Assembly (NCBI GenBank): GCA_002501805.1
Contig: DAOI01000003.1
Span: forward strand, 31,261 to 95,260
Direction: 5' to 3'
DNA from: Euryarchaeota archaeon UBA463
GTDB lineage: Archaea; Thermoplasmatota; Poseidoniia; Poseidoniales; Thalassarchaeaceae
DNA: 64,000 nucleotides
A model generated the notes under the pieces. The model was not told the origin of the DNA. It was given only the letters and a program-made list of their open reading frames with translations, and ran no database searches. The position numbers and the translations under genes are program-made. Positions 1 through 64,000 of this stretch are shown here, in pieces. Each line of letters begins with the position of its first letter. Positions within the stretch are counted from its first letter, which is position 1.

Positions 1-1583
1 TCCAAGTCATAGTACTTCAGCAGATTGATACTAGCTAGATTACAGGCAGTATCATCCAAGAACATGTACTCTGAGCAGGGGTTCGAACCATTTATTCTCC
101 CTGCTTCGGGACAGGTATGCCACTCGTTTATGGTAGTATCAAATTGGACACCGGGATCCGCACAGGCCCATGCTGTGTATGCAACTTTATCCCAAAGTTC
201 TCCAGCGTCCAGAGTTTTACATGCCTCTGGCCCCCTTCCTTCCTTGGCCGCCTTATCCAACTCTGTCCTCCAGTGGAGATCCCAAGTTTCACCATTCTTG
301 ACGGCATCCATGAATGAGTTCGGCACTCTCACGGAGTTGTTACTGTTCTGACCTGACACGGTCATGTAAGCCTCTCCTTGCCAGTCGGTATCGAATACTT
401 CGAAATCGACCCCCTTCCAACCCTGCTTTGCAAGATCAACTATTCTTTGAATATGGGGCTGAGGAACACAGTCTTTGATTGCCTTTACCATGGCTTTCTT
501 CAACTCAGCGTTTTCACTCTGTTCAAACCTATCTCCATCACTATCAGAATCCCAAATCGCCTCCATCAAGGAATTCGCATGCTTCTGAAGAATATTACTG
601 CCAATCACCAGAGCAGACACTTTTTCCTCTTCGCTGCTCTTCCAGTCAATGTACTCTTCGATGTCTGGGTGATCAAGGTCTAGAGTGACCATCTTTGCCG
701 CTCTTCGTGTGGTTCCTCCGGATTTTATGGCACCAGCCGCCCTGTCTCCAATCTTTAGGAATGACAGGAGTCCAGAAGAGCTCCCTCCTCCAGAAAGAGG
801 CTCGCCCGCTCCTCTAATCTTGGAGAAGTTAGAGCCAGTACCCGAACCATACTTGAACAGTAGAGCCTCACGATTCCATAGACCCATAATGGAATCTTTG
901 CCCCCTACCAGGGAATCCCCGACAGACTGTATGAAGCAAGCATGTGGCTGTGGATGCTCGTATGCATTAACAGAGTACTCTAGTTCGCCCGTTAATGGGT
1001 CGATGTAGGAATGACCCTGAGCAGGCCCCTCAATTCCATATGCCCAATGTAGGCCAGTGTTGAACCATTGAGGACTATTGGGCGCCGATCTCTGGCTAGC
1101 CACTAAGAAGCACATCTCATCGAAGTACGACCTAGCATCAGCTTCGCTAGCGAAGTATCCATGCTTCCATCCCCAGTACGTCCAAGTCCCAGCGAGTCTT
1201 CGGAAGAGCTCCCTTCCATCTCTCTCACCAGTGTATCTCTCTCCTGCATCGATTGACTCTAATTTCTCATGATCAGGCTCACTCCTCTGTAGCCATACTG
1301 GAACTCCGTCTTCTGGTACCTTTCTGAGATGGGCTGGCACTCCTGCCTTCCTCAGATACTTCTGTGCTAGGACCTTTCCAGGCACACCAGAGTAGCCAGA
1401 CGGTAGCCTCACGCCAGTAATCGAGTCTGCCATCGAACCGTCCGGATTTCTGATTTCCGCATCCATCTCAATCCAATCAAACTTCTCGAAAGGATCCTCA
1501 CCAGCGGATGTGAAACGTCGTTCGATTACCATGCCTTTCTCAGTATTCTTCTCATTTTTCGAACTCTTGACTTTCTGTTGCAT
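1..1583 (-). CDS. Ribonucleotide reductase, class I/II large-subunit-like catalytic core (partial; 3' end lies beyond the window start)
   Basis: Hand translation of the minus strand in one frame at three sites gives HTCPEAGRINGSNPCSEYMFLDDTACNLASINL (NxCxE active-site motif plus CNL.SINL), KSGGTTRRAAKMVTLDLDHPDIEEYI, and an N-terminus MQQKVKSSKNEKNTEKGMVIERRFTSAGEDPFEKFDWIEMD. The frame is identical at all three sites. The ORF is absent from the track only because it runs off the window edge. The start could also be the in-frame ATG at 1532. Confidence 0.8.
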   Translation of the reverse strand, partial: MQQKVKSSKNEKNTEKGMVIERRFTSAGEDPFEKFDWIEMDAEIRNPDGSMADSITGVRLPSGYSGVPGKVLAQKYLRKAGVPAHLRKVPEDGVPVWLQRSEPDHEKLESIDAGERYTGERDGRELFRRLAGTWTYWGWKHGYFASEADARSYFDEMCFLVASQRSAPNSPQWFNTGLHWAYGIEGPAQGHSYIDPLTGELEYSVNAYEHPQPHACFIQSVGDSLVGGKDSIMGLWNREALLFKYGSGTGSNFSKIRGAGEPLSGGGSSSGLLSFLKIGDRAAGAIKSGGTTRRAAKMVTLDLDHPDIEEYIDWKSSEEEKVSALVIGSNILQKHANSLMEAIWDSDSDGDRFEQSENAELKKAMVKAIKDCVPQPHIQRIVDLAKQGWKGVDFEVFDTDWQGEAYMTVSGQNSNNSVRVPNSFMDAVKNGETWDLHWRTELDKAAKEGRGPEACKTLDAGELWDKVAYTAWACADPGVQFDTTINEWHTCPEAGRINGSNPCSEYMFLDDTACNLASINLLKYYDL

Positions 1584-1746
1584 CTTCTCACTACTCCCGT
1601 TCTCTAACTCTTTGCATGCACGTCCCGTGGCGCGAGGGATTCCGTCTTCAGGATGGGGGGTGTTTAATGATTGGTATATCCAACTAGCCAGAAGGCGTAA
1701 ATGAATTATTTTTTCTAATCATGGAGGAATGGCGAACTTGATACTT

Positions 1747-2148
1747 CTATTTCTGCATCTCCAATGTCCAAGTAAGAGTTGCACCAGATCGAGTAATCAT
1801 TATTCCGACACTACAATACTTCTCATGGCTCTGCTCGATAAGCCTTCGAACCAGCTTCTCGGGAACATCCCCCTTTACAATGTAATTCATATTCACAGAT
1901 GTGAAAACTCGAGGCCTCTCATCAGATCTAACAGAGGCGATCTCTACTGTCGCGCATTCGACATTATCTGACCTATCCTTCAGTCCATCTATCACATCAA
2001 TTAGCGAGCAAGCCGCGTGGGAGTGAAGCACCATCTCCATCGGACTGGGACTAGTATCACTGTATATTCCGAATACCTTGCCTTTGGAGGTCGTACCAAC
2101 ATAACCGTCCTCTTCTGTCCACCGCACTTCCCCTTCCATGGTCACCAC
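1747..2148 (-). CDS. OsmC/Ohr-family peroxiredoxin-like protein
   Basis: 133 aa, the size and composition typical of the OsmC fold. It sits upstream of and co-oriented with the RNR gene. The assignment rests on family resemblance only. Confidence 0.55.
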
Positions 2149-2203
2149 CCAGAGTCATTCCACTTCAAGGGTTGGCTTCATGAATGTCCCTATGGTCGGA
2201 GAT

Positions 2204-3442
2204 ATGAGAAATATGACGCAGGACTCCACTATCCAACTCTTCGAAGGTCACTTGCAGGTTCCTGAAAACCCAATTATTCACTACATCGAAGGAGATGGGA
2301 TAGGAATAGATATCACTCCAGTAATGATCAAAGTCGTTGATCAGGCGGTCTCCAAGGCATATGGCGGTTCTAGAGAGATACAATGGTCCGAGGTGTTAGC
2401 AGGTCAGAAGGCCTTCGATACGACTGGTGAATGGCTACCGGAGGAGACTCTTGAGGCCATGAGAAGCGGGCTGGTCTCCATCAAGGGACCTCTTACTACA
2501 CCAGTAGGAGGGGGCATCCGAAGCCTCAATGTCGCATTACGTCAGAAATTAGACCTATTTGCATGTGTCAGGCCTGTACGGTGGTTCGATGGGACCCCAA
2601 GCCCAGTAAGGGACCCAGGGGCAGTAGATATGATAATCTTCAGAGAGAACAGCGAGGATGTATATGCTGGAATAGAATGGGAGGCGGGTACTCCCGAGGT
2701 CCAGAAGGTAATTCGATTTCTTCAGGATGAGATGGGCGTTGAAAAGATTAGATTTCCAGAAACCTCAGGAATAGGAATCAAGCCTATCAGCTCAGAGGGA
2801 ACTAATAGGATCGTTCGAGCCGCGATCAGATACGCTATTGAAAATGACAAAGACTCTGTAACTCTGGTTCACAAGGGGAACATCATGAAGTTCACAGAGG
2901 GGGGCTTCAGAGATTGGGGATATCAGCTAGCTCGTGATGAATTCGGCGCCGAGCTCCTAGACGGGGGGCCATGGTGTTCTCTAGAGAATCCAAAAACCGG
3001 CAGGACCATTACTATCAAGGATGTTATTGCAGATGCAATGTTACAACAGGTTCTCACACGGCCCAGGGAGTACGGGGTGCTCGCTACCATGAATCTGAAT
3101 GGCGATTACATCTCCGATGCTCTCGCAGCACAGGTCGGGGGAATCGGAATAGCTCCGGGTGCGAACATAAATTATGATACAGGAATAGCAATTTTTGAGG
3201 CTACTCACGGCACTGCGCCCAAATATACAGGCCAGGATAAGGTAAACCCTGGAAGCCTAATCCTTTCGGCTGAGATGATGCTTCGACACATGGGCTGGGG
3301 AGAAGCCGCCGATCTGATCATCAAAGGCATGGAAGGAGCCATATCAGCCGGAACAGTAACCTATGATTTCGAGAGACTTATGGAAGGTGCAACCCTACTC
3401 TCCTGCTCTGGTTTTGGAGATGCTCTAATCTCTCATATGTGA
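2204..3442 (+). CDS. icd: NADP-dependent isocitrate dehydrogenase (E. coli-like homodimeric type)
   Basis: Near-collinear identity to E. coli Icd motifs: [93 protein letters not shown]. The start was moved to the internal ATG at 2204 (MRNMTQDS..), which is preceded by GGAGAT. The track ORF begins at 2138. Confidence 0.9.
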
Positions 3443-3451
3443 GATGGTACA

Positions 3452-4132
3452 ATGAGAACCATGAGCGAGGAAGAAATTGCAGAGCTCAGAAGTCGAATTC
3501 TTTCAATGGCCAGAAAAGCCGAGACAGGGAAAGATCCACTAGGTTGGTTCGAAGATCTCTATGAGTCATCTAATGGGAACGAGTCTATGATTCCGTGGTC
3601 AAACGGGGAGGCACATCAATTCTTGATCGAATGGATGAGATCTGTCTCTCCCGGTGGAAAAGCACTAGTTGTCGGCTCCGGACTTGGAGAGGATGCCGCT
3701 CACCTGGCTAAAATTGGATGGGATGTGACAGCTTTCGACATATCTCCAACAGCAATAGAGTGGTCTTCAAAGATCTATGGTGATCTGAATATCCATTGGA
3801 GAGTCGAGAATCTTCTCAATCTTCCAGATGAATGGGTGGGTCACTGGGATCTGGTAGTTGAGGTACATATCCTACAAGCAATACCAGAAGGAATCAGAAA
3901 TTCCGCCTCAAAGAAGCTAGCACCTCTCTTAGCACCAGGAGGGAAACTAATCTGCATAGGTCGCTACGAATCTTCAAACGAGTATTCAGAGGGCCCGCCG
4001 TGGCCATTAGCAGAATCATTCATACATTCAATCGGAGAAGGCCTAAATCAAACCCACTTCGAAGTCAAAAGTCGAGATCATGACGAGGCTGGGCTTCTTA
4101 GGTATATTTCTGTCTGGGATCGTCAAGTCTAG
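3452..4132 (+). CDS. Class I SAM-dependent methyltransferase
   Basis: 226 aa. LVVGSGLGEDAAHLA is a glycine-rich motif I, followed by an acidic residue ending the beta2 strand (DVTAFD). Confidence 0.6.
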   Translation: MRTMSEEEIAELRSRILSMARKAETGKDPLGWFEDLYESSNGNESMIPWSNGEAHQFLIEWMRSVSPGGKALVVGSGLGEDAAHLAKIGWDVTAFDISPTAIEWSSKIYGDLNIHWRVENLLNLPDEWVGHWDLVVEVHILQAIPEGIRNSASKKLAPLLAPGGKLICIGRYESSNEYSEGPPWPLAESFIHSIGEGLNQTHFEVKSRDHDEAGLLRYISVWDRQV

Positions 4133-4140
4133 ATGACTAG

Positions 4141-4200
4141 TTTAGTAAAATAAACTCGGTGTAGTAAAAATTACCTGCAGATTTAATTATTCCAGCCGTT
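4141..4200 (+). promoter_or_regulatory. AT-rich putative promoter region of the beta-oxidation operon
   Basis: tttagtaaaataaactcggtgtagtaaaaattacc lies immediately upstream of the thiolase start and is the only AT-rich stretch in the neighbourhood. Confidence 0.25.
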
Positions 4201-4205
4201 TATGG

Positions 4206-5345
4206 ATGATTATGCCCGCAGTGATAGCCGGATACGCCAGATCCCCCTTCACCCCATCGAAGAGGGGTGCCCTAGCCAGAACGAGACCCGATGATATAGC
4301 CGCAACAGTGGTTAACGGACTGATTAGAGAAACTGGTGTGGACCCCTCATTAATTGAAGACCTAATCGTAGGTACGGCCTTTCCAGAAGCCGAACAAGGC
4401 TTCAACGTAGCTAGGATGATAACTTTCTTGACGGATCTCCCTGAAACAGTCCCCGGAGTTACCATCAATCGCTTCTGTGGCTCATCAATGCAGGCAATTC
4501 ATGATGCGGCGGGTAGAGTATCAATGGGTGCAGGAGACGCATTCATAGCAGGAGGAATCGAGTCTATGACACGGATTCCAATGACAGGATACAATCCAAT
4601 GCCTAACCCAAGGCTAGGCTCTGAGTATCCTGAAGCATTTACCTCTATGGGAATCACAGCCGAGAATCTTGCAGTGAAATACGGTATCACTAGGGAGAGT
4701 CAGGAAGAGTTCGCTGTTGAGAGCCAATCTAAGGCCTCGAAGGCGTCAGAAAGTGGGGCACTATCCGAAGAGATCATTCCCATAGAAACAGATTCCGGCA
4801 CTATCTCTGAAGACGGGTGCATAAGGCCAGGTACAGATGCCACTACTCTCGCAGGTCTCCGGCCTGCTTTCCTGTCAGAAGGAACTGTGACCGCCGGTAC
4901 TTCATCTCCTCTTACTGATGGGGCAGCTTTCGTTCTTGTATGCTCAGAGGAGTTTGCTGAGAAGAACGGACTGAAGCCACTGGCTAGGATAGTAAGTACT
5001 GCTGTTACTGGATGCGCTCCTGAAATTATGGGAATAGGGCCGGTAGAAGCCACCAAGAAAGCACTATCGAGAGCGGGACTCACCATAGACGAACTCGGCA
5101 TAGTAGAATTGAATGAGGCGTTCGCAGCACAGTCGTTAGCCGTAATCGAGGAACTTGGACTTAATCCTCAGAAAGTCAACATCGAGGGAGGGGCGATAGC
5201 TCTCGGCCATCCATTGGGCGCTAGTGGAGCCAGAATAACTGGGAAGGCCGCTCAGCTGATGAGCAAGAATGGTGCAAAGCATGCACTAGCTACGATGTGC
5301 GTTGGCGGAGGGCAAGGCATCGCCACCGTTCTAGAAAGAATCTAG
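4206..5345 (+). CDS. Acetyl-CoA C-acyltransferase / 3-ketoacyl-CoA thiolase
   Basis: 379 aa. Thiolase N-terminal active-site Cys context NRFCGSSMQAIHDAA and a C-terminal GGGQG-containing region typical of thiolases. Confidence 0.85.
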   Translation: MIMPAVIAGYARSPFTPSKRGALARTRPDDIAATVVNGLIRETGVDPSLIEDLIVGTAFPEAEQGFNVARMITFLTDLPETVPGVTINRFCGSSMQAIHDAAGRVSMGAGDAFIAGGIESMTRIPMTGYNPMPNPRLGSEYPEAFTSMGITAENLAVKYGITRESQEEFAVESQSKASKASESGALSEEIIPIETDSGTISEDGCIRPGTDATTLAGLRPAFLSEGTVTAGTSSPLTDGAAFVLVCSEEFAEKNGLKPLARIVSTAVTGCAPEIMGIGPVEATKKALSRAGLTIDELGIVELNEAFAAQSLAVIEELGLNPQKVNIEGGAIALGHPLGASGARITGKAAQLMSKNGAKHALATMCVGGGQGIATVLERI

Positions 5346-5353
5346 GTGATAAA

Positions 5354-7693
5354 ATGACAGGAACGATTGACAAAGTCGCCGTCATTGGAAGCGGGGTTAT
5401 GGGAGCAGGAATAGCTGCTCACTGCGCAAACGCTGGTTGCGAAGTACTCCTTCTTGATATTGTTCCGGAAGAAAATCAAGATAGGAGTGCGGTGGCACGT
5501 AATGCCATTCAAATGATGCATAAGTCCAATCCAGAAATGCTGATGCACAAGAGAAATGCAAAGAGAATAACTCCTGGAAATATTGAGGATGACTTACATC
5601 TCCTCGAAGACTATGATTGGGTCGTCGAGGTGATAATTGAAAATCTGGAAATAAAGAGAAATCTCTATTCGAAACTCTCAGATTACATCGGCCCAAACAC
5701 AATACTCTCATCCAATACATCGACTATCCCTAGATCCGAATTGGTTTCGGAGCTCCCCGAGGATATCTCATCCAGATTCCTAATAACTCACTTCTTCAAT
5801 CCTCCAAGGTACCTCCCACTTCTAGAAGTCGTAACCTCCTCCGAAGTTAACGATGATGTCGTATCACGATTCTGTAACTTCGCAGACCGTAGGCTGGGTA
5901 AGAGAGTAACAATGTGTAATGACAGGCCCGGCTTCATCGGAAATAGGCTAGGCGTTTATTTTGTTCAGAGAGCAATTAAGGCAACACTTGAACACGGCCT
6001 ATCAGTTGAACAAGCAGATGCAATGCTTGGGCGACCGATAGGACTCCCCAAGACAGGAGTTTTTGCTCTGATGGACTTGATCGGCATAGATCTTATTCCC
6101 AAAGTTGGAGAGAGCCTTCGATCAAGACTCGATCAAGAAGATCCATTCCACAAGATAACAGGGCCCGGCGAAGACATAATAATGTCCATGATCGAAGAAG
6201 GATATACCGGAAGAAAGGGCAAAGGAGGATTCTATCGCCTCAATCGAGATGATGGAAAGAAGGTAAAAGAGGCAAGAGATCTTTCTTCAGGAGAATATCG
6301 CAAAGCGAACCGAAGGGCTGCTTTCCCATCTGCAAAGATGGGCAAGAGAGGTCTTTCCGCCTTAATGGACTGTGATGACGATGGAGCGAGATTCGTTACG
6401 GACGTGCTCCTTGACGCTCTTGCATATGCAGCATTCATCGTCCCTGACGTAAGTGATGATATCTATTCTATTGACGGAGCCATGAAAGTAGGCTATAACT
6501 GGAAAAAAGGACCCTTTGAGATGATGGACTCAATAGGTGTTCCCTCAATGGTAAAGAGACTCCAAGAGACAGGAAGAGAGGTTCCCAAATTCCTATCCCA
6601 GGCCGAACAAAAAGGCTCGTTTTACAGTATCGAGGACGGCGAGATAATGAGACTCTCCTCATCTGGAGAAATGGTTGTTGTAGAACGCCCAAAGGAGACT
6701 CTCAATGTTGCCGATCTCAAGAGGAGAGGGAAACCACTCAAGAGGAATGGATCTGCCAGTATCTGGGATATGGGCGACGAGGTTCTTCTTGTTGAATACC
6801 ATACCAAGATGAACGCCATGGATCCAATGAACATAGAGATGCTAGTCAATGCAGTGGACATTGCTGAGTCGGATGGATTCAAGGGTATCGTTATTGGAAA
6901 TGATGCATCTAACTTTTGTGCTGGAGCTAACCTTGGTCTGGCCTTATTCGCAGCCAATCTAGGAGCTTGGAAAGATCTTGAAGATTTCATAACACTGGGT
7001 CAAGACACATATCAAACTTTGAAGTATTGTGATGTCCCAGTTGTAGCAGCTTCAGCAGGTCTCTGCCTAGGAGGTGGTGCAGAGGTTTTGATGCATTGTG
7101 ATGCAGTCCAAGCCCATGCAGAGTCCTATGTCGGTCTAGTTGAGGTCGGCGTCGGCGTCGTCCCCGCATGGGGAGGATGCAAGGAACTCTTAGGTAGGTT
7201 AGTAGAATACGGGCTAGTTACCAATGGGCCCATGGGAGCGGCAATGAAAGCGTTCGAGACAATAGGAACCGCACAAGTTGCCAAGTCCGCAGAACAGGCT
7301 AGTTCACTAGGATTTCTAGCTCCAAGCGATCAGATCACAATGAACAGGGACAGGCTACTAGCAGACGCTAAAACGAAGGTACTCGAACTTCACGAAGACT
7401 ACACTCCCCCGGAACCAAGAACCTATGCTCTACCAGGGCCTACTGGCATGGCCGCACTGAGCTTGGCATTGAACGATTTATCATTATCAGGACAAGCCAC
7501 GCCTCATGATGTGGTTGTAGCGACAAAACTGGCTAAGATACTAACTGGAGGCGACTCTGATATAACGGAGACCCTAGAAGAGGACGATATCCTTTCCATG
7601 GAAAAGGATACCTTCGCCAATCTCCTAAAGAATTTGGACACTTTAGACAGAGTTCAACACATGCTTGAAACAGGAAAGCCATTGAGAAACTGA
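5354..7693 (+). CDS. Bifunctional 3-hydroxyacyl-CoA dehydrogenase (N-terminal) / enoyl-CoA hydratase (C-terminal)
   Basis: The N-terminus KVAVIGSGVMGAGIAAHCANAGCEVLLLDI is a Rossmann 3HCDH signature. The C-terminal crotonase fold has GNDASNFCAGANLG. The start was set at the ATG at 5354, preceded by AGGTGATAAA. The track ORF starts at 5297 and overlaps the thiolase. Confidence 0.85.
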   Translation: MTGTIDKVAVIGSGVMGAGIAAHCANAGCEVLLLDIVPEENQDRSAVARNAIQMMHKSNPEMLMHKRNAKRITPGNIEDDLHLLEDYDWVVEVIIENLEIKRNLYSKLSDYIGPNTILSSNTSTIPRSELVSELPEDISSRFLITHFFNPPRYLPLLEVVTSSEVNDDVVSRFCNFADRRLGKRVTMCNDRPGFIGNRLGVYFVQRAIKATLEHGLSVEQADAMLGRPIGLPKTGVFALMDLIGIDLIPKVGESLRSRLDQEDPFHKITGPGEDIIMSMIEEGYTGRKGKGGFYRLNRDDGKKVKEARDLSSGEYRKANRRAAFPSAKMGKRGLSALMDCDDDGARFVTDVLLDALAYAAFIVPDVSDDIYSIDGAMKVGYNWKKGPFEMMDSIGVPSMVKRLQETGREVPKFLSQAEQKGSFYSIEDGEIMRLSSSGEMVVVERPKETLNVADLKRRGKPLKRNGSASIWDMGDEVLLVEYHTKMNAMDPMNIEMLVNAVDIAESDGFKGIVIGNDASNFCAGANLGLALFAANLGAWKDLEDFITLGQDTYQTLKYCDVPVVAASAGLCLGGGAEVLMHCDAVQAHAESYVGLVEVGVGVVPAWGGCKELLGRLVEYGLVTNGPMGAAMKAFETIGTAQVAKSAEQASSLGFLAPSDQITMNRDRLLADAKTKVLELHEDYTPPEPRTYALPGPTGMAALSLALNDLSLSGQATPHDVVVATKLAKILTGGDSDITETLEEDDILSMEKDTFANLLKNLDTLDRVQHMLETGKPLRN

Positions 7694-7702
7694 GGTGATA
7701 AA

Positions 7703-9505
7703 TTGGTAGAATATGAAGCCCCACTAAGAGACTACGAATTTTTGTTTAACGAGGTATTTGATGTAACCCCAACCATGGAAAGACTTGGGTACGATTTTGA
7801 TGAGGATTTCCTTTCAATGTTAGCAGAGGGATGGGCCGATCATGCCAAAGAAGTCTGGCTACCAATTAACCAGCTCGGTGACAGGGTAGGTCTGAAGTTT
7901 GAGAACGGCGAAATTACCATGCCCCAAGAGTTCAAAGATGCATACAATCAGGCCATTGAAGGAGGATGGCTTTCCACTTCCACTAAACCAGAACATGGAG
8001 GCATGGGAACCCCAATATTCTTTCAATCTGTGATTTGGGGGGAGATAGCCACATCCACTAACATGGCAATGAGCGTTCTCCCAGCTCTTACCCTAGGAGT
8101 CTACGATGTGCTAAATGAGCATGGAGATAAAACTCTGGTTGATTACTTCTCAACCCATCTTGCGCAAGGTCACTGGGCCGGTACAATGTGCTTAACAGAA
8201 CCGCATGCTGGTACAGATCTAGGTATAATATCCAGTAAGGCTATACCTCAGGACGATGGCACCTATCGAGTTACAGGAACCAAGATCTTCATAACATACG
8301 GCGAACACGATATGACTGAGAATATCGTACATTTGGTCCTAGCTAAGACTCCTGGATCACCTGAAGGAACCAAAGGGATAACGATGTTCCTAGTTCCGAA
8401 ATATCTGCCCATAGACTTGGAGTCAGGTGATTTAGGTAATGCATCTCATGACCTGATGGAAAATCACAACGGTGTAACTTGCGCAGGAAGTGAAGAAAAG
8501 ATGGGTATTCATGCTTCTCCCACATGCGTAATGAACTTCGATAATAGTATCGGTTGGAGAGTAGGGGACTTACACACAGGCATGAAACTCATGTTTCAGA
8601 TGATGAATCAGGAGCGCCTCGCAACCGGAATAATGGGACTTGGACTAGCTGAAATAGCATATCAAAATTCCTTGGCTTGGGCCAAGGATAGGCGTCAGGG
8701 TAGGGATCTAAAAGGCCCTAAAGACCCTAACGAGAGTGCTGACAATATCCTCGTGCACCCTGACGTCAGGAGAATGCTTCTCGAGTCCAAGGTAAACAAC
8801 GAGGGATGTAGAGCCCTAGCGGCCTGGACCGGAATCCTCCTCGACCAAATGCATAGCGATGACCCAGAGGAGGCGGAATATGCCTCATCCTTAGTTGCAC
8901 TGTTCACCCCTATCGTCAAGGCCCACTTTACAGATGTTGCATGTGAGACTGCTAGTACCTGTATGCAGGTAATGGGAGGGGCAGGGTACTGTACCGAATA
9001 TGGAGTAGAACAATTTTATCGTGATGTCAGAATATCTAAGATATGGGAGGGCACCAATGGCGTTCAGGCACTGGATCTCGCAGGTAGAAAAATTACACAG
9101 AATATGGGCAAAAATCTTCGCCATCTCATGTGGCCACTAACTGAATTTATCGAAGAGAACCGAGATATACCTGAAATGTCAGAATTTAACAAGCCTCTTC
9201 ACCAAGGAGTAAGAGGCCTCCAACAGCTGACACTACTGTTGATCGCAGAAGGACAAGCCAACCCTCATTTCCTAGCCGCGGGCGCTACCGACTATTGTAG
9301 GTACTTCGGTAATGTACTATTGGCATACATGTGGGCTAAGATAGCCAAGACAGCCATCAAGAAGAAAGGCGATCCTTTCTACGATGCCAAACTAGGAAGT
9401 GCACGATTCTTCTTCAAGAGAATATTCCCAGAGACGGTAAGCTTGGCAGCAAAGATTCAGTCTGGTCATAAGTCTGTGATGGAATTTCCAACGGAGATGT
9501 TTTGA
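7703..9505 (+). CDS. Acyl-CoA dehydrogenase, large (about 600 aa) family
   Basis: 600 aa with the ACAD middle and C-terminal domains (WEGTNGVQALDLAGRKI, FTDVACETASTCMQVMGGAGYCTEYGVEQFYRDVRI). TTG start preceded by GAGGTGATAAA. Confidence 0.8.
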   Translation: MVEYEAPLRDYEFLFNEVFDVTPTMERLGYDFDEDFLSMLAEGWADHAKEVWLPINQLGDRVGLKFENGEITMPQEFKDAYNQAIEGGWLSTSTKPEHGGMGTPIFFQSVIWGEIATSTNMAMSVLPALTLGVYDVLNEHGDKTLVDYFSTHLAQGHWAGTMCLTEPHAGTDLGIISSKAIPQDDGTYRVTGTKIFITYGEHDMTENIVHLVLAKTPGSPEGTKGITMFLVPKYLPIDLESGDLGNASHDLMENHNGVTCAGSEEKMGIHASPTCVMNFDNSIGWRVGDLHTGMKLMFQMMNQERLATGIMGLGLAEIAYQNSLAWAKDRRQGRDLKGPKDPNESADNILVHPDVRRMLLESKVNNEGCRALAAWTGILLDQMHSDDPEEAEYASSLVALFTPIVKAHFTDVACETASTCMQVMGGAGYCTEYGVEQFYRDVRISKIWEGTNGVQALDLAGRKITQNMGKNLRHLMWPLTEFIEENRDIPEMSEFNKPLHQGVRGLQQLTLLLIAEGQANPHFLAAGATDYCRYFGNVLLAYMWAKIAKTAIKKKGDPFYDAKLGSARFFFKRIFPETVSLAAKIQSGHKSVMEFPTEMF

Positions 9506-9771
9506 TGACGGGAAAGGCTAGCCAATCACTGAAAATAAAATTTAAAAGATCATCAAAAAAGGTATGGGATTTATCAGAAAGGCCTTCAAACAATCAACTC
9601 CTAGAATTGTATGCCCTATTCAAACAAGCTACTGATGGGGATTGCCAAGGTAGAGCAAGTGGCGGAATGAAGGAGAGGGCAAAATGGAAGGCATGGAACG
9701 CTATTTCAGGAATGTCCGAATCCGAAGCCATGGAAAGATATTGTTCCATAGTGGATGAGTTGGATGGATGA
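9505..9771 (+). CDS. Acyl-CoA-binding protein (ACBP)
   Basis: 88 aa with the ACBP signature LYALFKQATDGDC..G.......RAKWKAWNAISGMSESEAMERY. Its start overlaps the stop of the ACAD gene. Confidence 0.75.
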   Translation: MTGKASQSLKIKFKRSSKKVWDLSERPSNNQLLELYALFKQATDGDCQGRASGGMKERAKWKAWNAISGMSESEAMERYCSIVDELDG

Positions 9772-9783
9772 TGAGGTGATTAG

Positions 9784-10284
9784 GTGCCAATCGATGACAC
9801 CAAGCTAATCTCGGAATACAAATCACTAACTGGCCGGATAAAATTTAGAATATTCACAGCTCTATCTATGCCTGCAGCTTGGTTTTCTGGACTAAGAATG
9901 GACGTCCTTGACAGTGATAAATGCGTTACATCATTACCAGGTGGATGGAGATCTCAGAACCCATTCAAGACAATGTATTGGGCAGTCCAGGGGATGGGCG
10001 CAGAACTAGCAACTGGAGCAGCCCCCTTTGCCATATCAAGATCAATGGATGAGAAGCTAAGGATGTTCGTTATTAGTACAGAGGCAAAATTCGTTAAGAG
10101 GGCTAAAGGTAGAATTACATTCACTTGCTCAGATGTGTCCAAAGCTAGAGAGGCTATTGAAGAGAGTTTGGAGAAAGGTGAGGCTGTTGATGTTGATCTA
10201 ATTTCAGTAGGAAAAGACTCGTCAGGAGATGTGGTTTCAGAATGGGTCTTCAAGTGGAACCTTCTCGCTATTAACAGGAAGTGA
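9784..10284 (+). CDS. Hotdog-fold thioesterase-like protein (possibly DUF4442/PaaI-like)
   Basis: 166 aa, the size and position expected of a thioesterase inside the beta-oxidation operon. GTG start preceded by GAGGTGATTAG. Family assignment is tentative. Confidence 0.4.
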   Translation: MPIDDTKLISEYKSLTGRIKFRIFTALSMPAAWFSGLRMDVLDSDKCVTSLPGGWRSQNPFKTMYWAVQGMGAELATGAAPFAISRSMDEKLRMFVISTEAKFVKRAKGRITFTCSDVSKAREAIEESLEKGEAVDVDLISVGKDSSGDVVSEWVFKWNLLAINRK

Positions 10285-10288
10285 TTTA

Positions 10289-11284
10289 TTGGTAGAGACA
10301 CGACTTACACAAGACGCTGGAATCGAATATCCAATTATCTGTGGAGCTATGTATCCATGCTCTAACCCAGAACTAGTCGCCGCCGCTTCAGAGGGAGGAG
10401 GAATTGCAATAGTACAACCAGTGTCCCTGACTATGGTGCACGGTTACAACAAGCCAGATACCAAAGAGGGCTTGAGGTCAGCTATTCGCCATATCAGGAC
10501 CATGACAACTAATCCAATAGGATTCAATGCACTAATAGAAAAAGGTAGTGAAAAGTATCTCCAGAGAATGTCCGAATGGATCGACATAGCTCTGGAAGAA
10601 GGAATAAGATTCTTTGTCACATCATTGGGAAAGCCCGATTGGGTTTGCGAGAGGGTCCATGCAAAAGGAGGCGTTGTATACCACGATGTAACTAACAGAA
10701 CGCACGCCATAAAGGGAATTGATTGTGGTGTGGATGGATTGATTTGTGTTAATAACAGGGCAGGAGGGCATCTAGGTGATCTTTCAATGGAGCAGATGTA
10801 TGAGGATCTGTCTGATCTTGGTGTCCCGCTTATCTGCGCTGGTGGGATTGGCAGTGAAAAGGAACTCATCGTTGCTATGGAGATGGGATATGATGGAGTA
10901 CAGATGGGTACGAGGTTCATTGCTACACACGAATGTACAACTCCACAGGATTACAAAGATGCCATAGTCAATGCGAAAGAGGAAGATATAACATGGACAA
11001 CAAAACTCACTGGTGTGCCTATTGCAGTCATAGAAACAAAAGGCTCCAAAAAGCATAGTAATTGGCTTATCAGGAGACTTCTAAAGAGTAGATTCAAGCA
11101 TCGAGTCAGGGTATTGATAACAGGTATCTCATTCTGGAGAATGAGATCATTAGCTAGGGGAAAGAAATCTTCAGCGAAAGATTTGTGGTCCGCTGGAAAA
11201 AGCGTTGAGACAGTAGATGATATAGAATCGGCAACATCAATCATGAGGAGTCTGGGGCATTCTCTGGAATCAAAGGATGCTTGA
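10289..11284 (+). CDS. Nitronate monooxygenase / FabK-like FMN-dependent enoyl reductase family protein
   Basis: N-terminus IEYPIICGAMYPCSNPELVAAASEGGGIAIV plus a glycine-rich FMN-binding region ICAGGIGSEKE. The start was moved to the TTG at 10289, just after the upstream stop. The track ORF starts at 10229 and overlaps. Confidence 0.7.
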   Translation: MVETRLTQDAGIEYPIICGAMYPCSNPELVAAASEGGGIAIVQPVSLTMVHGYNKPDTKEGLRSAIRHIRTMTTNPIGFNALIEKGSEKYLQRMSEWIDIALEEGIRFFVTSLGKPDWVCERVHAKGGVVYHDVTNRTHAIKGIDCGVDGLICVNNRAGGHLGDLSMEQMYEDLSDLGVPLICAGGIGSEKELIVAMEMGYDGVQMGTRFIATHECTTPQDYKDAIVNAKEEDITWTTKLTGVPIAVIETKGSKKHSNWLIRRLLKSRFKHRVRVLITGISFWRMRSLARGKKSSAKDLWSAGKSVETVDDIESATSIMRSLGHSLESKDA

Positions 11285-14200
11285 TCAGGAGTCCAAGTAT
11301 GCCAGCTTGTTAAGCTGTTGAAGATCACCAATTACGCCAAAACCAAACTCTTCTTCTAACGCTCTTGAGACTAGTTTGAAGTCGGAGTCCCTGGTTGCAA
11401 CAACTACACTTCCAACACCCACAGAGAAAGAATCGGCAATAACGGCGGCACTCTTCATTATATCACAATCCCCCTTCTCTGGGTAAATTGACTCCCCCCC
11501 TATCTCTGTTCTTGCGGGGATATCTTCCTTATGCTCCCTCTTATGCTGATCTACTACTCTGAAAATCTCTCTATGATTGGTCAGGAAAACTTCTAGATCT
11601 ATTTCATTGGAGACACTCTCCAGATTATCTCCGTCCCAGTTGTTGAAGATTGAAATTATGGAAGATACTCTCTCTTGTAGAAACTTCTCAGAGACAACCT
11701 CGTCCCATGACGACCTTTCAATATACACGTTTTCAAATAAGTCCAGAACTATATCAGGAGATTTAACACGATTCATGAACTCTCCCATTGCGGCCCTAGG
11801 AATATTCAGTAGCACGCGATCCTCCTTGGCAAGGGACCTCAACTTCCAGTGAAATGCCCTTTGCATCGTCCAATCAAAACTACCAAGGCTATCTGGAGAT
11901 AATTCTCTTAGTAAATCATCCTTGAGGGCATCTATCAGAATATTTGTATCCACCAACACCAAAGGCTTCAGGCCCAAGCTACCAAGGGTCTTTCTTTCCC
12001 TAACTGAAATCTTTCCCGACTGTCTCGTAAACAGATTCCTCTGAGTATTCTGCAGGATTTTCTTCTCCCTACCTTCGAACTCTCCAGATTTCAAAGCTCT
12101 CTCAAACATCCTAAGAGCTCTAATCGGACTCATTTCAGCAACTTGCTCAATAACAGTAACAATTGAAAAGGTATTTTTCTCCTTGGACCTCATTTCAGAA
12201 TCAAATCTCCTCTCAAGATCAGATCTCCTAGATTGCGATGAATGGCTCATCTTCATTATAGCCGCCATTACCCTGCCCTGGAAAGGATCTATTGGGAGTC
12301 CATGCTCAACAGGATACATTTTGATCGATTCCAGAGACTCGACGATAGAGGCACTATCTCCCTCGTCATCCCCGCTGCGCTGCTCGTTGCTTACATGTTC
12401 TATTACTCTCGATGTAGCTCCCAACTGATTCTTTTCTGTATGATCTTTACAGACATTGAGATACATTTTGAATCTGTTTGTTACTGAGGCAGAGAGAGTG
12501 GGATATGCATCAATAAGGGAAACCGCCTCCTTCCATCCTCCTCCATGTGCGAACGAAATCAGAGACCATCGGAGAAATATTGCGGATCTTTCAATATCTA
12601 TTTCCATCAGCTTGGAAGCCGCATCTTTGTACGCCCATGCCGAACCAATCAAATCACCACTCCTCTCTAGTAGAGCGGCCTTAACAATCTGGCATTCGGG
12701 ACTTTTACTATCATTCTCCCTATACCAGGAATCCAATGACTCAATGCCTACAGAGTGTTCGAAAACTAGGTCAGAGGCGAACCTTATTGTTCTCATAGAA
12801 ACGCTATCCGATGAAATCACTGATTCAAGAGAGGAAATAGCTTGGTCCCTACTGGGACCCTCCCCATTTTGGAGATTTACAGCTGCCCTATTGAGAATCA
12901 GTGCAGTTATGACCGCCTCGAAAAGCCTCCTCTCTAATAATGTCAAATCTGCATCGTTAACCGAATTAACTAACTTCTCTATTCTTACTTCCTTAACTAT
13001 TCCATCCCCTTCTGGCCCCAGAGCCATCCTAACCTCTTTCAGAGTCTTCAGTCCTTCAGAATCCAACTTATCATGAACCGCCTCAAGATTGCTGCTTATT
13101 CCATCAAGGAGAGAGATCAGGCCCACACACACCTCAGAAAGTACCCCGTCCCTCTCTGCCTCTTCTATTGATGCAAGAGCTACTCTTCTTGCTTCCAACA
13201 ATTTGGATGAAATCCCTACGGAGTCTTTTGCAGTAATCAAGTGCCACGACAACATGACACGAAATGGATACGCTCTCTGTAACGAAACCTCATCAATTAG
13301 CATGTCAGTTAGCCCCTTTATTTCTGCTGACATGGTAAACGACGATATGATCTCATCAGTATACCTGATTTGATCAATTTTGGAGAGAATACTAGCCGCC
13401 ATTGTCCTAACATGGGATGGAGAATTAGGATGAGAAAGAGCCAATCTGAGACACTCTTCATTGAGTTCTGGCAGGCCAGAGACTATGGAATCAAGTGAAA
13501 TCCCCGTAGAATCACTTGATATCATAGTCAAGCATGTCTTAAGTCCTCTGAGATCATTTACTGCCTTCCCTTCAATGTAGTTTAGAGCAGTAGAGAAATC
13601 TCCAGATTCAACGAGTCCTTCTGATGCTATCCAGGCTAACTTGGATGGAATGCTCCTACCACTCTCTTCGATAATAGAAACGCCCTCCATTGCTAATTCA
13701 AGAGTCATTTCCGTAGGATAAAGATCCACTCTGAGCCATCCTTCTATTTTGATTGCAGAAGATAACTTATCCTCCTCCTTCCTCTCGACAGTCAGGCTCC
13801 AGTCACAATCCTCCTCCTCTCTCAGAGAAATTAGAACACCAAGGTCCCTAGCCACTTCAGAACAGTCTCCTTCTATACTTTCTAACACTCTTCTGGCCCT
13901 ATCAGACTGAGCCGCAGCCAACAATAGGCCCTCAAGTAGCATCGCATCTCCTTCCAAGCCCATTAACGAAGGAGACATCCAATCTTCCCAAAGTTTACGT
14001 CGAGGATTTTTCCTCAAGTCTTTCTCAATCTTCTGAATAACTTTCAATTGTGAAGCTGAAAGTTTGAACGGTGCAACCAAATTCAACCAGCTTCTGAGTG
14101 ATTCGTTATCAGAATAATCTATCCTTGACCCGAATATCCACGGATCTCTTTCTCCAAAACTAGATTCAGGCTCCACAATCGGGAAAAGACCCAGTTCTGC

Positions 14201-14653
14201 CAGAAGGGGGGACTCTCTTGCAAGCCTCTCCCATACAGGATGAACTCCATTCCTACACTCCTGCCTTATCACATCCATCTCTTGATCCCAAGACGCCTTC
14301 CACTCATCTTTACCAAGCCTATTTTTTTGTGCTATGAGTACAGCAAGTCTGTATCCACAGGAATAACCACTGGAGATAGCAGCATCCGGTGAAGCGAGTT
14401 TATCCGAAGTCGTAGTAATCTTTCCACGACCCCCTCTTCTTCCTACTCTACGTGAGCGATTCTTTCTCATATTATCATCAGAGCCGACCATATCAACGGC
14501 CTCCTTACTAGCGGCAATCAAAGCAAGAGCCTTCCAACTCGGATCTTGTAGCAATGACCACGAGGGGGCATTAGTAAGCTTCTTTCTCCGTGTTGCTTCA
14601 TGGTCACCAGACCTGCTTAGTATCTCCAAACAGTCCAGAAGGTACTCCTCCAT
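11285..14653 (-). CDS. Large (1122 aa) protein: ~870-aa helical/repeat N-terminal region of unknown function plus a C-terminal split PIN-domain nuclease
   Basis: The C-terminus has KPLVLVDTNILIDAL (PIN acidic motif 1), then DCDIMKSAAVIADSF and VVVATRDSDF (PIN distal acidic motifs), separated by a ~200-aa insertion. No Walker motifs or other recognizable catalytic signature occur in the N-terminal 850 aa. Confidence 0.6.
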   Translation of the reverse strand: MEEYLLDCLEILSRSGDHEATRRKKLTNAPSWSLLQDPSWKALALIAASKEAVDMVGSDDNMRKNRSRRVGRRGGRGKITTTSDKLASPDAAISSGYSCGYRLAVLIAQKNRLGKDEWKASWDQEMDVIRQECRNGVHPVWERLARESPLLAELGLFPIVEPESSFGERDPWIFGSRIDYSDNESLRSWLNLVAPFKLSASQLKVIQKIEKDLRKNPRRKLWEDWMSPSLMGLEGDAMLLEGLLLAAAQSDRARRVLESIEGDCSEVARDLGVLISLREEEDCDWSLTVERKEEDKLSSAIKIEGWLRVDLYPTEMTLELAMEGVSIIEESGRSIPSKLAWIASEGLVESGDFSTALNYIEGKAVNDLRGLKTCLTMISSDSTGISLDSIVSGLPELNEECLRLALSHPNSPSHVRTMAASILSKIDQIRYTDEIISSFTMSAEIKGLTDMLIDEVSLQRAYPFRVMLSWHLITAKDSVGISSKLLEARRVALASIEEAERDGVLSEVCVGLISLLDGISSNLEAVHDKLDSEGLKTLKEVRMALGPEGDGIVKEVRIEKLVNSVNDADLTLLERRLFEAVITALILNRAAVNLQNGEGPSRDQAISSLESVISSDSVSMRTIRFASDLVFEHSVGIESLDSWYRENDSKSPECQIVKAALLERSGDLIGSAWAYKDAASKLMEIDIERSAIFLRWSLISFAHGGGWKEAVSLIDAYPTLSASVTNRFKMYLNVCKDHTEKNQLGATSRVIEHVSNEQRSGDDEGDSASIVESLESIKMYPVEHGLPIDPFQGRVMAAIMKMSHSSQSRRSDLERRFDSEMRSKEKNTFSIVTVIEQVAEMSPIRALRMFERALKSGEFEGREKKILQNTQRNLFTRQSGKISVRERKTLGSLGLKPLVLVDTNILIDALKDDLLRELSPDSLGSFDWTMQRAFHWKLRSLAKEDRVLLNIPRAAMGEFMNRVKSPDIVLDLFENVYIERSSWDEVVSEKFLQERVSSIISIFNNWDGDNLESVSNEIDLEVFLTNHREIFRVVDQHKREHKEDIPARTEIGGESIYPEKGDCDIMKSAAVIADSFSVGVGSVVVATRDSDFKLVSRALEEEFGFGVIGDLQQLNKLAYLDS

Positions 14654-14756
14654 AGCACAACCCCGCCTCTCGGCCTATGCGCGCTGTACATCAACACATC
14701 GCCTTAGTAGTCTACGCGTCAGTAGAGGAAATAAGCAATCACGCCTCGGGCGATAC

Positions 14757-15233
14757 ATGGATTTTATCAGAGTGGCAATTCTGATGATTCATCCAATACT
14801 GGCTCTCGCCTTGATATGGGCATTCATGAAACAAAGGTCTTGGAGAAGAGAAAGAGAGGGCCTACGGGGAGATGAAAGGACTTCAGCTCTGAATGAACAC
14901 GAAAAATCAGGAAACAGAATAATGGCATATCTCATTTTTGTTATCTCGATCGCATTTATTGCACAGATTGTAGAGGCTATTATCTCTGGTCAAAGTAATG
15001 AACAAGCACTAAAACAACTGATTCCCAATCATTACCATGGCTGGGCTGGAATTCTAGCTCTTGCACTCATGGGGTCATTATGGTATCTGGGCAGAAAGAC
15101 CAGCTCATTGAGAAGAGAAGGAGAGAATATTGCAAAAACTCGAGACTTGCACGGAAGATTAGGAGATGTAATGGCCGTGTTGGTAATCATCCATGCATTC
15201 CTAGGATTCTTATACCTACTTCAGATAATCTGA
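14757..15233 (+). CDS. Small integral membrane protein (about 4 TM helices; DUF4079-like)
   Basis: 158 aa with four hydrophobic segments (ILMIHPILALALIWAF, AYLIFVISIAFIAQIV, AGILALALMGSLWYL, VMAVLVIIHAFLGFLYLL). Confidence 0.45.
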   Translation: MDFIRVAILMIHPILALALIWAFMKQRSWRREREGLRGDERTSALNEHEKSGNRIMAYLIFVISIAFIAQIVEAIISGQSNEQALKQLIPNHYHGWAGILALALMGSLWYLGRKTSSLRREGENIAKTRDLHGRLGDVMAVLVIIHAFLGFLYLLQII

Positions 15234-15776
15234 CTATCTCTTACCAGGCTTCCAGAATTGAAGCGGAAGTGGCAACTCTTCTTTCATTGCTCTGAAAGCT
15301 AAATGGTCAGCACGCTCATTCCACCTGTGCCCCTCATGAGCCCTTACATGCTCCGTTGAAATAATAAAAGAGGAATCCACCTCTTCCCAGAGTGAACGAA
15401 CTCTGGTTGCTAGCTCCCTGTTAGCCTTAGCCTTCCATTTACCCGTCCCTATGTTCATGGCATACTCAGAATCTCCTCTGATCACTATTTTGCCCGAATC
15501 AAGATTCTTGAGAATCCAGATAAGTGAGTGAGCGAAAGCACTCAGCTCAGCAGTATTGTTTGAACCAACACTGGCTCCGATGTACCCCTCATCAAGTGGG
15601 TTTGTGACCACTACCCCACTCTTCTCGTTAACAACCTCTCCGTGTCCCCTGCCAATCCCGTTATCCCCGCTCACTACACAGAAACCCCATCCAGCGGGAG
15701 TCTCGGAGGTTACATTCCTGTTCTCGCCACACGAACCATCGAAGTAGATGTAAGTGGACGAGCCCCTCATCTTCAT
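15234..15776 (-). CDS. rnhA: Ribonuclease HI
   Basis: RNase H type 1 signature: YFDGSC, TNNTAELSA, IRGDSEY, and the C-terminal H-x-NE-AD block (HVRAHEGHRWNERADHLA). Confidence 0.8.
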   Translation of the reverse strand: MKMRGSSTYIYFDGSCGENRNVTSETPAGWGFCVVSGDNGIGRGHGEVVNEKSGVVVTNPLDEGYIGASVGSNNTAELSAFAHSLIWILKNLDSGKIVIRGDSEYAMNIGTGKWKAKANRELATRVRSLWEEVDSSFIISTEHVRAHEGHRWNERADHLAFRAMKEELPLPLQFWKPGKR

Positions 15777-16156
15777 TCCTCTATGAGCCCACGATAAGTA
15801 GTCCCATCTAGCAAAGACGCAAGCTCGGAATTATCAGAAATAGACATTTTACAAATCCAACCCTCCCCATAAGGATCTTCATTGATCAGCTCGGGAGAGT
15901 CCTCTAAAGACTCATTGATCTCGATAACTTCACCACTTATTGGAGCGTAAATCTCACTAACCGACTTTACAGACTCCACACTAGCGAATGAGTCCATCGA
16001 ACCAACAACGGCACCCATTTCAGGTAGCTCTACCCATACAACATCAGTAAGGGCGTTCTGCGCATAGTCCGTAACCCCTATGACCACTGAATCTCCCTCG
16101 ACCCTAATCCACTCATGTTCCTTGGTATATCTTAGCTCCTCAGGTACCTCGCTCAT
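15773..16156 (-). CDS. gcvH: Glycine cleavage system H protein
   Basis: 127 aa. YTKEHEWIRVEGD, lipoyl-lysine context SVESVKSVSEIYAPISGEV, DPYGEGW. Confidence 0.85.
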   Translation of the reverse strand: MSEVPEELRYTKEHEWIRVEGDSVVIGVTDYAQNALTDVVWVELPEMGAVVGSMDSFASVESVKSVSEIYAPISGEVIEINESLEDSPELINEDPYGEGWICKMSISDNSELASLLDGTTYRGLIEE

Positions 16157-16208
16157 TCTCTCACCCGGCTTTACGAGGGCGACCTAGCAGTCAACCTTTC
16201 GTTTCTGC

Positions 16209-16589
16209 CTACTCCTCTTCGAGGCTCCTCTCTAAGTGTACTTTCTCTAATTCTGCCCAGGCTCCGCCCATTTTTTCGACACCAGCCTCGTCTTGCTCTC
16301 GTTTTAGTCTGGATACCATCTCATCTTCGGGTTCTCTACTTATCCAAGAGTCAAGAAAGAAACCCCCATGCTCTCTACCATCAGCTCTCCTCATTGCAAA
16401 AATTATCAATCCACAAATGGCCGCTAATGCAGGGAATGCAAACGATCTATTGTCCTCATTTGAAAAATCCTCATCTAGAATGACTAGGCTACCATCACCA
16501 ATCGATATTGAGGTGAGAAAAACCATGGATATCAGTACACCCAGCAAGACTCTCTTGAGTCGGATAGAGGGGGAGCTCATGATAATCAA
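16209..16589 (-). CDS. Hypothetical small membrane/secreted protein
   Basis: 126 aa with an N-terminal hydrophobic segment and a second TM segment. No recognizable domain. Confidence 0.35.
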   Translation of the reverse strand: MIIMSSPSIRLKRVLLGVLISMVFLTSISIGDGSLVILDEDFSNEDNRSFAFPALAAICGLIIFAMRRADGREHGGFFLDSWISREPEDEMVSRLKREQDEAGVEKMGGAWAELEKVHLERSLEEE

Positions 16590-16619
16590 CAGGGGGTTCA
16601 GCGAATCAACTTCTCCATC

Positions 16620-17204
16620 TCAATAGTCCTGTTGGATTAGTTTCAGTATCTTATAGGGGAGGAGCGCTCTGTTAACAGGAGTGACTTCCAGAATACGTCC
16701 ATCGTCCCTCCTCCTGATGTCTTGGAGTAGTGGATGACGACTCTTTTTGTGAAGGGTCAGAAGAGAGGGCATGTCGTACTTTAGCGCCTCACGAACCGCG
16801 GATACAAAGCCCTCGCTTTCTACGGTAAACTTCCCAACTTCGTCAATCACCAAGTATTGACAATTACCAATCGCATTCAGAATCGCGGGAACCCCAACCC
16901 TATCAATCTCACTGGGGTCAATACCGTATCCGAGTACCCTATGACGCGAGTTAATCTCCTTGTGAGCCATTATGCCCCTCTCTCCGGTTACGATATCGAC
17001 GCAAGCATAGCCAACCCTCTCGCCATTCTCAATTATTGCCTCTGATCTCATACCCGCAATCACAGGAATTCCGACAGACGCAGAACTCTCTTCTTCGATC
17101 ATTTTGACGACCTTATCGAGAACTGCTGACTTGCCCGATCTAGGCAGTCCAGTTATTCCAATCTTAGGATTGATGCCCATTAGCTCCACTCTTCCATGAC
17201 ACAC
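16620..17204 (-). CDS. Nucleoside-triphosphatase THEP1-like P-loop NTPase
   Basis: Walker A GITGLPRSGKS, Walker B-like YLVIDEVGKF, and ~190 aa overall, as in THEP1/MJ1559 NTPases. Confidence 0.6.
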   Translation of the reverse strand: MCHGRVELMGINPKIGITGLPRSGKSAVLDKVVKMIEEESSASVGIPVIAGMRSEAIIENGERVGYACVDIVTGERGIMAHKEINSRHRVLGYGIDPSEIDRVGVPAILNAIGNCQYLVIDEVGKFTVESEGFVSAVREALKYDMPSLLTLHKKSRHPLLQDIRRRDDGRILEVTPVNRALLPYKILKLIQQDY

Positions 17205-17322
17205 TTACGTGATAGTACGACTAGTGTAGGATAAGCAACGATAATAGTCTATTCGGTTAATTACGTCTAATTCTTCCCCACAACGGAAATCTATTTCCGC
17301 TTTATTGATAGTTGTGCCTTGA

Positions 17323-19299
17323 CTATATTGAAAATGCCAACTCGTCTTCCGGAACAGGGAAAGGAAGGCTCTCTATCTCGTAGTTGTTCACGTTATTATT
17401 TGCCCCCCATGCTCTTGACCAAATCTCCAAGTCCTCAGAATTCAAGACCTTACAAAGCCACTCCAAACCAACAAGTAGCGAACCCCCTCCCTTGCCAACC
17501 AAAGAATCGATTACATTCTCCGAGAACTCAAGATAGTTCACTGAGTTACCCAATACGCAGCCATCAGGGATAACCGCCCAGCGAAGACGCCTATCGTTGT
17601 TTGACCCCAATATGGCTTGGCAAGCAATCCTAGGGCCAGTTGGAGAGTTACTATCCCCATTCCAGGATGAGTGAGATCTCTGAATTGCACCCTCCTCGAC
17701 ATCATTATCAAATGCTGGATGATGAAGGCAAACTTCACCATCCATTACCATGAAGTGAGCATTTCGAATGAAAGGTATTTCTGAACTTCCGTCCGACCAG
17801 TCCCCAATAAATTCTGACCATGCACTCTGGTCAATTTCACCGACTCTAACTCTAACAGAACTTCCATCCGGATTCAGCCAGTTGCCCTCTTCCGACAGCC
17901 TAGGTTTATCTGCTAATCTACCAATCGCCTCGATAACTTTCTTTCTATCAAATGAATCTATTGGCATTCTAGGAACTGCCCAAGTAGCATCAGTCCATGA
18001 AGACCAAGAACCCCTTTCCAAATCTATAGAGGGTGAAGACCTCGAGAGGCCCACCTCAGGAGAAATATCATTCGCGGTTAAAGGTCCGTAGCTTACCATC
18101 TTCTGAGTCTTGCCGCCTACAGCCAGTCCCAACACTGCTACCCCTTGGGTTATGCCAGGGAACACTCTATTTGGATCAGGGAATGACCAAGTAGAGAACC
18201 ACTCATTGCTTTCAACCAATAGCTTTCTCAGGGGCGCACTACTTCTCTCCCTGAGCAGAGAATCTGGAACGATCATTCTAATCCTGCCCTCTTCGCCGAC
18301 GAGTTGCATCGACCTCTCGAGAAATAATCTGTACATATTCACATTTCCACGGAGTGCGGAATATCTCAGACTGCCATCGTAATCTGTTGCATTCCTTAAC
18401 TTACTGGAAAGATCCTTTCGAAGCCGACTCCCTTCTTCATGGCCCCTGAATCTATCTTTTATCCTAATCCAGGGTGGTCTACTAATCAGTAGCTTGGGGC
18501 TCTCATTCCATGGCCACTCGCCGAGAAGTGGATCCCCTTCGAGGACATTGCTTTCAAGAATCATTTCAGCCTCAGCACGACCAATCATCTGACTCCTACT
18601 ATCTCCAGACAGATCCACCAATCCAGCCTTCCCTAGAGTGATGAGTATTCTCCTTCTAGCCGCTTCCACGGCAAGTCCCGAGAAACCCATCAGCTGCAAG
18701 CCCTCTAGCAACCTCAAAGTATCAGTACATCTATTCTCAGCAGAAAGGACTTCTATTCTCTGTGCATGGAGCCTTATCAATTGTGATACAACCAACCCCG
18801 CACCACAACTAGGATCAGCGAAAGGCAGAGGGATTCCAGAGCTAGTCTTCTCCGAACTGTCAGAATAGTCATCTTCTCCTAAGATTGACGAGGCTTCGTT
18901 GTTCAATCTCTGAGCATAGTCTCTGAATGCCGGAGGAATAGCAGACAGAGACAGGGTCGGAGGAGCCTCCTTCTTCTTGCTGCGACCTCCACTGGAAAGC
19001 TCATCTGCCAGAACCGATCCAACAAGCCTAGATGGAGTTGAGTAAGCCCCCTTAGGAGAGCGTCCGTCTTTAACTGCTTCAAATCTTGCCAGTAGCTTTT
19101 CCAAAACCACGCCGGGGTCGGTCAGTAGACCTGCAGGAAGGGTTGGCCACGTGTTGGGCAGAGATGCAGCAATCGGTGTTCCCGATATCACAGAAGACTC
19201 CCAGAAATCCAACCAACATCTGATTTGCATCACTCTATCAGGACAAGCCTGATCTAGCCTTGCATACCAACCTGCTGCTTCACTAACCATTAATCTCAC
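17323..19299 (-). CDS. N6-adenine DNA methyltransferase-like protein (Eco57I/gamma-class motifs) with a non-canonical catalytic motif IV
   Basis: Motif X KGAYSTPSRLVGSVL, motif I PFADPSCGAGLVVSQL, and at the motif IV position LLISRPPWIRI (codons AGT AGA CCA CCC TGG) instead of (N/D/S)PP(Y/F/W). A ~330-aa C-terminal region of unknown function follows. No nuclease domain was recognized. Confidence 0.55.
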   Translation of the reverse strand: MRLMVSEAAGWYARLDQACPDRVMQIRCWLDFWESSVISGTPIAASLPNTWPTLPAGLLTDPGVVLEKLLARFEAVKDGRSPKGAYSTPSRLVGSVLADELSSGGRSKKKEAPPTLSLSAIPPAFRDYAQRLNNEASSILGEDDYSDSSEKTSSGIPLPFADPSCGAGLVVSQLIRLHAQRIEVLSAENRCTDTLRLLEGLQLMGFSGLAVEAARRRILITLGKAGLVDLSGDSRSQMIGRAEAEMILESNVLEGDPLLGEWPWNESPKLLISRPPWIRIKDRFRGHEEGSRLRKDLSSKLRNATDYDGSLRYSALRGNVNMYRLFLERSMQLVGEEGRIRMIVPDSLLRERSSAPLRKLLVESNEWFSTWSFPDPNRVFPGITQGVAVLGLAVGGKTQKMVSYGPLTANDISPEVGLSRSSPSIDLERGSWSSWTDATWAVPRMPIDSFDRKKVIEAIGRLADKPRLSEEGNWLNPDGSSVRVRVGEIDQSAWSEFIGDWSDGSSEIPFIRNAHFMVMDGEVCLHHPAFDNDVEEGAIQRSHSSWNGDSNSPTGPRIACQAILGSNNDRRLRWAVIPDGCVLGNSVNYLEFSENVIDSLVGKGGGSLLVGLEWLCKVLNSEDLEIWSRAWGANNNVNNYEIESLPFPVPEDELAFSI

Positions 19300-19354
19300 T
19301 CTAGGGAAATCATCAACCTGTTTTGAAAGGTTGTATATTTGTTAAGAGAATTGC

Positions 19355-19963
19355 TTATCCACTGAGAGAGAAGGAGTCCTCTTCAATCTCGATAATAAGC
19401 TCGCTCTGAAGGAGCCAAGTTATCGCTTCGTCAAGATCATCCACTCTAATGCCGAGAGGGATAAGGTTGCCCATCAAAGAGTCGAAATGGACGGGAGCTG
19501 GTCCTTCTAGTGAGCGGAGCTCTAGTAATCCTAGGACATGCTCTGAAACAATAGCCAGCAACGGATCGTCTCCTACATCTAAAGATCCGAAATGGACCGC
19601 AGCCTCCCCTTCCTGACTCGTTTCAGAATCTTTTTCTTTCGACTTACTGCTTATTTCGTAAATATCAAATAGGTTTTTTTGATGAGGATCCTCAATCCCC
19701 GTTCCAACCACTTCACGCTGCCTTTTCAGCCTCTTTACGAGAGTCTCTATTCTGTGAAGACGTTGCTCTAAACGCAACCTCTCTCTTCCCAAGTGACTCT
19801 CGACTAACTCAAGCTCTTCCAACGCTCTTTCGTCCAGCCACGAAGACAAATCCCAAGAAGGATCCAACCTCAGCATGGTCTCCCAGAGCCTAGCCACAGA
19901 TTCTGGGAGTGTCCTAACGTCTATCCGTGGACTTTCCCTACCATCTTCGGGCGCGCGCTCCAT
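19355..19963 (-). CDS. Hypothetical protein with a central coiled-coil, upstream of and co-oriented with the MTase-like gene
   Basis: 202 aa with a heptad-like stretch LEQRLHRIETLVKRLKRQ. It lies 55 bp upstream of the MTase-like ORF on the same strand. No family recognized. Confidence 0.4.
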   Translation of the reverse strand: MERAPEDGRESPRIDVRTLPESVARLWETMLRLDPSWDLSSWLDERALEELELVESHLGRERLRLEQRLHRIETLVKRLKRQREVVGTGIEDPHQKNLFDIYEISSKSKEKDSETSQEGEAAVHFGSLDVGDDPLLAIVSEHVLGLLELRSLEGPAPVHFDSLMGNLIPLGIRVDDLDEAITWLLQSELIIEIEEDSFSLSG

Positions 19964-20061
19964 TGCGCAGTCATTCTCAGTGACCGTCTATCAACTATCC
20001 TCTTCTCGAGATATCATCAGTTAGGGGTTAATTGATGAATGATGAACATTTGCCGAGACCC

Positions 20062-21246
20062 ATGGCTACCTATCGGCTAGCGGTACTGCCCGGCGACGGG
20101 ACTGGACGTGAAGTAATGAGAGAGGCACTACGAATCCTTTCAGTTTTTGAGGAAAATAGCCCCGTATCGTTCGATATAAATGAGATTCCATGTGGCGGGC
20201 AGTACTATCTTGAGACGGGTGAAGAATGGCCAAAAGGGTCTTTCGAATACTGTAGAGATGAGTCTGACGCCATTCTCCTGGGTGCTATTGGATGGCCCGA
20301 TGCCAGACTCCCGAATGGAGATATGGCCGGCGGACAGACCATTCTCGGACTTAGATCGGGCTTGGAGCTATATGCCAATGTCAGGCCAGTCAAACTTTAT
20401 CCCGGTGTCACCCACAAGGTGCATGGTGTTCACAAGCAAGTCTGGAACCCAGATTTGGTAGATATTATCATGATTCGTGAGAATACGGAGGGACTCTATC
20501 ACTCGCTCCTAAGGAGAATGGAGCAGAGGGCCTTAGGAAAGAAGGATGAACCGATCGTAATTGAAGAGTTTCCCGGGCTAGATGGAGAGGTTGCATGGGA
20601 CCCCCGTCCAATTTCGAGGGACGGCAGTGAGAGGGTAATCAGATTCGCCTTCGACTATGCCAAGCATAGACAGAGGAAAACGGGAGCATCCCAGTCCGTA
20701 ACATGCGTAGACAAGTCCAATGTCACCCGGGGTTGTCAGCTTTTCAGAAAGATATTCAGAGAGTTCGCAGAGAGAAATCAGGACATAGCGGTAAAGGAGG
20801 CGTATATCGATGCCTTCACTATGTGGCTCGTCAGGAATCCAGAAGATCTAGACGTGGTGGTCCTTCCAAACATGTTTGGCGATATCGCCACAGATTTGGC
20901 CAGTGTCCTGCAAGGAGGAATGGGAATGTCCGCAAGCGCGAATATGGGGCCGAAGCACATGCTCTTCGAACCAGTTCACGGCTCCTCTCCAAAGCACGCT
21001 GGAAAGAATGTTGTCAATCCAATAGCCATGATACAATCTGTGCAGATGATGTTCGAGGCTCTGGCATTCAGAAAGAAGGATCAGAATCTCGATATGTGTG
21101 CTGAGATTCTACAGAACGCCATTCAGAAGCATTTCGAAGAAGGAGGCATAGTGACCTATGACTTGGGGGGTACAGCAAGTACCTCCGAAGTCGGGCAAGC
21201 CATCGCTATGAGATGCGAGTCGATGCTCAAAGAGAGATTCCCCTAG
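20062..21246 (+). CDS. Isocitrate/isopropylmalate dehydrogenase-family protein (LeuB/tartrate dehydrogenase-like)
   Basis: [19 protein letters not shown]-terminus, [28 protein letters not shown], and the metal/NAD block [12 protein letters not shown]. The start was set at the in-frame ATG at 20062 on the basis of family N-terminal conservation. The track ORF starts at 20032. Confidence 0.7.
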
Positions 21247-22019
21247 CCAATCCTCAGCGATGAGCTGGACATTATATCCAAGGCGTCTCTAAGCACCGCC
21301 TCATTATTCCAATCGGTAGTAGTTGGATTCTCTAATAGCTCTTCGGCTAGCCTGCCCATAGCCCTAGTAACATCATCTACTATCGTAACAGTAGCTTTTT
21401 TGGATGTCCTAGATAGTGGATTAAGATCTATAGCAATTACCTGTTTTCCAAGTGAAATCAGGGCCTCGCAACGATCCCCGTCCTCGAGAGGGACCAGTAC
21501 AATATCGGCCTGCTCTATTCCCCGCGAAGAACACAAAGACCTAGGTCCTTCTAGCCCTAGGATTCTTCCATCTGCCACTGCCCCTAGAATCTCTACATCC
21601 ATGATAGACTCCCTGGCCATTTCTGGAGACTCCCTTCCAAGTCGATCTCTCAGTGACTCTAACTCACCTATCAGGGACTCCATTCGTTCACTGGTTCGAT
21701 AGTATATGTTCACCTCAACAGGACAGCCCAGTATCGAGGCAATCATAATCGCCTCACTACCTGCAAGGACAGTCGAGTTGCCATTCATCGAGATAACCGG
21801 ACTTTCAGCAACGAGTAGACGGGCAGCCGCCTCGCGAATCGCTAATGATGCCGAATCGCTCGTTCTCTCACCGAGAAGATAGTCAAAAGCCTCACCGCGC
21901 CCATGGGCAATCATAGCCGATTCTGCCAATAGCCCTCTCTTGGAGGCCTCTACCATCCTCAGTCGAGACATTAGGGATGCCTTCCTGGGGTGTGAATCTG
22001 GGATATCTGCCATAATCAC
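21243..22019 (-). CDS. Archaeal-type phosphopantothenate synthetase (4-phosphopantoate--beta-alanine ligase, DUF137/COG1701-like)
   Basis: 258 aa. AHGRGEAFDYLLGE and PVISMNGNSTVLAG resemble the archaeal PPS family. It overlaps nadC by 4 bp, consistent with an operon. Confidence 0.5.
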   Translation of the reverse strand: MIMADIPDSHPRKASLMSRLRMVEASKRGLLAESAMIAHGRGEAFDYLLGERTSDSASLAIREAAARLLVAESPVISMNGNSTVLAGSEAIMIASILGCPVEVNIYYRTSERMESLIGELESLRDRLGRESPEMARESIMDVEILGAVADGRILGLEGPRSLCSSRGIEQADIVLVPLEDGDRCEALISLGKQVIAIDLNPLSRTSKKATVTIVDDVTRAMGRLAEELLENPTTTDWNNEAVLRDALDIMSSSSLRIG

Positions 22020-22948
22020 TCCCCTCTGAATCTCATTGATAGATCAAGGGGCGATACCCCTCTGTTAATCGAGCTAGTTGAAATCAAATCAACCCCACAT
22101 GCACACCATTCCTTGACTTCCTCCAGAGAAATCCCCCCTGAGCCCTCGAGAATGCACCATTCACGTAGTCCCTCTTCCTCCAACCTTCTCGATACCATAG
22201 ATGACAATACAGGGCCCATATTATCAAGCAGAACAACAACTCTCTCACTACCCTCCCTTTCCGTCTGCACGCTCTTCCAAATACCAACCACAGTAAGTGC
22301 CTGCTCGATATCCCTCACCTCTATCACGGTAAAGGATGAATTAGTGTCCATGTCGATCTCCAGAACTAATCTGGCTAAGGCCTCATCCTCGGTCTCATCG
22401 CCAACTCGTGATGAGAGAACCTCGCTATCCTTGATCATCAGGGCGTCCTCCCTACTTAGTCGGTGCGTCAGTCCCCCCCCGACATGTACTGCCCACTTAT
22501 CCAGAAGCCCCCAGTCAACCTTCCTAGTACTGGCCACACCCATACTTCCAGCCTCGTTAATCCATATTGAGGAATTAGTGGAAATCCCCGAAAGCCTCCC
22601 GATGATATTCAGTAACACTCTCTCGGAGCGTAGCATTTCGACGCCATTGCCAGATATTCTGAGAACCTCGTCTCCGACTTCCACTATCGATCCCTCTGAC
22701 ACTTTCCATTCTACGGAACAGGAGGGGTAGTGTGTCTCTAGTAACCTGTCAATAACGAAAGTCCCGCATATCACACCTCTTTCCTTGGAGATGACAACAG
22801 CCTCCATAGACACGTCAGGACCTTCTCCCCCGCTCCCTTCATCAGAGACCATCGCAGTCATCCACCTATCGATGGATTCAAGCATCATCATGCTAGGTTC
22901 ACCATCACAGTATAGGAGACTAGATCTATCGTGGGGTAACGCTCTCAC
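22016..22948 (-). CDS. nadC: Nicotinate-nucleotide pyrophosphorylase (quinolinate phosphoribosyltransferase)
   Basis: ERVLLNIIGRLSGIST, TRKVDWGLLDKWAVHVGGGLTHRLSREDALMIKD, typical of NadC/ModD-family type II PRTases. Confidence 0.75.
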   Translation of the reverse strand: MRALPHDRSSLLYCDGEPSMMMLESIDRWMTAMVSDEGSGGEGPDVSMEAVVISKERGVICGTFVIDRLLETHYPSCSVEWKVSEGSIVEVGDEVLRISGNGVEMLRSERVLLNIIGRLSGISTNSSIWINEAGSMGVASTRKVDWGLLDKWAVHVGGGLTHRLSREDALMIKDSEVLSSRVGDETEDEALARLVLEIDMDTNSSFTVIEVRDIEQALTVVGIWKSVQTEREGSERVVVLLDNMGPVLSSMVSRRLEEEGLREWCILEGSGGISLEEVKEWCACGVDLISTSSINRGVSPLDLSMRFRGE

Positions 22949-22987
22949 GACACGTGCTGAAAGCTCTCAGACTTGAATGGTCCGAAT

Positions 22988-23254
22988 TCAAAGCTCCTCG
23001 CCCAGTACTTCCAAGCTACCCTCCACAGCGGATAGACAGGCTAGGATATCATCAACCGTGGCACGTAGCTCACTGAGCTCAGAAGATGAGATCAGTATAG
23101 TCAGCATCACTCCGTCCTCTGACTCAACTATCTCAGACTCGAAGGACTCAGGGTCATCGGGCATAATGGACTCTAAGAGATTCTCAGCCACCTCTCTGGA
23201 ACCCGTCCATACTACACGTGCAACCGCGTCTCCCATATCTTTAGCGGAGGACAC
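22988..23254 (-). CDS. KEOPS complex subunit Pcc1-like
   Basis: 88 aa. The pattern A..LL.SIMPD..ES.E.EIVESEDGVMLTI...S.LSELRATVDDIL matches the Pcc1 fold signature. Confidence 0.5.
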   Translation of the reverse strand: MSSAKDMGDAVARVVWTGSREVAENLLESIMPDDPESFESEIVESEDGVMLTILISSSELSELRATVDDILACLSAVEGSLEVLGEEL

Positions 23255-23327
23255 CCCGTCTTTTCAGCTCAACTATTGTTAATCGGATTCAAAAACAATC
23301 ATGTGCATCGTGCGTGCCCGATTAAGC

Positions 23328-24602
23328 ATGAGCGACTCGATTCCACCCTCAGATACGGCCGAATCAGTTACTGCAGGCCATCCCGACAAGCTTTGTGATG
23401 CTATCTCAGACTCCATTCTAGATGCATGTCTAAGGATCGATCCTAATGCCCGAGTTGCCGTTGAAACCATGGTTAAGGGAACCGAAGGAGAAGCGATAAT
23501 AGTTCTCGCGGGAGAGGTCAGTCTCAATGGACAGCCGCCAAACTATGAAGAAATTGCTCGTCTTACAGCTTCATCGATTGGATATACTGACAGTAAGATC
23601 GGGATGGATGCTTCATCAAACGATAGCTGTCAAGTGCATACTCACATAACAACCCAGTCCCAATTCATCAGCCAAGGGGTCGATGGCGATATTGAGACAC
23701 AGGGAGCAGGCGACCAGGGAGTAATGTTCGGGTACGCGTGCACGGAGACAGAGGGAACCGCAGAGCTCAGAGGCAGGTTCTTCCCACTCTCAGCAGCTCT
23801 TGCGCAAAGACTAACTAGGCGGTTGGAGATAGTACATGATGAGGGTATCATACCATGGGTTAGGCCCGATGGAAAGAGCCAGGTTACAGTACAACTAACT
23901 GATGATAAACAGTCAGTAAGTAGGGTATCTACGATAGTTATTGCATCACAGCACTCTCCGAAAGCAGGACCAAACTGGCCCGCCGAGGACGATTTATCAG
24001 ATGATGAAAGATGTCAGTATATCGAGCAGCAGATTAGGAAGCATGTGGTCGAGCACGCTATTCCTCCAAGTCTGTTAGACAATCCTGAGGTAATAGTCAA
24101 TGGAACGGGATCATTCCCTGATCCCGGGGGTCCCTACGCAGATGCCGGTCTGACAGGCAGGAAAATTATCGTGGACACATATGGCGGAGGAAGACATGGT
24201 GGTGGGGCATTCAGTGGAAAGGATCCATCGAAGGTAGACAGATCGGCCGCATATTATGCTAGGTGGGTTGCTAAGCATGTGGTCGCAGCTGGACTGGCAG
24301 AAAGGTGCGAGATTCAGGTAGCCTATGCGATTGGTAAAGCTAGCCCAGTCGGATTCAGGGTGGAAACCTTTGGAACAACTAACAGTGACTTGGGTAAAAA
24401 TCCAGACTCCACAATCTCCAGGTTGATATTGGAGAACTTTGATTGGAGGCCAGCTGCTATGATTAGAGATCTCAATCTGAAGAGGCCAATCTACAGTTCT
24501 ACTGCATCTGGTGGGCACTTTGGAAGAACTCCAACCGAAGAAGGATTATTCCCATGGGAAAGATTAGATCAGTCGAGATTAGACTCACTTAGAAGTCACT
24601 AA
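23328..24602 (+). CDS. metK: S-adenosylmethionine synthetase, bacterial/eukaryotic type
   Basis: ESVTAGHPDKLCDAISDSILDA, GAGDQGVMFGYA, GGGAFSGKDPSKVDRSAAYYARWVAK. This is not the archaeal MAT family. The start was set at the ATG at 23328; the track ORF starts at 23301. Confidence 0.9.
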   Translation: MSDSIPPSDTAESVTAGHPDKLCDAISDSILDACLRIDPNARVAVETMVKGTEGEAIIVLAGEVSLNGQPPNYEEIARLTASSIGYTDSKIGMDASSNDSCQVHTHITTQSQFISQGVDGDIETQGAGDQGVMFGYACTETEGTAELRGRFFPLSAALAQRLTRRLEIVHDEGIIPWVRPDGKSQVTVQLTDDKQSVSRVSTIVIASQHSPKAGPNWPAEDDLSDDERCQYIEQQIRKHVVEHAIPPSLLDNPEVIVNGTGSFPDPGGPYADAGLTGRKIIVDTYGGGRHGGGAFSGKDPSKVDRSAAYYARWVAKHVVAAGLAERCEIQVAYAIGKASPVGFRVETFGTTNSDLGKNPDSTISRLILENFDWRPAAMIRDLNLKRPIYSSTASGGHFGRTPTEEGLFPWERLDQSRLDSLRSH

Positions 24603-24663
24603 GAGACTGAAAAGACAAACATTTCTGGCAGGGTATTGAAAACAAACCCTTTGTGCGCCAATC

Positions 24664-25086
24664 ATGTCAAGAATACCTGCAGTCCTACTCCAGCAGTTCG
24701 TCGGCATGAGCGATTATGAGAGAACACTAGCGATAGATAGGGCCTCTAGGGAACTAGGACTGTCCAAAAGTGAGATTCTTTCGCAGTTGGAAGAATTTCA
24801 AAATGGACAGGTGAAGCCAACAAATTCTCCAACCCCCACTCAACCTACAAGAGAAAGTAATTTTTCACGGCAAGAAGTTGAGGAAGAAGGCTCTCCTAGA
24901 TTCTTGGAAAATACTCACAAGTATAGATTCACATATGACCCGAGTCACTCGGGAAAGAAGAGGCAGTCTGAAGTGAACCAAGCCATAGTCTGTCCACACT
25001 GCAACGCGGCACTGGGGATTCCATCCGTCAGGCCTATTTCGGTAAAGTGCCCTGCGTGTTTGATGGAATCCACATTTGAGAACTAG
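24664..25086 (+). CDS. Hypothetical protein with a C-terminal CxxC..CxxC zinc ribbon
   Basis: 140 aa with CPHCNAALG and CPACLME at the C-terminus. Confidence 0.4.
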   Translation: MSRIPAVLLQQFVGMSDYERTLAIDRASRELGLSKSEILSQLEEFQNGQVKPTNSPTPTQPTRESNFSRQEVEEEGSPRFLENTHKYRFTYDPSHSGKKRQSEVNQAIVCPHCNAALGIPSVRPISVKCPACLMESTFEN

Positions 25087-26267
25087 ACTCCCCAGAACTC
25101 ACTGCCCCTCCCTCCTTCCTCTTCCTCCGAAAGGGAGTCGACGATAACGCTCAGCAGGTATCTACCTAGGATCGCCATTACTGGTAGGGACCACGTTGCC
25201 GCCACCGAGTCAACCCGCAAATCAACATCCTGTCCCCCCAACATACTGAGTGAAACCTCGTTGATTGCAGAAATTACGAAGTAAGCGACGAACCCAGTAG
25301 CCAGAAGCATAATGCTCTGACCGGTGAAGGATCCTTCCTTCCACCTTAGCACCCCCAATGACAGGAATAGAGAGAAGAACGCCACAAGAATCCATGAGAG
25401 AGCGTTGTCAATCGCAATTACCCATACAGCAATGTCGCTATTAACAGCGTCCACATCAAAATTATTAGATGACGATAGAATAGAGGAAGCGTATGCTTCA
25501 ATTTCCAAGCTAGACGCATACAATACCTGTATGACTGTCACTACGGCTATTATCATAGAAACCAATGCCAATGCCCACAGCATAGAGGTCAGGAGACTTC
25601 CAGTGGCGGCGGCCCGCATATCATTTACGAGGCGGTCAAGCTGTTGCTCCAAGCCGAGCCCCCTGGAAAGAAGCCAAATCCCGATAATGAGAGGTAGCGT
25701 ACCAATAAGGGCACTTCCATAGTCAGATGGAAGGATAAGGCCGACACCCAGAATGATCATCACAGCAGCTATTGGGACGAGCAGCCTCGCTCTCCAACGA
25801 GGGTCCTCAATCGCCTTAACAACATAGTAGTAGGTACTCTCAATTCCCTTAGACTGCCTGACTATTATCTTCTCGATATGATCGACTCTGACTCTGGAAG
25901 TGATTATTGGGAGCGCCTCCTCATCATCAGCTCCATCAGTAACGAGAATCGCCTTATCAGGTTGGAACTCCTGTATCACCTCGTCTAACTGAGTGGCAAT
26001 TTCCCTATCGCTTCTGGACCCAACCCTGACATCTCCTGTAAGTAGGGCTATCTGGACCTCATCATCACCAATCGCCTCTTCAGCCAAACGGTCGTGCTGG
26101 TGCAAAGCTCCCAGTATGGCATTAGTATCCGACTCTTCTGGGTCGGCTATTCCAAGCCTCAACGCGGCGGCGAGAGTAGCTTTACGTCCCACTACCGGGC
26201 CCCTAATTCCAGCCTTGACACCCAGATCATTATCTCGGTCTACTGTCAGTACTAGAGTTCGTACCAT
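25083..26267 (-). CDS. DUF373-family archaeal membrane protein
   Basis: N-terminal LVLTVDRDNDLG soluble domain followed by ~6 TM helices, an architecture characteristic of archaeal DUF373 proteins. Confidence 0.5.
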   Translation of the reverse strand: MVRTLVLTVDRDNDLGVKAGIRGPVVGRKATLAAALRLGIADPEESDTNAILGALHQHDRLAEEAIGDDEVQIALLTGDVRVGSRSDREIATQLDEVIQEFQPDKAILVTDGADDEEALPIITSRVRVDHIEKIIVRQSKGIESTYYYVVKAIEDPRWRARLLVPIAAVMIILGVGLILPSDYGSALIGTLPLIIGIWLLSRGLGLEQQLDRLVNDMRAAATGSLLTSMLWALALVSMIIAVVTVIQVLYASSLEIEAYASSILSSSNNFDVDAVNSDIAVWVIAIDNALSWILVAFFSLFLSLGVLRWKEGSFTGQSIMLLATGFVAYFVISAINEVSLSMLGGQDVDLRVDSVAATWSLPVMAILGRYLLSVIVDSLSEEEEGGRGSEFWGV

Positions 26268-26338
26268 CTCCCCGCCTCAACCCCTGATGCACCCGGGGCG
26301 ATATGAAGAATTGCCTACAATCATGACTATAACTCCCA

Positions 26339-27406
26339 TTAGGAACTAGAGTCTGACCCGCCAGAGTCATTGTATCTCCTCCGTTGCTTGGCTCGGATAT
26401 ACTTCAGAGGATGCGTCAACCACTCTTGATCGCAAAGCGAGTCGTCCCCTGCTTGAACTGGACAGCGAGCATTGGTCTTCAAAGCCGCACACCCATGAGG
26501 GGTATACTCCCTTTCGTATATGTGAGCAACCTGATATGAAGTCGTATCTGGGCTATAGTCAGGCGCTCCAGAGAAAAATCCACAGGTTTGCTCTTGGGAA
26601 TGGCCTAGAGCCTTGGAGAAAGAAGCCAGAAAAACTCTGCCCACATGATTAACGTTGACTCCTTGGTTGAGCTCTGAAACCGCTGACTCAAAACAGGGAG
26701 GCCAATCTTCCCTAACAGCGGCTGATACAGGCATCTCTTCCTTTACCCGTAGGGCCAACATTCCGACTATCCTCTCCACCGGATCTGAGAACTGTGCGGC
26801 AAATTCATCACTCATTTTCTCCATGCGCTGTCTACAAGTCGCGTCAAGGTACCCCCTTACCCTCTCTTTCAGCAACCTAGACGTCCTCTGCCTGCTATTC
26901 TCCCCAGAGGCTGGATCCATTCGAACCCAACCGTCTCTGACTGGCCTGTTAGCCAATCTCCAATATGTTCCTGAAATTTTTGGACAAAGCTCAATGAAGT
27001 CAGAAACAGGTACCCAATAGATCATATCATCCCCCTCTTCTATTTTGATTCCAGAAAGATAACTAGAGCATATTGTTGAGAAATTAGTCACATCTCTGCC
27101 GAATAGGCCGTCTGCTCTGCTAGCCTCTCCCTCAATCCATCTTGCCAACAATCGCTCATCGAAAGAAGCACATACAACTAGCATGGCATGAAGGAATGAA
27201 AGAGTCTCAGTCATCTTACCCGCTTCACTTGAGAGATCAACCGTTGTTGCATCATCTACCCCGTCTTTGTGCATTACAGACTCCAGTAGACGCAACCTGC
27301 CCCTTGCTCTCACTTCCTCAAGCCAAGGAGCCTCAACCAAATCTCCTACTGTGACCCCATTCTCCCTCAGAACTTCTCGTATGTGGCTCCTGCCTTGAGG
27401 TAGCAT
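26339..27406 (-). CDS. priL: DNA primase large subunit PriL
   Basis: WPPCFESAV (PPC motif) and YTPHGCAALKTNARCP (YSPYSCMK-like 4Fe-4S cysteines) in the C-terminal domain. The start was chosen as the in-frame ATG at 27406. A TTG at 27499 is possible but would overlap the divergent mptE-like gene. Confidence 0.65.
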   Translation of the reverse strand: MLPQGRSHIREVLRENGVTVGDLVEAPWLEEVRARGRLRLLESVMHKDGVDDATTVDLSSEAGKMTETLSFLHAMLVVCASFDERLLARWIEGEASRADGLFGRDVTNFSTICSSYLSGIKIEEGDDMIYWVPVSDFIELCPKISGTYWRLANRPVRDGWVRMDPASGENSRQRTSRLLKERVRGYLDATCRQRMEKMSDEFAAQFSDPVERIVGMLALRVKEEMPVSAAVREDWPPCFESAVSELNQGVNVNHVGRVFLASFSKALGHSQEQTCGFFSGAPDYSPDTTSYQVAHIYEREYTPHGCAALKTNARCPVQAGDDSLCDQEWLTHPLKYIRAKQRRRYNDSGGSDSSS

Positions 27407-27453
27407 TGGGTATCTCGATAATATCACCCGATCTTCGATTATGGGTGGCTTGA

Positions 27454-28284
27454 GTGGAATGGGCACGATACCTAGAGAACCAAGAGGGTTATTCAACAAT
27501 CACCGACCCCTTCCACTGGAGAAACATGTCTAGGCCACCCACAGATTTGATACCCCCCATTGAACTTCTTGTAACAATTCAAGATGAATTCAGGAGCCAT
27601 TTCGGATGGCAAGAATCTGATGATCTTTCAAGTGCGAAAAACCTACTTTCTATCGTTGAGCAGTTAGGAGTGGAGCAATGGAGGAGGCCCAATAGGGCCG
27701 CAACAGTAGCAAATATTCAGAGAAGACTTGTTCTAAGAGAGCAAAATGTTGCTATCCTTGGCGCCGCAATAGACATAGAAGAACTAACTATTGCTCTAGA
27801 GTCACCAACTCTCCTGATCGCTGCCGATGGGGCCGCCGGAGTAATATCTCTGTTACCCGAAACGACAGCAGAGAGAGCATGGTCAAGATTGGCTTTCATA
27901 GTTTCAGATGCAGACGGAGGAGAGGGTACCATTGAGGCCGTGAATAGGGGGAAAACAGTTTTCCTACATGCACACGGGGATAATGAGAATGACTGGAGGG
28001 ACCTTTTGGAAATTGCAAAGAACGCACCCACACCACCTCCTCTGATATTGACACATCAGACAACTGGAGAGATAGCTGGTATGCATAATCCAGGTGGTTT
28101 CACAGATGGCGACAGGGCTGCATGTATAGCTATGTCATTGGGGATTCCCGTTGAGAGGATAACCATGCTAGGGACAAATACAACGGAGGTCGGTAGGTGG
28201 TCAGGAACTACCGAAAAAGAAAAGAAACTAGTCAAATTACAGTGGATGGCAACTATTTTACAGGCTCTGGGGATTCACTACTGA
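27454..28284 (+). CDS. 6-hydroxymethyl-7,8-dihydropterin pyrophosphokinase, archaeal MptE-like (DUF115)
   Basis: IAADGAAGVISLLPETTAERAWSRLAFIVSDADGG, then VFLHAHGDN and LTHQTTGE, match the DUF115/MptE pattern. GTG start at 27454; an alternative ATG is at 27526. Confidence 0.5.
   Translation: MEWARYLENQEGYSTITDPFHWRNMSRPPTDLIPPIELLVTIQDEFRSHFGWQESDDLSSAKNLLSIVEQLGVEQWRRPNRAATVANIQRRLVLREQNVAILGAAIDIEELTIALESPTLLIAADGAAGVISLLPETTAERAWSRLAFIVSDADGGEGTIEAVNRGKTVFLHAHGDNENDWRDLLEIAKNAPTPPPLILTHQTTGEIAGMHNPGGFTDGDRAACIAMSLGIPVERITMLGTNTTEVGRWSGTTEKEKKLVKLQWMATILQALGIHY
27501..27525 (-). promoter_or_regulatory. ORB-like motif (GTTTCTCCAGTGGAAGGGGTCGGTG on the minus strand) in the priL/mptE divergent start region
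   Basis: CAGTGGAA followed by a G-string is the archaeal origin-recognition-box core. The same extended motif recurs at 37202-37225. Confidence 0.3.
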
Positions 28285-31200
28285 TCATAGGAAGTCTTCC
28301 AAGGTCATCACCGTCACTCTATCATTATTGAATAAAGAGTCTACACTATCAGACATCCATCCAACACGCTGTTTGGTGTAATCATCAACTCCGTAGCTCT
28401 CCATAACTTCCTTCGTAACCTGGATATATTTCCTGACTGCCCCCTCCGAGACTGTTAGAACGACATTTCCCCCACAGGTCGCAACCCCGTCATCGGAACT
28501 CGAGAATCTTGGACCGCCCGAGATTCCCGATGCCCTCTGCACGCACTTACCAGCTAGAGGCATTCTTCGATAGGAGTGCCCACATTTTACACATCGTACT
28601 TTCTGCCTGGTGAATGCCATCATATTGCCCCTCATATCTGGGAGGAAATGGGATTCAATGACTTGCGATGCCACTCTATCCACACTGACTGACCTGAGCC
28701 TACTCCCGAGCGCTAGTTGCTCACCCATCTTGTCGGTCATACTCACAAGCGTCTTGTATGCAGAATTTACTGGCCCAGAATCCAAGTCACCGGAATCATG
28801 CGTCCATCCATATCCTCGCAGATCTCCAATACTGCCCAGCCTGTCGCTCACTAGGTCCACTAAGTCCGATGCTTCGTTGGGGTGTGGTTGTGACAATGTA
28901 GCCTCATAGAAGTCGCGAGAATAGCTCCATGAGCAATCTACGTTCAATGCCTCCTTGTCTATTTCCATCGGATTCAGCCTGGTCGTCAGAACCAGAGGAG
29001 CATCCATCCTGCCTCCCCTGCCTGCAGGTAGAATTTCCTTAGAGAAATTTAGCAAACCATCCATGAGCATCATTATGCTGTCCTCGTCTCCATCACAATT
29101 CCTTCTTTTGGCTGCGTGGAAAAGTGGGTGAGCGTATCCGGCTGACGAGGAAGTCCATCCAATTAAGCGACACAACACTCCTCCAGATGTATGCGGTGCG
29201 AGACCGATGGCTAATCTTCCGACTAAGTCTTTCTCGCTTGTCGCGTTATAGAATGGTTCCATTTGATAGAATCTAACTAGAAGCTCATCCACGAAATTAC
29301 AAGTAGCGAGAAGGTGATCCTTGGATCTAATTGACGGGATAAAGTCCTGTGGAAGTAACTCCAACATCTGACTATCAGATTTCACGATATTCCCTCGGAT
29401 ATCATGAGTATATCCCAGTTCAACAAGAGCCTCCCAAGATGTACCAATCTCTGCCGGTTTGAAGTGTGTTACTGGTACATCACTCATATCATACCTTGAG
29501 GTTCCGTCTCTGAACACAGAAACCCCGTGCTTTGCCCTCAGAATGCCCTTCTCTAATGGTTCGGGGGACTGTCCTATCGAAACTAGTCCCTTTACAGCTT
29601 TGATCTTCGAGGGAAGCTTGTCCAAGCCCAAAGCCCTTCTTTTTACTTCAAGAATCGATGAGACCGGGACTGTCGTAAACTCACCCCGGCGCCTCCTCTT
29701 GCCTCCACGGCTCTTACGGACCTCCGTTCTTCCTCCACACTCTTTGGCCACATTGGGGTCAGGTCTGACATGACACCTGATATGTGGAGACTCTGAACCA
29801 CATTTGCTACAGATTCTCGGACCCATCTGAACTCTAATACTTCCTTTGGAGGACGCCTCTCCTAGGAGCCTCTGAGGTCCCCCACTCTCAGCAATGGGAT
29901 ATAGCGAGTGAACCAATGGTTTCATCTCCCTGACTCCGGACTTTTCCGGTCTGCCCATTCTAGCCCCAATTCTACACGTTGCAGAGTCCTCCCATCTCAT
30001 CGAGGACAATTTCCTAACTAGCCACAACGAACCATCAACAATGTGATCATCTAGTAACGAAACCGATCTATTCAGAGAGGCTACATTCTCGGGCCCCGGA
30101 TCAGAGATTCCCTGTGCAGCTTCTTCTCCGATCGCTTCTGTCTCCAGTGTGCCCTTTCCTTGTTGCATAGCTAGGGTAGTTGCTTGTACTCTGGCAAGCC
30201 CCCTTCTACTCTCCAGCTCACTCTTTCTCTTTCCCTCAGCTTGGACTATCTTCTTGGCTTCTCTGACTCTGACGAGCCTATCTTCGATGTGCCCCATTGC
30301 ATCTAAGGAACTAACTACTACGCCTTCCTCGCTCATCAGTCCTAGTCCTTCCAATAGACCTTCCCAGTTAGATGAAATCACGATATCTCCAGCCTCATGA
30401 TAGTGTTGCAAACCAAGAGTCAGAAGACATGATTTTACAATTCCATGATTTCTGACAGACATCCACGAAGGCCACATGTCAAAATCCGGCTCGTGTGTCG
30501 AGTCCAAGTCCTGTAAAGAATCAGGGCTCCAATCTCTCGACGCCCCACTTATCCTCAATCCACTTTCTTCAATCTCTGACCCAGACAATGCTTGGATAAG
30601 AGGTCTAGTGATTGAAATCGGAAGGTCAGACCACCATAGATTCCAAGGAGGAGGGACCGCTGTCCCAAATGCCTCAGATATTCTCTTCGACTGTTGCCAA
30701 GTCAAATCTATATCTCTCAGAAAAAGATACCACTCTCTCTTCCGCCACTCCCTCTCAAGAGCATCCTCCCCCCCACGATTTATTGCGCCATTAAAGGGTA
30801 GCCCTTTGGGCAGAGTATCAAGCCCGACCCCCATAATCTCTGCAAAGGTTGAGACCTTCTGAGGATGATCCATAGAATCCAGAAGATCTGCGGCCCACCA
30901 ATCTCTATTGTAAGCTGAGGGAACCAGATTCTTGTTGTTCTCAAGAAACTCTCCGAAACCCATCAGAATCTCTCCATTATCCCAAACAGAAACAACCCTT
31001 TCTCGAATCAATTTCCACTCATCCAGGGTGTGTACACGTCTGAACTCACCATCGCCAAGAATTACCATTGGCCCCTCGATATCAGTACAGGGAGTAACTG
31101 CACAAGCCTTCCCAGGACGCTCAATCTTCATCTGAGTTCCAACCGATAGGAACCCACCTGCCGCCTCCATCGATACTGGATTCAAACCAGCAGCCGCCAA

Positions 31201-32259
31201 ACCAGTGGCTCTACTTCTCCCATATCTAAGTCTGAATCCCCCGGGTTCACCAGGCTCGCCAAAGATAGGCCTTCCAGCGATCACATCATCCATGTATCTT
31301 GAAATCTCAGGAATTTGCCTGCTTTTGAAGCTATCAGACTCACCCTCATCGCTCTTTCCCTTACTAGCAAACTGAGAGATAAATTCCCATCCTGGAATCT
31401 CCATTCTTTCCGTGTGCTTCACAATTTTTGGAGCCTTGAGGCACAAACCTTCACCGATAACCAACATCACTCCACCTCGAACCCTGGTCCTGAATGAACC
31501 ATTCTCATTCTGTACGTTCTTGACCTCCTTGAATCCAGCACACTCCTGCTTCTCAGTCTCCTCTCCGTTAACCATTACTGGACACGCCCTAACGATTACC
31601 TCTACTTCCTCAGGAGGAGGTTTGTACTGAAGGCCAACTCTGTATAGTCCAAACTCTTCCTTCACTCTTTCCACCTCTCTTGTGGATGGATTATATCTCC
31701 CCAGACCAAGCTCACGTCTGATCATGTCACCAATTAGTACGCACAGAGCTTGAGCAGTTCCTCCGGCGGCTCTTATTGGTCCGCAGAAATCAATAGAAAG
31801 AAACTCTGAGCCATCTGAATTATTGAGAATCCTGACCGCACCAATACCATCCAGTGGAGCTACAAGAACAGCTTCTGTAAGTACAGCTAGGCCAACTCTG
31901 AGTCCACAATCTATTGCCTCTCGGAGATCTCCGTCACGCTCATACATCCGTTTTGCCACATTAACCGCTATCTGGATGGATGCACTCTCTCTGTCAGTTT
32001 TCAGAAGTATTGCTCGAAGGTCGTCCTCTATCTCTAGACCCTTCAGATACTCCTCGAGGAGTTTCTCAGTCCTACTTGCCAAATCCGCGGCTCTTGGGAT
32101 TTCTATTTCAGTGCTGAAGTCAAGCCCCCTCGCCTTGGCCTGGAGAGCTATGTCATATACTTCCTGAGTCCTCAAATCAAGCCATTCTTGGTAGGATTCA
32201 ACTTCGGATGAAAGCCTGTCTGAATCATACTCCGACACAGATTCACGATGCTCAACCAT
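28285..32259 (-). CDS. DNA polymerase II (PolD) large subunit DP2
   Basis: 1324 aa. C-terminal zinc-finger block CVKCGHSYRRMPLAGKC..ATCGGNVVLTVSEGAVRKYI. N-terminal and central regions are typical of DP2. Confidence 0.85.
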   Translation of the reverse strand: MVEHRESVSEYDSDRLSSEVESYQEWLDLRTQEVYDIALQAKARGLDFSTEIEIPRAADLASRTEKLLEEYLKGLEIEDDLRAILLKTDRESASIQIAVNVAKRMYERDGDLREAIDCGLRVGLAVLTEAVLVAPLDGIGAVRILNNSDGSEFLSIDFCGPIRAAGGTAQALCVLIGDMIRRELGLGRYNPSTREVERVKEEFGLYRVGLQYKPPPEEVEVIVRACPVMVNGEETEKQECAGFKEVKNVQNENGSFRTRVRGGVMLVIGEGLCLKAPKIVKHTERMEIPGWEFISQFASKGKSDEGESDSFKSRQIPEISRYMDDVIAGRPIFGEPGEPGGFRLRYGRSRATGLAAAGLNPVSMEAAGGFLSVGTQMKIERPGKACAVTPCTDIEGPMVILGDGEFRRVHTLDEWKLIRERVVSVWDNGEILMGFGEFLENNKNLVPSAYNRDWWAADLLDSMDHPQKVSTFAEIMGVGLDTLPKGLPFNGAINRGGEDALEREWRKREWYLFLRDIDLTWQQSKRISEAFGTAVPPPWNLWWSDLPISITRPLIQALSGSEIEESGLRISGASRDWSPDSLQDLDSTHEPDFDMWPSWMSVRNHGIVKSCLLTLGLQHYHEAGDIVISSNWEGLLEGLGLMSEEGVVVSSLDAMGHIEDRLVRVREAKKIVQAEGKRKSELESRRGLARVQATTLAMQQGKGTLETEAIGEEAAQGISDPGPENVASLNRSVSLLDDHIVDGSLWLVRKLSSMRWEDSATCRIGARMGRPEKSGVREMKPLVHSLYPIAESGGPQRLLGEASSKGSIRVQMGPRICSKCGSESPHIRCHVRPDPNVAKECGGRTEVRKSRGGKRRRRGEFTTVPVSSILEVKRRALGLDKLPSKIKAVKGLVSIGQSPEPLEKGILRAKHGVSVFRDGTSRYDMSDVPVTHFKPAEIGTSWEALVELGYTHDIRGNIVKSDSQMLELLPQDFIPSIRSKDHLLATCNFVDELLVRFYQMEPFYNATSEKDLVGRLAIGLAPHTSGGVLCRLIGWTSSSAGYAHPLFHAAKRRNCDGDEDSIMMLMDGLLNFSKEILPAGRGGRMDAPLVLTTRLNPMEIDKEALNVDCSWSYSRDFYEATLSQPHPNEASDLVDLVSDRLGSIGDLRGYGWTHDSGDLDSGPVNSAYKTLVSMTDKMGEQLALGSRLRSVSVDRVASQVIESHFLPDMRGNMMAFTRQKVRCVKCGHSYRRMPLAGKCVQRASGISGGPRFSSSDDGVATCGGNVVLTVSEGAVRKYIQVTKEVMESYGVDDYTKQRVGWMSDSVDSLFNNDRVTVMTLEDFL

Positions 32260-32387
32260 AACTATGCCCCACGCGAATAAGTGTCCAACAGGCTAGACCG
32301 TTCAAGAACATTGACCGTATTTCCCCACTCGATGGCTATTTACCTACCGAAGCTTCATTCGATTACCATTGCTCGGATTAGTCGGAT

Positions 32388-32975
32388 ATGCAGTCGATTT
32401 CAGCCGCTCAAGCAAAGCTCCTCCTGATTGACAGGGTGAGAGATTTGGCATACCTTCACTCTCCTAATGACCTATTCACCTTAGCTAGTGGCAGGGAGAG
32501 TCCGCATTTCTTTGATATGAAACCAGTGATGATGAACCCAGAATGTGCTCATCTACTTGGAGTCCTAATTCATGATAAAATTGTCGATATAGGGGGCGTA
32601 GATGCCGTTGGTGGCTTGGAGTTAGGGGCTGTTCCCCTAACGGCCATCGCAATTGCCAAGGCAGGAAAAGGCTCAGAAATCAGAGGATTCATGGTTCGCA
32701 AGGAGCCTAAGGGTAGAGGAGGCAGAAAGACTGGAAATCCACCAGGAATAGAAGGCTCAACCATCAGATCAGGAGATAGAGTGGTATTACTCGAAGACGT
32801 CACCACAACTGGAGGATCAGCATTGAAGGCGGCTGAGATGTTGAATTCAATGGGTTGCGAAGTAGCGGCATGCATTACTATTCTTGATAGAGAGGAGGGA
32901 GGAATTGAAGCATTCAAAACTGCCGGAATACCCCTTATACCACTTTTACTGAGATCAAATATTACAGGTGATTGA
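32388..32975 (+). CDS. pyrE: Orotate phosphoribosyltransferase
   Basis: PRPP-binding motif VVLLEDVTTTGGSALKA. 195 aa. Confidence 0.85.
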   Translation: MQSISAAQAKLLLIDRVRDLAYLHSPNDLFTLASGRESPHFFDMKPVMMNPECAHLLGVLIHDKIVDIGGVDAVGGLELGAVPLTAIAIAKAGKGSEIRGFMVRKEPKGRGGRKTGNPPGIEGSTIRSGDRVVLLEDVTTTGGSALKAAEMLNSMGCEVAACITILDREEGGIEAFKTAGIPLIPLLLRSNITGD

Positions 32976-33374
32976 TTGAGCCAACATATCATAGATCCTG
33001 AAGGAACCCCATATTCTCCTGAGAAACACCCAATGAAGGATTATGTAGGGGCATCTGCCTATTTTGACCTAGATCTAAGATCAGGAGTAATAATGGATGT
33101 CCAGAAGTTCCCAGAAATGAGGAAGCCATCATACAAGATTCAAGTTGACTTTGGGCCTGCTATTGGAAAGCTCTGGAGCTCAGCACAGATAACCAACTAT
33201 CCACGACACGATCTAATTGGAAGAAAGGTAGTAGGTGCGATCAATCTCGGCGACAAGACTCTTCCAACTGGTTTCATTAGCCAGTTTCTGGTTCTTGGAG
33301 CTCTGGATCCGGACGGAACAGTCAGGCTCCTCGAGCTTCCTGAAGGCGTGTTGCCCGGTTCATTGGTCGCCTGA
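32976..33374 (+). CDS. tRNA-binding OB-fold protein (CsaA/Trbp111-like)
   Basis: IGKLWSSAQITNYPRHDLIGRKVVGAINLGDKTLPTGFISQFLVLGA matches the Myf/EMAP tRNA-binding domain. Confidence 0.6.
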   Translation: MSQHIIDPEGTPYSPEKHPMKDYVGASAYFDLDLRSGVIMDVQKFPEMRKPSYKIQVDFGPAIGKLWSSAQITNYPRHDLIGRKVVGAINLGDKTLPTGFISQFLVLGALDPDGTVRLLELPEGVLPGSLVA

Positions 33375-33376
33375 AC

Positions 33377-34264
33377 TCACTTGTGCTTCCAGCAGAATTC
33401 CCCGCCCCTGAATGACATGCCTCTGCACTTCTTATCACTCACAGGGTCTACGTAGGTGCAGTAAGCTGTCTTCAATTCCGACCTCGTTCCCACTGACTTG
33501 TCATCAATTCTACGGAACTTCTTGCCCTTCTCCTTGACCGAGGCGCTTCTCCTGATACTATCGAGCTCCCCCTTGTCGAACCAGAATGATCCGCAGTCGC
33601 CACATCCGTCAAGAACCAGGGAATCAATCTTGCCCCCCTCTTTCGGATTCTTATCCTTGGATGCCTCGTGTGCGGCTACTCCTATGACAACCACCAGCGC
33701 GAATACCAGAAGTATCGGATGATCAAAGGACATTCCCCCCAAATTTTCGAGGCCACCGCCCCCCTGTTGCCTGGGAAGCTCATAAAACACCCTTATCTCG
33801 ACCATCTTCCCTCCGCACGTCGGGCAATCGAGATCGCATGGCACCCCTTGTTCCAGTAGTGATTCGAGAGTTCCCACCTTGTCCGACTTATCCTTGAGTA
33901 TCGTCCCTATGTTCTTGGCATTTAGTACTGAACCCTTGCATTTAGAGCACTCAAAATAACCCATATCATTGACTATCTCATAGGACAGCTGACCGCATCC
34001 CCTCGGGCACTCAAGCTTCTCTAGATCGGCAATCTGCCTACGATGTGTCCTGCAGAAAAGAAGCCCCGCCATGGCACTTCGCTCGCAAGGCATTCCATTC
34101 GTCTTCTTGCCCATGCATTGAGTGACCCCTGGGTCCTGATACTGGTGCTTCCAGCAGTAATTGGATTTGTACTTGACATTCATTCTACATTGGGGGGACC
34201 CGGGTCGATTTTCGTCTACCCCCCTGCATCGACTCATAACAAGGCCATGCCATTGCACTGTCAT
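33377..34264 (-). CDS. Cys-rich membrane protein with multiple zinc-ribbon modules
   Basis: Three C-x(6-9)-C-W/R-K/T-H repeats (..YCWKHQ, ..FCRTHR, ..FCWKHK), a CPTCGG ribbon, one TM helix (ILLVFALVVVIGVAA), then CGDCGSFWFDKGELD (zf-TFIIB/PF13453-like). Confidence 0.45.
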   Translation of the reverse strand: MTVQWHGLVMSRCRGVDENRPGSPQCRMNVKYKSNYCWKHQYQDPGVTQCMGKKTNGMPCERSAMAGLLFCRTHRRQIADLEKLECPRGCGQLSYEIVNDMGYFECSKCKGSVLNAKNIGTILKDKSDKVGTLESLLEQGVPCDLDCPTCGGKMVEIRVFYELPRQQGGGGLENLGGMSFDHPILLVFALVVVIGVAAHEASKDKNPKEGGKIDSLVLDGCGDCGSFWFDKGELDSIRRSASVKEKGKKFRRIDDKSVGTRSELKTAYCTYVDPVSDKKCRGMSFRGGEFCWKHK

Positions 34265-34316
34265 TATCCTTTTTACGGCAGTTACACTATTGGACCGCTT
34301 GTCACCCGCTCAACAC

Positions 34317-34802
34317 ATGCCTACCATAGTTAGAATGACGACAAGCGCGGGACCAATAGATATCGAACTCTTCACCGAAGACTGTCCAGAGACCACAGGA
34401 AACTTCCTCAGACTTGTGGATGATGGGTTCTATGACGGACTACATTTTCACAGGGTAATCAAAGATTTCATGATTCAAGGCGGATGCCCTCACTCGAGGG
34501 ACCCACACAACGGGAGAGCTGGAACTGGAGGTCCGGGTTGGAAGATTCCTTGTGAGGCTTCAGCACTGGCAAAGAGCCACGATACTCCAGGACTCTTCTC
34601 CATGGCCAATGCTGGTCCCAACACTGGTGGCTCCCAGTTCTTCCTGACCACCGTCCCCACGCCATGGCTTGACGGTAATCATGCCGTATTTGGAAAGGTC
34701 ATCAAAGGAATGGAAAATGTTCACAAAATCGAGAACTGCGATACTCAGCCAGGAGACAGGCCATACGATCCTCAGAAGATAATCAAGGTTGAGAGATCTT
34801 AA
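34317..34802 (+). CDS. Cyclophilin-type peptidyl-prolyl cis-trans isomerase
   Basis: HFHRVIKDFMIQGGCP, GTGGPG, LFSMANAGPNTGGSQFFLTTVPTPWLDGNHAVFGKV. The start was set at the internal ATG at 34317; the track ORF begins at a TTG at 34161. Confidence 0.85.
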   Translation: MPTIVRMTTSAGPIDIELFTEDCPETTGNFLRLVDDGFYDGLHFHRVIKDFMIQGGCPHSRDPHNGRAGTGGPGWKIPCEASALAKSHDTPGLFSMANAGPNTGGSQFFLTTVPTPWLDGNHAVFGKVIKGMENVHKIENCDTQPGDRPYDPQKIIKVERS

Positions 34803-34833
34803 TAAAACGCCTTACTAATAGTCTATCACAGAG

Positions 34834-34845
34834 TTTATTAATAAG
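34834..34845 (+). promoter_or_regulatory. TATA-box-like element (TTTATTAATAAG) about 24 bp upstream of the fumC ATG
   Basis: AT-rich box at archaeal BRE/TATA spacing, implying a leaderless or near-leaderless transcript that starts at the ATG at 34863. Confidence 0.3.
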
Positions 34846-34862
34846 TAATTAATGCCGAATAT

Positions 34863-36464
34863 ATGGCAAAGCACCGTGTAGGTGATCGTAGGATAATCAG
34901 CATTAGTATTCCAGAGGAAACCGCTAGGAAGCTAGACCGTAGAGTGGGCAAGGGCAAGACAAGAGGAAGGTCCGCTACAATTTCTAAGATGATTGAAGAT
35001 GGACTATCGTCAAGAAATTCTCATCAAGAGGACATCGAAGTCTCAACCCATCAGAGATCTGCTAGGGCGAATCCAGATGAAAATAGGATCGAGATTGATA
35101 CCATGGGAGAAGTAGTCGTGCCTGCAGATAGATACTATGGAGCTCAGACAGCCAGATCTCTTGAGAACTTCGATATCGGTGACGACATAATGCCAAGAGC
35201 AGTAATCAGAGCCTTTGGGATTCTAAAGAAAGCAGCAGCAGAAACCAACTCCCAACTTGGTCAGCTGGATGGCAACATCGCCTCTCTGATTTCCTCATCA
35301 TGCGATGAGGTAATTTCAGGTAGTCTCGACGGACACTTCCCACTAAGGATTTGGCAGACAGGATCAGGAACTCAAACAAATATGAATGCAAATGAAGTCA
35401 TCGCTAATAGGGCAATAGAGCTCGCAGGAGGAGAATTGGGCAGTAAGACCCCAGTCCACCCAAATGATCACGTGAACAGGGCGCAGTCTAGTAATGACAC
35501 ATTTCCAACAGCAATGCACATATCTTCAGCCGAGCAAATCACGAATCAATTACTCCCTTCAGTTCATCATCTAAGGGACGCTTTGGAGGCCAAAGCGCAG
35601 GAGTTTTACTCTATTGTCAAGATTGGCAGGACACACCTCATGGATGCAGTGCCACTTACTCTCGGTCAAGAGTTCTCAGGATACGTGTACATGTTGGACG
35701 CTGATATTCGGAGGATAGAGTTCGCATTGGCTGATCTATTCGAACTAGCGTTAGGGGGGACCGCCGTCGGAACTGGATTGAATACCCATCCCGACTTTTC
35801 AGAAAAGGTCGCCAACAGTATTTCTCAACAAACCGGCCTGCCATTCATCAGTGCAGAGAACAAGTTCTCTCAGTTAGCAGCCCATGATGCAATTGTCTCC
35901 GCATCGGGAGCACTAAACACCCTTGCGGTTTCATTAATGAAGATTGCAAACGACATCAGATGGCTCGGTTCTGGCCCTAGATGCGGAATCGGAGAACTGT
36001 CCTTGCCTGCCAATGAACCAGGATCCAGTATTATGCCAGGAAAGGTCAATCCCACTCAGTCCGAGGCTATGACGATGGTATGCTGCCAAGTTATGGGCAA
36101 CCATGCAGCCATATCCATCGGAGGTAGCCAAGGTAATTTCGAATTGAATGTATTCAAGCCGATGATGATTCATAACCTGCTCCATTCAATCAGAATCCTG
36201 TCAGACAGCTGTCGCTCGTTCACTTCCAAGTGTGTTAACGGATTAGTCGCTAATGAAGAGAAGATTTCCGAGCATTTGGAGAACTCTCTGATGTTGGTAA
36301 CCGCACTTAATCCTCACATTGGATACGATAACGCCGCGAAGATTGCCAAGCACGCCCACCAGAATAACCTAACACTCAGGGAGAGTGCCTTGAGACTGGG
36401 GTTGGTTACCGAAGAACAGTTCGATCACTGGGTCAAGCCAGAGTCAATGACAGGAAGTAGCTAG
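34863..36464 (+). CDS. fumC: Fumarate hydratase class II with an N-terminal ribbon-helix-helix-like extension
   Basis: [47 protein letters not shown] is the fumarase C signature. FumC-like N-terminal residues ([29 protein letters not shown]) start only at about residue 75. The extra N-terminus [40 protein letters not shown] has the beta-strand / helix / loop / helix pattern of CopG/Arc/MetJ RHH domains. Confidence 0.85.
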
Positions 36465-36494
36465 CTCTCATCACGAAAAAAATTATTTTGAAAG

Positions 36495-37185
36495 GGCCAA
36501 AGGTGGGAGCAGCAGGGGGTTCTGCTTGGGGAAGCTTTCCCCCCTGCGTACTCCGCAGGGTCCGGTTCCTCATCTCCAAAGGAGATGATTTCCCGGGTAG
36601 ACGACTCTGGAACCACTAGGGTTCCTTCGCCATTTTTCTGGACGTTTGGGTAATATCCCCCCAGGGGATTGCTCCCCTGTCGCCCTCCTCGATTCACTCC
36701 ATGGCTAGTATCACCATTTTGTTTCGTCGATCGGTACCGGTCCTCCACAGGTCTCCCTGCTCTCGTTCCCGGTGCGTTTCCCTAAGTTTCCTTCCCCTTC
36801 CTTGCGTCCGGTTATCTCCACTTCGTTTCCCGCACTCGTGCTCCAAGATTGCATCCATCTCTGGATGCCTTCCCTTCCTTCGTGTACCTTTGCAGTATGG
36901 TTTTCTGGTACGGTTTATGTTTTCCCCCCGAAGGGTTCGGTTCCGTTTTCCCCAGCTTTCCCCATTGCTTCTTTCCCTTCCTTGCGTCCGATCTTCCCAC
37001 ATTGGTTCTACTGCTGCCTATTCACCCACAGGTGATTTGGCTATTCCCCGCGCTCTTTTCAGAGCACGGATCTACCGTTCCGACTTTGCGGATCAGTTGT
37101 TGTGGCCCGCGGGTTTGCCGAAGCGCGCCCACACCACTCCCCCGGAGCGGCAAAGTCAACAGGGCAAGCGGCGGCAAATAAACCT
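36495..37185. other. ORF-free, strongly strand-asymmetric, hairpin- and repeat-rich interval; candidate large structured ncRNA of unknown class
   Basis: It spans ~690 bp between convergent genes. It is pyrimidine-rich on the + strand (GA-rich on -), has no credible ORF, and holds a run of perfect hairpins: CCCTGCG-tactc-CGCAGGG, CATCTCC-aaa-GGAGATG, GGAACC-acta-GGTTCC, ATCCCC-cca-GGGGAT, GCATCCA-tctc-TGGATGC. It also has three copies of CCCTTCCTT(G)CGT(C)C-like motif at about 36796, 36870 and 36975. Confidence 0.3.
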
Positions 37186-37201
37186 TTCGTTCAGTAACAC
37201 G

Positions 37202-37247
37202 TTTACAGTGGAAATAGGGGTCAGTAAATGTTAATTTCCACTGTAAA
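37202..37247 (-). terminator. 14-bp perfect inverted repeat (TTTACAGTGGAAAT ... ATTTCCACTGTAAA, 18-nt spacer) just 3' of the beta-propeller gene; ORB-like core
   Basis: A perfect palindromic hairpin immediately after the stop of the minus-strand gene at 37251, followed on the minus strand by TTTATTT. The arms contain CAGTGGAAA, and GGGGTC follows. Confidence 0.35.
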
Positions 37248-37250
37248 TTT

Positions 37251-38300
37251 TCATTCCCTCAGTCTTCTCAAACGCTCCATAAGGAGGCTTCTTTCCCCTT
37301 CTCGATGTCTTGGCCTCATATCCTCATGGTCAAACCTATTCTCATATCTCTCTTCTACCAGGAAAACCCTTCCAGACTCGTCTCCAAAAACTATGGCCTC
37401 CTCCTTGAAATCACAAACCACAATTCTATCTGGGTGTTCGAAGACCTGTGAGTAAACCCCTCCTGGCGATATCGAAAAGAATCTTGACTTACCCTCCCAA
37501 GTCTGAACCCACAGATCAATACCATTCGGAGCAACTCCCAATGACAATACTTCGCTATCTAGATCAATTTCTTTCTCGCCCCATAGAATTCGGCCATTTC
37601 GATCACCGCTCGCCCAACCGTCATCTATGCTGATGATCGAGGTAATCAATCCACTTACCTTTCCACATAAATCTCCTTCAGAATTACAAATACTACCGTC
37701 ACTCAATCCGAACATTATCGTCTCAGGCCCATCGCAACCGATGGTAACAGGAGACACAACGTCAAGTGAATGATAATTCAGTATTCCATCCCTGCCTATT
37801 TTGATAAAGCCACAGGAAGGCCTTCCTATCCCAATCTCTATTCCATTGTTGACTCCCATATGCCACCCTTTCTCGGCGAATGACCATCTTTCAATCAGCT
37901 CGCCTTGGCTATTGAATTTCCAAAGTGTTGACTCAGTGTAGTCAGAGATATCAATTTCATAGACAGAGGATAATGCCCAAATGAAACCATCCCAGATTGT
38001 TACACTATCGCTGGAACCTTCCAGTTGCGAGCTCCACAAAACTTCACCCGTGCTTATCTTAACGGCCACCAAATTAGATGAGCAGGAGGCATAGAGCACT
38101 TCTTCTGAAACTGCTAAATCTGATATCGGTCCATCCAATTTCAGTCCCAGTATCTGCTCACCAGTCTCAATTGACCATGAGTTAATCGCACCTTCTTTTG
38201 AACCAACAATGACTGTTCCCGACTCAAATATAATGCAACTACAACAACTTCCAACGTCCCTGATGAATGATGAAGCGTCACTAAGTCTTCTGTCTCCCAC
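37251..38300 (-). CDS. Beta-propeller repeat protein (PQQ/WD40-like)
   Basis: 349 aa of repeated beta-strand-rich ~40-aa units with recurrent W/G-D motifs (LWSSQ, IWDGFIWA, ILWGEK). Confidence 0.5.
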   Translation of the reverse strand: MGDRRLSDASSFIRDVGSCCSCIIFESGTVIVGSKEGAINSWSIETGEQILGLKLDGPISDLAVSEEVLYASCSSNLVAVKISTGEVLWSSQLEGSSDSVTIWDGFIWALSSVYEIDISDYTESTLWKFNSQGELIERWSFAEKGWHMGVNNGIEIGIGRPSCGFIKIGRDGILNYHSLDVVSPVTIGCDGPETIMFGLSDGSICNSEGDLCGKVSGLITSIISIDDGWASGDRNGRILWGEKEIDLDSEVLSLGVAPNGIDLWVQTWEGKSRFFSISPGGVYSQVFEHPDRIVVCDFKEEAIVFGDESGRVFLVEERYENRFDHEDMRPRHREGERSLLMERLRRLRE

Positions 38301-38349
38301 AAATGCCCTATGGAGGAAGTGGATATCGTACTTCCGTATAATCGACAGT

Positions 38350-39873
38350 TCAAATTGAGTAAAGTAGCCTCACCTTATTAGCAAGATACTCAACAAATGC
38401 CTCTGGCGAGGGAGGCGACCCTGTAGCTTCTTCGATGAGCTCAGCAGGCTTTAGAATACTCCCTCGCTTATGCACTTTCTTCCTCATCCAATCAAGTAGC
38501 GGGGAGAAGTCACCGCCCCTAATTTGGGCGTCATGCTCTGGCAAGTCTTCTCTAGCCGCAGATAATAGTTGAGCAGAATACAGATTTCCAAGGGTATATG
38601 TCGGGAAATATCCAATCGCCCCCATCGACCAATGAATATCTTGTAGTACTCCAGACGAGCTATCTGTGGGCCTTATTCCAAGATATTCCTCATACATATC
38701 GTCCCACTTGTCAGGTAGGTCATCAACTTCCAAATCGCCCGAGATTAGTAGCTTCTCAATCTCATACCTAATCATAATGTGGATATTGTAGGTGGCCTCA
38801 TCTGCCTCAACACGAATCAGACTGGGCTCTACCAAATTAACCGCTCTCCAGAGGTCCTCTGCTTCTACACCTTGCATATTTTCTGGAAACTGCTCTTTCC
38901 AGAGTGGCAGCGACCACTGACAAAACTCTAGTGAACGACCGATTTGATTCTCCCAGAGCCTGCTCTGACTCTCATGAATTCCCAATCCATTGGCCTTCCC
39001 AGCGGGTTGAAAGTCAAGATCTCTCGGCCTTCCTTGCTCGTATGTACCATGGCCAGTCTCATGCATAGAGCCGTATAGTGAACCAAACGGATCGGTCTCG
39101 CTATATCTCGTGGTCCATCTAACATCATCCGGATTTGGACCTCCACAGAAAGGATGTGTCGAGGCATCCCTTCTACCTGCCTCGAAATCGAAACCAATCG
39201 ACTCAGAAACCTTCTGACTAAGTCTTTCCTGACCCGGCTGCTCCCATGAATTTTCAGTTACCCATGAAATATCGGGTCTCTCTCCCCTTTCTGCAACAGA
39301 TCTGATTAATGGGGCTACTTTGTTTCTCAGGCCTTCGAAAAGGGGGTCGAGACGAGACACCGTGAGTCCAGATTCATAGATATCAAGGAGAGCATCATAT
39401 CGAAGATCTTCATATCCCAAGTAGTCTGCCTTCTTCCTCGCGAAATCAATTGATTTAGCCAGATCATCTCTGAATATAGAGAAGTCATTATTCTTCCTAG
39501 CTTCAGTCCAAGATATGAGTGATTTCGAATTATGCTTAGCTAATTCAGAGACGAATTCAGTAGGTAGCCTTGTGGCCTTGTCATAGGCCTCCCTGGCCAA
39601 TCTAACGTTGGCACTCTCAATATCTCCCAGATCTACTCTTTCTTCCAGTTCATCCAATAACTCTCCAACCCTAGGAGAAGTCTTTCTTTTGTGCGACTCC
39701 CTAGAAATCCATGCTATTTGTTCCCCTCTCAATTCAGCGGCTTTCGGAGGCATCAAGACCTCTTGATCCCAGCCTAGAAGACTTCTTACTTGGTCCATCA
39801 TATCGATATCTTTGAGTATTCCAAGAAGCTCATTGTAAGCGTCCATACCATTTGAGAGAGGTGTCCCACTCAT
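38350..39873 (-). CDS. M32-family carboxypeptidase (Taq-type)
   Basis: HETGHGTYEQG (HExxH), HESQSRLWEN and IRVEADEATYNIHIMIRYE are M32 signatures. Confidence 0.85.
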   Translation of the reverse strand: MSGTPLSNGMDAYNELLGILKDIDMMDQVRSLLGWDQEVLMPPKAAELRGEQIAWISRESHKRKTSPRVGELLDELEERVDLGDIESANVRLAREAYDKATRLPTEFVSELAKHNSKSLISWTEARKNNDFSIFRDDLAKSIDFARKKADYLGYEDLRYDALLDIYESGLTVSRLDPLFEGLRNKVAPLIRSVAERGERPDISWVTENSWEQPGQERLSQKVSESIGFDFEAGRRDASTHPFCGGPNPDDVRWTTRYSETDPFGSLYGSMHETGHGTYEQGRPRDLDFQPAGKANGLGIHESQSRLWENQIGRSLEFCQWSLPLWKEQFPENMQGVEAEDLWRAVNLVEPSLIRVEADEATYNIHIMIRYEIEKLLISGDLEVDDLPDKWDDMYEEYLGIRPTDSSSGVLQDIHWSMGAIGYFPTYTLGNLYSAQLLSAAREDLPEHDAQIRGGDFSPLLDWMRKKVHKRGSILKPAELIEEATGSPPSPEAFVEYLANKVRLLYSI

Positions 39874-40063
39874 AATCTAGGCAGTTGACTATCGAACCCT
39901 TAAACAGAAAATATTTCTTACAATTATTGACTAATTGATACCTTACAACTCTACTCAGTAGATTCTGGAGGCATTCATTGGATTGGTTTAATAACTCCCA
40001 TCTTGTAGTAGTATTTGGCAAGACGGGGTAAGAAAAGTTTAGCCTAACCTAAGGGATGATATT

Positions 40064-40471
40064 GTGACAGAGCTAATCAAAAAGATGAATGAAGCCCTAG
40101 CTTGGGAACTAAGAGCGATAAATATGTATGCACATTACGCCGCAAATATAACTGGCATCAATCGGCTTCAACTTTCACCAATGTTCAATACTGAAATGAC
40201 TGAGTCAATAGAGCATGCCGATATTGTTCGTAAGGGAATTGTTCAATTGGGGGGAATTCCAGTTACAGAACGTGACCCTCGCCCAATTATACACACAACA
40301 GATTACATTGAAATGTTGAATTACTCTCTTGAGACTGAGATTAGAGCGTCAGAAGTTTATTCGGAACTCCTCCCCTTGATTGAACAAACTGACGATTTAT
40401 ACGATTCGATGGAGCAGATATATCTCGCCGAGCTAAAAAGCGTCGAGGAGATACGACTCTTGGTTCGATGA
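40064..40471 (+). CDS. Ferritin-like four-helix-bundle protein (Dps/bacterioferritin-like)
   Basis: 135 aa with a helical pattern and acidic/His residues (WELRAINMYAHY, ESIEHADIV, LETEIRASEVY) consistent with a ferritin-like di-iron site. GTG start. Confidence 0.4.
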   Translation: MTELIKKMNEALAWELRAINMYAHYAANITGINRLQLSPMFNTEMTESIEHADIVRKGIVQLGGIPVTERDPRPIIHTTDYIEMLNYSLETEIRASEVYSELLPLIEQTDDLYDSMEQIYLAELKSVEEIRLLVR

Positions 40472-40493
40472 TCCGGCCCAATGAACCGAATCT

Positions 40494-42338
40494 ATGATGA
40501 GTTCTCATACCCTCCAGAGGGACGTGCTCCCGCGAGTCGTGACCGTATTCTTGGTCCTAATATTGGTTAGCCCAACTCTATCCGGGTGCTTGGAATCAGA
40601 TTCAGGAATAGATAATTCTGTCGAGACTACACATTGGTTACCACCTGTCGAGGAACGATCAGGGAAGGAATACAGAATTGATGACGTATTCAGTAGGGTC
40701 TCAAAAAATGGTACATATGACACAGGAGAGGTCCAGTCAATCTTCGTGCCCGTACCCTCGATTACGGCTTCAGACGGAGGGGCAGGACTCACGGGCGGGG
40801 CCGAAGTTCATCTCGGATTGTGGCTTCCAGAAAAGGAAGGATGCGATTTGACAATATCTGAAGTTCTTGAAGAATGCAAGGTCCCGGTCATTGCCGAGAT
40901 AGGCCCGTACTATGATGATGGAGACGTTGATGCTCTCACTCCCGCAGATAGACTCGGAAGGTTCCTAATTGAGAATTATGTTCAACACGGGTACGGCGTA
41001 GCCCAGGTTTCAGTTTTTGGAACAGGGCAATCAAATCACTGCATGGACCTGATGGGTCATGATGAGCAAGCTGGCATCAAGGCGGCAGTAGACTGGTTAG
41101 GGACTCAATCATGGTCCAATGGAAAGGTAGGTGCAATAGGTAAATCATACGATGGAAGCACTCCTTGGAATGCGGCCGCATCAGGATCCGATTATCTAGC
41201 TACCATTGTTCCAATGTCTGGATTGATAGGTGTGCATGATTTGATGTGGAGAAATGGCAGTATGGAAGCAAGAGGGGCGATAATGCACAATGGGGTATAC
41301 GGCTCATTCGGCTTGGACGGGGATAATGGGGACATCGAGAACGCCTGTGAGGGATATGTCGAGGGATACTACGCAGGACCAGCCGCATACATGACGGGAG
41401 ACAATCTAGCATGGACCGGATCTGATTATTGGGAGGAAAGGCATTTCCTGACTAATGCTCTAGAAATTTATAATGGTTCGATATATATCATACACGGCCT
41501 ACAAGACTGGAATGTCGATCCCCATATGGCATTCCCTGCTCACCAAATGTCCATAGATGCAGGTTTCGATGTCAAGGGACTTTATGGTCAATGGGCACAT
41601 GATTATCCAGACCGAGAAAGCGGGCACTCCTCACTGTCATCAGGAAGAGGCGCTGAGGCCTTTCCATACACCCTGAGGTGGGACTGGGCCGACGATATGT
41701 TGGAGTGGTTCGATTTCTATTTGCTAGACAAGGGGCCAAAACCAAGACTAGTTGCAGAGGTGCAGGACAATATGGGTGCTTGGAGAGTTGAGCAGACCTA
41801 TCCTCCTCTTGAAGCGAATCCAATCGTTATAGGGATGAATGAATGTTCAATAGTTGGCGGTAGTGATACGATAACTACTACCTCTAGTCTGATGATTGAA
41901 TGCCCCGAATTTGAATCTCTGACTAGAATAGTTGGAACTCCCACCTTTCATGTCGAGGCTACTATTTCCCCGTTCTCCACCAGTGGGCATCTCTTCGTAG
42001 AGATGGTACAATCAAGCTCTGACATGCATCTAGGACACGCTGTAATGGATTTACGGTTTCATGAAGGAGGGAACCAAGGAAGCCCTCTAGTCCCCGGACA
42101 GACAGTTCTGGCAAAGATGGAGTTCTTTGGAATGGATGTAGTAGTACCTGAGGGAGATGGAATTCGTCTGATAATCAGTCAAACTGGCGAGGATTATGTC
42201 CCAAGTCCAGTCTCAACATTTCCCGTTTCTCTCTCATTGGGGAGCGAGAGTACTCTTTCTCTGCCATCTCTTGACAGGGGATGCTCAGATCTATTTCTCC
42301 CTCCTATGCAACAGCCATATCTGGGTTGTCTGGAATAA
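40494..42338 (+). CDS. Secreted/lipoprotein-like CocE/NonD-family (S15 X-Pro dipeptidyl-peptidase-like) hydrolase
   Basis: N-terminal signal with LSGC lipobox-like cysteine, the nucleophile motif GAIGKSYDGSTPW (GxSYxG), and a C-terminal beta-sandwich region. Confidence 0.65.
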   Translation: MMSSHTLQRDVLPRVVTVFLVLILVSPTLSGCLESDSGIDNSVETTHWLPPVEERSGKEYRIDDVFSRVSKNGTYDTGEVQSIFVPVPSITASDGGAGLTGGAEVHLGLWLPEKEGCDLTISEVLEECKVPVIAEIGPYYDDGDVDALTPADRLGRFLIENYVQHGYGVAQVSVFGTGQSNHCMDLMGHDEQAGIKAAVDWLGTQSWSNGKVGAIGKSYDGSTPWNAAASGSDYLATIVPMSGLIGVHDLMWRNGSMEARGAIMHNGVYGSFGLDGDNGDIENACEGYVEGYYAGPAAYMTGDNLAWTGSDYWEERHFLTNALEIYNGSIYIIHGLQDWNVDPHMAFPAHQMSIDAGFDVKGLYGQWAHDYPDRESGHSSLSSGRGAEAFPYTLRWDWADDMLEWFDFYLLDKGPKPRLVAEVQDNMGAWRVEQTYPPLEANPIVIGMNECSIVGGSDTITTTSSLMIECPEFESLTRIVGTPTFHVEATISPFSTSGHLFVEMVQSSSDMHLGHAVMDLRFHEGGNQGSPLVPGQTVLAKMEFFGMDVVVPEGDGIRLIISQTGEDYVPSPVSTFPVSLSLGSESTLSLPSLDRGCSDLFLPPMQQPYLGCLE

Positions 42339-42383
42339 ATCGAATTCCAAACCCTTGATGCGGGAGGGAGCTCTCGGAACACC

Positions 42384-43928
42384 ATGTCAGACGGCATCCC
42401 TCGTGTCAGTATTCCTGTCATTGACAGGATAATCCTCCACTTGTGGGAACAGGACCATCAAGCGGATCATTATATTGTAACAAGTGAAGTAACAAGAACA
42501 GGAATTTCTGAGGTATGCGCAATGCATCCTCCAAATGTTTCCCGTGCAATGAGGGAGCTCATGTCCAATGGCCTTGTCTCTGAGCATTCTAGAAGTGTCA
42601 GAGGCGAAGATCGTCGCCAGAAGACATGGCAATTAACCGAAGATGGAAGATTGGAAGCTAGGCAGAGGATTGCTAATCTAAGAACTACCACCGTTTTATT
42701 GAGGGGAAAGAAAGGTAAGCTATTGGAAATAAGGGCAGACGAGGCCGCAAAAAAACTCGAAACAAATCTCTCGCTACTACAGGTATTGATGCACGCCCAA
42801 CATGAGGGAGTCCTCAATTTCGGAGATATTAGATTTGGTGCTATTGTGTCGATGCCAGAGAGAAAAAAACCCACTCCAAACCTACTTTCTGGTGCCTATT
42901 CAACCTATCGAAACCTTCCACCTGTGACTAGAGAGATACATGGAAGACTGATGGAGAAAGACATACTCGACTCCTGGCTCTCGTCCAGAATCCCATTGTT
43001 AGCCATATCTGGAATCGCTGGCTGTGGAAAAACAACACTTACCTCACACTGGCTAAACCATACCATCTCAGTAGCTCCTGGGTATGAAGTAATGTACTAT
43101 CCTTGTCAGCCATGGGACACGCCTCTAGGGATTGCAACCAGCCTACTCCACAAGATAGGTGTCGGAGTAGATGATGGGAAGCACGATCCTTACAATATTC
43201 TAGAAGCTCTCCCACTAAGGCCCGGTGTAGAAATTGATATCGATTCCTATAGGAGAAGGCTGACGGCTCATTTACTGGACGAATCCGGTTTAGATACTAA
43301 GAAAGAAACCGAACTTCTGGTTGTTCTAGACGATGTTCACAATATAGGGCCGGATGGGAACTACCTCTTTGGCGCTCTCTTACAGGTAGCCGAGATCGCT
43401 CCATTAAGACTAATATTGATCTCAAGAAATAGACTGTCATTCTATGACACTAGAGATGTTCATACAAGAGAGAGAGTTAGAGAACTACACCTGGCTGGTC
43501 TTTCTATTGAGGAAGTTAATACTTGGATAGCTTCAATGAACCTTCCCAATGAAACAGAGGTCGAAAAAATCCATAGTATCACAGGTGGACACCCATTGGC
43601 AGTAGAGCTATTGGAACTTTATGGAAAGACCGTACACGAGGATTGGACTCGTTTTCTTGATCAGGAGATTCTAGATGTTCTCCCTCCGGATAGCAGGGAG
43701 ATTCTCTCTATTCTATCTGTTTCTGATAGACCGGTTCCATGGGAAATTATAGCTAAGGCCGCAGAACATGATGGCCCCCCTCCACTCGAGCTCATAGAAA
43801 GGGGCCTTATGCTGGAACTAGAAGATGGAATGTGGTTACATGAAGCTATCAGGGCTAGACTACTTAGGGACGTAGGAAACCCTCTAGAGGATAGATCTAT
43901 CAAACTCAGAAAAGCTTTCGAATCTTAG
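42384..43928 (+). CDS. wHTH (MarR-like) plus NB-ARC-type STAND NTPase
   Basis: N-terminal GISEVCAMHPPNVSRAMRELMSNGLV (winged helix). Walker A ISGIAGCGKTTLTSHW, Walker B LLVVLDDVHNIG (compare hhhhDDVW in NB-ARC), and ITGGHPLAVELL (GLPL-like motif). No TPR/WD sensor repeats follow. Confidence 0.6.
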   Translation: MSDGIPRVSIPVIDRIILHLWEQDHQADHYIVTSEVTRTGISEVCAMHPPNVSRAMRELMSNGLVSEHSRSVRGEDRRQKTWQLTEDGRLEARQRIANLRTTTVLLRGKKGKLLEIRADEAAKKLETNLSLLQVLMHAQHEGVLNFGDIRFGAIVSMPERKKPTPNLLSGAYSTYRNLPPVTREIHGRLMEKDILDSWLSSRIPLLAISGIAGCGKTTLTSHWLNHTISVAPGYEVMYYPCQPWDTPLGIATSLLHKIGVGVDDGKHDPYNILEALPLRPGVEIDIDSYRRRLTAHLLDESGLDTKKETELLVVLDDVHNIGPDGNYLFGALLQVAEIAPLRLILISRNRLSFYDTRDVHTRERVRELHLAGLSIEEVNTWIASMNLPNETEVEKIHSITGGHPLAVELLELYGKTVHEDWTRFLDQEILDVLPPDSREILSILSVSDRPVPWEIIAKAAEHDGPPPLELIERGLMLELEDGMWLHEAIRARLLRDVGNPLEDRSIKLRKAFES

Positions 43929-44281
43929 GACATATGTCGATTCAGCCAAGAGTCCATACCTGGCTTTGGCATAGCACCAGTCATTCTATCAACGACCTCT
44001 CCATCCTTGAATAGTATCAGTGCCGGAATCCCTCTGACTCCGAATCTTCCTGGACTTAGTGGATTAACATCGGTATTCACCTTGGCTATTGTAATCTCTC
44101 TCTCGGTCGCTATCTGACTCAATACTGGAGCAATCATTTTGCATGGACCGCACCAAGGAGCCCAGAAGTCAACTAGAACCCAACCCCCGCTTTTTGTAAC
44201 TACATCAAAGTCCGAATCACTAGCATCAATCACTTGTCCCATGGGTCCACCCAAACACCTGAGAGAGGGGCACCGTATCAA
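43925..44281 (-). CDS. trxA: Thioredoxin
   Basis: WAPWCGPCKMIAPVL active site. The true start is probably the internal ATG (MGQVIDAS..). Confidence 0.85.
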   Translation of the reverse strand: MIRCPSLRCLGGPMGQVIDASDSDFDVVTKSGGWVLVDFWAPWCGPCKMIAPVLSQIATEREITIAKVNTDVNPLSPGRFGVRGIPALILFKDGEVVDRMTGAMPKPGMDSWLNRHMS

Positions 44282-44348
44282 CCTGTGTCTTACTAATGAT
44301 ATCCAAGGGATTGAGAACCCCCCCCTCCTCGCCTAGTTCAGAGCGTAC

Positions 44349-45032
44349 ATGGATGTTACTCCCAGCATACTGACTGCGGACTTCTGTAAACTGGGTGAAA
44401 CCCTAGATGAGGCCATTGAAGCAGGGATAAATTGGATTCACATGGATGTTATGGATGGAAACTGGGTTATCAATAAGACAATAACATTCGGACCAGCAAT
44501 TATCCGTTCAGTTAGAGAAAGGTTAGGAGATGAAGTCTTCATAGATTGCCATCTTATGATTAACAATGCTGAAGAAACATGGGCCCAATATGTGGATGCA
44601 GGGGCGGACATGGTTATTGCTCATATTGAAGCGGTTCAAGACTTTCCAAACCTTATCAGAGAAATCCAGTCAACAGGAACACAAATAGGATGCGTCCTAA
44701 ATCCAGATACAGAAATCGACGAAGTTATTCCTCTATTACCAGATTTAGATCTAGTGTTAGTGATGTCTGTTGTCCCAGGCAAGGGTGGGCAGTCGTTCAT
44801 GCCTGAGGTTGAGCATAAGGTCAGAGCTTTCAGAGAGGCAATAGATAGCCAAGAGATTTCAGGGGGCAAAACTCCAATCCTAATGATTGATGGAGGCATT
44901 AAGCATCATAATGCGTCTATGGTTTCCGATTGGGGAATAGACATCGCGGTTGTAGGTAGCGGACTGATTAATGATGAAGGTACAATTTCTCAAAATCTTC
45001 TCAGAATTAACAAGGCAATAGAGAGTGAGTAA
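44349..45032 (+). CDS. rpe: Ribulose-phosphate 3-epimerase
   Basis: PSILTADF, HMDVMDG, IDCHLMI, MSVVPGKGGQSF, IDGGI. Confidence 0.85.
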   Translation: MDVTPSILTADFCKLGETLDEAIEAGINWIHMDVMDGNWVINKTITFGPAIIRSVRERLGDEVFIDCHLMINNAEETWAQYVDAGADMVIAHIEAVQDFPNLIREIQSTGTQIGCVLNPDTEIDEVIPLLPDLDLVLVMSVVPGKGGQSFMPEVEHKVRAFREAIDSQEISGGKTPILMIDGGIKHHNASMVSDWGIDIAVVGSGLINDEGTISQNLLRINKAIESE

Positions 45033-45068
45033 TCAACGCATTGAAATCATACCCCTCTATCCAGTAGC

Positions 45069-45392
45069 ATGGTTTCCGAGGAATGGGTCTCATCGGAAGT
45101 ACTGAAAGTCTACCCAACTGCTTCAGTAGAAGCTACCGATTTACATGGTTCGGGAGACCATTTTCATGTTAGAATAATATCCAAGGATTTCGAGGGTGTG
45201 AGGCCACTCCAAAGGCAGATGCCAGTTTTGAAGCATTTTAAGAAGTATATAGAGGATAATTCAGTACACGCTCTTGATTTGAAGTGCATGACTCCCGAAC
45301 AATCCTCAGCAATGGGAAATACAACGTTTGATCCCCATTCTGGAAAGCAAGAGTTCTTTGGTATCCACGTAAGGCGGCCTAACAAGAAGTGA
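45069..45392 (+). CDS. bolA: BolA-family protein
   Basis: GSGDHFHVRIISKDFEGV...RQMPVLKHF...VHALDLKCMTPEQ matches the BolA signature. It lies immediately upstream of a CGFS glutaredoxin. Confidence 0.7.
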   Translation: MVSEEWVSSEVLKVYPTASVEATDLHGSGDHFHVRIISKDFEGVRPLQRQMPVLKHFKKYIEDNSVHALDLKCMTPEQSSAMGNTTFDPHSGKQEFFGIHVRRPNKK

Positions 45393-45396
45393 TATT

Positions 45397-45738
45397 ATGA
45401 GTGGATTTAATTGGACACCGAGCGAATTGCAAGAGATAGTCGATGGCAACGATTTAGTGATTTTTATGAAAGGAACTCCTGAACAGCCACAATGCGGCTT
45501 CTCCAGTCGTGGAGCCCAGATTGTTAGTGCCTTCGCCAGGGAAGTAGGACTCGAACAATTCGCTTGCGTGAACGTTCTGTCTGATTCCAGGGCTAGAACC
45601 GCTCTCAAAGAATGGTCCGATTTCCCTACAATTCCACAAGTCTTCGTTCATGGTGAGCTGATTGGCGGTAGTGACATAGTCCTCGAGATGTTCCAAGACG
45701 GTAGCCTTCTAGAGATGTACGAAGCCGGCCGAGCGTGA
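45397..45738 (+). CDS. grxD: Monothiol (CGFS) glutaredoxin Grx4/GrxD
   Basis: VIFMKGTPEQPQCGFSSRG, FPTIPQVFVHGELIGGSDI. Confidence 0.85.
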   Translation: MSGFNWTPSELQEIVDGNDLVIFMKGTPEQPQCGFSSRGAQIVSAFAREVGLEQFACVNVLSDSRARTALKEWSDFPTIPQVFVHGELIGGSDIVLEMFQDGSLLEMYEAGRA

Positions 45739-46664
45739 GCGTCGGCACTCCGTTGACCGAAGATCGCCGTACGATGCTCATTGCATTAGCAGGCGCAGGG
45801 GCTATTTCTTTCGCCCCACTTCTGTACAAATTATCTGAAACTAACCCCGCGACGGGCGCATTCTTCCGAATGGCTTATGCCGTTCCATTACTATTCTTGA
45901 TTGTGTTTTTATCCAAAAAACAGGAGACTCGTGATACCCGATCGAGGAGACTCACTTTCTTGGCCGGTTTAATAATAGCGTTTGATTTCCTGGCATATCA
46001 TAGCGCTATAGATTACGTGGGAACGGGAATCGCCACCCTAGTAGGGAACTCCCAGGTCATCATTGTTACACTAGTAAGCTGGAAGCTCCTAGGGGAACGA
46101 CCAAATCGATCTATTCTTCTTTCTTTACCTGTTGTTGTAGTTGGTCTCGCACTCATCTCAGGAATATGGGATGGAGAGCCCTATGGAGAGGATCCGACGA
46201 GAGGGGTAATAGCTGCAGTGTTCGCGGCGTTTTTCTACTCATCATTTCTGATTGTCTACAGGTATTCTAACAAACAGATGGCTCCGGCCGCTAATGCCCA
46301 GCTGGATGCCACTCTAGGTGCAACCATCGGACTTCTATTCCTAGGATTGATTCCACTGGAATCGATAGGCGTCCAACAAATAAACTTCGAGATAACATGG
46401 CCAAGCCATGCATGGCTCCTATTACTGGCCTTTTCCTGCCAAGTTGCAGGATGGATAGCAATCACATATGCACTTCCGAGACTTCCTGGAGCGCACACTT
46501 CTTTCGCAGTACTTATTCAACCAGTTTTAACTATAATTTGGGGTATTTTCCTTCTTGACGAAACCCCCTCCACACAGCAGTCGGCAGGAATGGTTCTAAT
46601 CTTCATCGCTATTATCGCGGTCACAATGTTTGGGGATGCTAAGGCAAAGCCTGAATCTGTTTAG
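45735..46664 (+). CDS. DMT-superfamily (EamA-like) transporter
   Basis: 309 aa with ~10 TM helices in two repeated halves. GTG start overlapping the grx stop. Confidence 0.6.
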   Translation: MSVGTPLTEDRRTMLIALAGAGAISFAPLLYKLSETNPATGAFFRMAYAVPLLFLIVFLSKKQETRDTRSRRLTFLAGLIIAFDFLAYHSAIDYVGTGIATLVGNSQVIIVTLVSWKLLGERPNRSILLSLPVVVVGLALISGIWDGEPYGEDPTRGVIAAVFAAFFYSSFLIVYRYSNKQMAPAANAQLDATLGATIGLLFLGLIPLESIGVQQINFEITWPSHAWLLLLAFSCQVAGWIAITYALPRLPGAHTSFAVLIQPVLTIIWGIFLLDETPSTQQSAGMVLIFIAIIAVTMFGDAKAKPESV

Positions 46665-46812
46665 GTGTACAGGGCGAGAGATAATTGCGAAGGGATGGGA
46701 TGCACTCAGCGAGAACCAATCGGCCCCGTACATGTGACACTGAGGGTAGGGGATAGATAATCGTTGTCAGTAATAGTTGCAAAAAGTACCGATTCAGGCA
46801 TTTTTCATCAGA

Positions 46813-47826
46813 TTAAGATACAGAAAGAACCTCAGGGCCACCTTCAGTGACGTAAACAGTGTGTTCAAACTGACCAACATTGCCTCTATCCTGATCACGT
46901 AATGCAGAATAGACTTCCAAGAATCTAATCGAGGTCAACTTCTTCACCAACTGCCCCCATTTTCTTTTGAGAGACTCCTCGTCCTCTTCAGGGAAAGGTT
47001 TCTCCAAGAGAGGGAAAGCCCATCTTTCTGCAAACGGAAGGGTGCTATATCTCTCTTCAATGTAGTGTGCCAGCCTCGCACCTAGAGGCTTAAGCTTCTT
47101 CTTCGCCAGTGCCTTTCTAATATTGACATTCCCGGTTACTCTGAGTATATTCGACGAATTGTGTGGATTTACATTCTCTACTAAACCACTCTTCCCAGTA
47201 GTATTGAACGGCTCAACCGCGTATACTCCGCCTTTCTCTACTGAGCCTTTGAAACTTGGATTATTGGCCCCACAAGCATACATAGGAATCGAAACTCCAT
47301 CATGCAGACTCCATCTCTCCATTTTATGCCCGCATAAATTAGAAATTGGCAAGAATCCAGCATCCTTAGCCACCTGTTCTGCAGCAGCTCCCACGACATG
47401 CCAAGAAGTACCCGGATGCATCTTCTCTATGGCGGCGTCTCGAGCATCTTTAGCAGCTTTGATTTGGTCAGTATGATTTCCTCCATTTCCAACTTCCAGC
47501 GTCATCGCATTGTCTCCGAGAGCTCCTTTGATGTGAACTCCGATATCCAGCTTGACCAAATCCCCCTTCTCAAACACCATCTCTCTTTCCCATCCCTCTG
47601 GAGGGCTCAGTTGAGTATTGGTAGTATAATGAGCGGCCATATCATTAACAGAGATAGTTACGGGGAATGCGGCTTGACCTCCGTGTCTACGAATAAACCT
47701 CTCAGCAGAGTCAATAACATCATTCCAGCCCTTCCCTGCAACAATCTCTCCTTTGATTCCCTCCAAGGTTCTTCGAGCGACGTGACCAGCATCTTTCCAC
47801 TGCTTCAAATCTGACTCTTCAACCAA
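46813..47826 (-). CDS. map: Methionine aminopeptidase, type 2 (archaeal)
   Basis: Pita-bread fold motifs: DLVKLDIGVHIKGALGDNAMT, CGHKMERWSLHDGVSIP, and an N-terminal helix with AGHVARR. Confidence 0.75.
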   Translation of the reverse strand: MVEESDLKQWKDAGHVARRTLEGIKGEIVAGKGWNDVIDSAERFIRRHGGQAAFPVTISVNDMAAHYTTNTQLSPPEGWEREMVFEKGDLVKLDIGVHIKGALGDNAMTLEVGNGGNHTDQIKAAKDARDAAIEKMHPGTSWHVVGAAAEQVAKDAGFLPISNLCGHKMERWSLHDGVSIPMYACGANNPSFKGSVEKGGVYAVEPFNTTGKSGLVENVNPHNSSNILRVTGNVNIRKALAKKKLKPLGARLAHYIEERYSTLPFAERWAFPLLEKPFPEEDEESLKRKWGQLVKKLTSIRFLEVYSALRDQDRGNVGQFEHTVYVTEGGPEVLSVS

Positions 47827-48407
47827 TCAAAAACCTCCGTTTTTTTCACTAAACCTTCTCTCAGCACCTTGGTTCCTGTAGTATCGGGTGAGTGAGTGGA
47901 GGATTGCCACGATATCAAGGTACTGGGTACTCCACCCCCGCAGAGTCCGCTAACGAATGGTATATGTGACCCATCAGTCGAAAGAGAACGTGCAGCCATG
48001 GCTGGGTCATCCTCGGGCGGACTCCCAGAAATATTTGCACTCGTAGCTGTGATTGGACCCACTTCCTCGACCAGCCTTACTGCGGTATCATGGGATACCA
48101 CTCTTAATGCCACTCTCTCTCCTCCAAGCCTCTCATCTAGTGCGGACCTAGAGTCAAGAATCACAGTAATTGAACCAGTCGGAAAATGATCTAACATTGA
48201 CACAACGCTGTCTGGAACATGTGCGATCCTCTTTGCCTGCTCAAGATTTGCTACTGCGAGACTCACTGGCTGACTGTCCCCTCTATTTTTCAATGAATAT
48301 AGTAAATCTAGTGCCTCACTAGTTGGCAAGCATCCCAAAGCAGGCTGTGTGGATGTCGGATAAACAACACACATCCCTCTTCTCAAACTAGATACTGCAT
48401 CCTTCAT
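47805..48407 (-). CDS. tsaC: L-threonylcarbamoyladenylate synthase (TsaC/YrdC-domain)
   Basis: VVYPTSTQPALGC, SITVILD, TSANISGSPP; a YrdC-only protein of 200 aa. Confidence 0.7.
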   Translation of the reverse strand: MKDAVSSLRRGMCVVYPTSTQPALGCLPTSEALDLLYSLKNRGDSQPVSLAVANLEQAKRIAHVPDSVVSMLDHFPTGSITVILDSRSALDERLGGERVALRVVSHDTAVRLVEEVGPITATSANISGSPPEDDPAMAARSLSTDGSHIPFVSGLCGGGVPSTLISWQSSTHSPDTTGTKVLREGLVKKTEVFDWLKSQI

Positions 48408-48412
48408 GGCAT

Positions 48413-48988
48413 CTACCTGATATGTCGTCTATTAGCAGGAGGCAGGGAGTCTGCCTGTGCAACAATCGATCCAACACTTAGATCGATATTTGTCTGATGC
48501 GTGTGTCTTTGGAAAATCCTGGCCACCTCATATGACCCTACAATCAAATTTACAACAGGAATTAGGTATACTAACTTCCTGAAAGCCCTACGGTCCCACA
48601 TCTCACTGGTCATTTCGCTTCCATCGTCAACCAATACAGCTAGCCCCATCGATCTCTGACCAAGAGATCTAGAAAATCTGATTCCCGTTAGCCTCCAGTA
48701 AAGCCAGTGTGATGCCAGCAATATGAAAGTATACGCGAGAGAATGATGTGTGGAGTCTTCCCATGTCTTGAGATTCCACACATTCATCAGTTGGAACCTA
48801 GTGACAAGCATCAAAACAGTAGTAACAATAACGACGTCTATCGCGAAAGCAGTACCTCTTCTCGTCGCAGAAGCTAGAATCGTACCTTCAGGTATTTTCC
48901 AATGGTCAGTGTTCTGTTCTGCCACAATAACTCTAGCTAGTGAACCTCCAGAAGGTGAAAGTGAAATCGGTGAATCATGGTCGGCCAT
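48413..48988 (-). CDS. RDD-family membrane protein
   Basis: RRGTAFAIDVVIVTTVLMLV ... GQRSMGLAVLVDDG pattern of RDD proteins. Confidence 0.5.
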   Translation of the reverse strand: MADHDSPISLSPSGGSLARVIVAEQNTDHWKIPEGTILASATRRGTAFAIDVVIVTTVLMLVTRFQLMNVWNLKTWEDSTHHSLAYTFILLASHWLYWRLTGIRFSRSLGQRSMGLAVLVDDGSEMTSEMWDRRAFRKLVYLIPVVNLIVGSYEVARIFQRHTHQTNIDLSVGSIVAQADSLPPANRRHIR

Positions 48989-48997
48989 AGCACTCCC

Positions 48998-50992
48998 TCA
49001 AGCCATTCCGATGATGTGCCACGCCTCAAGGTTGTGTTTCCTAGCATGTTCAATCCATGAGGCCCAATTCTCATCATGCCTCAGAGTAGCGGGGTCCCCA
49101 ATGACCACCAAACCCCTCTTGGCCCTAGTTAGGGCCACATTCAATCTCCTTGGATCGGACAGGAACCCAACATTTCCCTCAGAGTTAGATCTCACACACG
49201 AGAAAATTATGATTTCCTTCTCCCTACCTTGATAACCATCCACAGTCTTCACTTCCAAATCAGTTAGGGCCTCTGGAAGTATATCTCGAATAGCCCTAAC
49301 TTGAGCCGCATAAGGAGTTATGACTCCAATTTGGTCTTGCCCTATCTCTCCAGCATTTACTAGGTCCTCCACGAGTTTTGCCACCCAAGAAGCTTCAGCC
49401 CTATTCTCCTTTGACGCCCCATCAGGTCCAGCTACTTCTCCTCCTTCAATCGGCAAGAAGGCAATCGGTCTTTCCCAATCAGGCCACAGAATCCCAGCAG
49501 GGGCTTTCCTATCGGACTCTGTCACCCCATCTTCCAATTTCCCCTCATAAAACATCTCGTTAGGGAATTCCGATATCCCCGGGTGCATCCTGTATTGTTT
49601 TGTCAACAAGAAGGGGGTAATGCCCATATCCATGATTCTCTCGAACAGTGACTTATTCAATCCCCCATCTTCAGCTCTTCTGGATATAACTGTGGGAGAT
49701 AATTGCTTGTGATCCCCGACGAGAACAATCTGTCTGGCGCCTCTGACAATTGGTACCAAAGTGGACGGCTCTGTAGCTTGAGTAGCTTCATCAATCAAAA
49801 CCTGACTAAACCTCCTCCCATCCAAAAGCTCGTGGCCGGAACCTATGCAAGTACAGCAGAGGACTTGTGCCCTATCCAAGATATCGTCTCTCATCTGGCT
49901 CTCTATCCTCCTCACTTCCTTCCATCCCCTGCCTAAATCTCTGTGAGCAAGCCCTTTCTCCTTCCCTCCTCTCATTCCCTTGATTTTACGACCCAGCTTC
50001 TCATTGAGCTCTAGATGATCTATGAGATCCTTCCTAAGTGGATGCTTTTCCATCAGAGCATCCATAGTAGCCTCCCTCAAGCCCTCTCTTACTTTCACTG
50101 GCTGTCCGAGCCTCACGGCTCTCACTCCTAGCTGGAGCAACCCTTCCAACAAATTGTCTACAGCGACATTTGAATCTGCCACCGCTAGGATAGTACCCAA
50201 ATCTTGCTGTGACCACGCCTCAATAATTCGTACTGCAGTGTGTGTTTTCCCCGTTCCAGGAGGGCCCTGTATCAGAGTCAGCCTCTGTTGTATCGCCGCG
50301 AGGGCGGCTTCCCGTTGTGGCTTATTCAACGAGCTATCCAATACAAAGCTCCTTCCTCTTGCCCCCCCGAGTTGGGGGGGTAGCGAAGAAGTGCCAGAAG
50401 GGTCATGTACAGATCCTAGAATCAGTTCCCTAAGAGGAACTCCTCCTTCTTCTTGGAATATTGAATTCAGAGAATCTCTCATTCTGTCATAAGCTATCCT
50501 ATTGGCACCTCTGTCCATTCTCCATGTATCCTTCCTGAGATCAGAAGGAGTCTCTTTGAGTACAACTCTAATCGAGTCTCTTCGACGATCACTAACTATG
50601 GCCTCGATAGGCTTCTCTGAAAGAGGATCCCCGCGACTCAGCATGACAATATCTCCCTGTCTAAATCTATGTTGCCCAAGATCAGACCTACTCTTACGCC
50701 TTAGTTTGACAATTCGCTGATCGAAAAGCCAGCCATCGGGCTTCGCAATCAAGTCGAAAAGAGCTAACCCGTTTGAGACGAGCCTCTCCCTGGGCCAGTC
50801 ACGGAGTCTCTTTTCAGTGGCGTACAGCTCATCATCAAGCTCCCAACGTATCAATTTCTGATAGAGCTCATGATGATCCTGGCTCCTTTTGAACCGACCA
50901 CGACGATCTTCAGAATCTCCTTCCACATGCCTCCGTAGTACGGGCGCTTCATCACTATTGCCGGAGAATAATGACAAATTCCCGCCGAGCAT
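48998..50992 (-). CDS. Upf1-like superfamily-1B RNA/DNA helicase
   Basis: GPPGTGKTHTAV (motif I), LIDEATQATEPSTLVPI (II), LVGDHKQLSPTV (III), LTKQYRMHPGISEFPNEMFYEGKL (IV), VDGYQGREKEIIIFSCVRSN (V), and LNVALTRAKRGLVVIG (VI), with an N-terminal 1B-barrel-like region. Confidence 0.8.
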   Translation of the reverse strand: MLGGNLSLFSGNSDEAPVLRRHVEGDSEDRRGRFKRSQDHHELYQKLIRWELDDELYATEKRLRDWPRERLVSNGLALFDLIAKPDGWLFDQRIVKLRRKSRSDLGQHRFRQGDIVMLSRGDPLSEKPIEAIVSDRRRDSIRVVLKETPSDLRKDTWRMDRGANRIAYDRMRDSLNSIFQEEGGVPLRELILGSVHDPSGTSSLPPQLGGARGRSFVLDSSLNKPQREAALAAIQQRLTLIQGPPGTGKTHTAVRIIEAWSQQDLGTILAVADSNVAVDNLLEGLLQLGVRAVRLGQPVKVREGLREATMDALMEKHPLRKDLIDHLELNEKLGRKIKGMRGGKEKGLAHRDLGRGWKEVRRIESQMRDDILDRAQVLCCTCIGSGHELLDGRRFSQVLIDEATQATEPSTLVPIVRGARQIVLVGDHKQLSPTVISRRAEDGGLNKSLFERIMDMGITPFLLTKQYRMHPGISEFPNEMFYEGKLEDGVTESDRKAPAGILWPDWERPIAFLPIEGGEVAGPDGASKENRAEASWVAKLVEDLVNAGEIGQDQIGVITPYAAQVRAIRDILPEALTDLEVKTVDGYQGREKEIIIFSCVRSNSEGNVGFLSDPRRLNVALTRAKRGLVVIGDPATLRHDENWASWIEHARKHNLEAWHIIGMA

Positions 50993-51062
50993 TATTGCTC
51001 ATATCCCCGTGAGGATTATACGATGAGTTTCTGGGAATGTACAATAGGGGGGGGATGCGTTA

Positions 51063-52130
51063 GTGTTTGATAGATTCAAATTCAATAGAAAGTCAGTCGA
51101 CAATACCATAGAATGTCCCCTATGTCAAGAGAAGAATCCTGAGGATTCAGAGATTTGTTCCAGATGCTCTTATCAGCTGAAAATGGCATCTCATCAGCAA
51201 GCAAATAATGTCGATAAGGAAGAAGCTACAGAACTTTTTGACGAGCTACTCTCAGATTTTGAGGAGGACGAAGAAGAGGACATAGTGGACTGGTCCAGAA
51301 CCACATTCACAATGGACGACGTAACAATAGATGTCAAACAGTATGGTAGCGATGATTCAGTAGTTACCAAGCAGAAACCCAGCTTCGCGTTTACTGTTGA
51401 TACACCCGAACCAGTTGAAGAGGAGGAATACGAGGATTACGAACTAACTCCTGATGACGCTCCCGAATTTGTTACAAAGTTCGAAATGCCAGAAGCGGAA
51501 GATGAGGGACTAGAAGAGATACCCATACAACAAGTGGACTTGATCAAGCCAACTTCGGAATCTTCCGAAGATGTAGAAATAGTCTCTGCCGAAGAAATAC
51601 CGGAACCCGCAGAGGTTGAGGAAGAAGAAACTCCTCCCGAGCCCTCTCAAGACATTGTTGTCGATGAGGAGATATCTGAGAATCTGGAGGTACTTCCTAG
51701 CCCCCCGACAGATCTCCCTCCTCTCAAAGAAGTGAAGATCGATCCGCCCATAGTTGACGATGACCAAGAGCCTATGCCCATACCTCCTCCTCCCGATTTG
51801 TCAATGATTGACTCTAGGCCTGTTGCCGACTCTAAGATAGAGAATATTTGGCCATGGGCTCAACAAGAAGAGTGGTCTGGAAGGGACGTGGCCCAGAAGG
51901 TGAAGTCTGCTATGGAAGCCGCCAAATCCAAAAATATCGCCCAAGCGACAGTCATACTGGATGAGGTCGGCCCACATTTAGGCGACAGAACGAAGCTAGT
52001 CTATCCAATTGGTGCGCTATTACAGAGAATGGGCAGGGCCCAAGCAGTGGATAAATTGTTAGAAGCGGCACTCAGAGTTTACCCTGAAGACGATGCAGTT
52101 TCTAGTGCCAAAGCAAAATTGAGGCCATGA
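51063..52130 (+). CDS. Hypothetical acidic protein: N-terminal zinc ribbon, long D/E-rich low-complexity linker, C-terminal TPR-like helix pair
   Basis: CPLCQEKNPEDSEICSRCSYQL, then ~200 aa extremely rich in E/D/P, then ATVILDEVGPHLGDRTKLVYPIGALLQRMGRAQAVDKLLEAALRVYPEDDAVSSAKAKL. GTG start. Confidence 0.4.
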   Translation: MFDRFKFNRKSVDNTIECPLCQEKNPEDSEICSRCSYQLKMASHQQANNVDKEEATELFDELLSDFEEDEEEDIVDWSRTTFTMDDVTIDVKQYGSDDSVVTKQKPSFAFTVDTPEPVEEEEYEDYELTPDDAPEFVTKFEMPEAEDEGLEEIPIQQVDLIKPTSESSEDVEIVSAEEIPEPAEVEEEETPPEPSQDIVVDEEISENLEVLPSPPTDLPPLKEVKIDPPIVDDDQEPMPIPPPPDLSMIDSRPVADSKIENIWPWAQQEEWSGRDVAQKVKSAMEAAKSKNIAQATVILDEVGPHLGDRTKLVYPIGALLQRMGRAQAVDKLLEAALRVYPEDDAVSSAKAKLRP

Positions 52131-52175
52131 TTCATCTCCGCAGAGATGATGCGATAGGCCCTTTTCCGATATGTT

Positions 52176-52757
52176 ATGAGGCGCGCGACTAGCTCCATTA
52201 GAGTGGGCGAAGAACTCGTTCTCAGACCAGCGTCTAATACGAGATCTAAGGACCTTTTAGAGGCATTTGAGGAGACCTGGCCAGAAGTCAATAGAGCTAT
52301 GCCTTGGATAAATCCACACGCCGATCTGGAACAGCAAATATCTGAATTCCTATCAGAAACCGAGAGAATGGGGAGAGCAGGATTATTGCATCATTGGATA
52401 ATGGTAAGGCCATGGGACGATTCTTTACTTGGGCTGATAGGTTTTGATCGTGTTACAAGATCAGGACAAGCATCATGGAATCTGGGCTATTGGGTTAGGA
52501 GCTCCGAGCAAAATCATGGTATTGCTAGCAAATCTATTGAAGCAGTATTGAGATGGATGGGAGAAGCTGAAGAGGTCTCAATAGAGCTCAAGGTCGATCC
52601 GCTAAACAAGGCGGGTAGAAGCACAGTAGCAAAGGTAGTTAGGAACTGGGATGGTGAGAGGTGTATCGATGGGGATTCATCGATTACTGTAGCAGGAGTT
52701 CGTACTATTCATGAGTGTCATGTTGTCACCGTAGGTCCAAAAGGGCCTACCAACTGA
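52176..52757 (+). CDS. GNAT-family N-acetyltransferase (RimJ/RimL-like)
   Basis: 193 aa. Acetyl-CoA-binding motif VRSSEQNHGIASKSIEAVLRWM. Confidence 0.6.
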   Translation: MRRATSSIRVGEELVLRPASNTRSKDLLEAFEETWPEVNRAMPWINPHADLEQQISEFLSETERMGRAGLLHHWIMVRPWDDSLLGLIGFDRVTRSGQASWNLGYWVRSSEQNHGIASKSIEAVLRWMGEAEEVSIELKVDPLNKAGRSTVAKVVRNWDGERCIDGDSSITVAGVRTIHECHVVTVGPKGPTN

Positions 52758-52801
52758 ACACGTTACTGTCGAACATTGAATAAACAACCAGCAGTCGGAA
52801 G

Positions 52802-52818
52802 TCTGCCCCATAGGGGCA
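52802..52818 (+). promoter_or_regulatory. Perfect 7-bp-stem hairpin (CTGCCCC-ata-GGGGCAG) about 10 bp upstream of aceE
   Basis: A GC-rich palindrome between the GNAT stop and the aceE start. It is not followed by a T-tract, so it is more likely a regulatory/operator or 5'-UTR structure than a terminator. Coordinates are +/-1. Confidence 0.25.
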
Positions 52819-52827
52819 GGTGCTCTC

Positions 52828-55488
52828 ATGCCAGGTCCGAAACCACGTCAACGTCTTCCCGATTTCGATCCCGAGGAGACAGACGAATGGTTGGAATCAA
52901 TAAGGTCGGTTGTAGAGTCTCATGGTGTTGAAAGAGCTCGAATGCTCCTACATGAACTCATGATCGAGGCAAAGGATCTCTCGATCCCGATAGAGCCACC
53001 ATCCAGAACCCCCTATCTGAATACCATCTCCTTAGATCAACAGCCACCATATCCGGGCGACTTGGAAATAGAGAAGAAGATTCAGAATTCGATACTCTGG
53101 AACGCAGCCGTTGTCGTTTCTGATACTAATAGGAGAATAGATGGAATCGGGGGGCATATCTCTACCTATGCATCTAGCTCTACACTATATGAAGTCGGTT
53201 TTAATCATATTTTCAGAGGAAAAGACTCCAATGGGATAGGCGATGCAATCTTCATCCAAGGCCACGGAAGTCCCGGTATTTACGCTCGGGCATTCCTCGA
53301 GGGTAGGATTTCTCGCGAGCAGATGATTAATTTCAGGCAAGAGGCATTCAAAGACGGCCTTTCTTCATACCCTCACCCAAGGCTCATGCCAGAATTCTGG
53401 GAATATACAACCGTATCCATGGGACTAGGCCCACTCGCTGCTGTAATGCAAGCAAGGTTCTGGAAATATCTCCATCAGAGAGGGCTTGCGGATACATCTC
53501 AAAGCCGGGTCTTTGCCTTTCTGGGAGACGGAGAAATGGATGAGCCAGAATCTATAGCATCAATAGCGATAGCCGGGCGTGAGAATCTAGATAATCTGAT
53601 TGTAGTCGTAAATTGTAATCTCCAAAGACTGGATGGCCCAGTTAGAGGCAATGCCAAAATTATTCAGGAACTAGAGGGACTATATCGAGGAGCAGGCTGG
53701 ACTGTGATCAAGGTCCTCTGGTCATCAGGATGGGATCGGATAATGAATGAAGACTCCATGGGGGTTGTACTATCAAGGATCGAGGGAATTAACGACGGCG
53801 ATTGGCAGAGGATGAGTACTCTCCAGCCATCAGAATTCAGAAAGGAATTCTTCTCCGGCAATGACCTTCTCTCCTCCTTGGGAGAATCACTCTCTGATGC
53901 TGAGATAGAGAATATGCGTAGAGGTGGGCACGACCCAAGAAAGGTCTACGCCGCCTACAAATGTGCAGAGGCTGCTGAAGGCCCCGCAGTCATCCTTTCT
54001 CATACTGTTAAAGGATGGGGGATAGACTCTTTCGAGGGAAGAAACTCAACACATCAAAAGAAGAAGATGGCTTTACAGGACCTTATCGCATACAGGGACT
54101 CCTTGGAACTACCAATAGATGACGAGACTCTCGAGGACTCCCCTCTTTATCACCCCGGGGAAGACTCAGATGAAATCGAGTATCTTAGAAGCAGAAGGGA
54201 GGCACTAGGCGGATATCTCCCATCCAGGAGATCTCCCCAGGTTGACATCAAGGTTCCAGAGGAATCTACCTTCTCGGAATTTGATGAAGGTACTAGGGAA
54301 GGTCAGCTAGTCTCAACTACAATGGTTTTTGTCAGACTATTAAGAAAACTACTGAAATCTGAGGTGGGTCCGCGGGTCGTACCTATTATCCCAGATGAGG
54401 GTAGGACCTTTGGGATGGATCCCCTATTCAGCGAGTTTGGTATTTTCTCTCAAGTAGGTCAGAACTATACTCCAGTAGACCACAAGATGCTCATGAATTA
54501 CAAGGAATCAGAGTCAGGCCAGATAATTCAGGAGGGAATTGCAGAGGCCACTTCTATGGCCACTTGGACTGCGGCGGCAACATCCTACTCCCACTCTGAT
54601 TCACCCACTCTTCCGTTCTACACCTTCTACTCCATGTTTGGATTTCAGAGAACTGCAGATCAGGTTTGGGCCGCCGCAGACTCACGAGCTAGAGGATTTC
54701 TGATGGGTGCCACCGCTGGTAGGACCACACTGAACGGAGAGGGTCTACAGCATCAGGATGGGCACAGCCTGCTAATGGCTTCAACCGTTCCTGGATGCCG
54801 TGCATGGGATCCCGCCTATGCATACGAACTAGCCACAATTATCCGACACGGTATCAATGAGATGTGGGAAGAGAACATGGATGTAATACACTATGTCATG
54901 CTATACAATGAGAATCAGCAACAACTACCAAAGCCCGAGGGGGCAGATTATGGAATTATCAAGGGAGCTTACAGGGTTCAGGAATCAGATAGTAACGACT
55001 CTCCCCATGTTAGGATACTAGGATCTGGACCAATCCTGCAGTATGCCCTGGAGGCTGCATCATTACTGAAATCCGAGCATGGAGTCTCATCCGAGGTCTG
55101 GTCCGTGACTTCATATGGGGAACTGCGCAGAGAAGGATTAGATTCTGAGAGGCACAATAGACTTAATCCGCAGGAAAAAATTTCATCATACGTTGCTGAT
55201 TGCTTTGGGAATAATACTCCAACTATTGCGGTCTCTGACTACATAGCGGCTATTCCTGAGATGATACAAAGATGGGTTGGAGGAACATTTACTGTTCTAG
55301 GAACTGACGGATTCGGACGTTCCGATACGAGAGAAAACCTGAGGAGATTCTTCGAGATAGACACCGAGAGCATCATCATCGCTTCTCTCTCTGCACTTGA
55401 GAGGGCTGGAGAGATGCCGATTGGCACAGTCAAAGAGACGTCAAAAAGAATGGGTATCAGTCTCAAAAGGGAAGACAAGGCGGAGTGA
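52828..55488 (+). CDS. aceE: Pyruvate dehydrogenase E1 component, homodimeric type
   Basis: 886 aa. N-terminus DPEETDEWLESIRSVVESHGVERARMLLHELM is collinear with E. coli AceE (DPIETRDWLQAIESVIREEGVERAQYLI). ThDP motif region GDGEMDEPES. Confidence 0.85.
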   Translation: MPGPKPRQRLPDFDPEETDEWLESIRSVVESHGVERARMLLHELMIEAKDLSIPIEPPSRTPYLNTISLDQQPPYPGDLEIEKKIQNSILWNAAVVVSDTNRRIDGIGGHISTYASSSTLYEVGFNHIFRGKDSNGIGDAIFIQGHGSPGIYARAFLEGRISREQMINFRQEAFKDGLSSYPHPRLMPEFWEYTTVSMGLGPLAAVMQARFWKYLHQRGLADTSQSRVFAFLGDGEMDEPESIASIAIAGRENLDNLIVVVNCNLQRLDGPVRGNAKIIQELEGLYRGAGWTVIKVLWSSGWDRIMNEDSMGVVLSRIEGINDGDWQRMSTLQPSEFRKEFFSGNDLLSSLGESLSDAEIENMRRGGHDPRKVYAAYKCAEAAEGPAVILSHTVKGWGIDSFEGRNSTHQKKKMALQDLIAYRDSLELPIDDETLEDSPLYHPGEDSDEIEYLRSRREALGGYLPSRRSPQVDIKVPEESTFSEFDEGTREGQLVSTTMVFVRLLRKLLKSEVGPRVVPIIPDEGRTFGMDPLFSEFGIFSQVGQNYTPVDHKMLMNYKESESGQIIQEGIAEATSMATWTAAATSYSHSDSPTLPFYTFYSMFGFQRTADQVWAAADSRARGFLMGATAGRTTLNGEGLQHQDGHSLLMASTVPGCRAWDPAYAYELATIIRHGINEMWEENMDVIHYVMLYNENQQQLPKPEGADYGIIKGAYRVQESDSNDSPHVRILGSGPILQYALEAASLLKSEHGVSSEVWSVTSYGELRREGLDSERHNRLNPQEKISSYVADCFGNNTPTIAVSDYIAAIPEMIQRWVGGTFTVLGTDGFGRSDTRENLRRFFEIDTESIIIASLSALERAGEMPIGTVKETSKRMGISLKREDKAE

Positions 55489-55606
55489 GTTTGGCGAGGG
55501 TTAGAAGTATTTTCAAAATCCTATCTTGGATATGGAGAAATAAAATCATTGTCGCCACAATTGGGTCATTAATTTCTAAGATAAGAAGAAAGAAGTAGAA
55601 CTGTGC

Positions 55607-56344
55607 TCATAAATTCCGGTTGTTCAGCGCGTAATTATGCTCTAAAGCCTCTCCGATTGTAACCCAATCAGGCGTCGTCCCATCGATCCAATCGTATCTA
55701 TGTCCAGGAATTAATCGCCAATCTTTTGGCAAATCCTCTAGAATTGATTTTGCCTTTCTGATACTCCTCCATTGCGCCTCTGGGTCACTCCCTGGCAAAT
55801 CCACCCTTCCCATTCCATTGGTGAACAGTAAATCTCCAGCATGATATACACCGTGTCCATGTAATGTAACGTGTCCCGGGGCATGACCCGGCGAGTGAGT
55901 GACTACGAGTGAGATAGAGCCCAGTCTGAACTCAACTGAAGAATCAGGATTATTCTTCCAAGTATGAGTGAAGTCAACATTTTTGAATACGGCGTGACCT
56001 AGTAGACTGAATACTTCCTTTGATGCCTTCCTACTAACTCTGGCATCCTCGTGGCCCCAAACCTCCACATTTGGTGCGAGTGAAATCATTGATGAATATC
56101 CTTCAACATGATCCCTGTGTGTATGAGTGTACAAAATATGGGTCGGATGGAGACCCTCCTCCGCTAGCCCCTCCACCCATCTTTCAGAGTCAAAAGGATC
56201 AACAATAGCGACTATTCCATTTTTCTTATCTATAAACGCCGTATTCATGTTCATGTAGCCACCCATCTGAGTTACCCACACATCCACACCGTCATTTCCT
56301 ACTTGCTTATCGAACTCACCATCTGCCAGCATGCTTGGTCGCAA
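55607..56344 (-). CDS. Metallo-beta-lactamase-fold hydrolase (glyoxalase II-like)
   Basis: THTHRDHVEG (HxHxDH), GHAPGHV, and a distal His/Asp. Confidence 0.7.
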   Translation of the reverse strand: MRPSMLADGEFDKQVGNDGVDVWVTQMGGYMNMNTAFIDKKNGIVAIVDPFDSERWVEGLAEEGLHPTHILYTHTHRDHVEGYSSMISLAPNVEVWGHEDARVSRKASKEVFSLLGHAVFKNVDFTHTWKNNPDSSVEFRLGSISLVVTHSPGHAPGHVTLHGHGVYHAGDLLFTNGMGRVDLPGSDPEAQWRSIRKAKSILEDLPKDWRLIPGHRYDWIDGTTPDWVTIGEALEHNYALNNRNL

Positions 56345-56512
56345 TCGGTCTTATCCAATAGGTATGGTGGAAGCATATTGGGGGGCAGGGTTCAAAATCG
56401 CCCCTGCTTTACGAGGTACATGGCTAGAATGTCCTGTACGGGGACTCCACCAGTGAGGAGGCTAACAGTAAACCCTCTTCAGAAAGGAGACTGATTCTCC
56501 AGGGCTACTGAG

Positions 56513-59380
56513 GTGTGTAAAATGTCATATAATCCTCACGATATTGAGAGTAAATGGCAACGAACATGGTCATTAGAAGGAGTATTCGAAGCAGAGTTAG
56601 ATCACTCCAAGCCCAAATTCTACTGCCTTGAGATGTTCCCTTACCCATCTGGAAATATGCACATGGGGCATGTTAGGAATTACTCGATTGGAGATGCAAT
56701 GGCTCGATTTCAAAGAATGAGGGGAAAGAACGTATTGTATCCAATGGGATACGACTCATTTGGAATGCCCGCCGAGAATGCGGCCAAAAAGGAATCTGGG
56801 CATCCTCACACGGTAACCGAGAGAAATATTTCGATGATTAAGGCCGATCAAGAACGTATGGGCTATTCTTACGATTGGCGTAGGATGTTTGCTACATCCA
56901 CGCCTGATTATTATCACTGGAATCAGCAGTTGTTTCTGAAATTCCACGAAGCAGGGCTTGTTGAGAGGAGATTCGCTCCTGTTAATTGGTGCAACGACTG
57001 TGACACGGTACTTGCTAACGAGCAAGTGAAAAATAATCGATGTTGGAGATGCGGTCTAGAGGTCGTACAGAAGGACATGGCTCAATGGTTTTTGAGAATG
57101 ACAGAGTATGCAGATGAGCTACTGGATGAGTTGGATGATATTGAATTTCCAGAAAATGTCAAGACCATGCAAAGGAATTGGATAGGAAGGTCTCAAGGAG
57201 CGCATATCAACTTCAAAGTAGTAGGCTCAGAATCATCTATTGGAGCCTTCACTACCCGTCCAGACACTATTTTTGGAGTGACTTTCCTAACACTGTCACC
57301 TGAACACCCCCTATGCAAAGAATTAGTCTCTGGTACGGATTATCATGATGATTGGGAGAAACTAAGGAACGAATGTGCAAGGATGACCGAGTTTGAGAGA
57401 ATCAATATGCTCAAGGAGAAAAAAGGAGTTCCATTGGGACGCTTTGCCATCAATCCACTAAATGGCGAGGAGGTTCCGATATATGCTGGAAACTTCGTAG
57501 TTGCCAGCTATGGAACAGGTGCCGTAATGGCAGTACCCGGCCACGATCAAAGGGACTATGACTTCGCCAAGAAATACGGCCTTCCAATTAGGCCGGTACT
57601 ATCCAAGACAAGAGGGGCCGAAGCGATTGAAGAGAATCCCGTATTCGATGGCATGGGATGGATGGCTAACTCTAACATAGAATCATTCGACGGCCTATAC
57701 GGAAATGAAGCCAAGGAAGCAGTAATATCCGCTCTGGAGGCCGATGAATCCGGTTATGGAACGGTGCAGTACAGGCTGAAGGATTGGCTGTTGAGTCGTC
57801 AGAGATTCTGGGGAACCCCAATCCCCATGATTCATTGCGATGATTGCGGGGTTGTACCTGTCAGCTATAGTGATCTACCAGTCAAACTTCCGCTTGATGT
57901 TAAATTCAGCTGGGAAAACAGTGGTAATCCATTGGAGGACAATGAAGAATTCCTAAATGTAGAATGTCCTAAATGCGGAGGTAAAGCGAAGCGTGAGACC
58001 GATACAATGGATACTTTCTTTGACTCATCGTGGTACTTCTTGAGATTTGCAGATTCTAGTAATAGTTTGGAACCCTTCGATTCGGACAAAGTGAATTATT
58101 GGTTAGATGGAGGAGTAGATCTCTACATCGGAGGAATTGAGCATGCCGTGATGCATCTCTTGTATGCCCGGTTCTTTACTAAGGCTACAAGAGACTTGGG
58201 AATGAACTCGGTAGGTGAGCCATTCGGACGTTTGGTATGTCAGGGCATGTTGAATGCCCCCGCTCCTTTCTGTGTAGAGTGTAACTCTGAGTACCATATC
58301 GAAAATTTTGGAGGAGACTGCCCTAATTGTGGTGCTGGTCTGACGACCCGATCTGTCAAAATGGGAAAATCCCTTGGTAATACCGTCAGTCCAGGAGAGA
58401 TGGTCACTAAGTTTGGAGCGGACACAGTGAGGCTTTTCATCCTCTTTGGGGCAAATCCAGAGGCTGGAATGGACTGGTCAGATACTGCATTAGAGTCTAG
58501 CTCACGCCAGATGAACCAAATTTTCGAGGCATTCAAATCATTGGAGAGTGCATCCCTCAACCCAAAGGACATCGACTCTTGGCTACTAGCAAGAGCACTT
58601 GATAATCAAACTAGGTGGATTGATGCGATGGAAGATGTTAGTCTAAGAGAAGGAGTAATGATTAGTCATTATGAAATGCTATCAGACTGGCAATGGTACA
58701 GGAGAAGAGGTGGATCAGATAGGGAGACAATCCAGAGATTCCTATGTATCTGGTCAGAGATGTTAGCCCCTGCTACTCCTCATATTGCTGAGGAATTCTG
58801 GTCTTCGCTAGGGGGTACAGGTATTCTCGCTAGTAACACACTTTCAGATCTTTCAGATCTTTCAGATTCAGACTGGTCACTGGTACTGGCTCGTGAAGAC
58901 TATCTAAGAGAGTTTATTGATACTGCAAGGAATCTCAGAACTCTAGCAGAAAAACACTCTGAATCACCACTATCCAGAATGGTGGTCCAGGTAGCTAGTA
59001 AATGGAAATCAGAACTTGCCAGCGATGCCATCAATCTGGCTTCTACAGATTTTGATTTCAAAAGTCAGGGCCAAGAGCATATACGAAACCTTCCAATATT
59101 CGAAAATGAAACCATGCGAGGAGAAATATTTCAGTTGTGGATGACTCTAACAACAGGCTCCAAAAAGAAGAGAGGTAGAATACATACTTGGTCAAACTCT
59201 CAGAAAATCCTCTTACTCAATTACCTAGATGAGGTGGAAATAATTAATCAGAATTCTGAATTCCTAGCTATGGCATTGGATATAGAATCGATCACATCAT
59301 ATTTTGTTGGAGATGGTGAAGATGTTGCTGGTAAGGCCAGAGTTGCCTTCCCTCTAGAGCCCGGAATAGCCTTCGTATGA
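56513..59380 (+). CDS. leuS: Leucyl-tRNA synthetase, bacterial type
   Basis: FYCLEMFPYPSGNMHMGHVRNYSIGD (HIGH region), VPGHDQRDYDFAKKYGLPI (editing/CP1), VKMGKSLGN (KMSKS), and QRNWIGRS. Collinear with E. coli LeuS. It is about 90 aa longer at the C-terminus, where it includes an SDLSDLSDSD low-complexity stretch. Confidence 0.9.
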   Translation: MCKMSYNPHDIESKWQRTWSLEGVFEAELDHSKPKFYCLEMFPYPSGNMHMGHVRNYSIGDAMARFQRMRGKNVLYPMGYDSFGMPAENAAKKESGHPHTVTERNISMIKADQERMGYSYDWRRMFATSTPDYYHWNQQLFLKFHEAGLVERRFAPVNWCNDCDTVLANEQVKNNRCWRCGLEVVQKDMAQWFLRMTEYADELLDELDDIEFPENVKTMQRNWIGRSQGAHINFKVVGSESSIGAFTTRPDTIFGVTFLTLSPEHPLCKELVSGTDYHDDWEKLRNECARMTEFERINMLKEKKGVPLGRFAINPLNGEEVPIYAGNFVVASYGTGAVMAVPGHDQRDYDFAKKYGLPIRPVLSKTRGAEAIEENPVFDGMGWMANSNIESFDGLYGNEAKEAVISALEADESGYGTVQYRLKDWLLSRQRFWGTPIPMIHCDDCGVVPVSYSDLPVKLPLDVKFSWENSGNPLEDNEEFLNVECPKCGGKAKRETDTMDTFFDSSWYFLRFADSSNSLEPFDSDKVNYWLDGGVDLYIGGIEHAVMHLLYARFFTKATRDLGMNSVGEPFGRLVCQGMLNAPAPFCVECNSEYHIENFGGDCPNCGAGLTTRSVKMGKSLGNTVSPGEMVTKFGADTVRLFILFGANPEAGMDWSDTALESSSRQMNQIFEAFKSLESASLNPKDIDSWLLARALDNQTRWIDAMEDVSLREGVMISHYEMLSDWQWYRRRGGSDRETIQRFLCIWSEMLAPATPHIAEEFWSSLGGTGILASNTLSDLSDLSDSDWSLVLAREDYLREFIDTARNLRTLAEKHSESPLSRMVVQVASKWKSELASDAINLASTDFDFKSQGQEHIRNLPIFENETMRGEIFQLWMTLTTGSKKKRGRIHTWSNSQKILLLNYLDEVEIINQNSEFLAMALDIESITSYFVGDGEDVAGKARVAFPLEPGIAFV
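58842..58868 (+). repeat. 9-bp tandem repeat (TTTCAGATC x about 3) inside leuS, encoding SDLSDLSDS
   Basis: Direct reading of ctttcagatctttcagatctttcagattcagac. Confidence 0.6.
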
Positions 59381-59416
59381 TGCTACAAAAACACTGACTA
59401 ATCACGCGGTGGGTTC

Positions 59417-60490
59417 ATGTGGCTAACTGCTCTCGGAGTTCCGTTGAGCGAAGAAAAAAGAGAGAGAAAGAGCCGTGGCCGACGCCGGCCCAAGAATCGT
59501 TTTGAGGGAAGACGAAGAAACAATCCTCCAGAGAGAGACGATCAGTCTGAGTCTATCGAGAGGGCCTTGGCTAGATTTTCAGCAGTTCCAAAGCCAATGG
59601 GATTCCCTTCTGAGATAGACCCCCCTCCAAGAACAATTGACGTGAATTGGGAGCTCAATGCAGTTTCCAAAAATACTCAGAAAAAGGCAGGAGAGATTGT
59701 GATGAGGAGGGGAGAATTCGGATTCCTGCCCCAGGAGAGAGTAGATGAGATCGCATCACAGTTAGATGGACTATCCATATCTCTGGAACAGGCACTATCC
59801 CTTAGGAATGCTCTGAACCAAGAGAAGAGTGTTTACTCTCATCACAAACTAATGCGCAGATCTAATGAGCTAAGTCGTAGGTATAACTCCGGTGAAGATG
59901 TGATTTCACTTTCGAAGAGATTTGACGCACCTCCCGTAAATACCTTCAGGGCTATTTTGACAGGTAGAGGATGGGGCAAGAACAGAATAAAGGAGTTCTT
60001 GAAGCAACCGTCAAAGATGAAAGACAGAGATAGGGAACAGTTCGAACTAGCAGAATCCATGGATAGAGTGAGCTCAGTTAATCAGGATGAGACTCACAAA
60101 GCATCAATGGTCTTCGAAGACGTCCTCTACTTATTCTTCGACTCCATTGGCGTTAGGTACAGAACTCAAGAGGACCTGATGGCAGAACAGAAAAAATCAG
60201 AAGGAAGAGCAGTGATTACCCCAGATCTATTGATGATTGATGACGTAAGAATAAATGGAGTCCCGTGCGCTTGGATAGACGCCAAACATTTCTTTGGAGC
60301 AGATCTGAAGTTTCCCCGAAAGAAAACACAGAAGCAAGTCGATCGCTATGTCGCAGAATATGGCCATGGGGCCATTGTGTATAGGCATGGATTTTGTGAC
60401 GGGCTAGTAATCAATGGAGCTGAGCAGTTGGATGCAAGTCCATTAGACTTGACACTTTTAGATAAGTTCCATGAAGAATCAAGCTCCTAG
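59417..60490 (+). CDS. Hypothetical protein with an Arg-rich N-terminal tail and a C-terminal PD-(D/E)xK nuclease-like motif
   Basis: The N-terminus KRERKSRGRRRPKNRFEGRRRNNPPER is nucleic-acid-binding-like. The C-terminus VITPDLLMIDDVRINGVPCAWIDAKHFFG has a PD ... (D)xK arrangement. It lies 36 bp downstream of leuS on the same strand. Confidence 0.4.
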   Translation: MWLTALGVPLSEEKRERKSRGRRRPKNRFEGRRRNNPPERDDQSESIERALARFSAVPKPMGFPSEIDPPPRTIDVNWELNAVSKNTQKKAGEIVMRRGEFGFLPQERVDEIASQLDGLSISLEQALSLRNALNQEKSVYSHHKLMRRSNELSRRYNSGEDVISLSKRFDAPPVNTFRAILTGRGWGKNRIKEFLKQPSKMKDRDREQFELAESMDRVSSVNQDETHKASMVFEDVLYLFFDSIGVRYRTQEDLMAEQKKSEGRAVITPDLLMIDDVRINGVPCAWIDAKHFFGADLKFPRKKTQKQVDRYVAEYGHGAIVYRHGFCDGLVINGAEQLDASPLDLTLLDKFHEESSS

Positions 60491-61461
60491 ACATCTCCAA
60501 TTCTCGTAAGGATATTTTCCAATCCACAATCATCTAGCAGACTTCTGACTTGATTCACTTCGACTAGTCCCGACTCGAGACTGTTGGGTACAATTGCCAC
60601 ACTAGTTCCCAGCATACAAAGAAGTGCAACACCGCTATGACTCATCCCTCCCTCCAACATAGCCTCCTCACACTTTCTTAGTACCTCAGAACGAGACTTC
60701 TCATTGGAAAGCCCACTCTCTACAGAGAATTTTCTAGAACTAAGAATAATATCGCTCCATCTCGACTCATTCCAATTTTTATGAGACAGTTCCTCAAGAT
60801 TCTTACTCCCAGCAGATGAGATCAATCCCCTCCACTCTGGATTATCGATATACGATGAGGTATGCTTACCCCCCTCGCCCTTCCAAGCCAGTATTATTTC
60901 TGCCTCAGCAGTCCAACCCTCTGATTTGCCAGGGCCGTTCTCCAGGAGATGGCCACTAAATGGAGAGCCAGGAATTTTCCTTATCTCTACTCCCCCGGCC
61001 GATAATGCGGTCACATCTCCCAACCCACTGGATCTTTTACGATCTACTAGATGGGCAATCATTAGAGAACGCCTGTGCCCCTGTTCGTAAGGTATCCCAA
61101 TCGCCCTCTGAATGGAATTGCAGAAAGAAACCGAACCCGCGGCAGACATTCCAAACCCCTGGCCAGTTGGTAAACCCAATTTGACAGTAGCCTCCCAGTC
61201 ATACTCCATAACTTCAGGAACTCCATCTGAGAGTAAACTCAAGGAGTCCATATACAATCTAGAATCGCCAATATGGTCAGTGAAGAAGACATCGAGATTA
61301 CCCTTCCCCTCTCTTCCCCTGCAAATAATCTCTACACCATCTTCCAGACATATTCCAACGCCTCTACTTCCTTGATTAACAGGATCTGGATCACTATCTT
61401 CAATGGTGAACATTAGAGTGACGTGTCCGCCACAATATCCTCGCCCAAGCAACTCCGGCAC
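60487..61461 (-). CDS. GHMP-kinase-family protein (candidate archaeal pantoate kinase)
   Basis: GHMP ATP-binding motif LPTGQGFGMSAAGSV and ~320 aa. The pantoate kinase call is based on the presence of an archaeal PPS in the same window, not on specific motifs. Confidence 0.5.
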   Translation of the reverse strand: MPELLGRGYCGGHVTLMFTIEDSDPDPVNQGSRGVGICLEDGVEIICRGREGKGNLDVFFTDHIGDSRLYMDSLSLLSDGVPEVMEYDWEATVKLGLPTGQGFGMSAAGSVSFCNSIQRAIGIPYEQGHRRSLMIAHLVDRKRSSGLGDVTALSAGGVEIRKIPGSPFSGHLLENGPGKSEGWTAEAEIILAWKGEGGKHTSSYIDNPEWRGLISSAGSKNLEELSHKNWNESRWSDIILSSRKFSVESGLSNEKSRSEVLRKCEEAMLEGGMSHSGVALLCMLGTSVAIVPNSLESGLVEVNQVRSLLDDCGLENILTRIGDV

Positions 61462-61499
61462 GAACGTTCCGTATGCTACAGGGAAATAATATATCCCGC

Positions 61500-62402
61500 T
61501 CAGAGAACAGCCTTGAGGTCGTCGTCAATCCCCATAAACCTTCCAGTAAGCTCTGCAACAGCCATTTCAAAGGCAACTTTAGGACTCATCGATCCATCAG
61601 TCTCGAAGGACAGTATGAACTCATTGGGAACGTCTTCCAAAACTACAGCTTCCTTGAACTCTCTGGACTCTTCGGTCCCAGAGCCAACGTGATTCAAGTC
61701 CTTTCTTAGCAGATCAACCTTATCGACATCTTCCAGCCTACCATCCTTGTTGAAATCTCCAGCTTTGATGTTAAGTCCTAAGTCCCAGAGAATCTTTGCC
61801 CTGGACTTTATATTAATGACTCCAACCTGTCTTGGATTGAAGTTCACACCGCAAACAGGTGTCCACTTCACATGGTCCCTACCTCTTCCCATGATTGCAG
61901 TGGCTGAAAACTCAATAATCTGCCCTTGGAATAGCTTAGTAATTGGTATAGATTGGTACTTCTCGGGAATGAAACCCTCCTCTTCTCCTAGAAAGTTAAG
62001 ATCACCAGCTGTTACCCATACCCCTTCTTGAGAGCCCTTCTTCTGACAGTAGTAAAGCATCGTACACAGGGCACATCCCCTGTCTTCTTCTACCATATCT
62101 CCACAGTTTGGGCACTCATCCTGGAAGTAGTACTGTTCGTGGTTTGTAGGGACAGGAATCATTGCGAGTCTCTGTGCGATGACCTCATCTGGAAGCGGTC
62201 CGTCAGTCTCCCAAACTTCTCCATCCTCCTCCTCTGTCTTCTTGATGAAGCTCACAGTCTCGATAGCCATTTTTGGAGTATCTGACATCAACGTCCTCCT
62301 TATCGAGTTAACAAAGGCTCGATCTGTTTCCTTCAAAAGAATCCTGATTTTCTCATTGTCCTCATAGAGAATTTCTGCATTGACCATATTTTCACACCTC
62401 AA
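61500..62402 (-). CDS. rpoD: DNA-directed RNA polymerase subunit D (Rpo3)
   Basis: N-terminal dimerization region ([14 protein letters not shown]), a Cys cluster CPNCGD..CALC, and its position at the end of the S13-S4-S11 alpha operon. Confidence 0.85.
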
Positions 62403-62782
62403 ACACGCCTTCCACGGCGTCCTCCCTTAGACTTTGTACCATCGGTTGGTATGGGAGTGACATCTTCTATTCTAGTAACCTGCATTCCAGCTCTTGTTAA
62501 TGCTCTGATAGCAGAGGTGGCACCAGGGGCGCTATGAGATTTATTCCCCCCAGCTCCTCTGTACTTTACGATAACCTGGTTGAAATCTTTCTCTGCAAGC
62601 ATCTCAGCCATTCTTTCAGCGGCTCTCATGGATGCGAATGAACTAGATTTTTCAGAACCGCCTTTGGTTACCATACCTCCTGATACCTTACAAATGGTCT
62701 CGGAACCAGTGAGATCAGTGGCAGTCATCAACACATTATTGTGCGTGGTAAAGATATGCAGGATAGCCTTGTGGGACATCAA
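62399..62782 (-). CDS. rps11: 30S ribosomal protein S11 (uS11)
   Basis: [57 protein letters not shown]. Confidence 0.9.
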
Positions 62783-63462
62783 TTATCACCTTCTGGAATA
62801 GTGTCCTCTACTGTAGGAGCCGTCGCCTCTCCAGCTTTGATATCTTCAACGAAGGTATCTGCAACCTTCACCGGTCCGCCGACAGTGTCTGCTTCTTCCT
62901 CGGATGTGTCTATAGTAGCCCTAATCTTTTCCAACTCCTGTCTGAAAGGATGATCGGGGTTCTCGTACTTGGAACCCGAAGTGTACCTGAGCATCTCTTC
63001 CTCTTCTCTCAGAACGTGATATCCGGGTACCGTCATCTTCTGATCCCCGATTGAAATGTGTCCGTGGACTATCAGATTCCTAGCCGCTCTCATCGATGGT
63101 GCTAGTCCTTTGTAGTAGACTTGTGACTGGAGCCTTCTAGCCAGCATCAGCTCTACATCAATCTGTAGAACGCTATCTAAAATAGAACCCTCTGAAAGTA
63201 GCCCCTTTCTGGTCAAGGAAGCGAGTAAGTCATCCTTCTCTCGGGCGTAGTGTCCTTCGGATGTGTCCACTCTACCGATTAGCTTCATAGCTTGGTTTCG
63301 ATGTCTTCTGAGAGCGGATTTCTCTCTCCAAATCTCCCTCATTCCCCCAATCTTCTTGAGGCCATACTTCGCTTTCAGAGCGTGCTCTTCCTCTATTCTT
63401 GCTTGTTTCCACGGATGAGTTGGTGTCTGAGTCTTAGGTCTTGCAAATTTTGGATCACCCAT
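62779..63462 (-). CDS. rps4: 30S ribosomal protein S4 (uS4)
   Basis: [18 protein letters not shown], the S4 RNA-binding domain [17 protein letters not shown], and an acidic C-terminal tail. Confidence 0.9.
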
Positions 63463-63471
63463 CTAATCACC

Positions 63472-63960
63472 TCACTTCTTCCTCTCGACGCCAAGAGCAG
63501 AGCCCTTTCGACCATTACTTCTAAGTCGCTGTCCTCTAACCTTGTGACCACTTCTGTGCCTCATGCCTCGGTAAGTCTTTATTCCAGCCATCCTTGCAAC
63601 ATCATCATCCCTGGTCATCTTAACTTCTAGAGCTACAATATGAGCATCTTCATTAGTTTCTAGATCTCGTTGCCTGTTCATTAGCCACCAAGGCATCTCG
63701 GTAGCGTAAGTTCCAATGGAATCTCTGAGCTTGTCCTGCTCTTCATCACTTAGATGCCCTCCTAGCTTGCTTCCATCTACTCCAGAGAGTCTGCAAATCA
63801 TCTCTGCAGTCCTCATCCCTATTCCCTTGATAGAGCATAGTCCGACGGATATTTTACGCAGACCGTCGACGTCTGTATCTGCAATTCTGATGATGTATGA
63901 GAAGTCGTCTCCAAGCTGTGTCTCATCTGTTCCTGTCATGTACGGTCCTCCCGCGTTCAC
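63472..63960 (-). CDS. rps13: 30S ribosomal protein S13 (uS13)
   Basis: IIRIADTDVDGLRKISVGLCSIKGIGMRTAEMIC and the C-terminal basic tail HRSGHKVRGQRLRSNGRKG. The true start is probably the internal ATG (MTGTDET..). Confidence 0.9.
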   Translation of the reverse strand: MNAGGPYMTGTDETQLGDDFSYIIRIADTDVDGLRKISVGLCSIKGIGMRTAEMICRLSGVDGSKLGGHLSDEEQDKLRDSIGTYATEMPWWLMNRQRDLETNEDAHIVALEVKMTRDDDVARMAGIKTYRGMRHRSGHKVRGQRLRSNGRKGSALGVERKK

Positions 63961-64000
63961 CGGTCACCCAGTGGCTGTTAAGCATCCGGGCGACCAACCA

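Follow-up and report, generated by a model that had tools for sequence, protein, structure and literature searches.

STAND proteins, among them Apaf-1, NLRs, MalT and Avs, are normally kept off by an arm and a sensor. To our knowledge, the behavior of a bare NOD, the module formed by a nucleotide-binding domain (NBD), a helical domain (HD) and a winged-helix domain (WHD), and other ways of gating it have been learned chiefly through engineered truncations and CED-4. PH0952 of Pyrococcus horikoshii (PDB 6MFV) is an archaeal predicted transcription factor for which we know of no regulon or inducer. Its N-terminal winged-helix effector (ArsR/MarR-like) is followed by the NOD, an arm of ~100 residues (394–496) and a TPR sensor of ~250 residues. 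In the PH0952 clade, which is sister to the APAF1 clade and not within it, autoinhibition comes from the arm and the TPR sensor, which clamp the NBD. P296 of PH0952, located in the conserved GxP motif, touches the adenine, while H382 hydrogen-bonds the ADP phosphates (PMC6468293).

Other described systems share parts of this layout. MalT of Escherichia coli (PDB 8BOB) is a STAND transcription activator controlled by ATP-dependent multimerization. It is without an N-terminal winged helix-turn-helix (wHTH), and its LuxR-type DNA-binding domain is C-terminal, after the arm and a TPR-like maltotriose sensor. MalY and MalK bind the MalT NOD directly (PMC10427625), which provides a precedent for sensor-independent input. 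CED-4 of Caenorhabditis elegans, a sensor-less homologue of Apaf-1, is a natural effector-NOD protein without a repeat sensor and has a trans inhibitor, CED-9; its effector is a CARD, a helical domain is kept after the WHD, and it functions in eukaryotic apoptosis. The bacterial AfsR and large SARP regulators of Streptomyces combine an N-terminal winged helix, here an OmpR-type DNA-binding domain with BTAD, with a STAND ATPase and a TPR region. The archaeal class Thermoplasmata and phylum Thermoplasmatota contain wHTH-NOD-TPR proteins of 780–1090 residues, often as several paralogues per genome, which sources label 'TPR repeat protein / DNA-binding MarR family transcriptional regulator'.

Here we describe a 514-residue wHTH-STAND protein encoded in a window of 64,000 nucleotides (the whole stretch of DNA that was analyzed). 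The gene is likely the Poseidoniales (Marine Group II) orthologue of the Thermoplasmatota PH0952-like STAND transcription regulators, with the arm and TPR sensor lost in the Poseidoniales ancestor, and would encode a nucleotide-switched, oligomerizing regulator. As a variant within a known family of regulators the protein is only moderately unusual, and it overturns nothing known. Its interest lies in being a natural, anciently fixed predicted transcription factor of the 'effector + NOD only' type, constrained across an order of globally abundant uncultured marine archaea.

Domain architecture and switch motifs

The reading frame at 42384–43928 on the forward strand is a real gene under strong purifying selection, as dN/dS in this frame is 0.04–0.09 against three orthologues. 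We found 498 homologues of the protein. The best 120 of these are 62–96% identical to it and 365–539 residues long; 118 of them fall within 507–539 residues and the other two are fragments. Across 77 unique Poseidoniales sequences, 127 of the 514 positions (25%) are at least 97% conserved. The features of the locus are listed in Table 1.

Table 1. Features of the STAND locus in window coordinates.
Feature	Position	Strand	Residues	Basis or remark
S15 (X-Pro dipeptidyl-peptidase-type) peptidase gene, upstream neighbor	40494..42338	+		Pfam Peptidase_S15 and PepX_C
Promoter-like box CCAAACCCTTGATG	42347..42360	+		TTGATG at -29..-24 from ATG; upstream comparison of orthologues
STAND gene, predicted wHTH-STAND protein	42384..43928	+	514 aa	ATG start, stop codon included; ORF, homologues, conservation, dN/dS
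MarR/PadR-like wHTH (predicted)	42384..42683	+	1-100	Pfam, MarR-family PDB matches, AF2, conservation
Beta-hairpin and two-helix mini-module, after wHTH (predicted)	42684..42818	+	101-145	AF2; SlyA alignment to residue 140
Linker, predicted disordered	42819..42932	+	146-183	AF2 pLDDT; conservation
Linker motif GDIRFG	42822-42839	+	147-152	Poseidoniales-specific, invariant
Linker motif GxxxTY	42891-42908	+	170-175	Poseidoniales-specific, invariant
NBD	42933..43499	+	184-372	AAA_16, NPHP3_N, AAA_22 and NB-ARC matches
GR motif		+	187-188	G187 R188, in NBD
Walker A GIAGCGKT	43011-43034	+	210-217
Walker B LLVVLDD	43314-43334	+	311-317
Sensor-1 Arg (LILISR)	43425-43427	+	348
Helical domain HD/ARC1	43500..43673	+	373-430	Aligned to PH0952
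GxP motif TGGHPL	43581-43598	+	400-405	GGHPLAV at 401-407
STAND winged-helix domain WHD/ARC2	43674..43874	+	431-497	Aligned to PH0952; AF2 WHD fold
MHD-type motif LHE	43839-43841 (His codon)	+	485-487	Aligned to PH0952 'VHD'
Single C-terminal helix	43875..43925	+	498-514 (17 aa)	AF2 helix 500-513
Thioredoxin gene, convergent	43925..44281	-		Stop overlaps STAND stop by 4 nt; Pfam Thioredoxin 2.4e-26

Sequence and model comparisons indicate that the protein consists of a complete STAND core, NBD-HD-WHD, placed behind a wHTH. Three Pfam models exceed their thresholds: AAA_16 (36.7 bits), NPHP3_N (28.5 bits) and NB-ARC (PF00931; 25.0 bits against a cut-off of 23.5, the match spanning only model positions 10–77 of 248). 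The NB-ARC match in the TPR-bearing relatives extends over positions 3–221 at about 1e-11. PH0952 is the best sequence match and the sole significant one when the single sequence is searched against the PDB with phmmer (6mfv, E = 3.8e-9; query 308–509 to chain 107–303). With a family profile, PH0952 is matched over its whole NOD at 3.8e-48, followed by MalT (2.2e-9, over the NOD), plant NLRs (9e-9 to 1e-7) and AfsR (8e-7, at the P-loop and over about 55 residues only). No GerE/LuxR match is detected in the protein, and the MalT model PRK04841 reaches 10.8 bits, its cut-off being 537.

The AF2 model shows the domain order wHTH, NBD, HD and WHD, with a pLDDT of 83.4 after TPR-bearing relatives were added to an alignment of 24 close orthologues, which had given 70.6. 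STAND NODs (MalT, PH0952, CED-4 and active Apaf-1) make up the whole of the top 12 Foldseek matches of this model in the PDB, MalT being first at 6.5e-11. Globally, the model superposes best on CED-4 and on active Apaf-1, with an rmsd of about 6.2 Å and a TM of up to 0.56. The model lies about 6 Å from such open or active forms and 14–15 Å from closed forms, although the conformational state of an AF2 model is unreliable as evidence in either direction. Sequence identity to CED-4 is only 13–14%, and the resemblance is an analogy of architecture rather than a sign of close kinship.

The protein has the full set of STAND switch motifs: Walker A, Walker B (DD), Arg348, Pro404 and His486. R188, G210, G213, G215, K216, D316 and R348 do not vary among Poseidoniales and TPR-bearing relatives; for R348 this applies to one alignment, another giving at least 90% conservation. 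G402-H403-P404-L405 and H486 are either invariant or conserved to 90% or more over the same two groups. In a set of 76 sequences, G210, G213, G215, K216, D316, G402 and P404 show no substitution. Within the order, H486 is 100% conserved, and the relatives carry VHD, MHD or LHD at the same place. P404 aligns with the proline of 'GHPLML' in PH0952 (P296), and H486 with its ADP-binding WHD histidine in 'VHD' (H382). The sequence-only reading had assigned the protein to the NB-ARC-like STAND NTPases from a Walker B and a GGHPLAV motif, both of which are found as described. It had made this assignment depend on the arginine-finger/sensor features of NB-ARC; the sensor-1 Arg, the GxP Pro and the MHD-type His are all conserved.

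That reading had also set the STAND clade against ORC/Cdc6 and generic AAA+ proteins, and the best matches, PH0952, MalT, CED-4/Apaf-1 and plant NLRs, uphold its choice. An Orc1/Cdc6-type or generic AAA+ protein (a replication initiator or a clamp-loader-like ATPase) is scarcely credible. ORC/Cdc6 structures do appear in the Foldseek search from rank 13 (E around 1e-7), and the orc1/cdc6 model TIGR02928 is matched at the P-loop only with E = 0.0094, but at 14.8 bits against a cut-off of 181.3. They are absent among the 60 listed PDB matches of the family profile, which PH0952 leads, and the STAND-specific GxP and WHD-His motifs are aligned. The wHTH is, moreover, N-terminal and MarR-like, not the C-terminal winged helix of Cdc6.

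The proposed MarR-like winged helix at the N-terminus is likewise borne out, by Pfam and by weak structure matches to the MarR family. Pfam identifies HTH_Crp_2 (8.5e-5), PadR and HTH_27. SlyA is weakly similar when the single sequence is searched against the PDB (E = 0.15, the alignment running to residue 140), and MepR and SlyA are matched at about 1e-3, still weakly, with the family profile. The AF2 pLDDT of this domain is about 90–97, with the recognition helix at ~49–61 (PNVSRAMREL) and the wing at 65–84 (RGEDRRQKTWQLT). Residues P50, N51, V52, S53, R54, R70, R77, K80, T81, W82 and Q83 are at least 97% conserved order-wide.

In contrast to PH0952, the family has ~85 extra residues between the wHTH and the NOD, consisting of a mini-domain and a linker. 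The mini-domain is modeled at pLDDT 83–90, with strands at 103–107 and 113–117 and helices at 118–124 and 131–141, and is also present in the alignment of the TPR-bearing relatives. Pfam gives no match to residues 101–145, and their sole PDB similarity, a weak one, is to the C-terminal helices of MarR proteins; the module may be the counterpart of the MarR C-terminal dimerization helices. The linker falls below pLDDT 50 at residues 150–173, yet it contains two motifs that are invariant in Poseidoniales, GDIRFG and GxxxTY, whereas the linker of the Thermoplasmata/Thermoplasmatota relatives is variable. All 77 Poseidoniales sequences have G147, D148, I149, R150, G152, G170, T174 and Y175. Conservation across 191 TPR-bearing relatives is no higher than 2% in seven of these eight columns and 15% in the G152 column, and gaps make up 46% of the segment as a whole.

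The short C-terminus

Pfam detects no TPR, WD or LRR repeats in the 514-residue protein, which stops 17 residues past the WHD, in agreement with the sequence-only reading of a STAND NTPase that lacks a repeat array. The arm domain found in PH0952 is absent too; these 17 residues (one helix) are all that follows the WHD, and they leave no room for TPR. Residues 498–514 align with '..YH..AA.YY', with which the arm/TPR region of relatives begins, and are the least conserved part of the protein, with a mean top-residue frequency of 0.39 versus 0.66–0.72 elsewhere. We read this helix as a putative remnant of the first arm helix.

Homologues elsewhere had been suggested as a check for C-terminal repeats, and relatives do carry TPR arrays. 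Among 108 cluster representatives that match nearly the full profile, three end at most 5 residues past the last matched position: the Poseidoniales cluster, an unrelated 476-residue cluster, and a 423-residue sequence whose match reaches no further than profile position 454. Tails of 240–620 residues are found in most of the others and are TPR arrays in the representatives scanned. The named relatives belong to Thermoplasmata/Thermoplasmatota, the same phylum. These proteins (P0142, P0285 and P0295 are examples) are collinear with the 514-residue protein over residues 1–500, including the mini-domain, at 22–28% identity and with the same invariant motifs. Thermoplasmatota relatives have the whole N-terminal 500 residues in common with it, plus arm and TPR tails of 270–620 residues.

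In an NJ tree, which is crude and of uncertain rooting (MalT-like sequences landed inside one ancestral clade), the Poseidoniales clade is monophyletic in 40/40 bootstraps, and each of its sister groups has a tail of at least 270 residues. The short form is nested among the TPR-bearing relatives in this tree. Poseidoniales, with both Thalassarchaeaceae and Poseidoniaceae, account for every one of the best 80 GTDB species loci, at 47–95% identity, and 81 complete orthologous ORFs from the fetched loci are 496–527 residues long. Since the relatives bear C-terminal TPR arrays, the short form would be derived. We interpret it as an ancient, fixed loss of the arm and sensor, not a truncation artefact, because it is monophyletic and nested, and occurs in both Poseidoniales families, in 80 species or more. 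The direction of the change, a loss, rests on parsimony and on the apparently vestigial C-terminal helix. AfsR and the large SARP regulators resemble the proposed ancestral form in domain logic.

We also considered a split sensor acting in trans. TPR-tail queries had no match in the window or the 89 orthologous loci, and a TPR version was rejected. A WD40 version was rejected as well. The divergent neighbor in Poseidoniaceae, a 1,150-residue surface WD40 protein, is extracellular, as indicated by its signal peptide, TSP3-like calcium repeats and C-terminal membrane anchor, and it is missing from the window.

Genomic neighborhood and putative promoter

As the sequence-only reading stated, an S15-type peptidase gene with a signal/lipobox-like N-terminus (VLILVSPTLSGC) lies 45 bp upstream (gap 42339–42383) on the same strand. 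Regulators often adjoin their targets, and the gap is 2–62 bp in relatives. The slot between an M32 carboxypeptidase gene and the STAND gene is occupied by VIT1, ferritin or S15 genes. The protein could thus be pictured as a dedicated regulator of the secreted peptidase, and/or of ferritin/VIT1, encoded in an operon and sensing peptides or iron, but we consider this improbable. The S15 gene is upstream in only a part of Thalassarchaeaceae. It is missing at ten or more loci of this family (L007, L015–L017, L026, L029, L030 and L035–L037) and at all loci of 56% identity or less, all Poseidoniaceae among them, yet the regulator is highly conserved throughout. The adjacency is restricted to a Thalassarchaeaceae subclade, a functional partnership is probably to be dismissed, and we rejected the operon or regulon link on this ground.

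The promoter-like box, at -35 to -24, also speaks against a shared operon. It lies within the 45-bp gap after S15, which suggests a separate transcription unit. The box, AAC-N-CTTGATG (or CTTCAATG/CTTGAAC), is found at a similar distance from the start in most Poseidoniales loci inspected, whichever gene is upstream, and adjoins the called start in two loci (L029 and L030). We infer a BRE/TATA-like core promoter with a leaderless mRNA, and the STAND gene seems to have a promoter of its own. AAC-N-CTTGATG was also considered as a specific operator and rejected: similar TTGA-type boxes precede many other, unrelated genes, and it is probably a generic promoter. The exact 10-mer of the box shows no enrichment over shuffles. 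No operator was found upstream of the STAND gene, where the sole conserved element looks like a generic promoter, and the Trx-RPE intergenic region contains promoter-like boxes only.

The thioredoxin (Trx) gene is the sole neighbor retained order-wide. The convergent STAND(+)/Trx(-) pair occurs in nearly all 89 loci, in both families. It is followed by RPE in nearly all of them, BolA-Grx is nearby in most, and many have VIT1 or ferritin upstream. The syntenic block around the gene includes Trx, RPE, BolA, Grx, EamA and M24 and extends over the two families at 47–95% identity. This neighborhood could be taken to favor a redox- or iron-responsive regulator, coupled to thioredoxin and BolA-glutaredoxin, whose His and Cys residues sense metal or oxidation. 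C45, H48, C241, H256, H319, H360 and H418 are invariant order-wide, and a His-rich motif, HLWEQDHQADHY, is present in the window's subclade. Such invariance is undistinctive, however, when 25% of all positions are at least 97% conserved. The convergent neighbors are not co-transcribed, the whole block is conserved housekeeping synteny, and searches with domain models detected no metal-binding domain in the protein. Taken together, we regard a redox or iron sensor as a poor prospect. The more specific idea of sensing by the His-rich N-terminus and the P-loop Cys214 was rejected, as these residues are invariant in the window's subclade but vary order-wide (H25 62%, H29 53%, C214 52%).

The same synteny bears on the suggestion of the sequence-only reading that the protein might be a decapitated relative of antiviral STAND proteins. 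STAND NTPases are frequent in defense systems, and the NOD fold does match Avs3 and Avs4 (8dgc and 8dgf), at the lower Foldseek ranks of 19–38. A remnant or minimal immune sensor, Avs-like or of another defense NTPase type, is nevertheless very improbable. No STAND/Avs-type PADLOC model is matched; the only two PADLOC matches, both weak (E = 0.0013 and 0.022), align the winged helix (residues 7–93) to CARF3--CARF models. The predicted effector, a winged helix that would bind DNA, is neither a nuclease or protease nor a TIR domain. The low dN/dS and constant length are the opposite of what is seen in patchy, fast-evolving defense genes, and the gene sits in a conserved core block across two families. 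The STAND gene is a core-genome gene, not a defense gene, and the antiviral suggestion is not sustained. Its companion, that the protein is a minimal STAND-type transcriptional switch, is probably correct.

A putative nucleotide switch and its input

For the orthologue of the PH0952-like regulators favored here, mechanism, DNA and ATP binding, hydrolysis, oligomerization and target genes are taken from the family by homology. The ancestral protein would have consisted of a winged-helix DNA-binding domain, a linker, the NOD, an arm and a TPR sensor. The last two would have been deleted in the Poseidoniales ancestor, with the 'effector + NOD' portion retained in both families. The NOD could act as a switch set by its nucleotide. 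With ADP bound, the protein would be a monomer in which His486 (WHD) and Pro404 (GxP motif) clamp the nucleotide. Binding of ATP, involving Lys216, Asp316/317 and Arg348, would open the NOD and lead to head-to-tail multimerization. Multimers would bring the MarR-like winged helices together, allowing cooperative binding of arrayed DNA sites and control of transcription.

As the arm and sensor that autoinhibit PH0952 and MalT are absent, the switch would have to be set differently. It may respond to nucleotide state alone. A partner could instead bind the NOD in trans, as CED-9 does for CED-4 or MalY and MalK do for MalT. The input may also involve the GDIRFG and GxxxTY motifs of the disordered linker, and these two invariant motifs appear to be the best lead to it. 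It is conceivable, although rather unlikely, that a new input device evolved after the loss of the arm and TPR, in which the two motifs would either latch the NBD in cis, keeping it autoinhibited, or dock a trans regulator. If true, linker-motif gating would be a previously undescribed way to gate a STAND switch, and the most abundant planktonic archaea would have in this protein the master copy of a 'minimal' STAND regulator.

As a compact model, the protein could be used to study the basal STAND switch, and it is among very few candidate signal-integrating regulators conserved in Marine Group II genomes. The gene is currently labeled 'AAA family ATPase', 'hypothetical protein' or 'MarR/PadR regulator' in the sources, labels that a precise annotation could replace.

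Domain architecture and STAND identity

The gene encoding the STAND protein is real, as demonstrated by its 498 homologues in a search of 5.8 billion proteins and by its low dN/dS. The overlapping minus-strand ORFs (80–134 aa) are all contained within it. The best 120 of the 498 homologues are 62–96% identical and 365–539 aa long; 118 of them measure 507–539 aa and two are fragments. Three orthologues with 88–95% protein identity give dN/dS values of 0.09, 0.07 and 0.04 for the frame (Nei-Gojobori), with low non-synonymous divergence in every domain, and 127 of the 514 positions are ≥97% conserved among the orthologous ORFs of Poseidoniales. Databases label the family as 'AAA family ATPase', 'hypothetical protein' or 'MarR/PadR regulator', and no published description of the Poseidoniales short STAND protein was found.

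The domain layout in the table was taken from a second AlphaFold model, built from 76 sequences including distant relatives (pLDDT 83.4); the first, with 24 close orthologues as input, was mediocre (pLDDT 70.6). Pfam matches are AAA_16 (E = 7.7e-9), NPHP3_N (2e-6), AAA_22 (1.3e-5), NB-ARC (1.4e-5; 25.0 bits vs a threshold of 23.5, covering model positions 10–77 of 248 only) and, at the N-terminus, HTH_Crp_2 (8.5e-5) alongside PadR and HTH_27. No repeat domain was detected by Pfam, in agreement with the sequence-only reading, which had noted the lack of C-terminal repeats. The N-terminal 140 residues are weakly MarR-like (SlyA, E = 0.15 with the single sequence; MepR/SlyA, ~1e-3 with the profile). 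A His-rich motif, HLWEQDHQADHY, spans wHTH helix 1 and the loop after it; it is invariant in closer orthologues (≥62% identity), while order-wide H25 is conserved in 62% and H29 in 53%.

Features of the STAND gene, its product and the surrounding loci (window positions unless residues or another locus are named)
Feature	Position	Strand	Remark
STAND gene	42384..43928	+	ATG start, 514 codons, single long ORF there
Winged helix-turn-helix	residues 1-100		AlphaFold model
His-rich motif	42438-42473 (residues 19-30)
Small beta-hairpin and two-helix module	residues 101-145		AlphaFold model
Linker motif 1	G147-D-I-R-F-G152		predicted disordered linker
Disordered linker	residues about 150-173		AlphaFold model
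Linker motif 2	G170-x-x-x-T174-Y175		predicted disordered linker
NBD	residues about 184-372		AlphaFold model
Helical domain	residues 373-430		AlphaFold model
Winged-helix domain (WHD)	residues 431-497		AlphaFold model
Single terminal helix	residues 500-513		AlphaFold model
Thioredoxin gene	43925-44281	-	converges on STAND gene; stops overlap by 4 nt (43925-43928)
M32 carboxypeptidase-to-STAND slot	39874-42338		equivalents in orthologous loci L001-L037
Ferritin-like gene	40064-40471	+	135 aa
TTGA-type box upstream of STAND gene	42347-42360		also upstream of STAND start in, e.g., L007, L036, L058
TTGA-type box	2164-2173	-
TTGA-type box	about 44305-44320
~1,150-aa divergent protein	L058:2472-5909; L084:2425-5874; L041:2452-5907	-	orthologous loci of other Poseidoniales
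Very long ORF	28285-32259	-	about 1,324 aa
Very long ORF	11285-14653	-	about 1,122 aa

PH0952 of Pyrococcus horikoshii (6MFV) was the only solved structure with a significant E-value in a single-sequence search (query residues 308–509 aligned to chain residues 107–303). A profile of the window family and its distant relatives, searched against the PDB, matched PH0952 over the whole nucleotide-binding, helical and winged-helix unit (NOD; E = 3.8e-48), followed by MalT (2.2e-9), plant NLRs (9e-9 to 1e-7) and AfsR (8e-7); there was no ORC/Cdc6 chain among the 60 matches listed. In Foldseek, STAND NODs (MalT, PH0952, CED-4 and active Apaf-1) occupy the first 12 ranks and ORC/Cdc6 appears from rank 13; against the orc1/cdc6 NCBIfam model the protein reaches 14.8 bits, with a cut-off of 181. 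An ORC/Cdc6 or generic AAA+ identity, named by the sequence-only reading as what would refute it, was rejected since STAND proteins lead in both sequence and fold and the orc1/cdc6 model falls far below its cut-off. The NB-ARC-like core proposed there is a close description, but the precise home of the protein, by descent, is the PH0952-like clade.

The P-loop module, Walker B and GGHPLAV noted in that reading are confirmed: Walker A is GIAGCGKT (210–217), Walker B LLVVLDD (311–317), and GGHPLAV spans 401–407. The GR dipeptide upstream of the P-loop (R188), Walker A and B, sensor-1 R348, the GxP motif and the WHD histidine are conserved in Poseidoniales and distant relatives. P404 aligns with the proline of PH0952 'GHPLML', and H486 with the histidine of its 'VHD'. 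In PH0952, the GxP-motif proline P296 contacts adenine and H382 hydrogen-bonds to the ADP phosphates (PMC6468293).

Loss of the arm and TPR sensor

When the profile was run against 1.84 billion cluster representatives, the window family appeared as a single 50% cluster (522 aa), with some fragments besides. The relatives that come next at full length (E = 1e-49 to 1e-32) measure 780–1090 aa, of which the first ~480 residues align with residues 1 to about 500 of the query. Only three of 108 near-full-profile representatives end ≤5 residues after the last matched position: the Poseidoniales cluster, an unrelated 476-aa cluster, and a 423-aa sequence that looks truncated because its match stops at profile position 454. 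A few others keep 27–145 residues beyond the match, and the rest have tails of 168–620 aa, mostly >240 aa. Whether homologues carry C-terminal repeats had been raised as a check for truncation; of 10 representatives scanned, 8 have a tail made up of TPR arrays (TPR_12, TPR_MalT and others). Those relatives that carry a name come from Thermoplasmata/Thermoplasmatota archaea, whose genomes often encode several paralogues, and are annotated by JGI as 'TPR repeat protein / DNA-binding MarR family transcriptional regulator'.

When each GTDB species was scanned through one genome, the best 80 loci were all from Poseidoniales, with identities of 55–95% in Thalassarchaeaceae and 47–52% in Poseidoniaceae/Poseidonia; the complete orthologous ORFs from all fetched loci (n = 81) encode 496–527 aa. 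As this short form occurs in both families, loss of the arm and sensor dates back to the origin of Poseidoniales or earlier. The absent C-terminus thus reflects an ancient loss, after which the short form was retained. A neighbour-joining tree built on the NOD, crude and of uncertain root, unites the Poseidoniales sequences in one clade (40/40 bootstraps), nested among proteins with tails ≥270 aa. The last 17 residues align with the first arm helix of the relatives ('..YH..AA.YY') and are less conserved than any other part of the protein, as would fit a vestige of the arm. The window protein is a naturally minimal STAND regulator, conserved order-wide.

Other, independent sensor-less lineages occur in the Thermoplasmatota family, including P0259 (476 aa, a cluster of 21), P0335, P0321 and P0168 (about 540–547 aa). 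One such lineage ends directly after the WHD, as the window protein does; others keep about 65–75 residues past it, possibly a partial arm. In the same crude tree with its uncertain root, the Poseidoniales clade has none of these short forms as its sister group, and sensor loss thus appears to have been repeated within the family.

Putative switch mechanism

As judged from its sequence, the protein combines a DNA-binding-type winged helix with a complete NOD that retains its motifs, all strongly constrained. These features and the STAND matches support the suggestion of a minimal STAND-type transcriptional switch, which would work like the STAND transcription factors PH0952, MalT and AfsR. By comparison with MalT, PH0952 and Apaf-1, a closed ADP-bound monomer would be clamped by H486 and P404, ATP-dependent opening would lead to multimerisation, and the multimers would bring their winged helices together at arrayed DNA sites, thereby regulating transcription.

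In PH0952 and MalT, the NBD is held closed by the arm and TPR sensor, and the inducer works through both (PMC6468293). The window protein, unlike the PH0952-like clade, has neither, and its switch would therefore be gated differently. CED-4, an architectural parallel, has no sensor and is controlled by CED-9. For MalT, gating additionally comes from MalY and MalK, which act by binding to the NOD (PMC10427625); 8BOB, the top fold match to the window protein, is a MalT complex with such a regulator.

The named residues of the two linker motifs are 100% conserved in 77 Poseidoniales sequences, except F151 (91%). The same columns are essentially unconserved in 191 TPR-bearing relatives (≤2% for 7 of 8 invariant residues; about 15% for the F151 and G152 columns), where the linker segment is 46% gaps. 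These motifs might represent a new gating device. The AlphaFold model superimposes on open CED-4 and active Apaf-1 with an rmsd of about 6 Å, vs 14–15 Å for closed Apaf-1 or PH0952; the better fit to open forms is compatible with reduced autoinhibition, and at most hints at it. The protein is of interest as a model of a basal STAND switch and as a conserved regulator in the uncultured Marine Group II archaea.

Genomic context and transcription

The STAND gene sits in a conserved core block in the window and its relatives. In the latter the order is PQQ-like propeller(-), M32 carboxypeptidase(-), VIT1(-) or ferritin(+), S15 peptidase(+), STAND(+), thioredoxin(-), ribulose-phosphate epimerase, BolA, glutaredoxin, EamA and M24 peptidase. 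The convergent thioredoxin gene, followed by ribulose-phosphate 3-epimerase, are the only neighbours kept throughout the order. The tail-to-tail STAND/thioredoxin pair persists in both families even where all upstream genes differ, and BolA-glutaredoxin lies near it in most loci.

The gene is a housekeeping-type regulator, not a defence-island gene. A decapitated relative of antiviral STAND proteins had been offered as the other possibility. That idea finds no support in the conserved block or in PADLOC, which gave no STAND/Avs-type match; its only hits were two weak matches of the winged helix (residues 7–93) to CARF3 models (E = 0.0013 and 0.022). Neither the window nor any of the 89 loci encodes a homologue of the TPR tails.

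A secreted S15 peptidase gene had been noted 45 bp upstream, and indeed its ORF ends at 42338 and encodes a signal/lipobox-like N-terminus. A link between the two genes is not supported: S15 is absent upstream in at least 10 Thalassarchaeaceae loci and in every locus at ≤56% identity. The gap contains an AAC-N-CTTGATG-type box (TTGATG at -29..-24 of the ATG) that recurs upstream of the STAND start codon in most lineages; in two of the loci inspected, L029 and L030, it lies directly against the called start, which means that either the spacing or the start call is different there. This promoter-like box inside the gap argues for transcription of the STAND gene independently of S15. TTGA-type boxes also precede many other window genes, and the thioredoxin and epimerase genes in relatives, and the exact 10-mer AACNCTTGAW is not statistically enriched (3 found vs 1.46 expected from shuffles). 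The box is probably a generic Poseidoniales BRE/TATA-like core promoter of leaderless mRNA. No specific operator was found upstream of the STAND gene, where the conserved box looks generic. Many start codons, in the window as in Poseidoniales loci, have a box of this type (AACCCTTGAT, AACCCTTGAA, ATTGAGAACC and GTTGATAGG) about 24–35 nt before them.

The slot between M32 carboxypeptidase and STAND varies in content, holding a VIT1-type iron transporter (-), whose N-terminus is in some cases rubrerythrin-like, or a ferritin-like gene, and/or the S15 peptidase (+), in combinations that differ among close relatives. In Poseidoniaceae and deep Thalassarchaeaceae, the product of the divergent neighbour is about 1,150 aa long, conserved at 37–65% identity in more than 40 loci and without a homologue in the window. 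Its signal peptide, WD40 propeller, long TSP3-like DxDGDG calcium-binding repeats and C-terminal transmembrane helix (membrane anchor), followed by a cytoplasmic tail, mark it as a surface protein, and it was rejected as a cytoplasmic sensor. A crude ORF map of the window also contains two very long ORFs, both on the minus strand.
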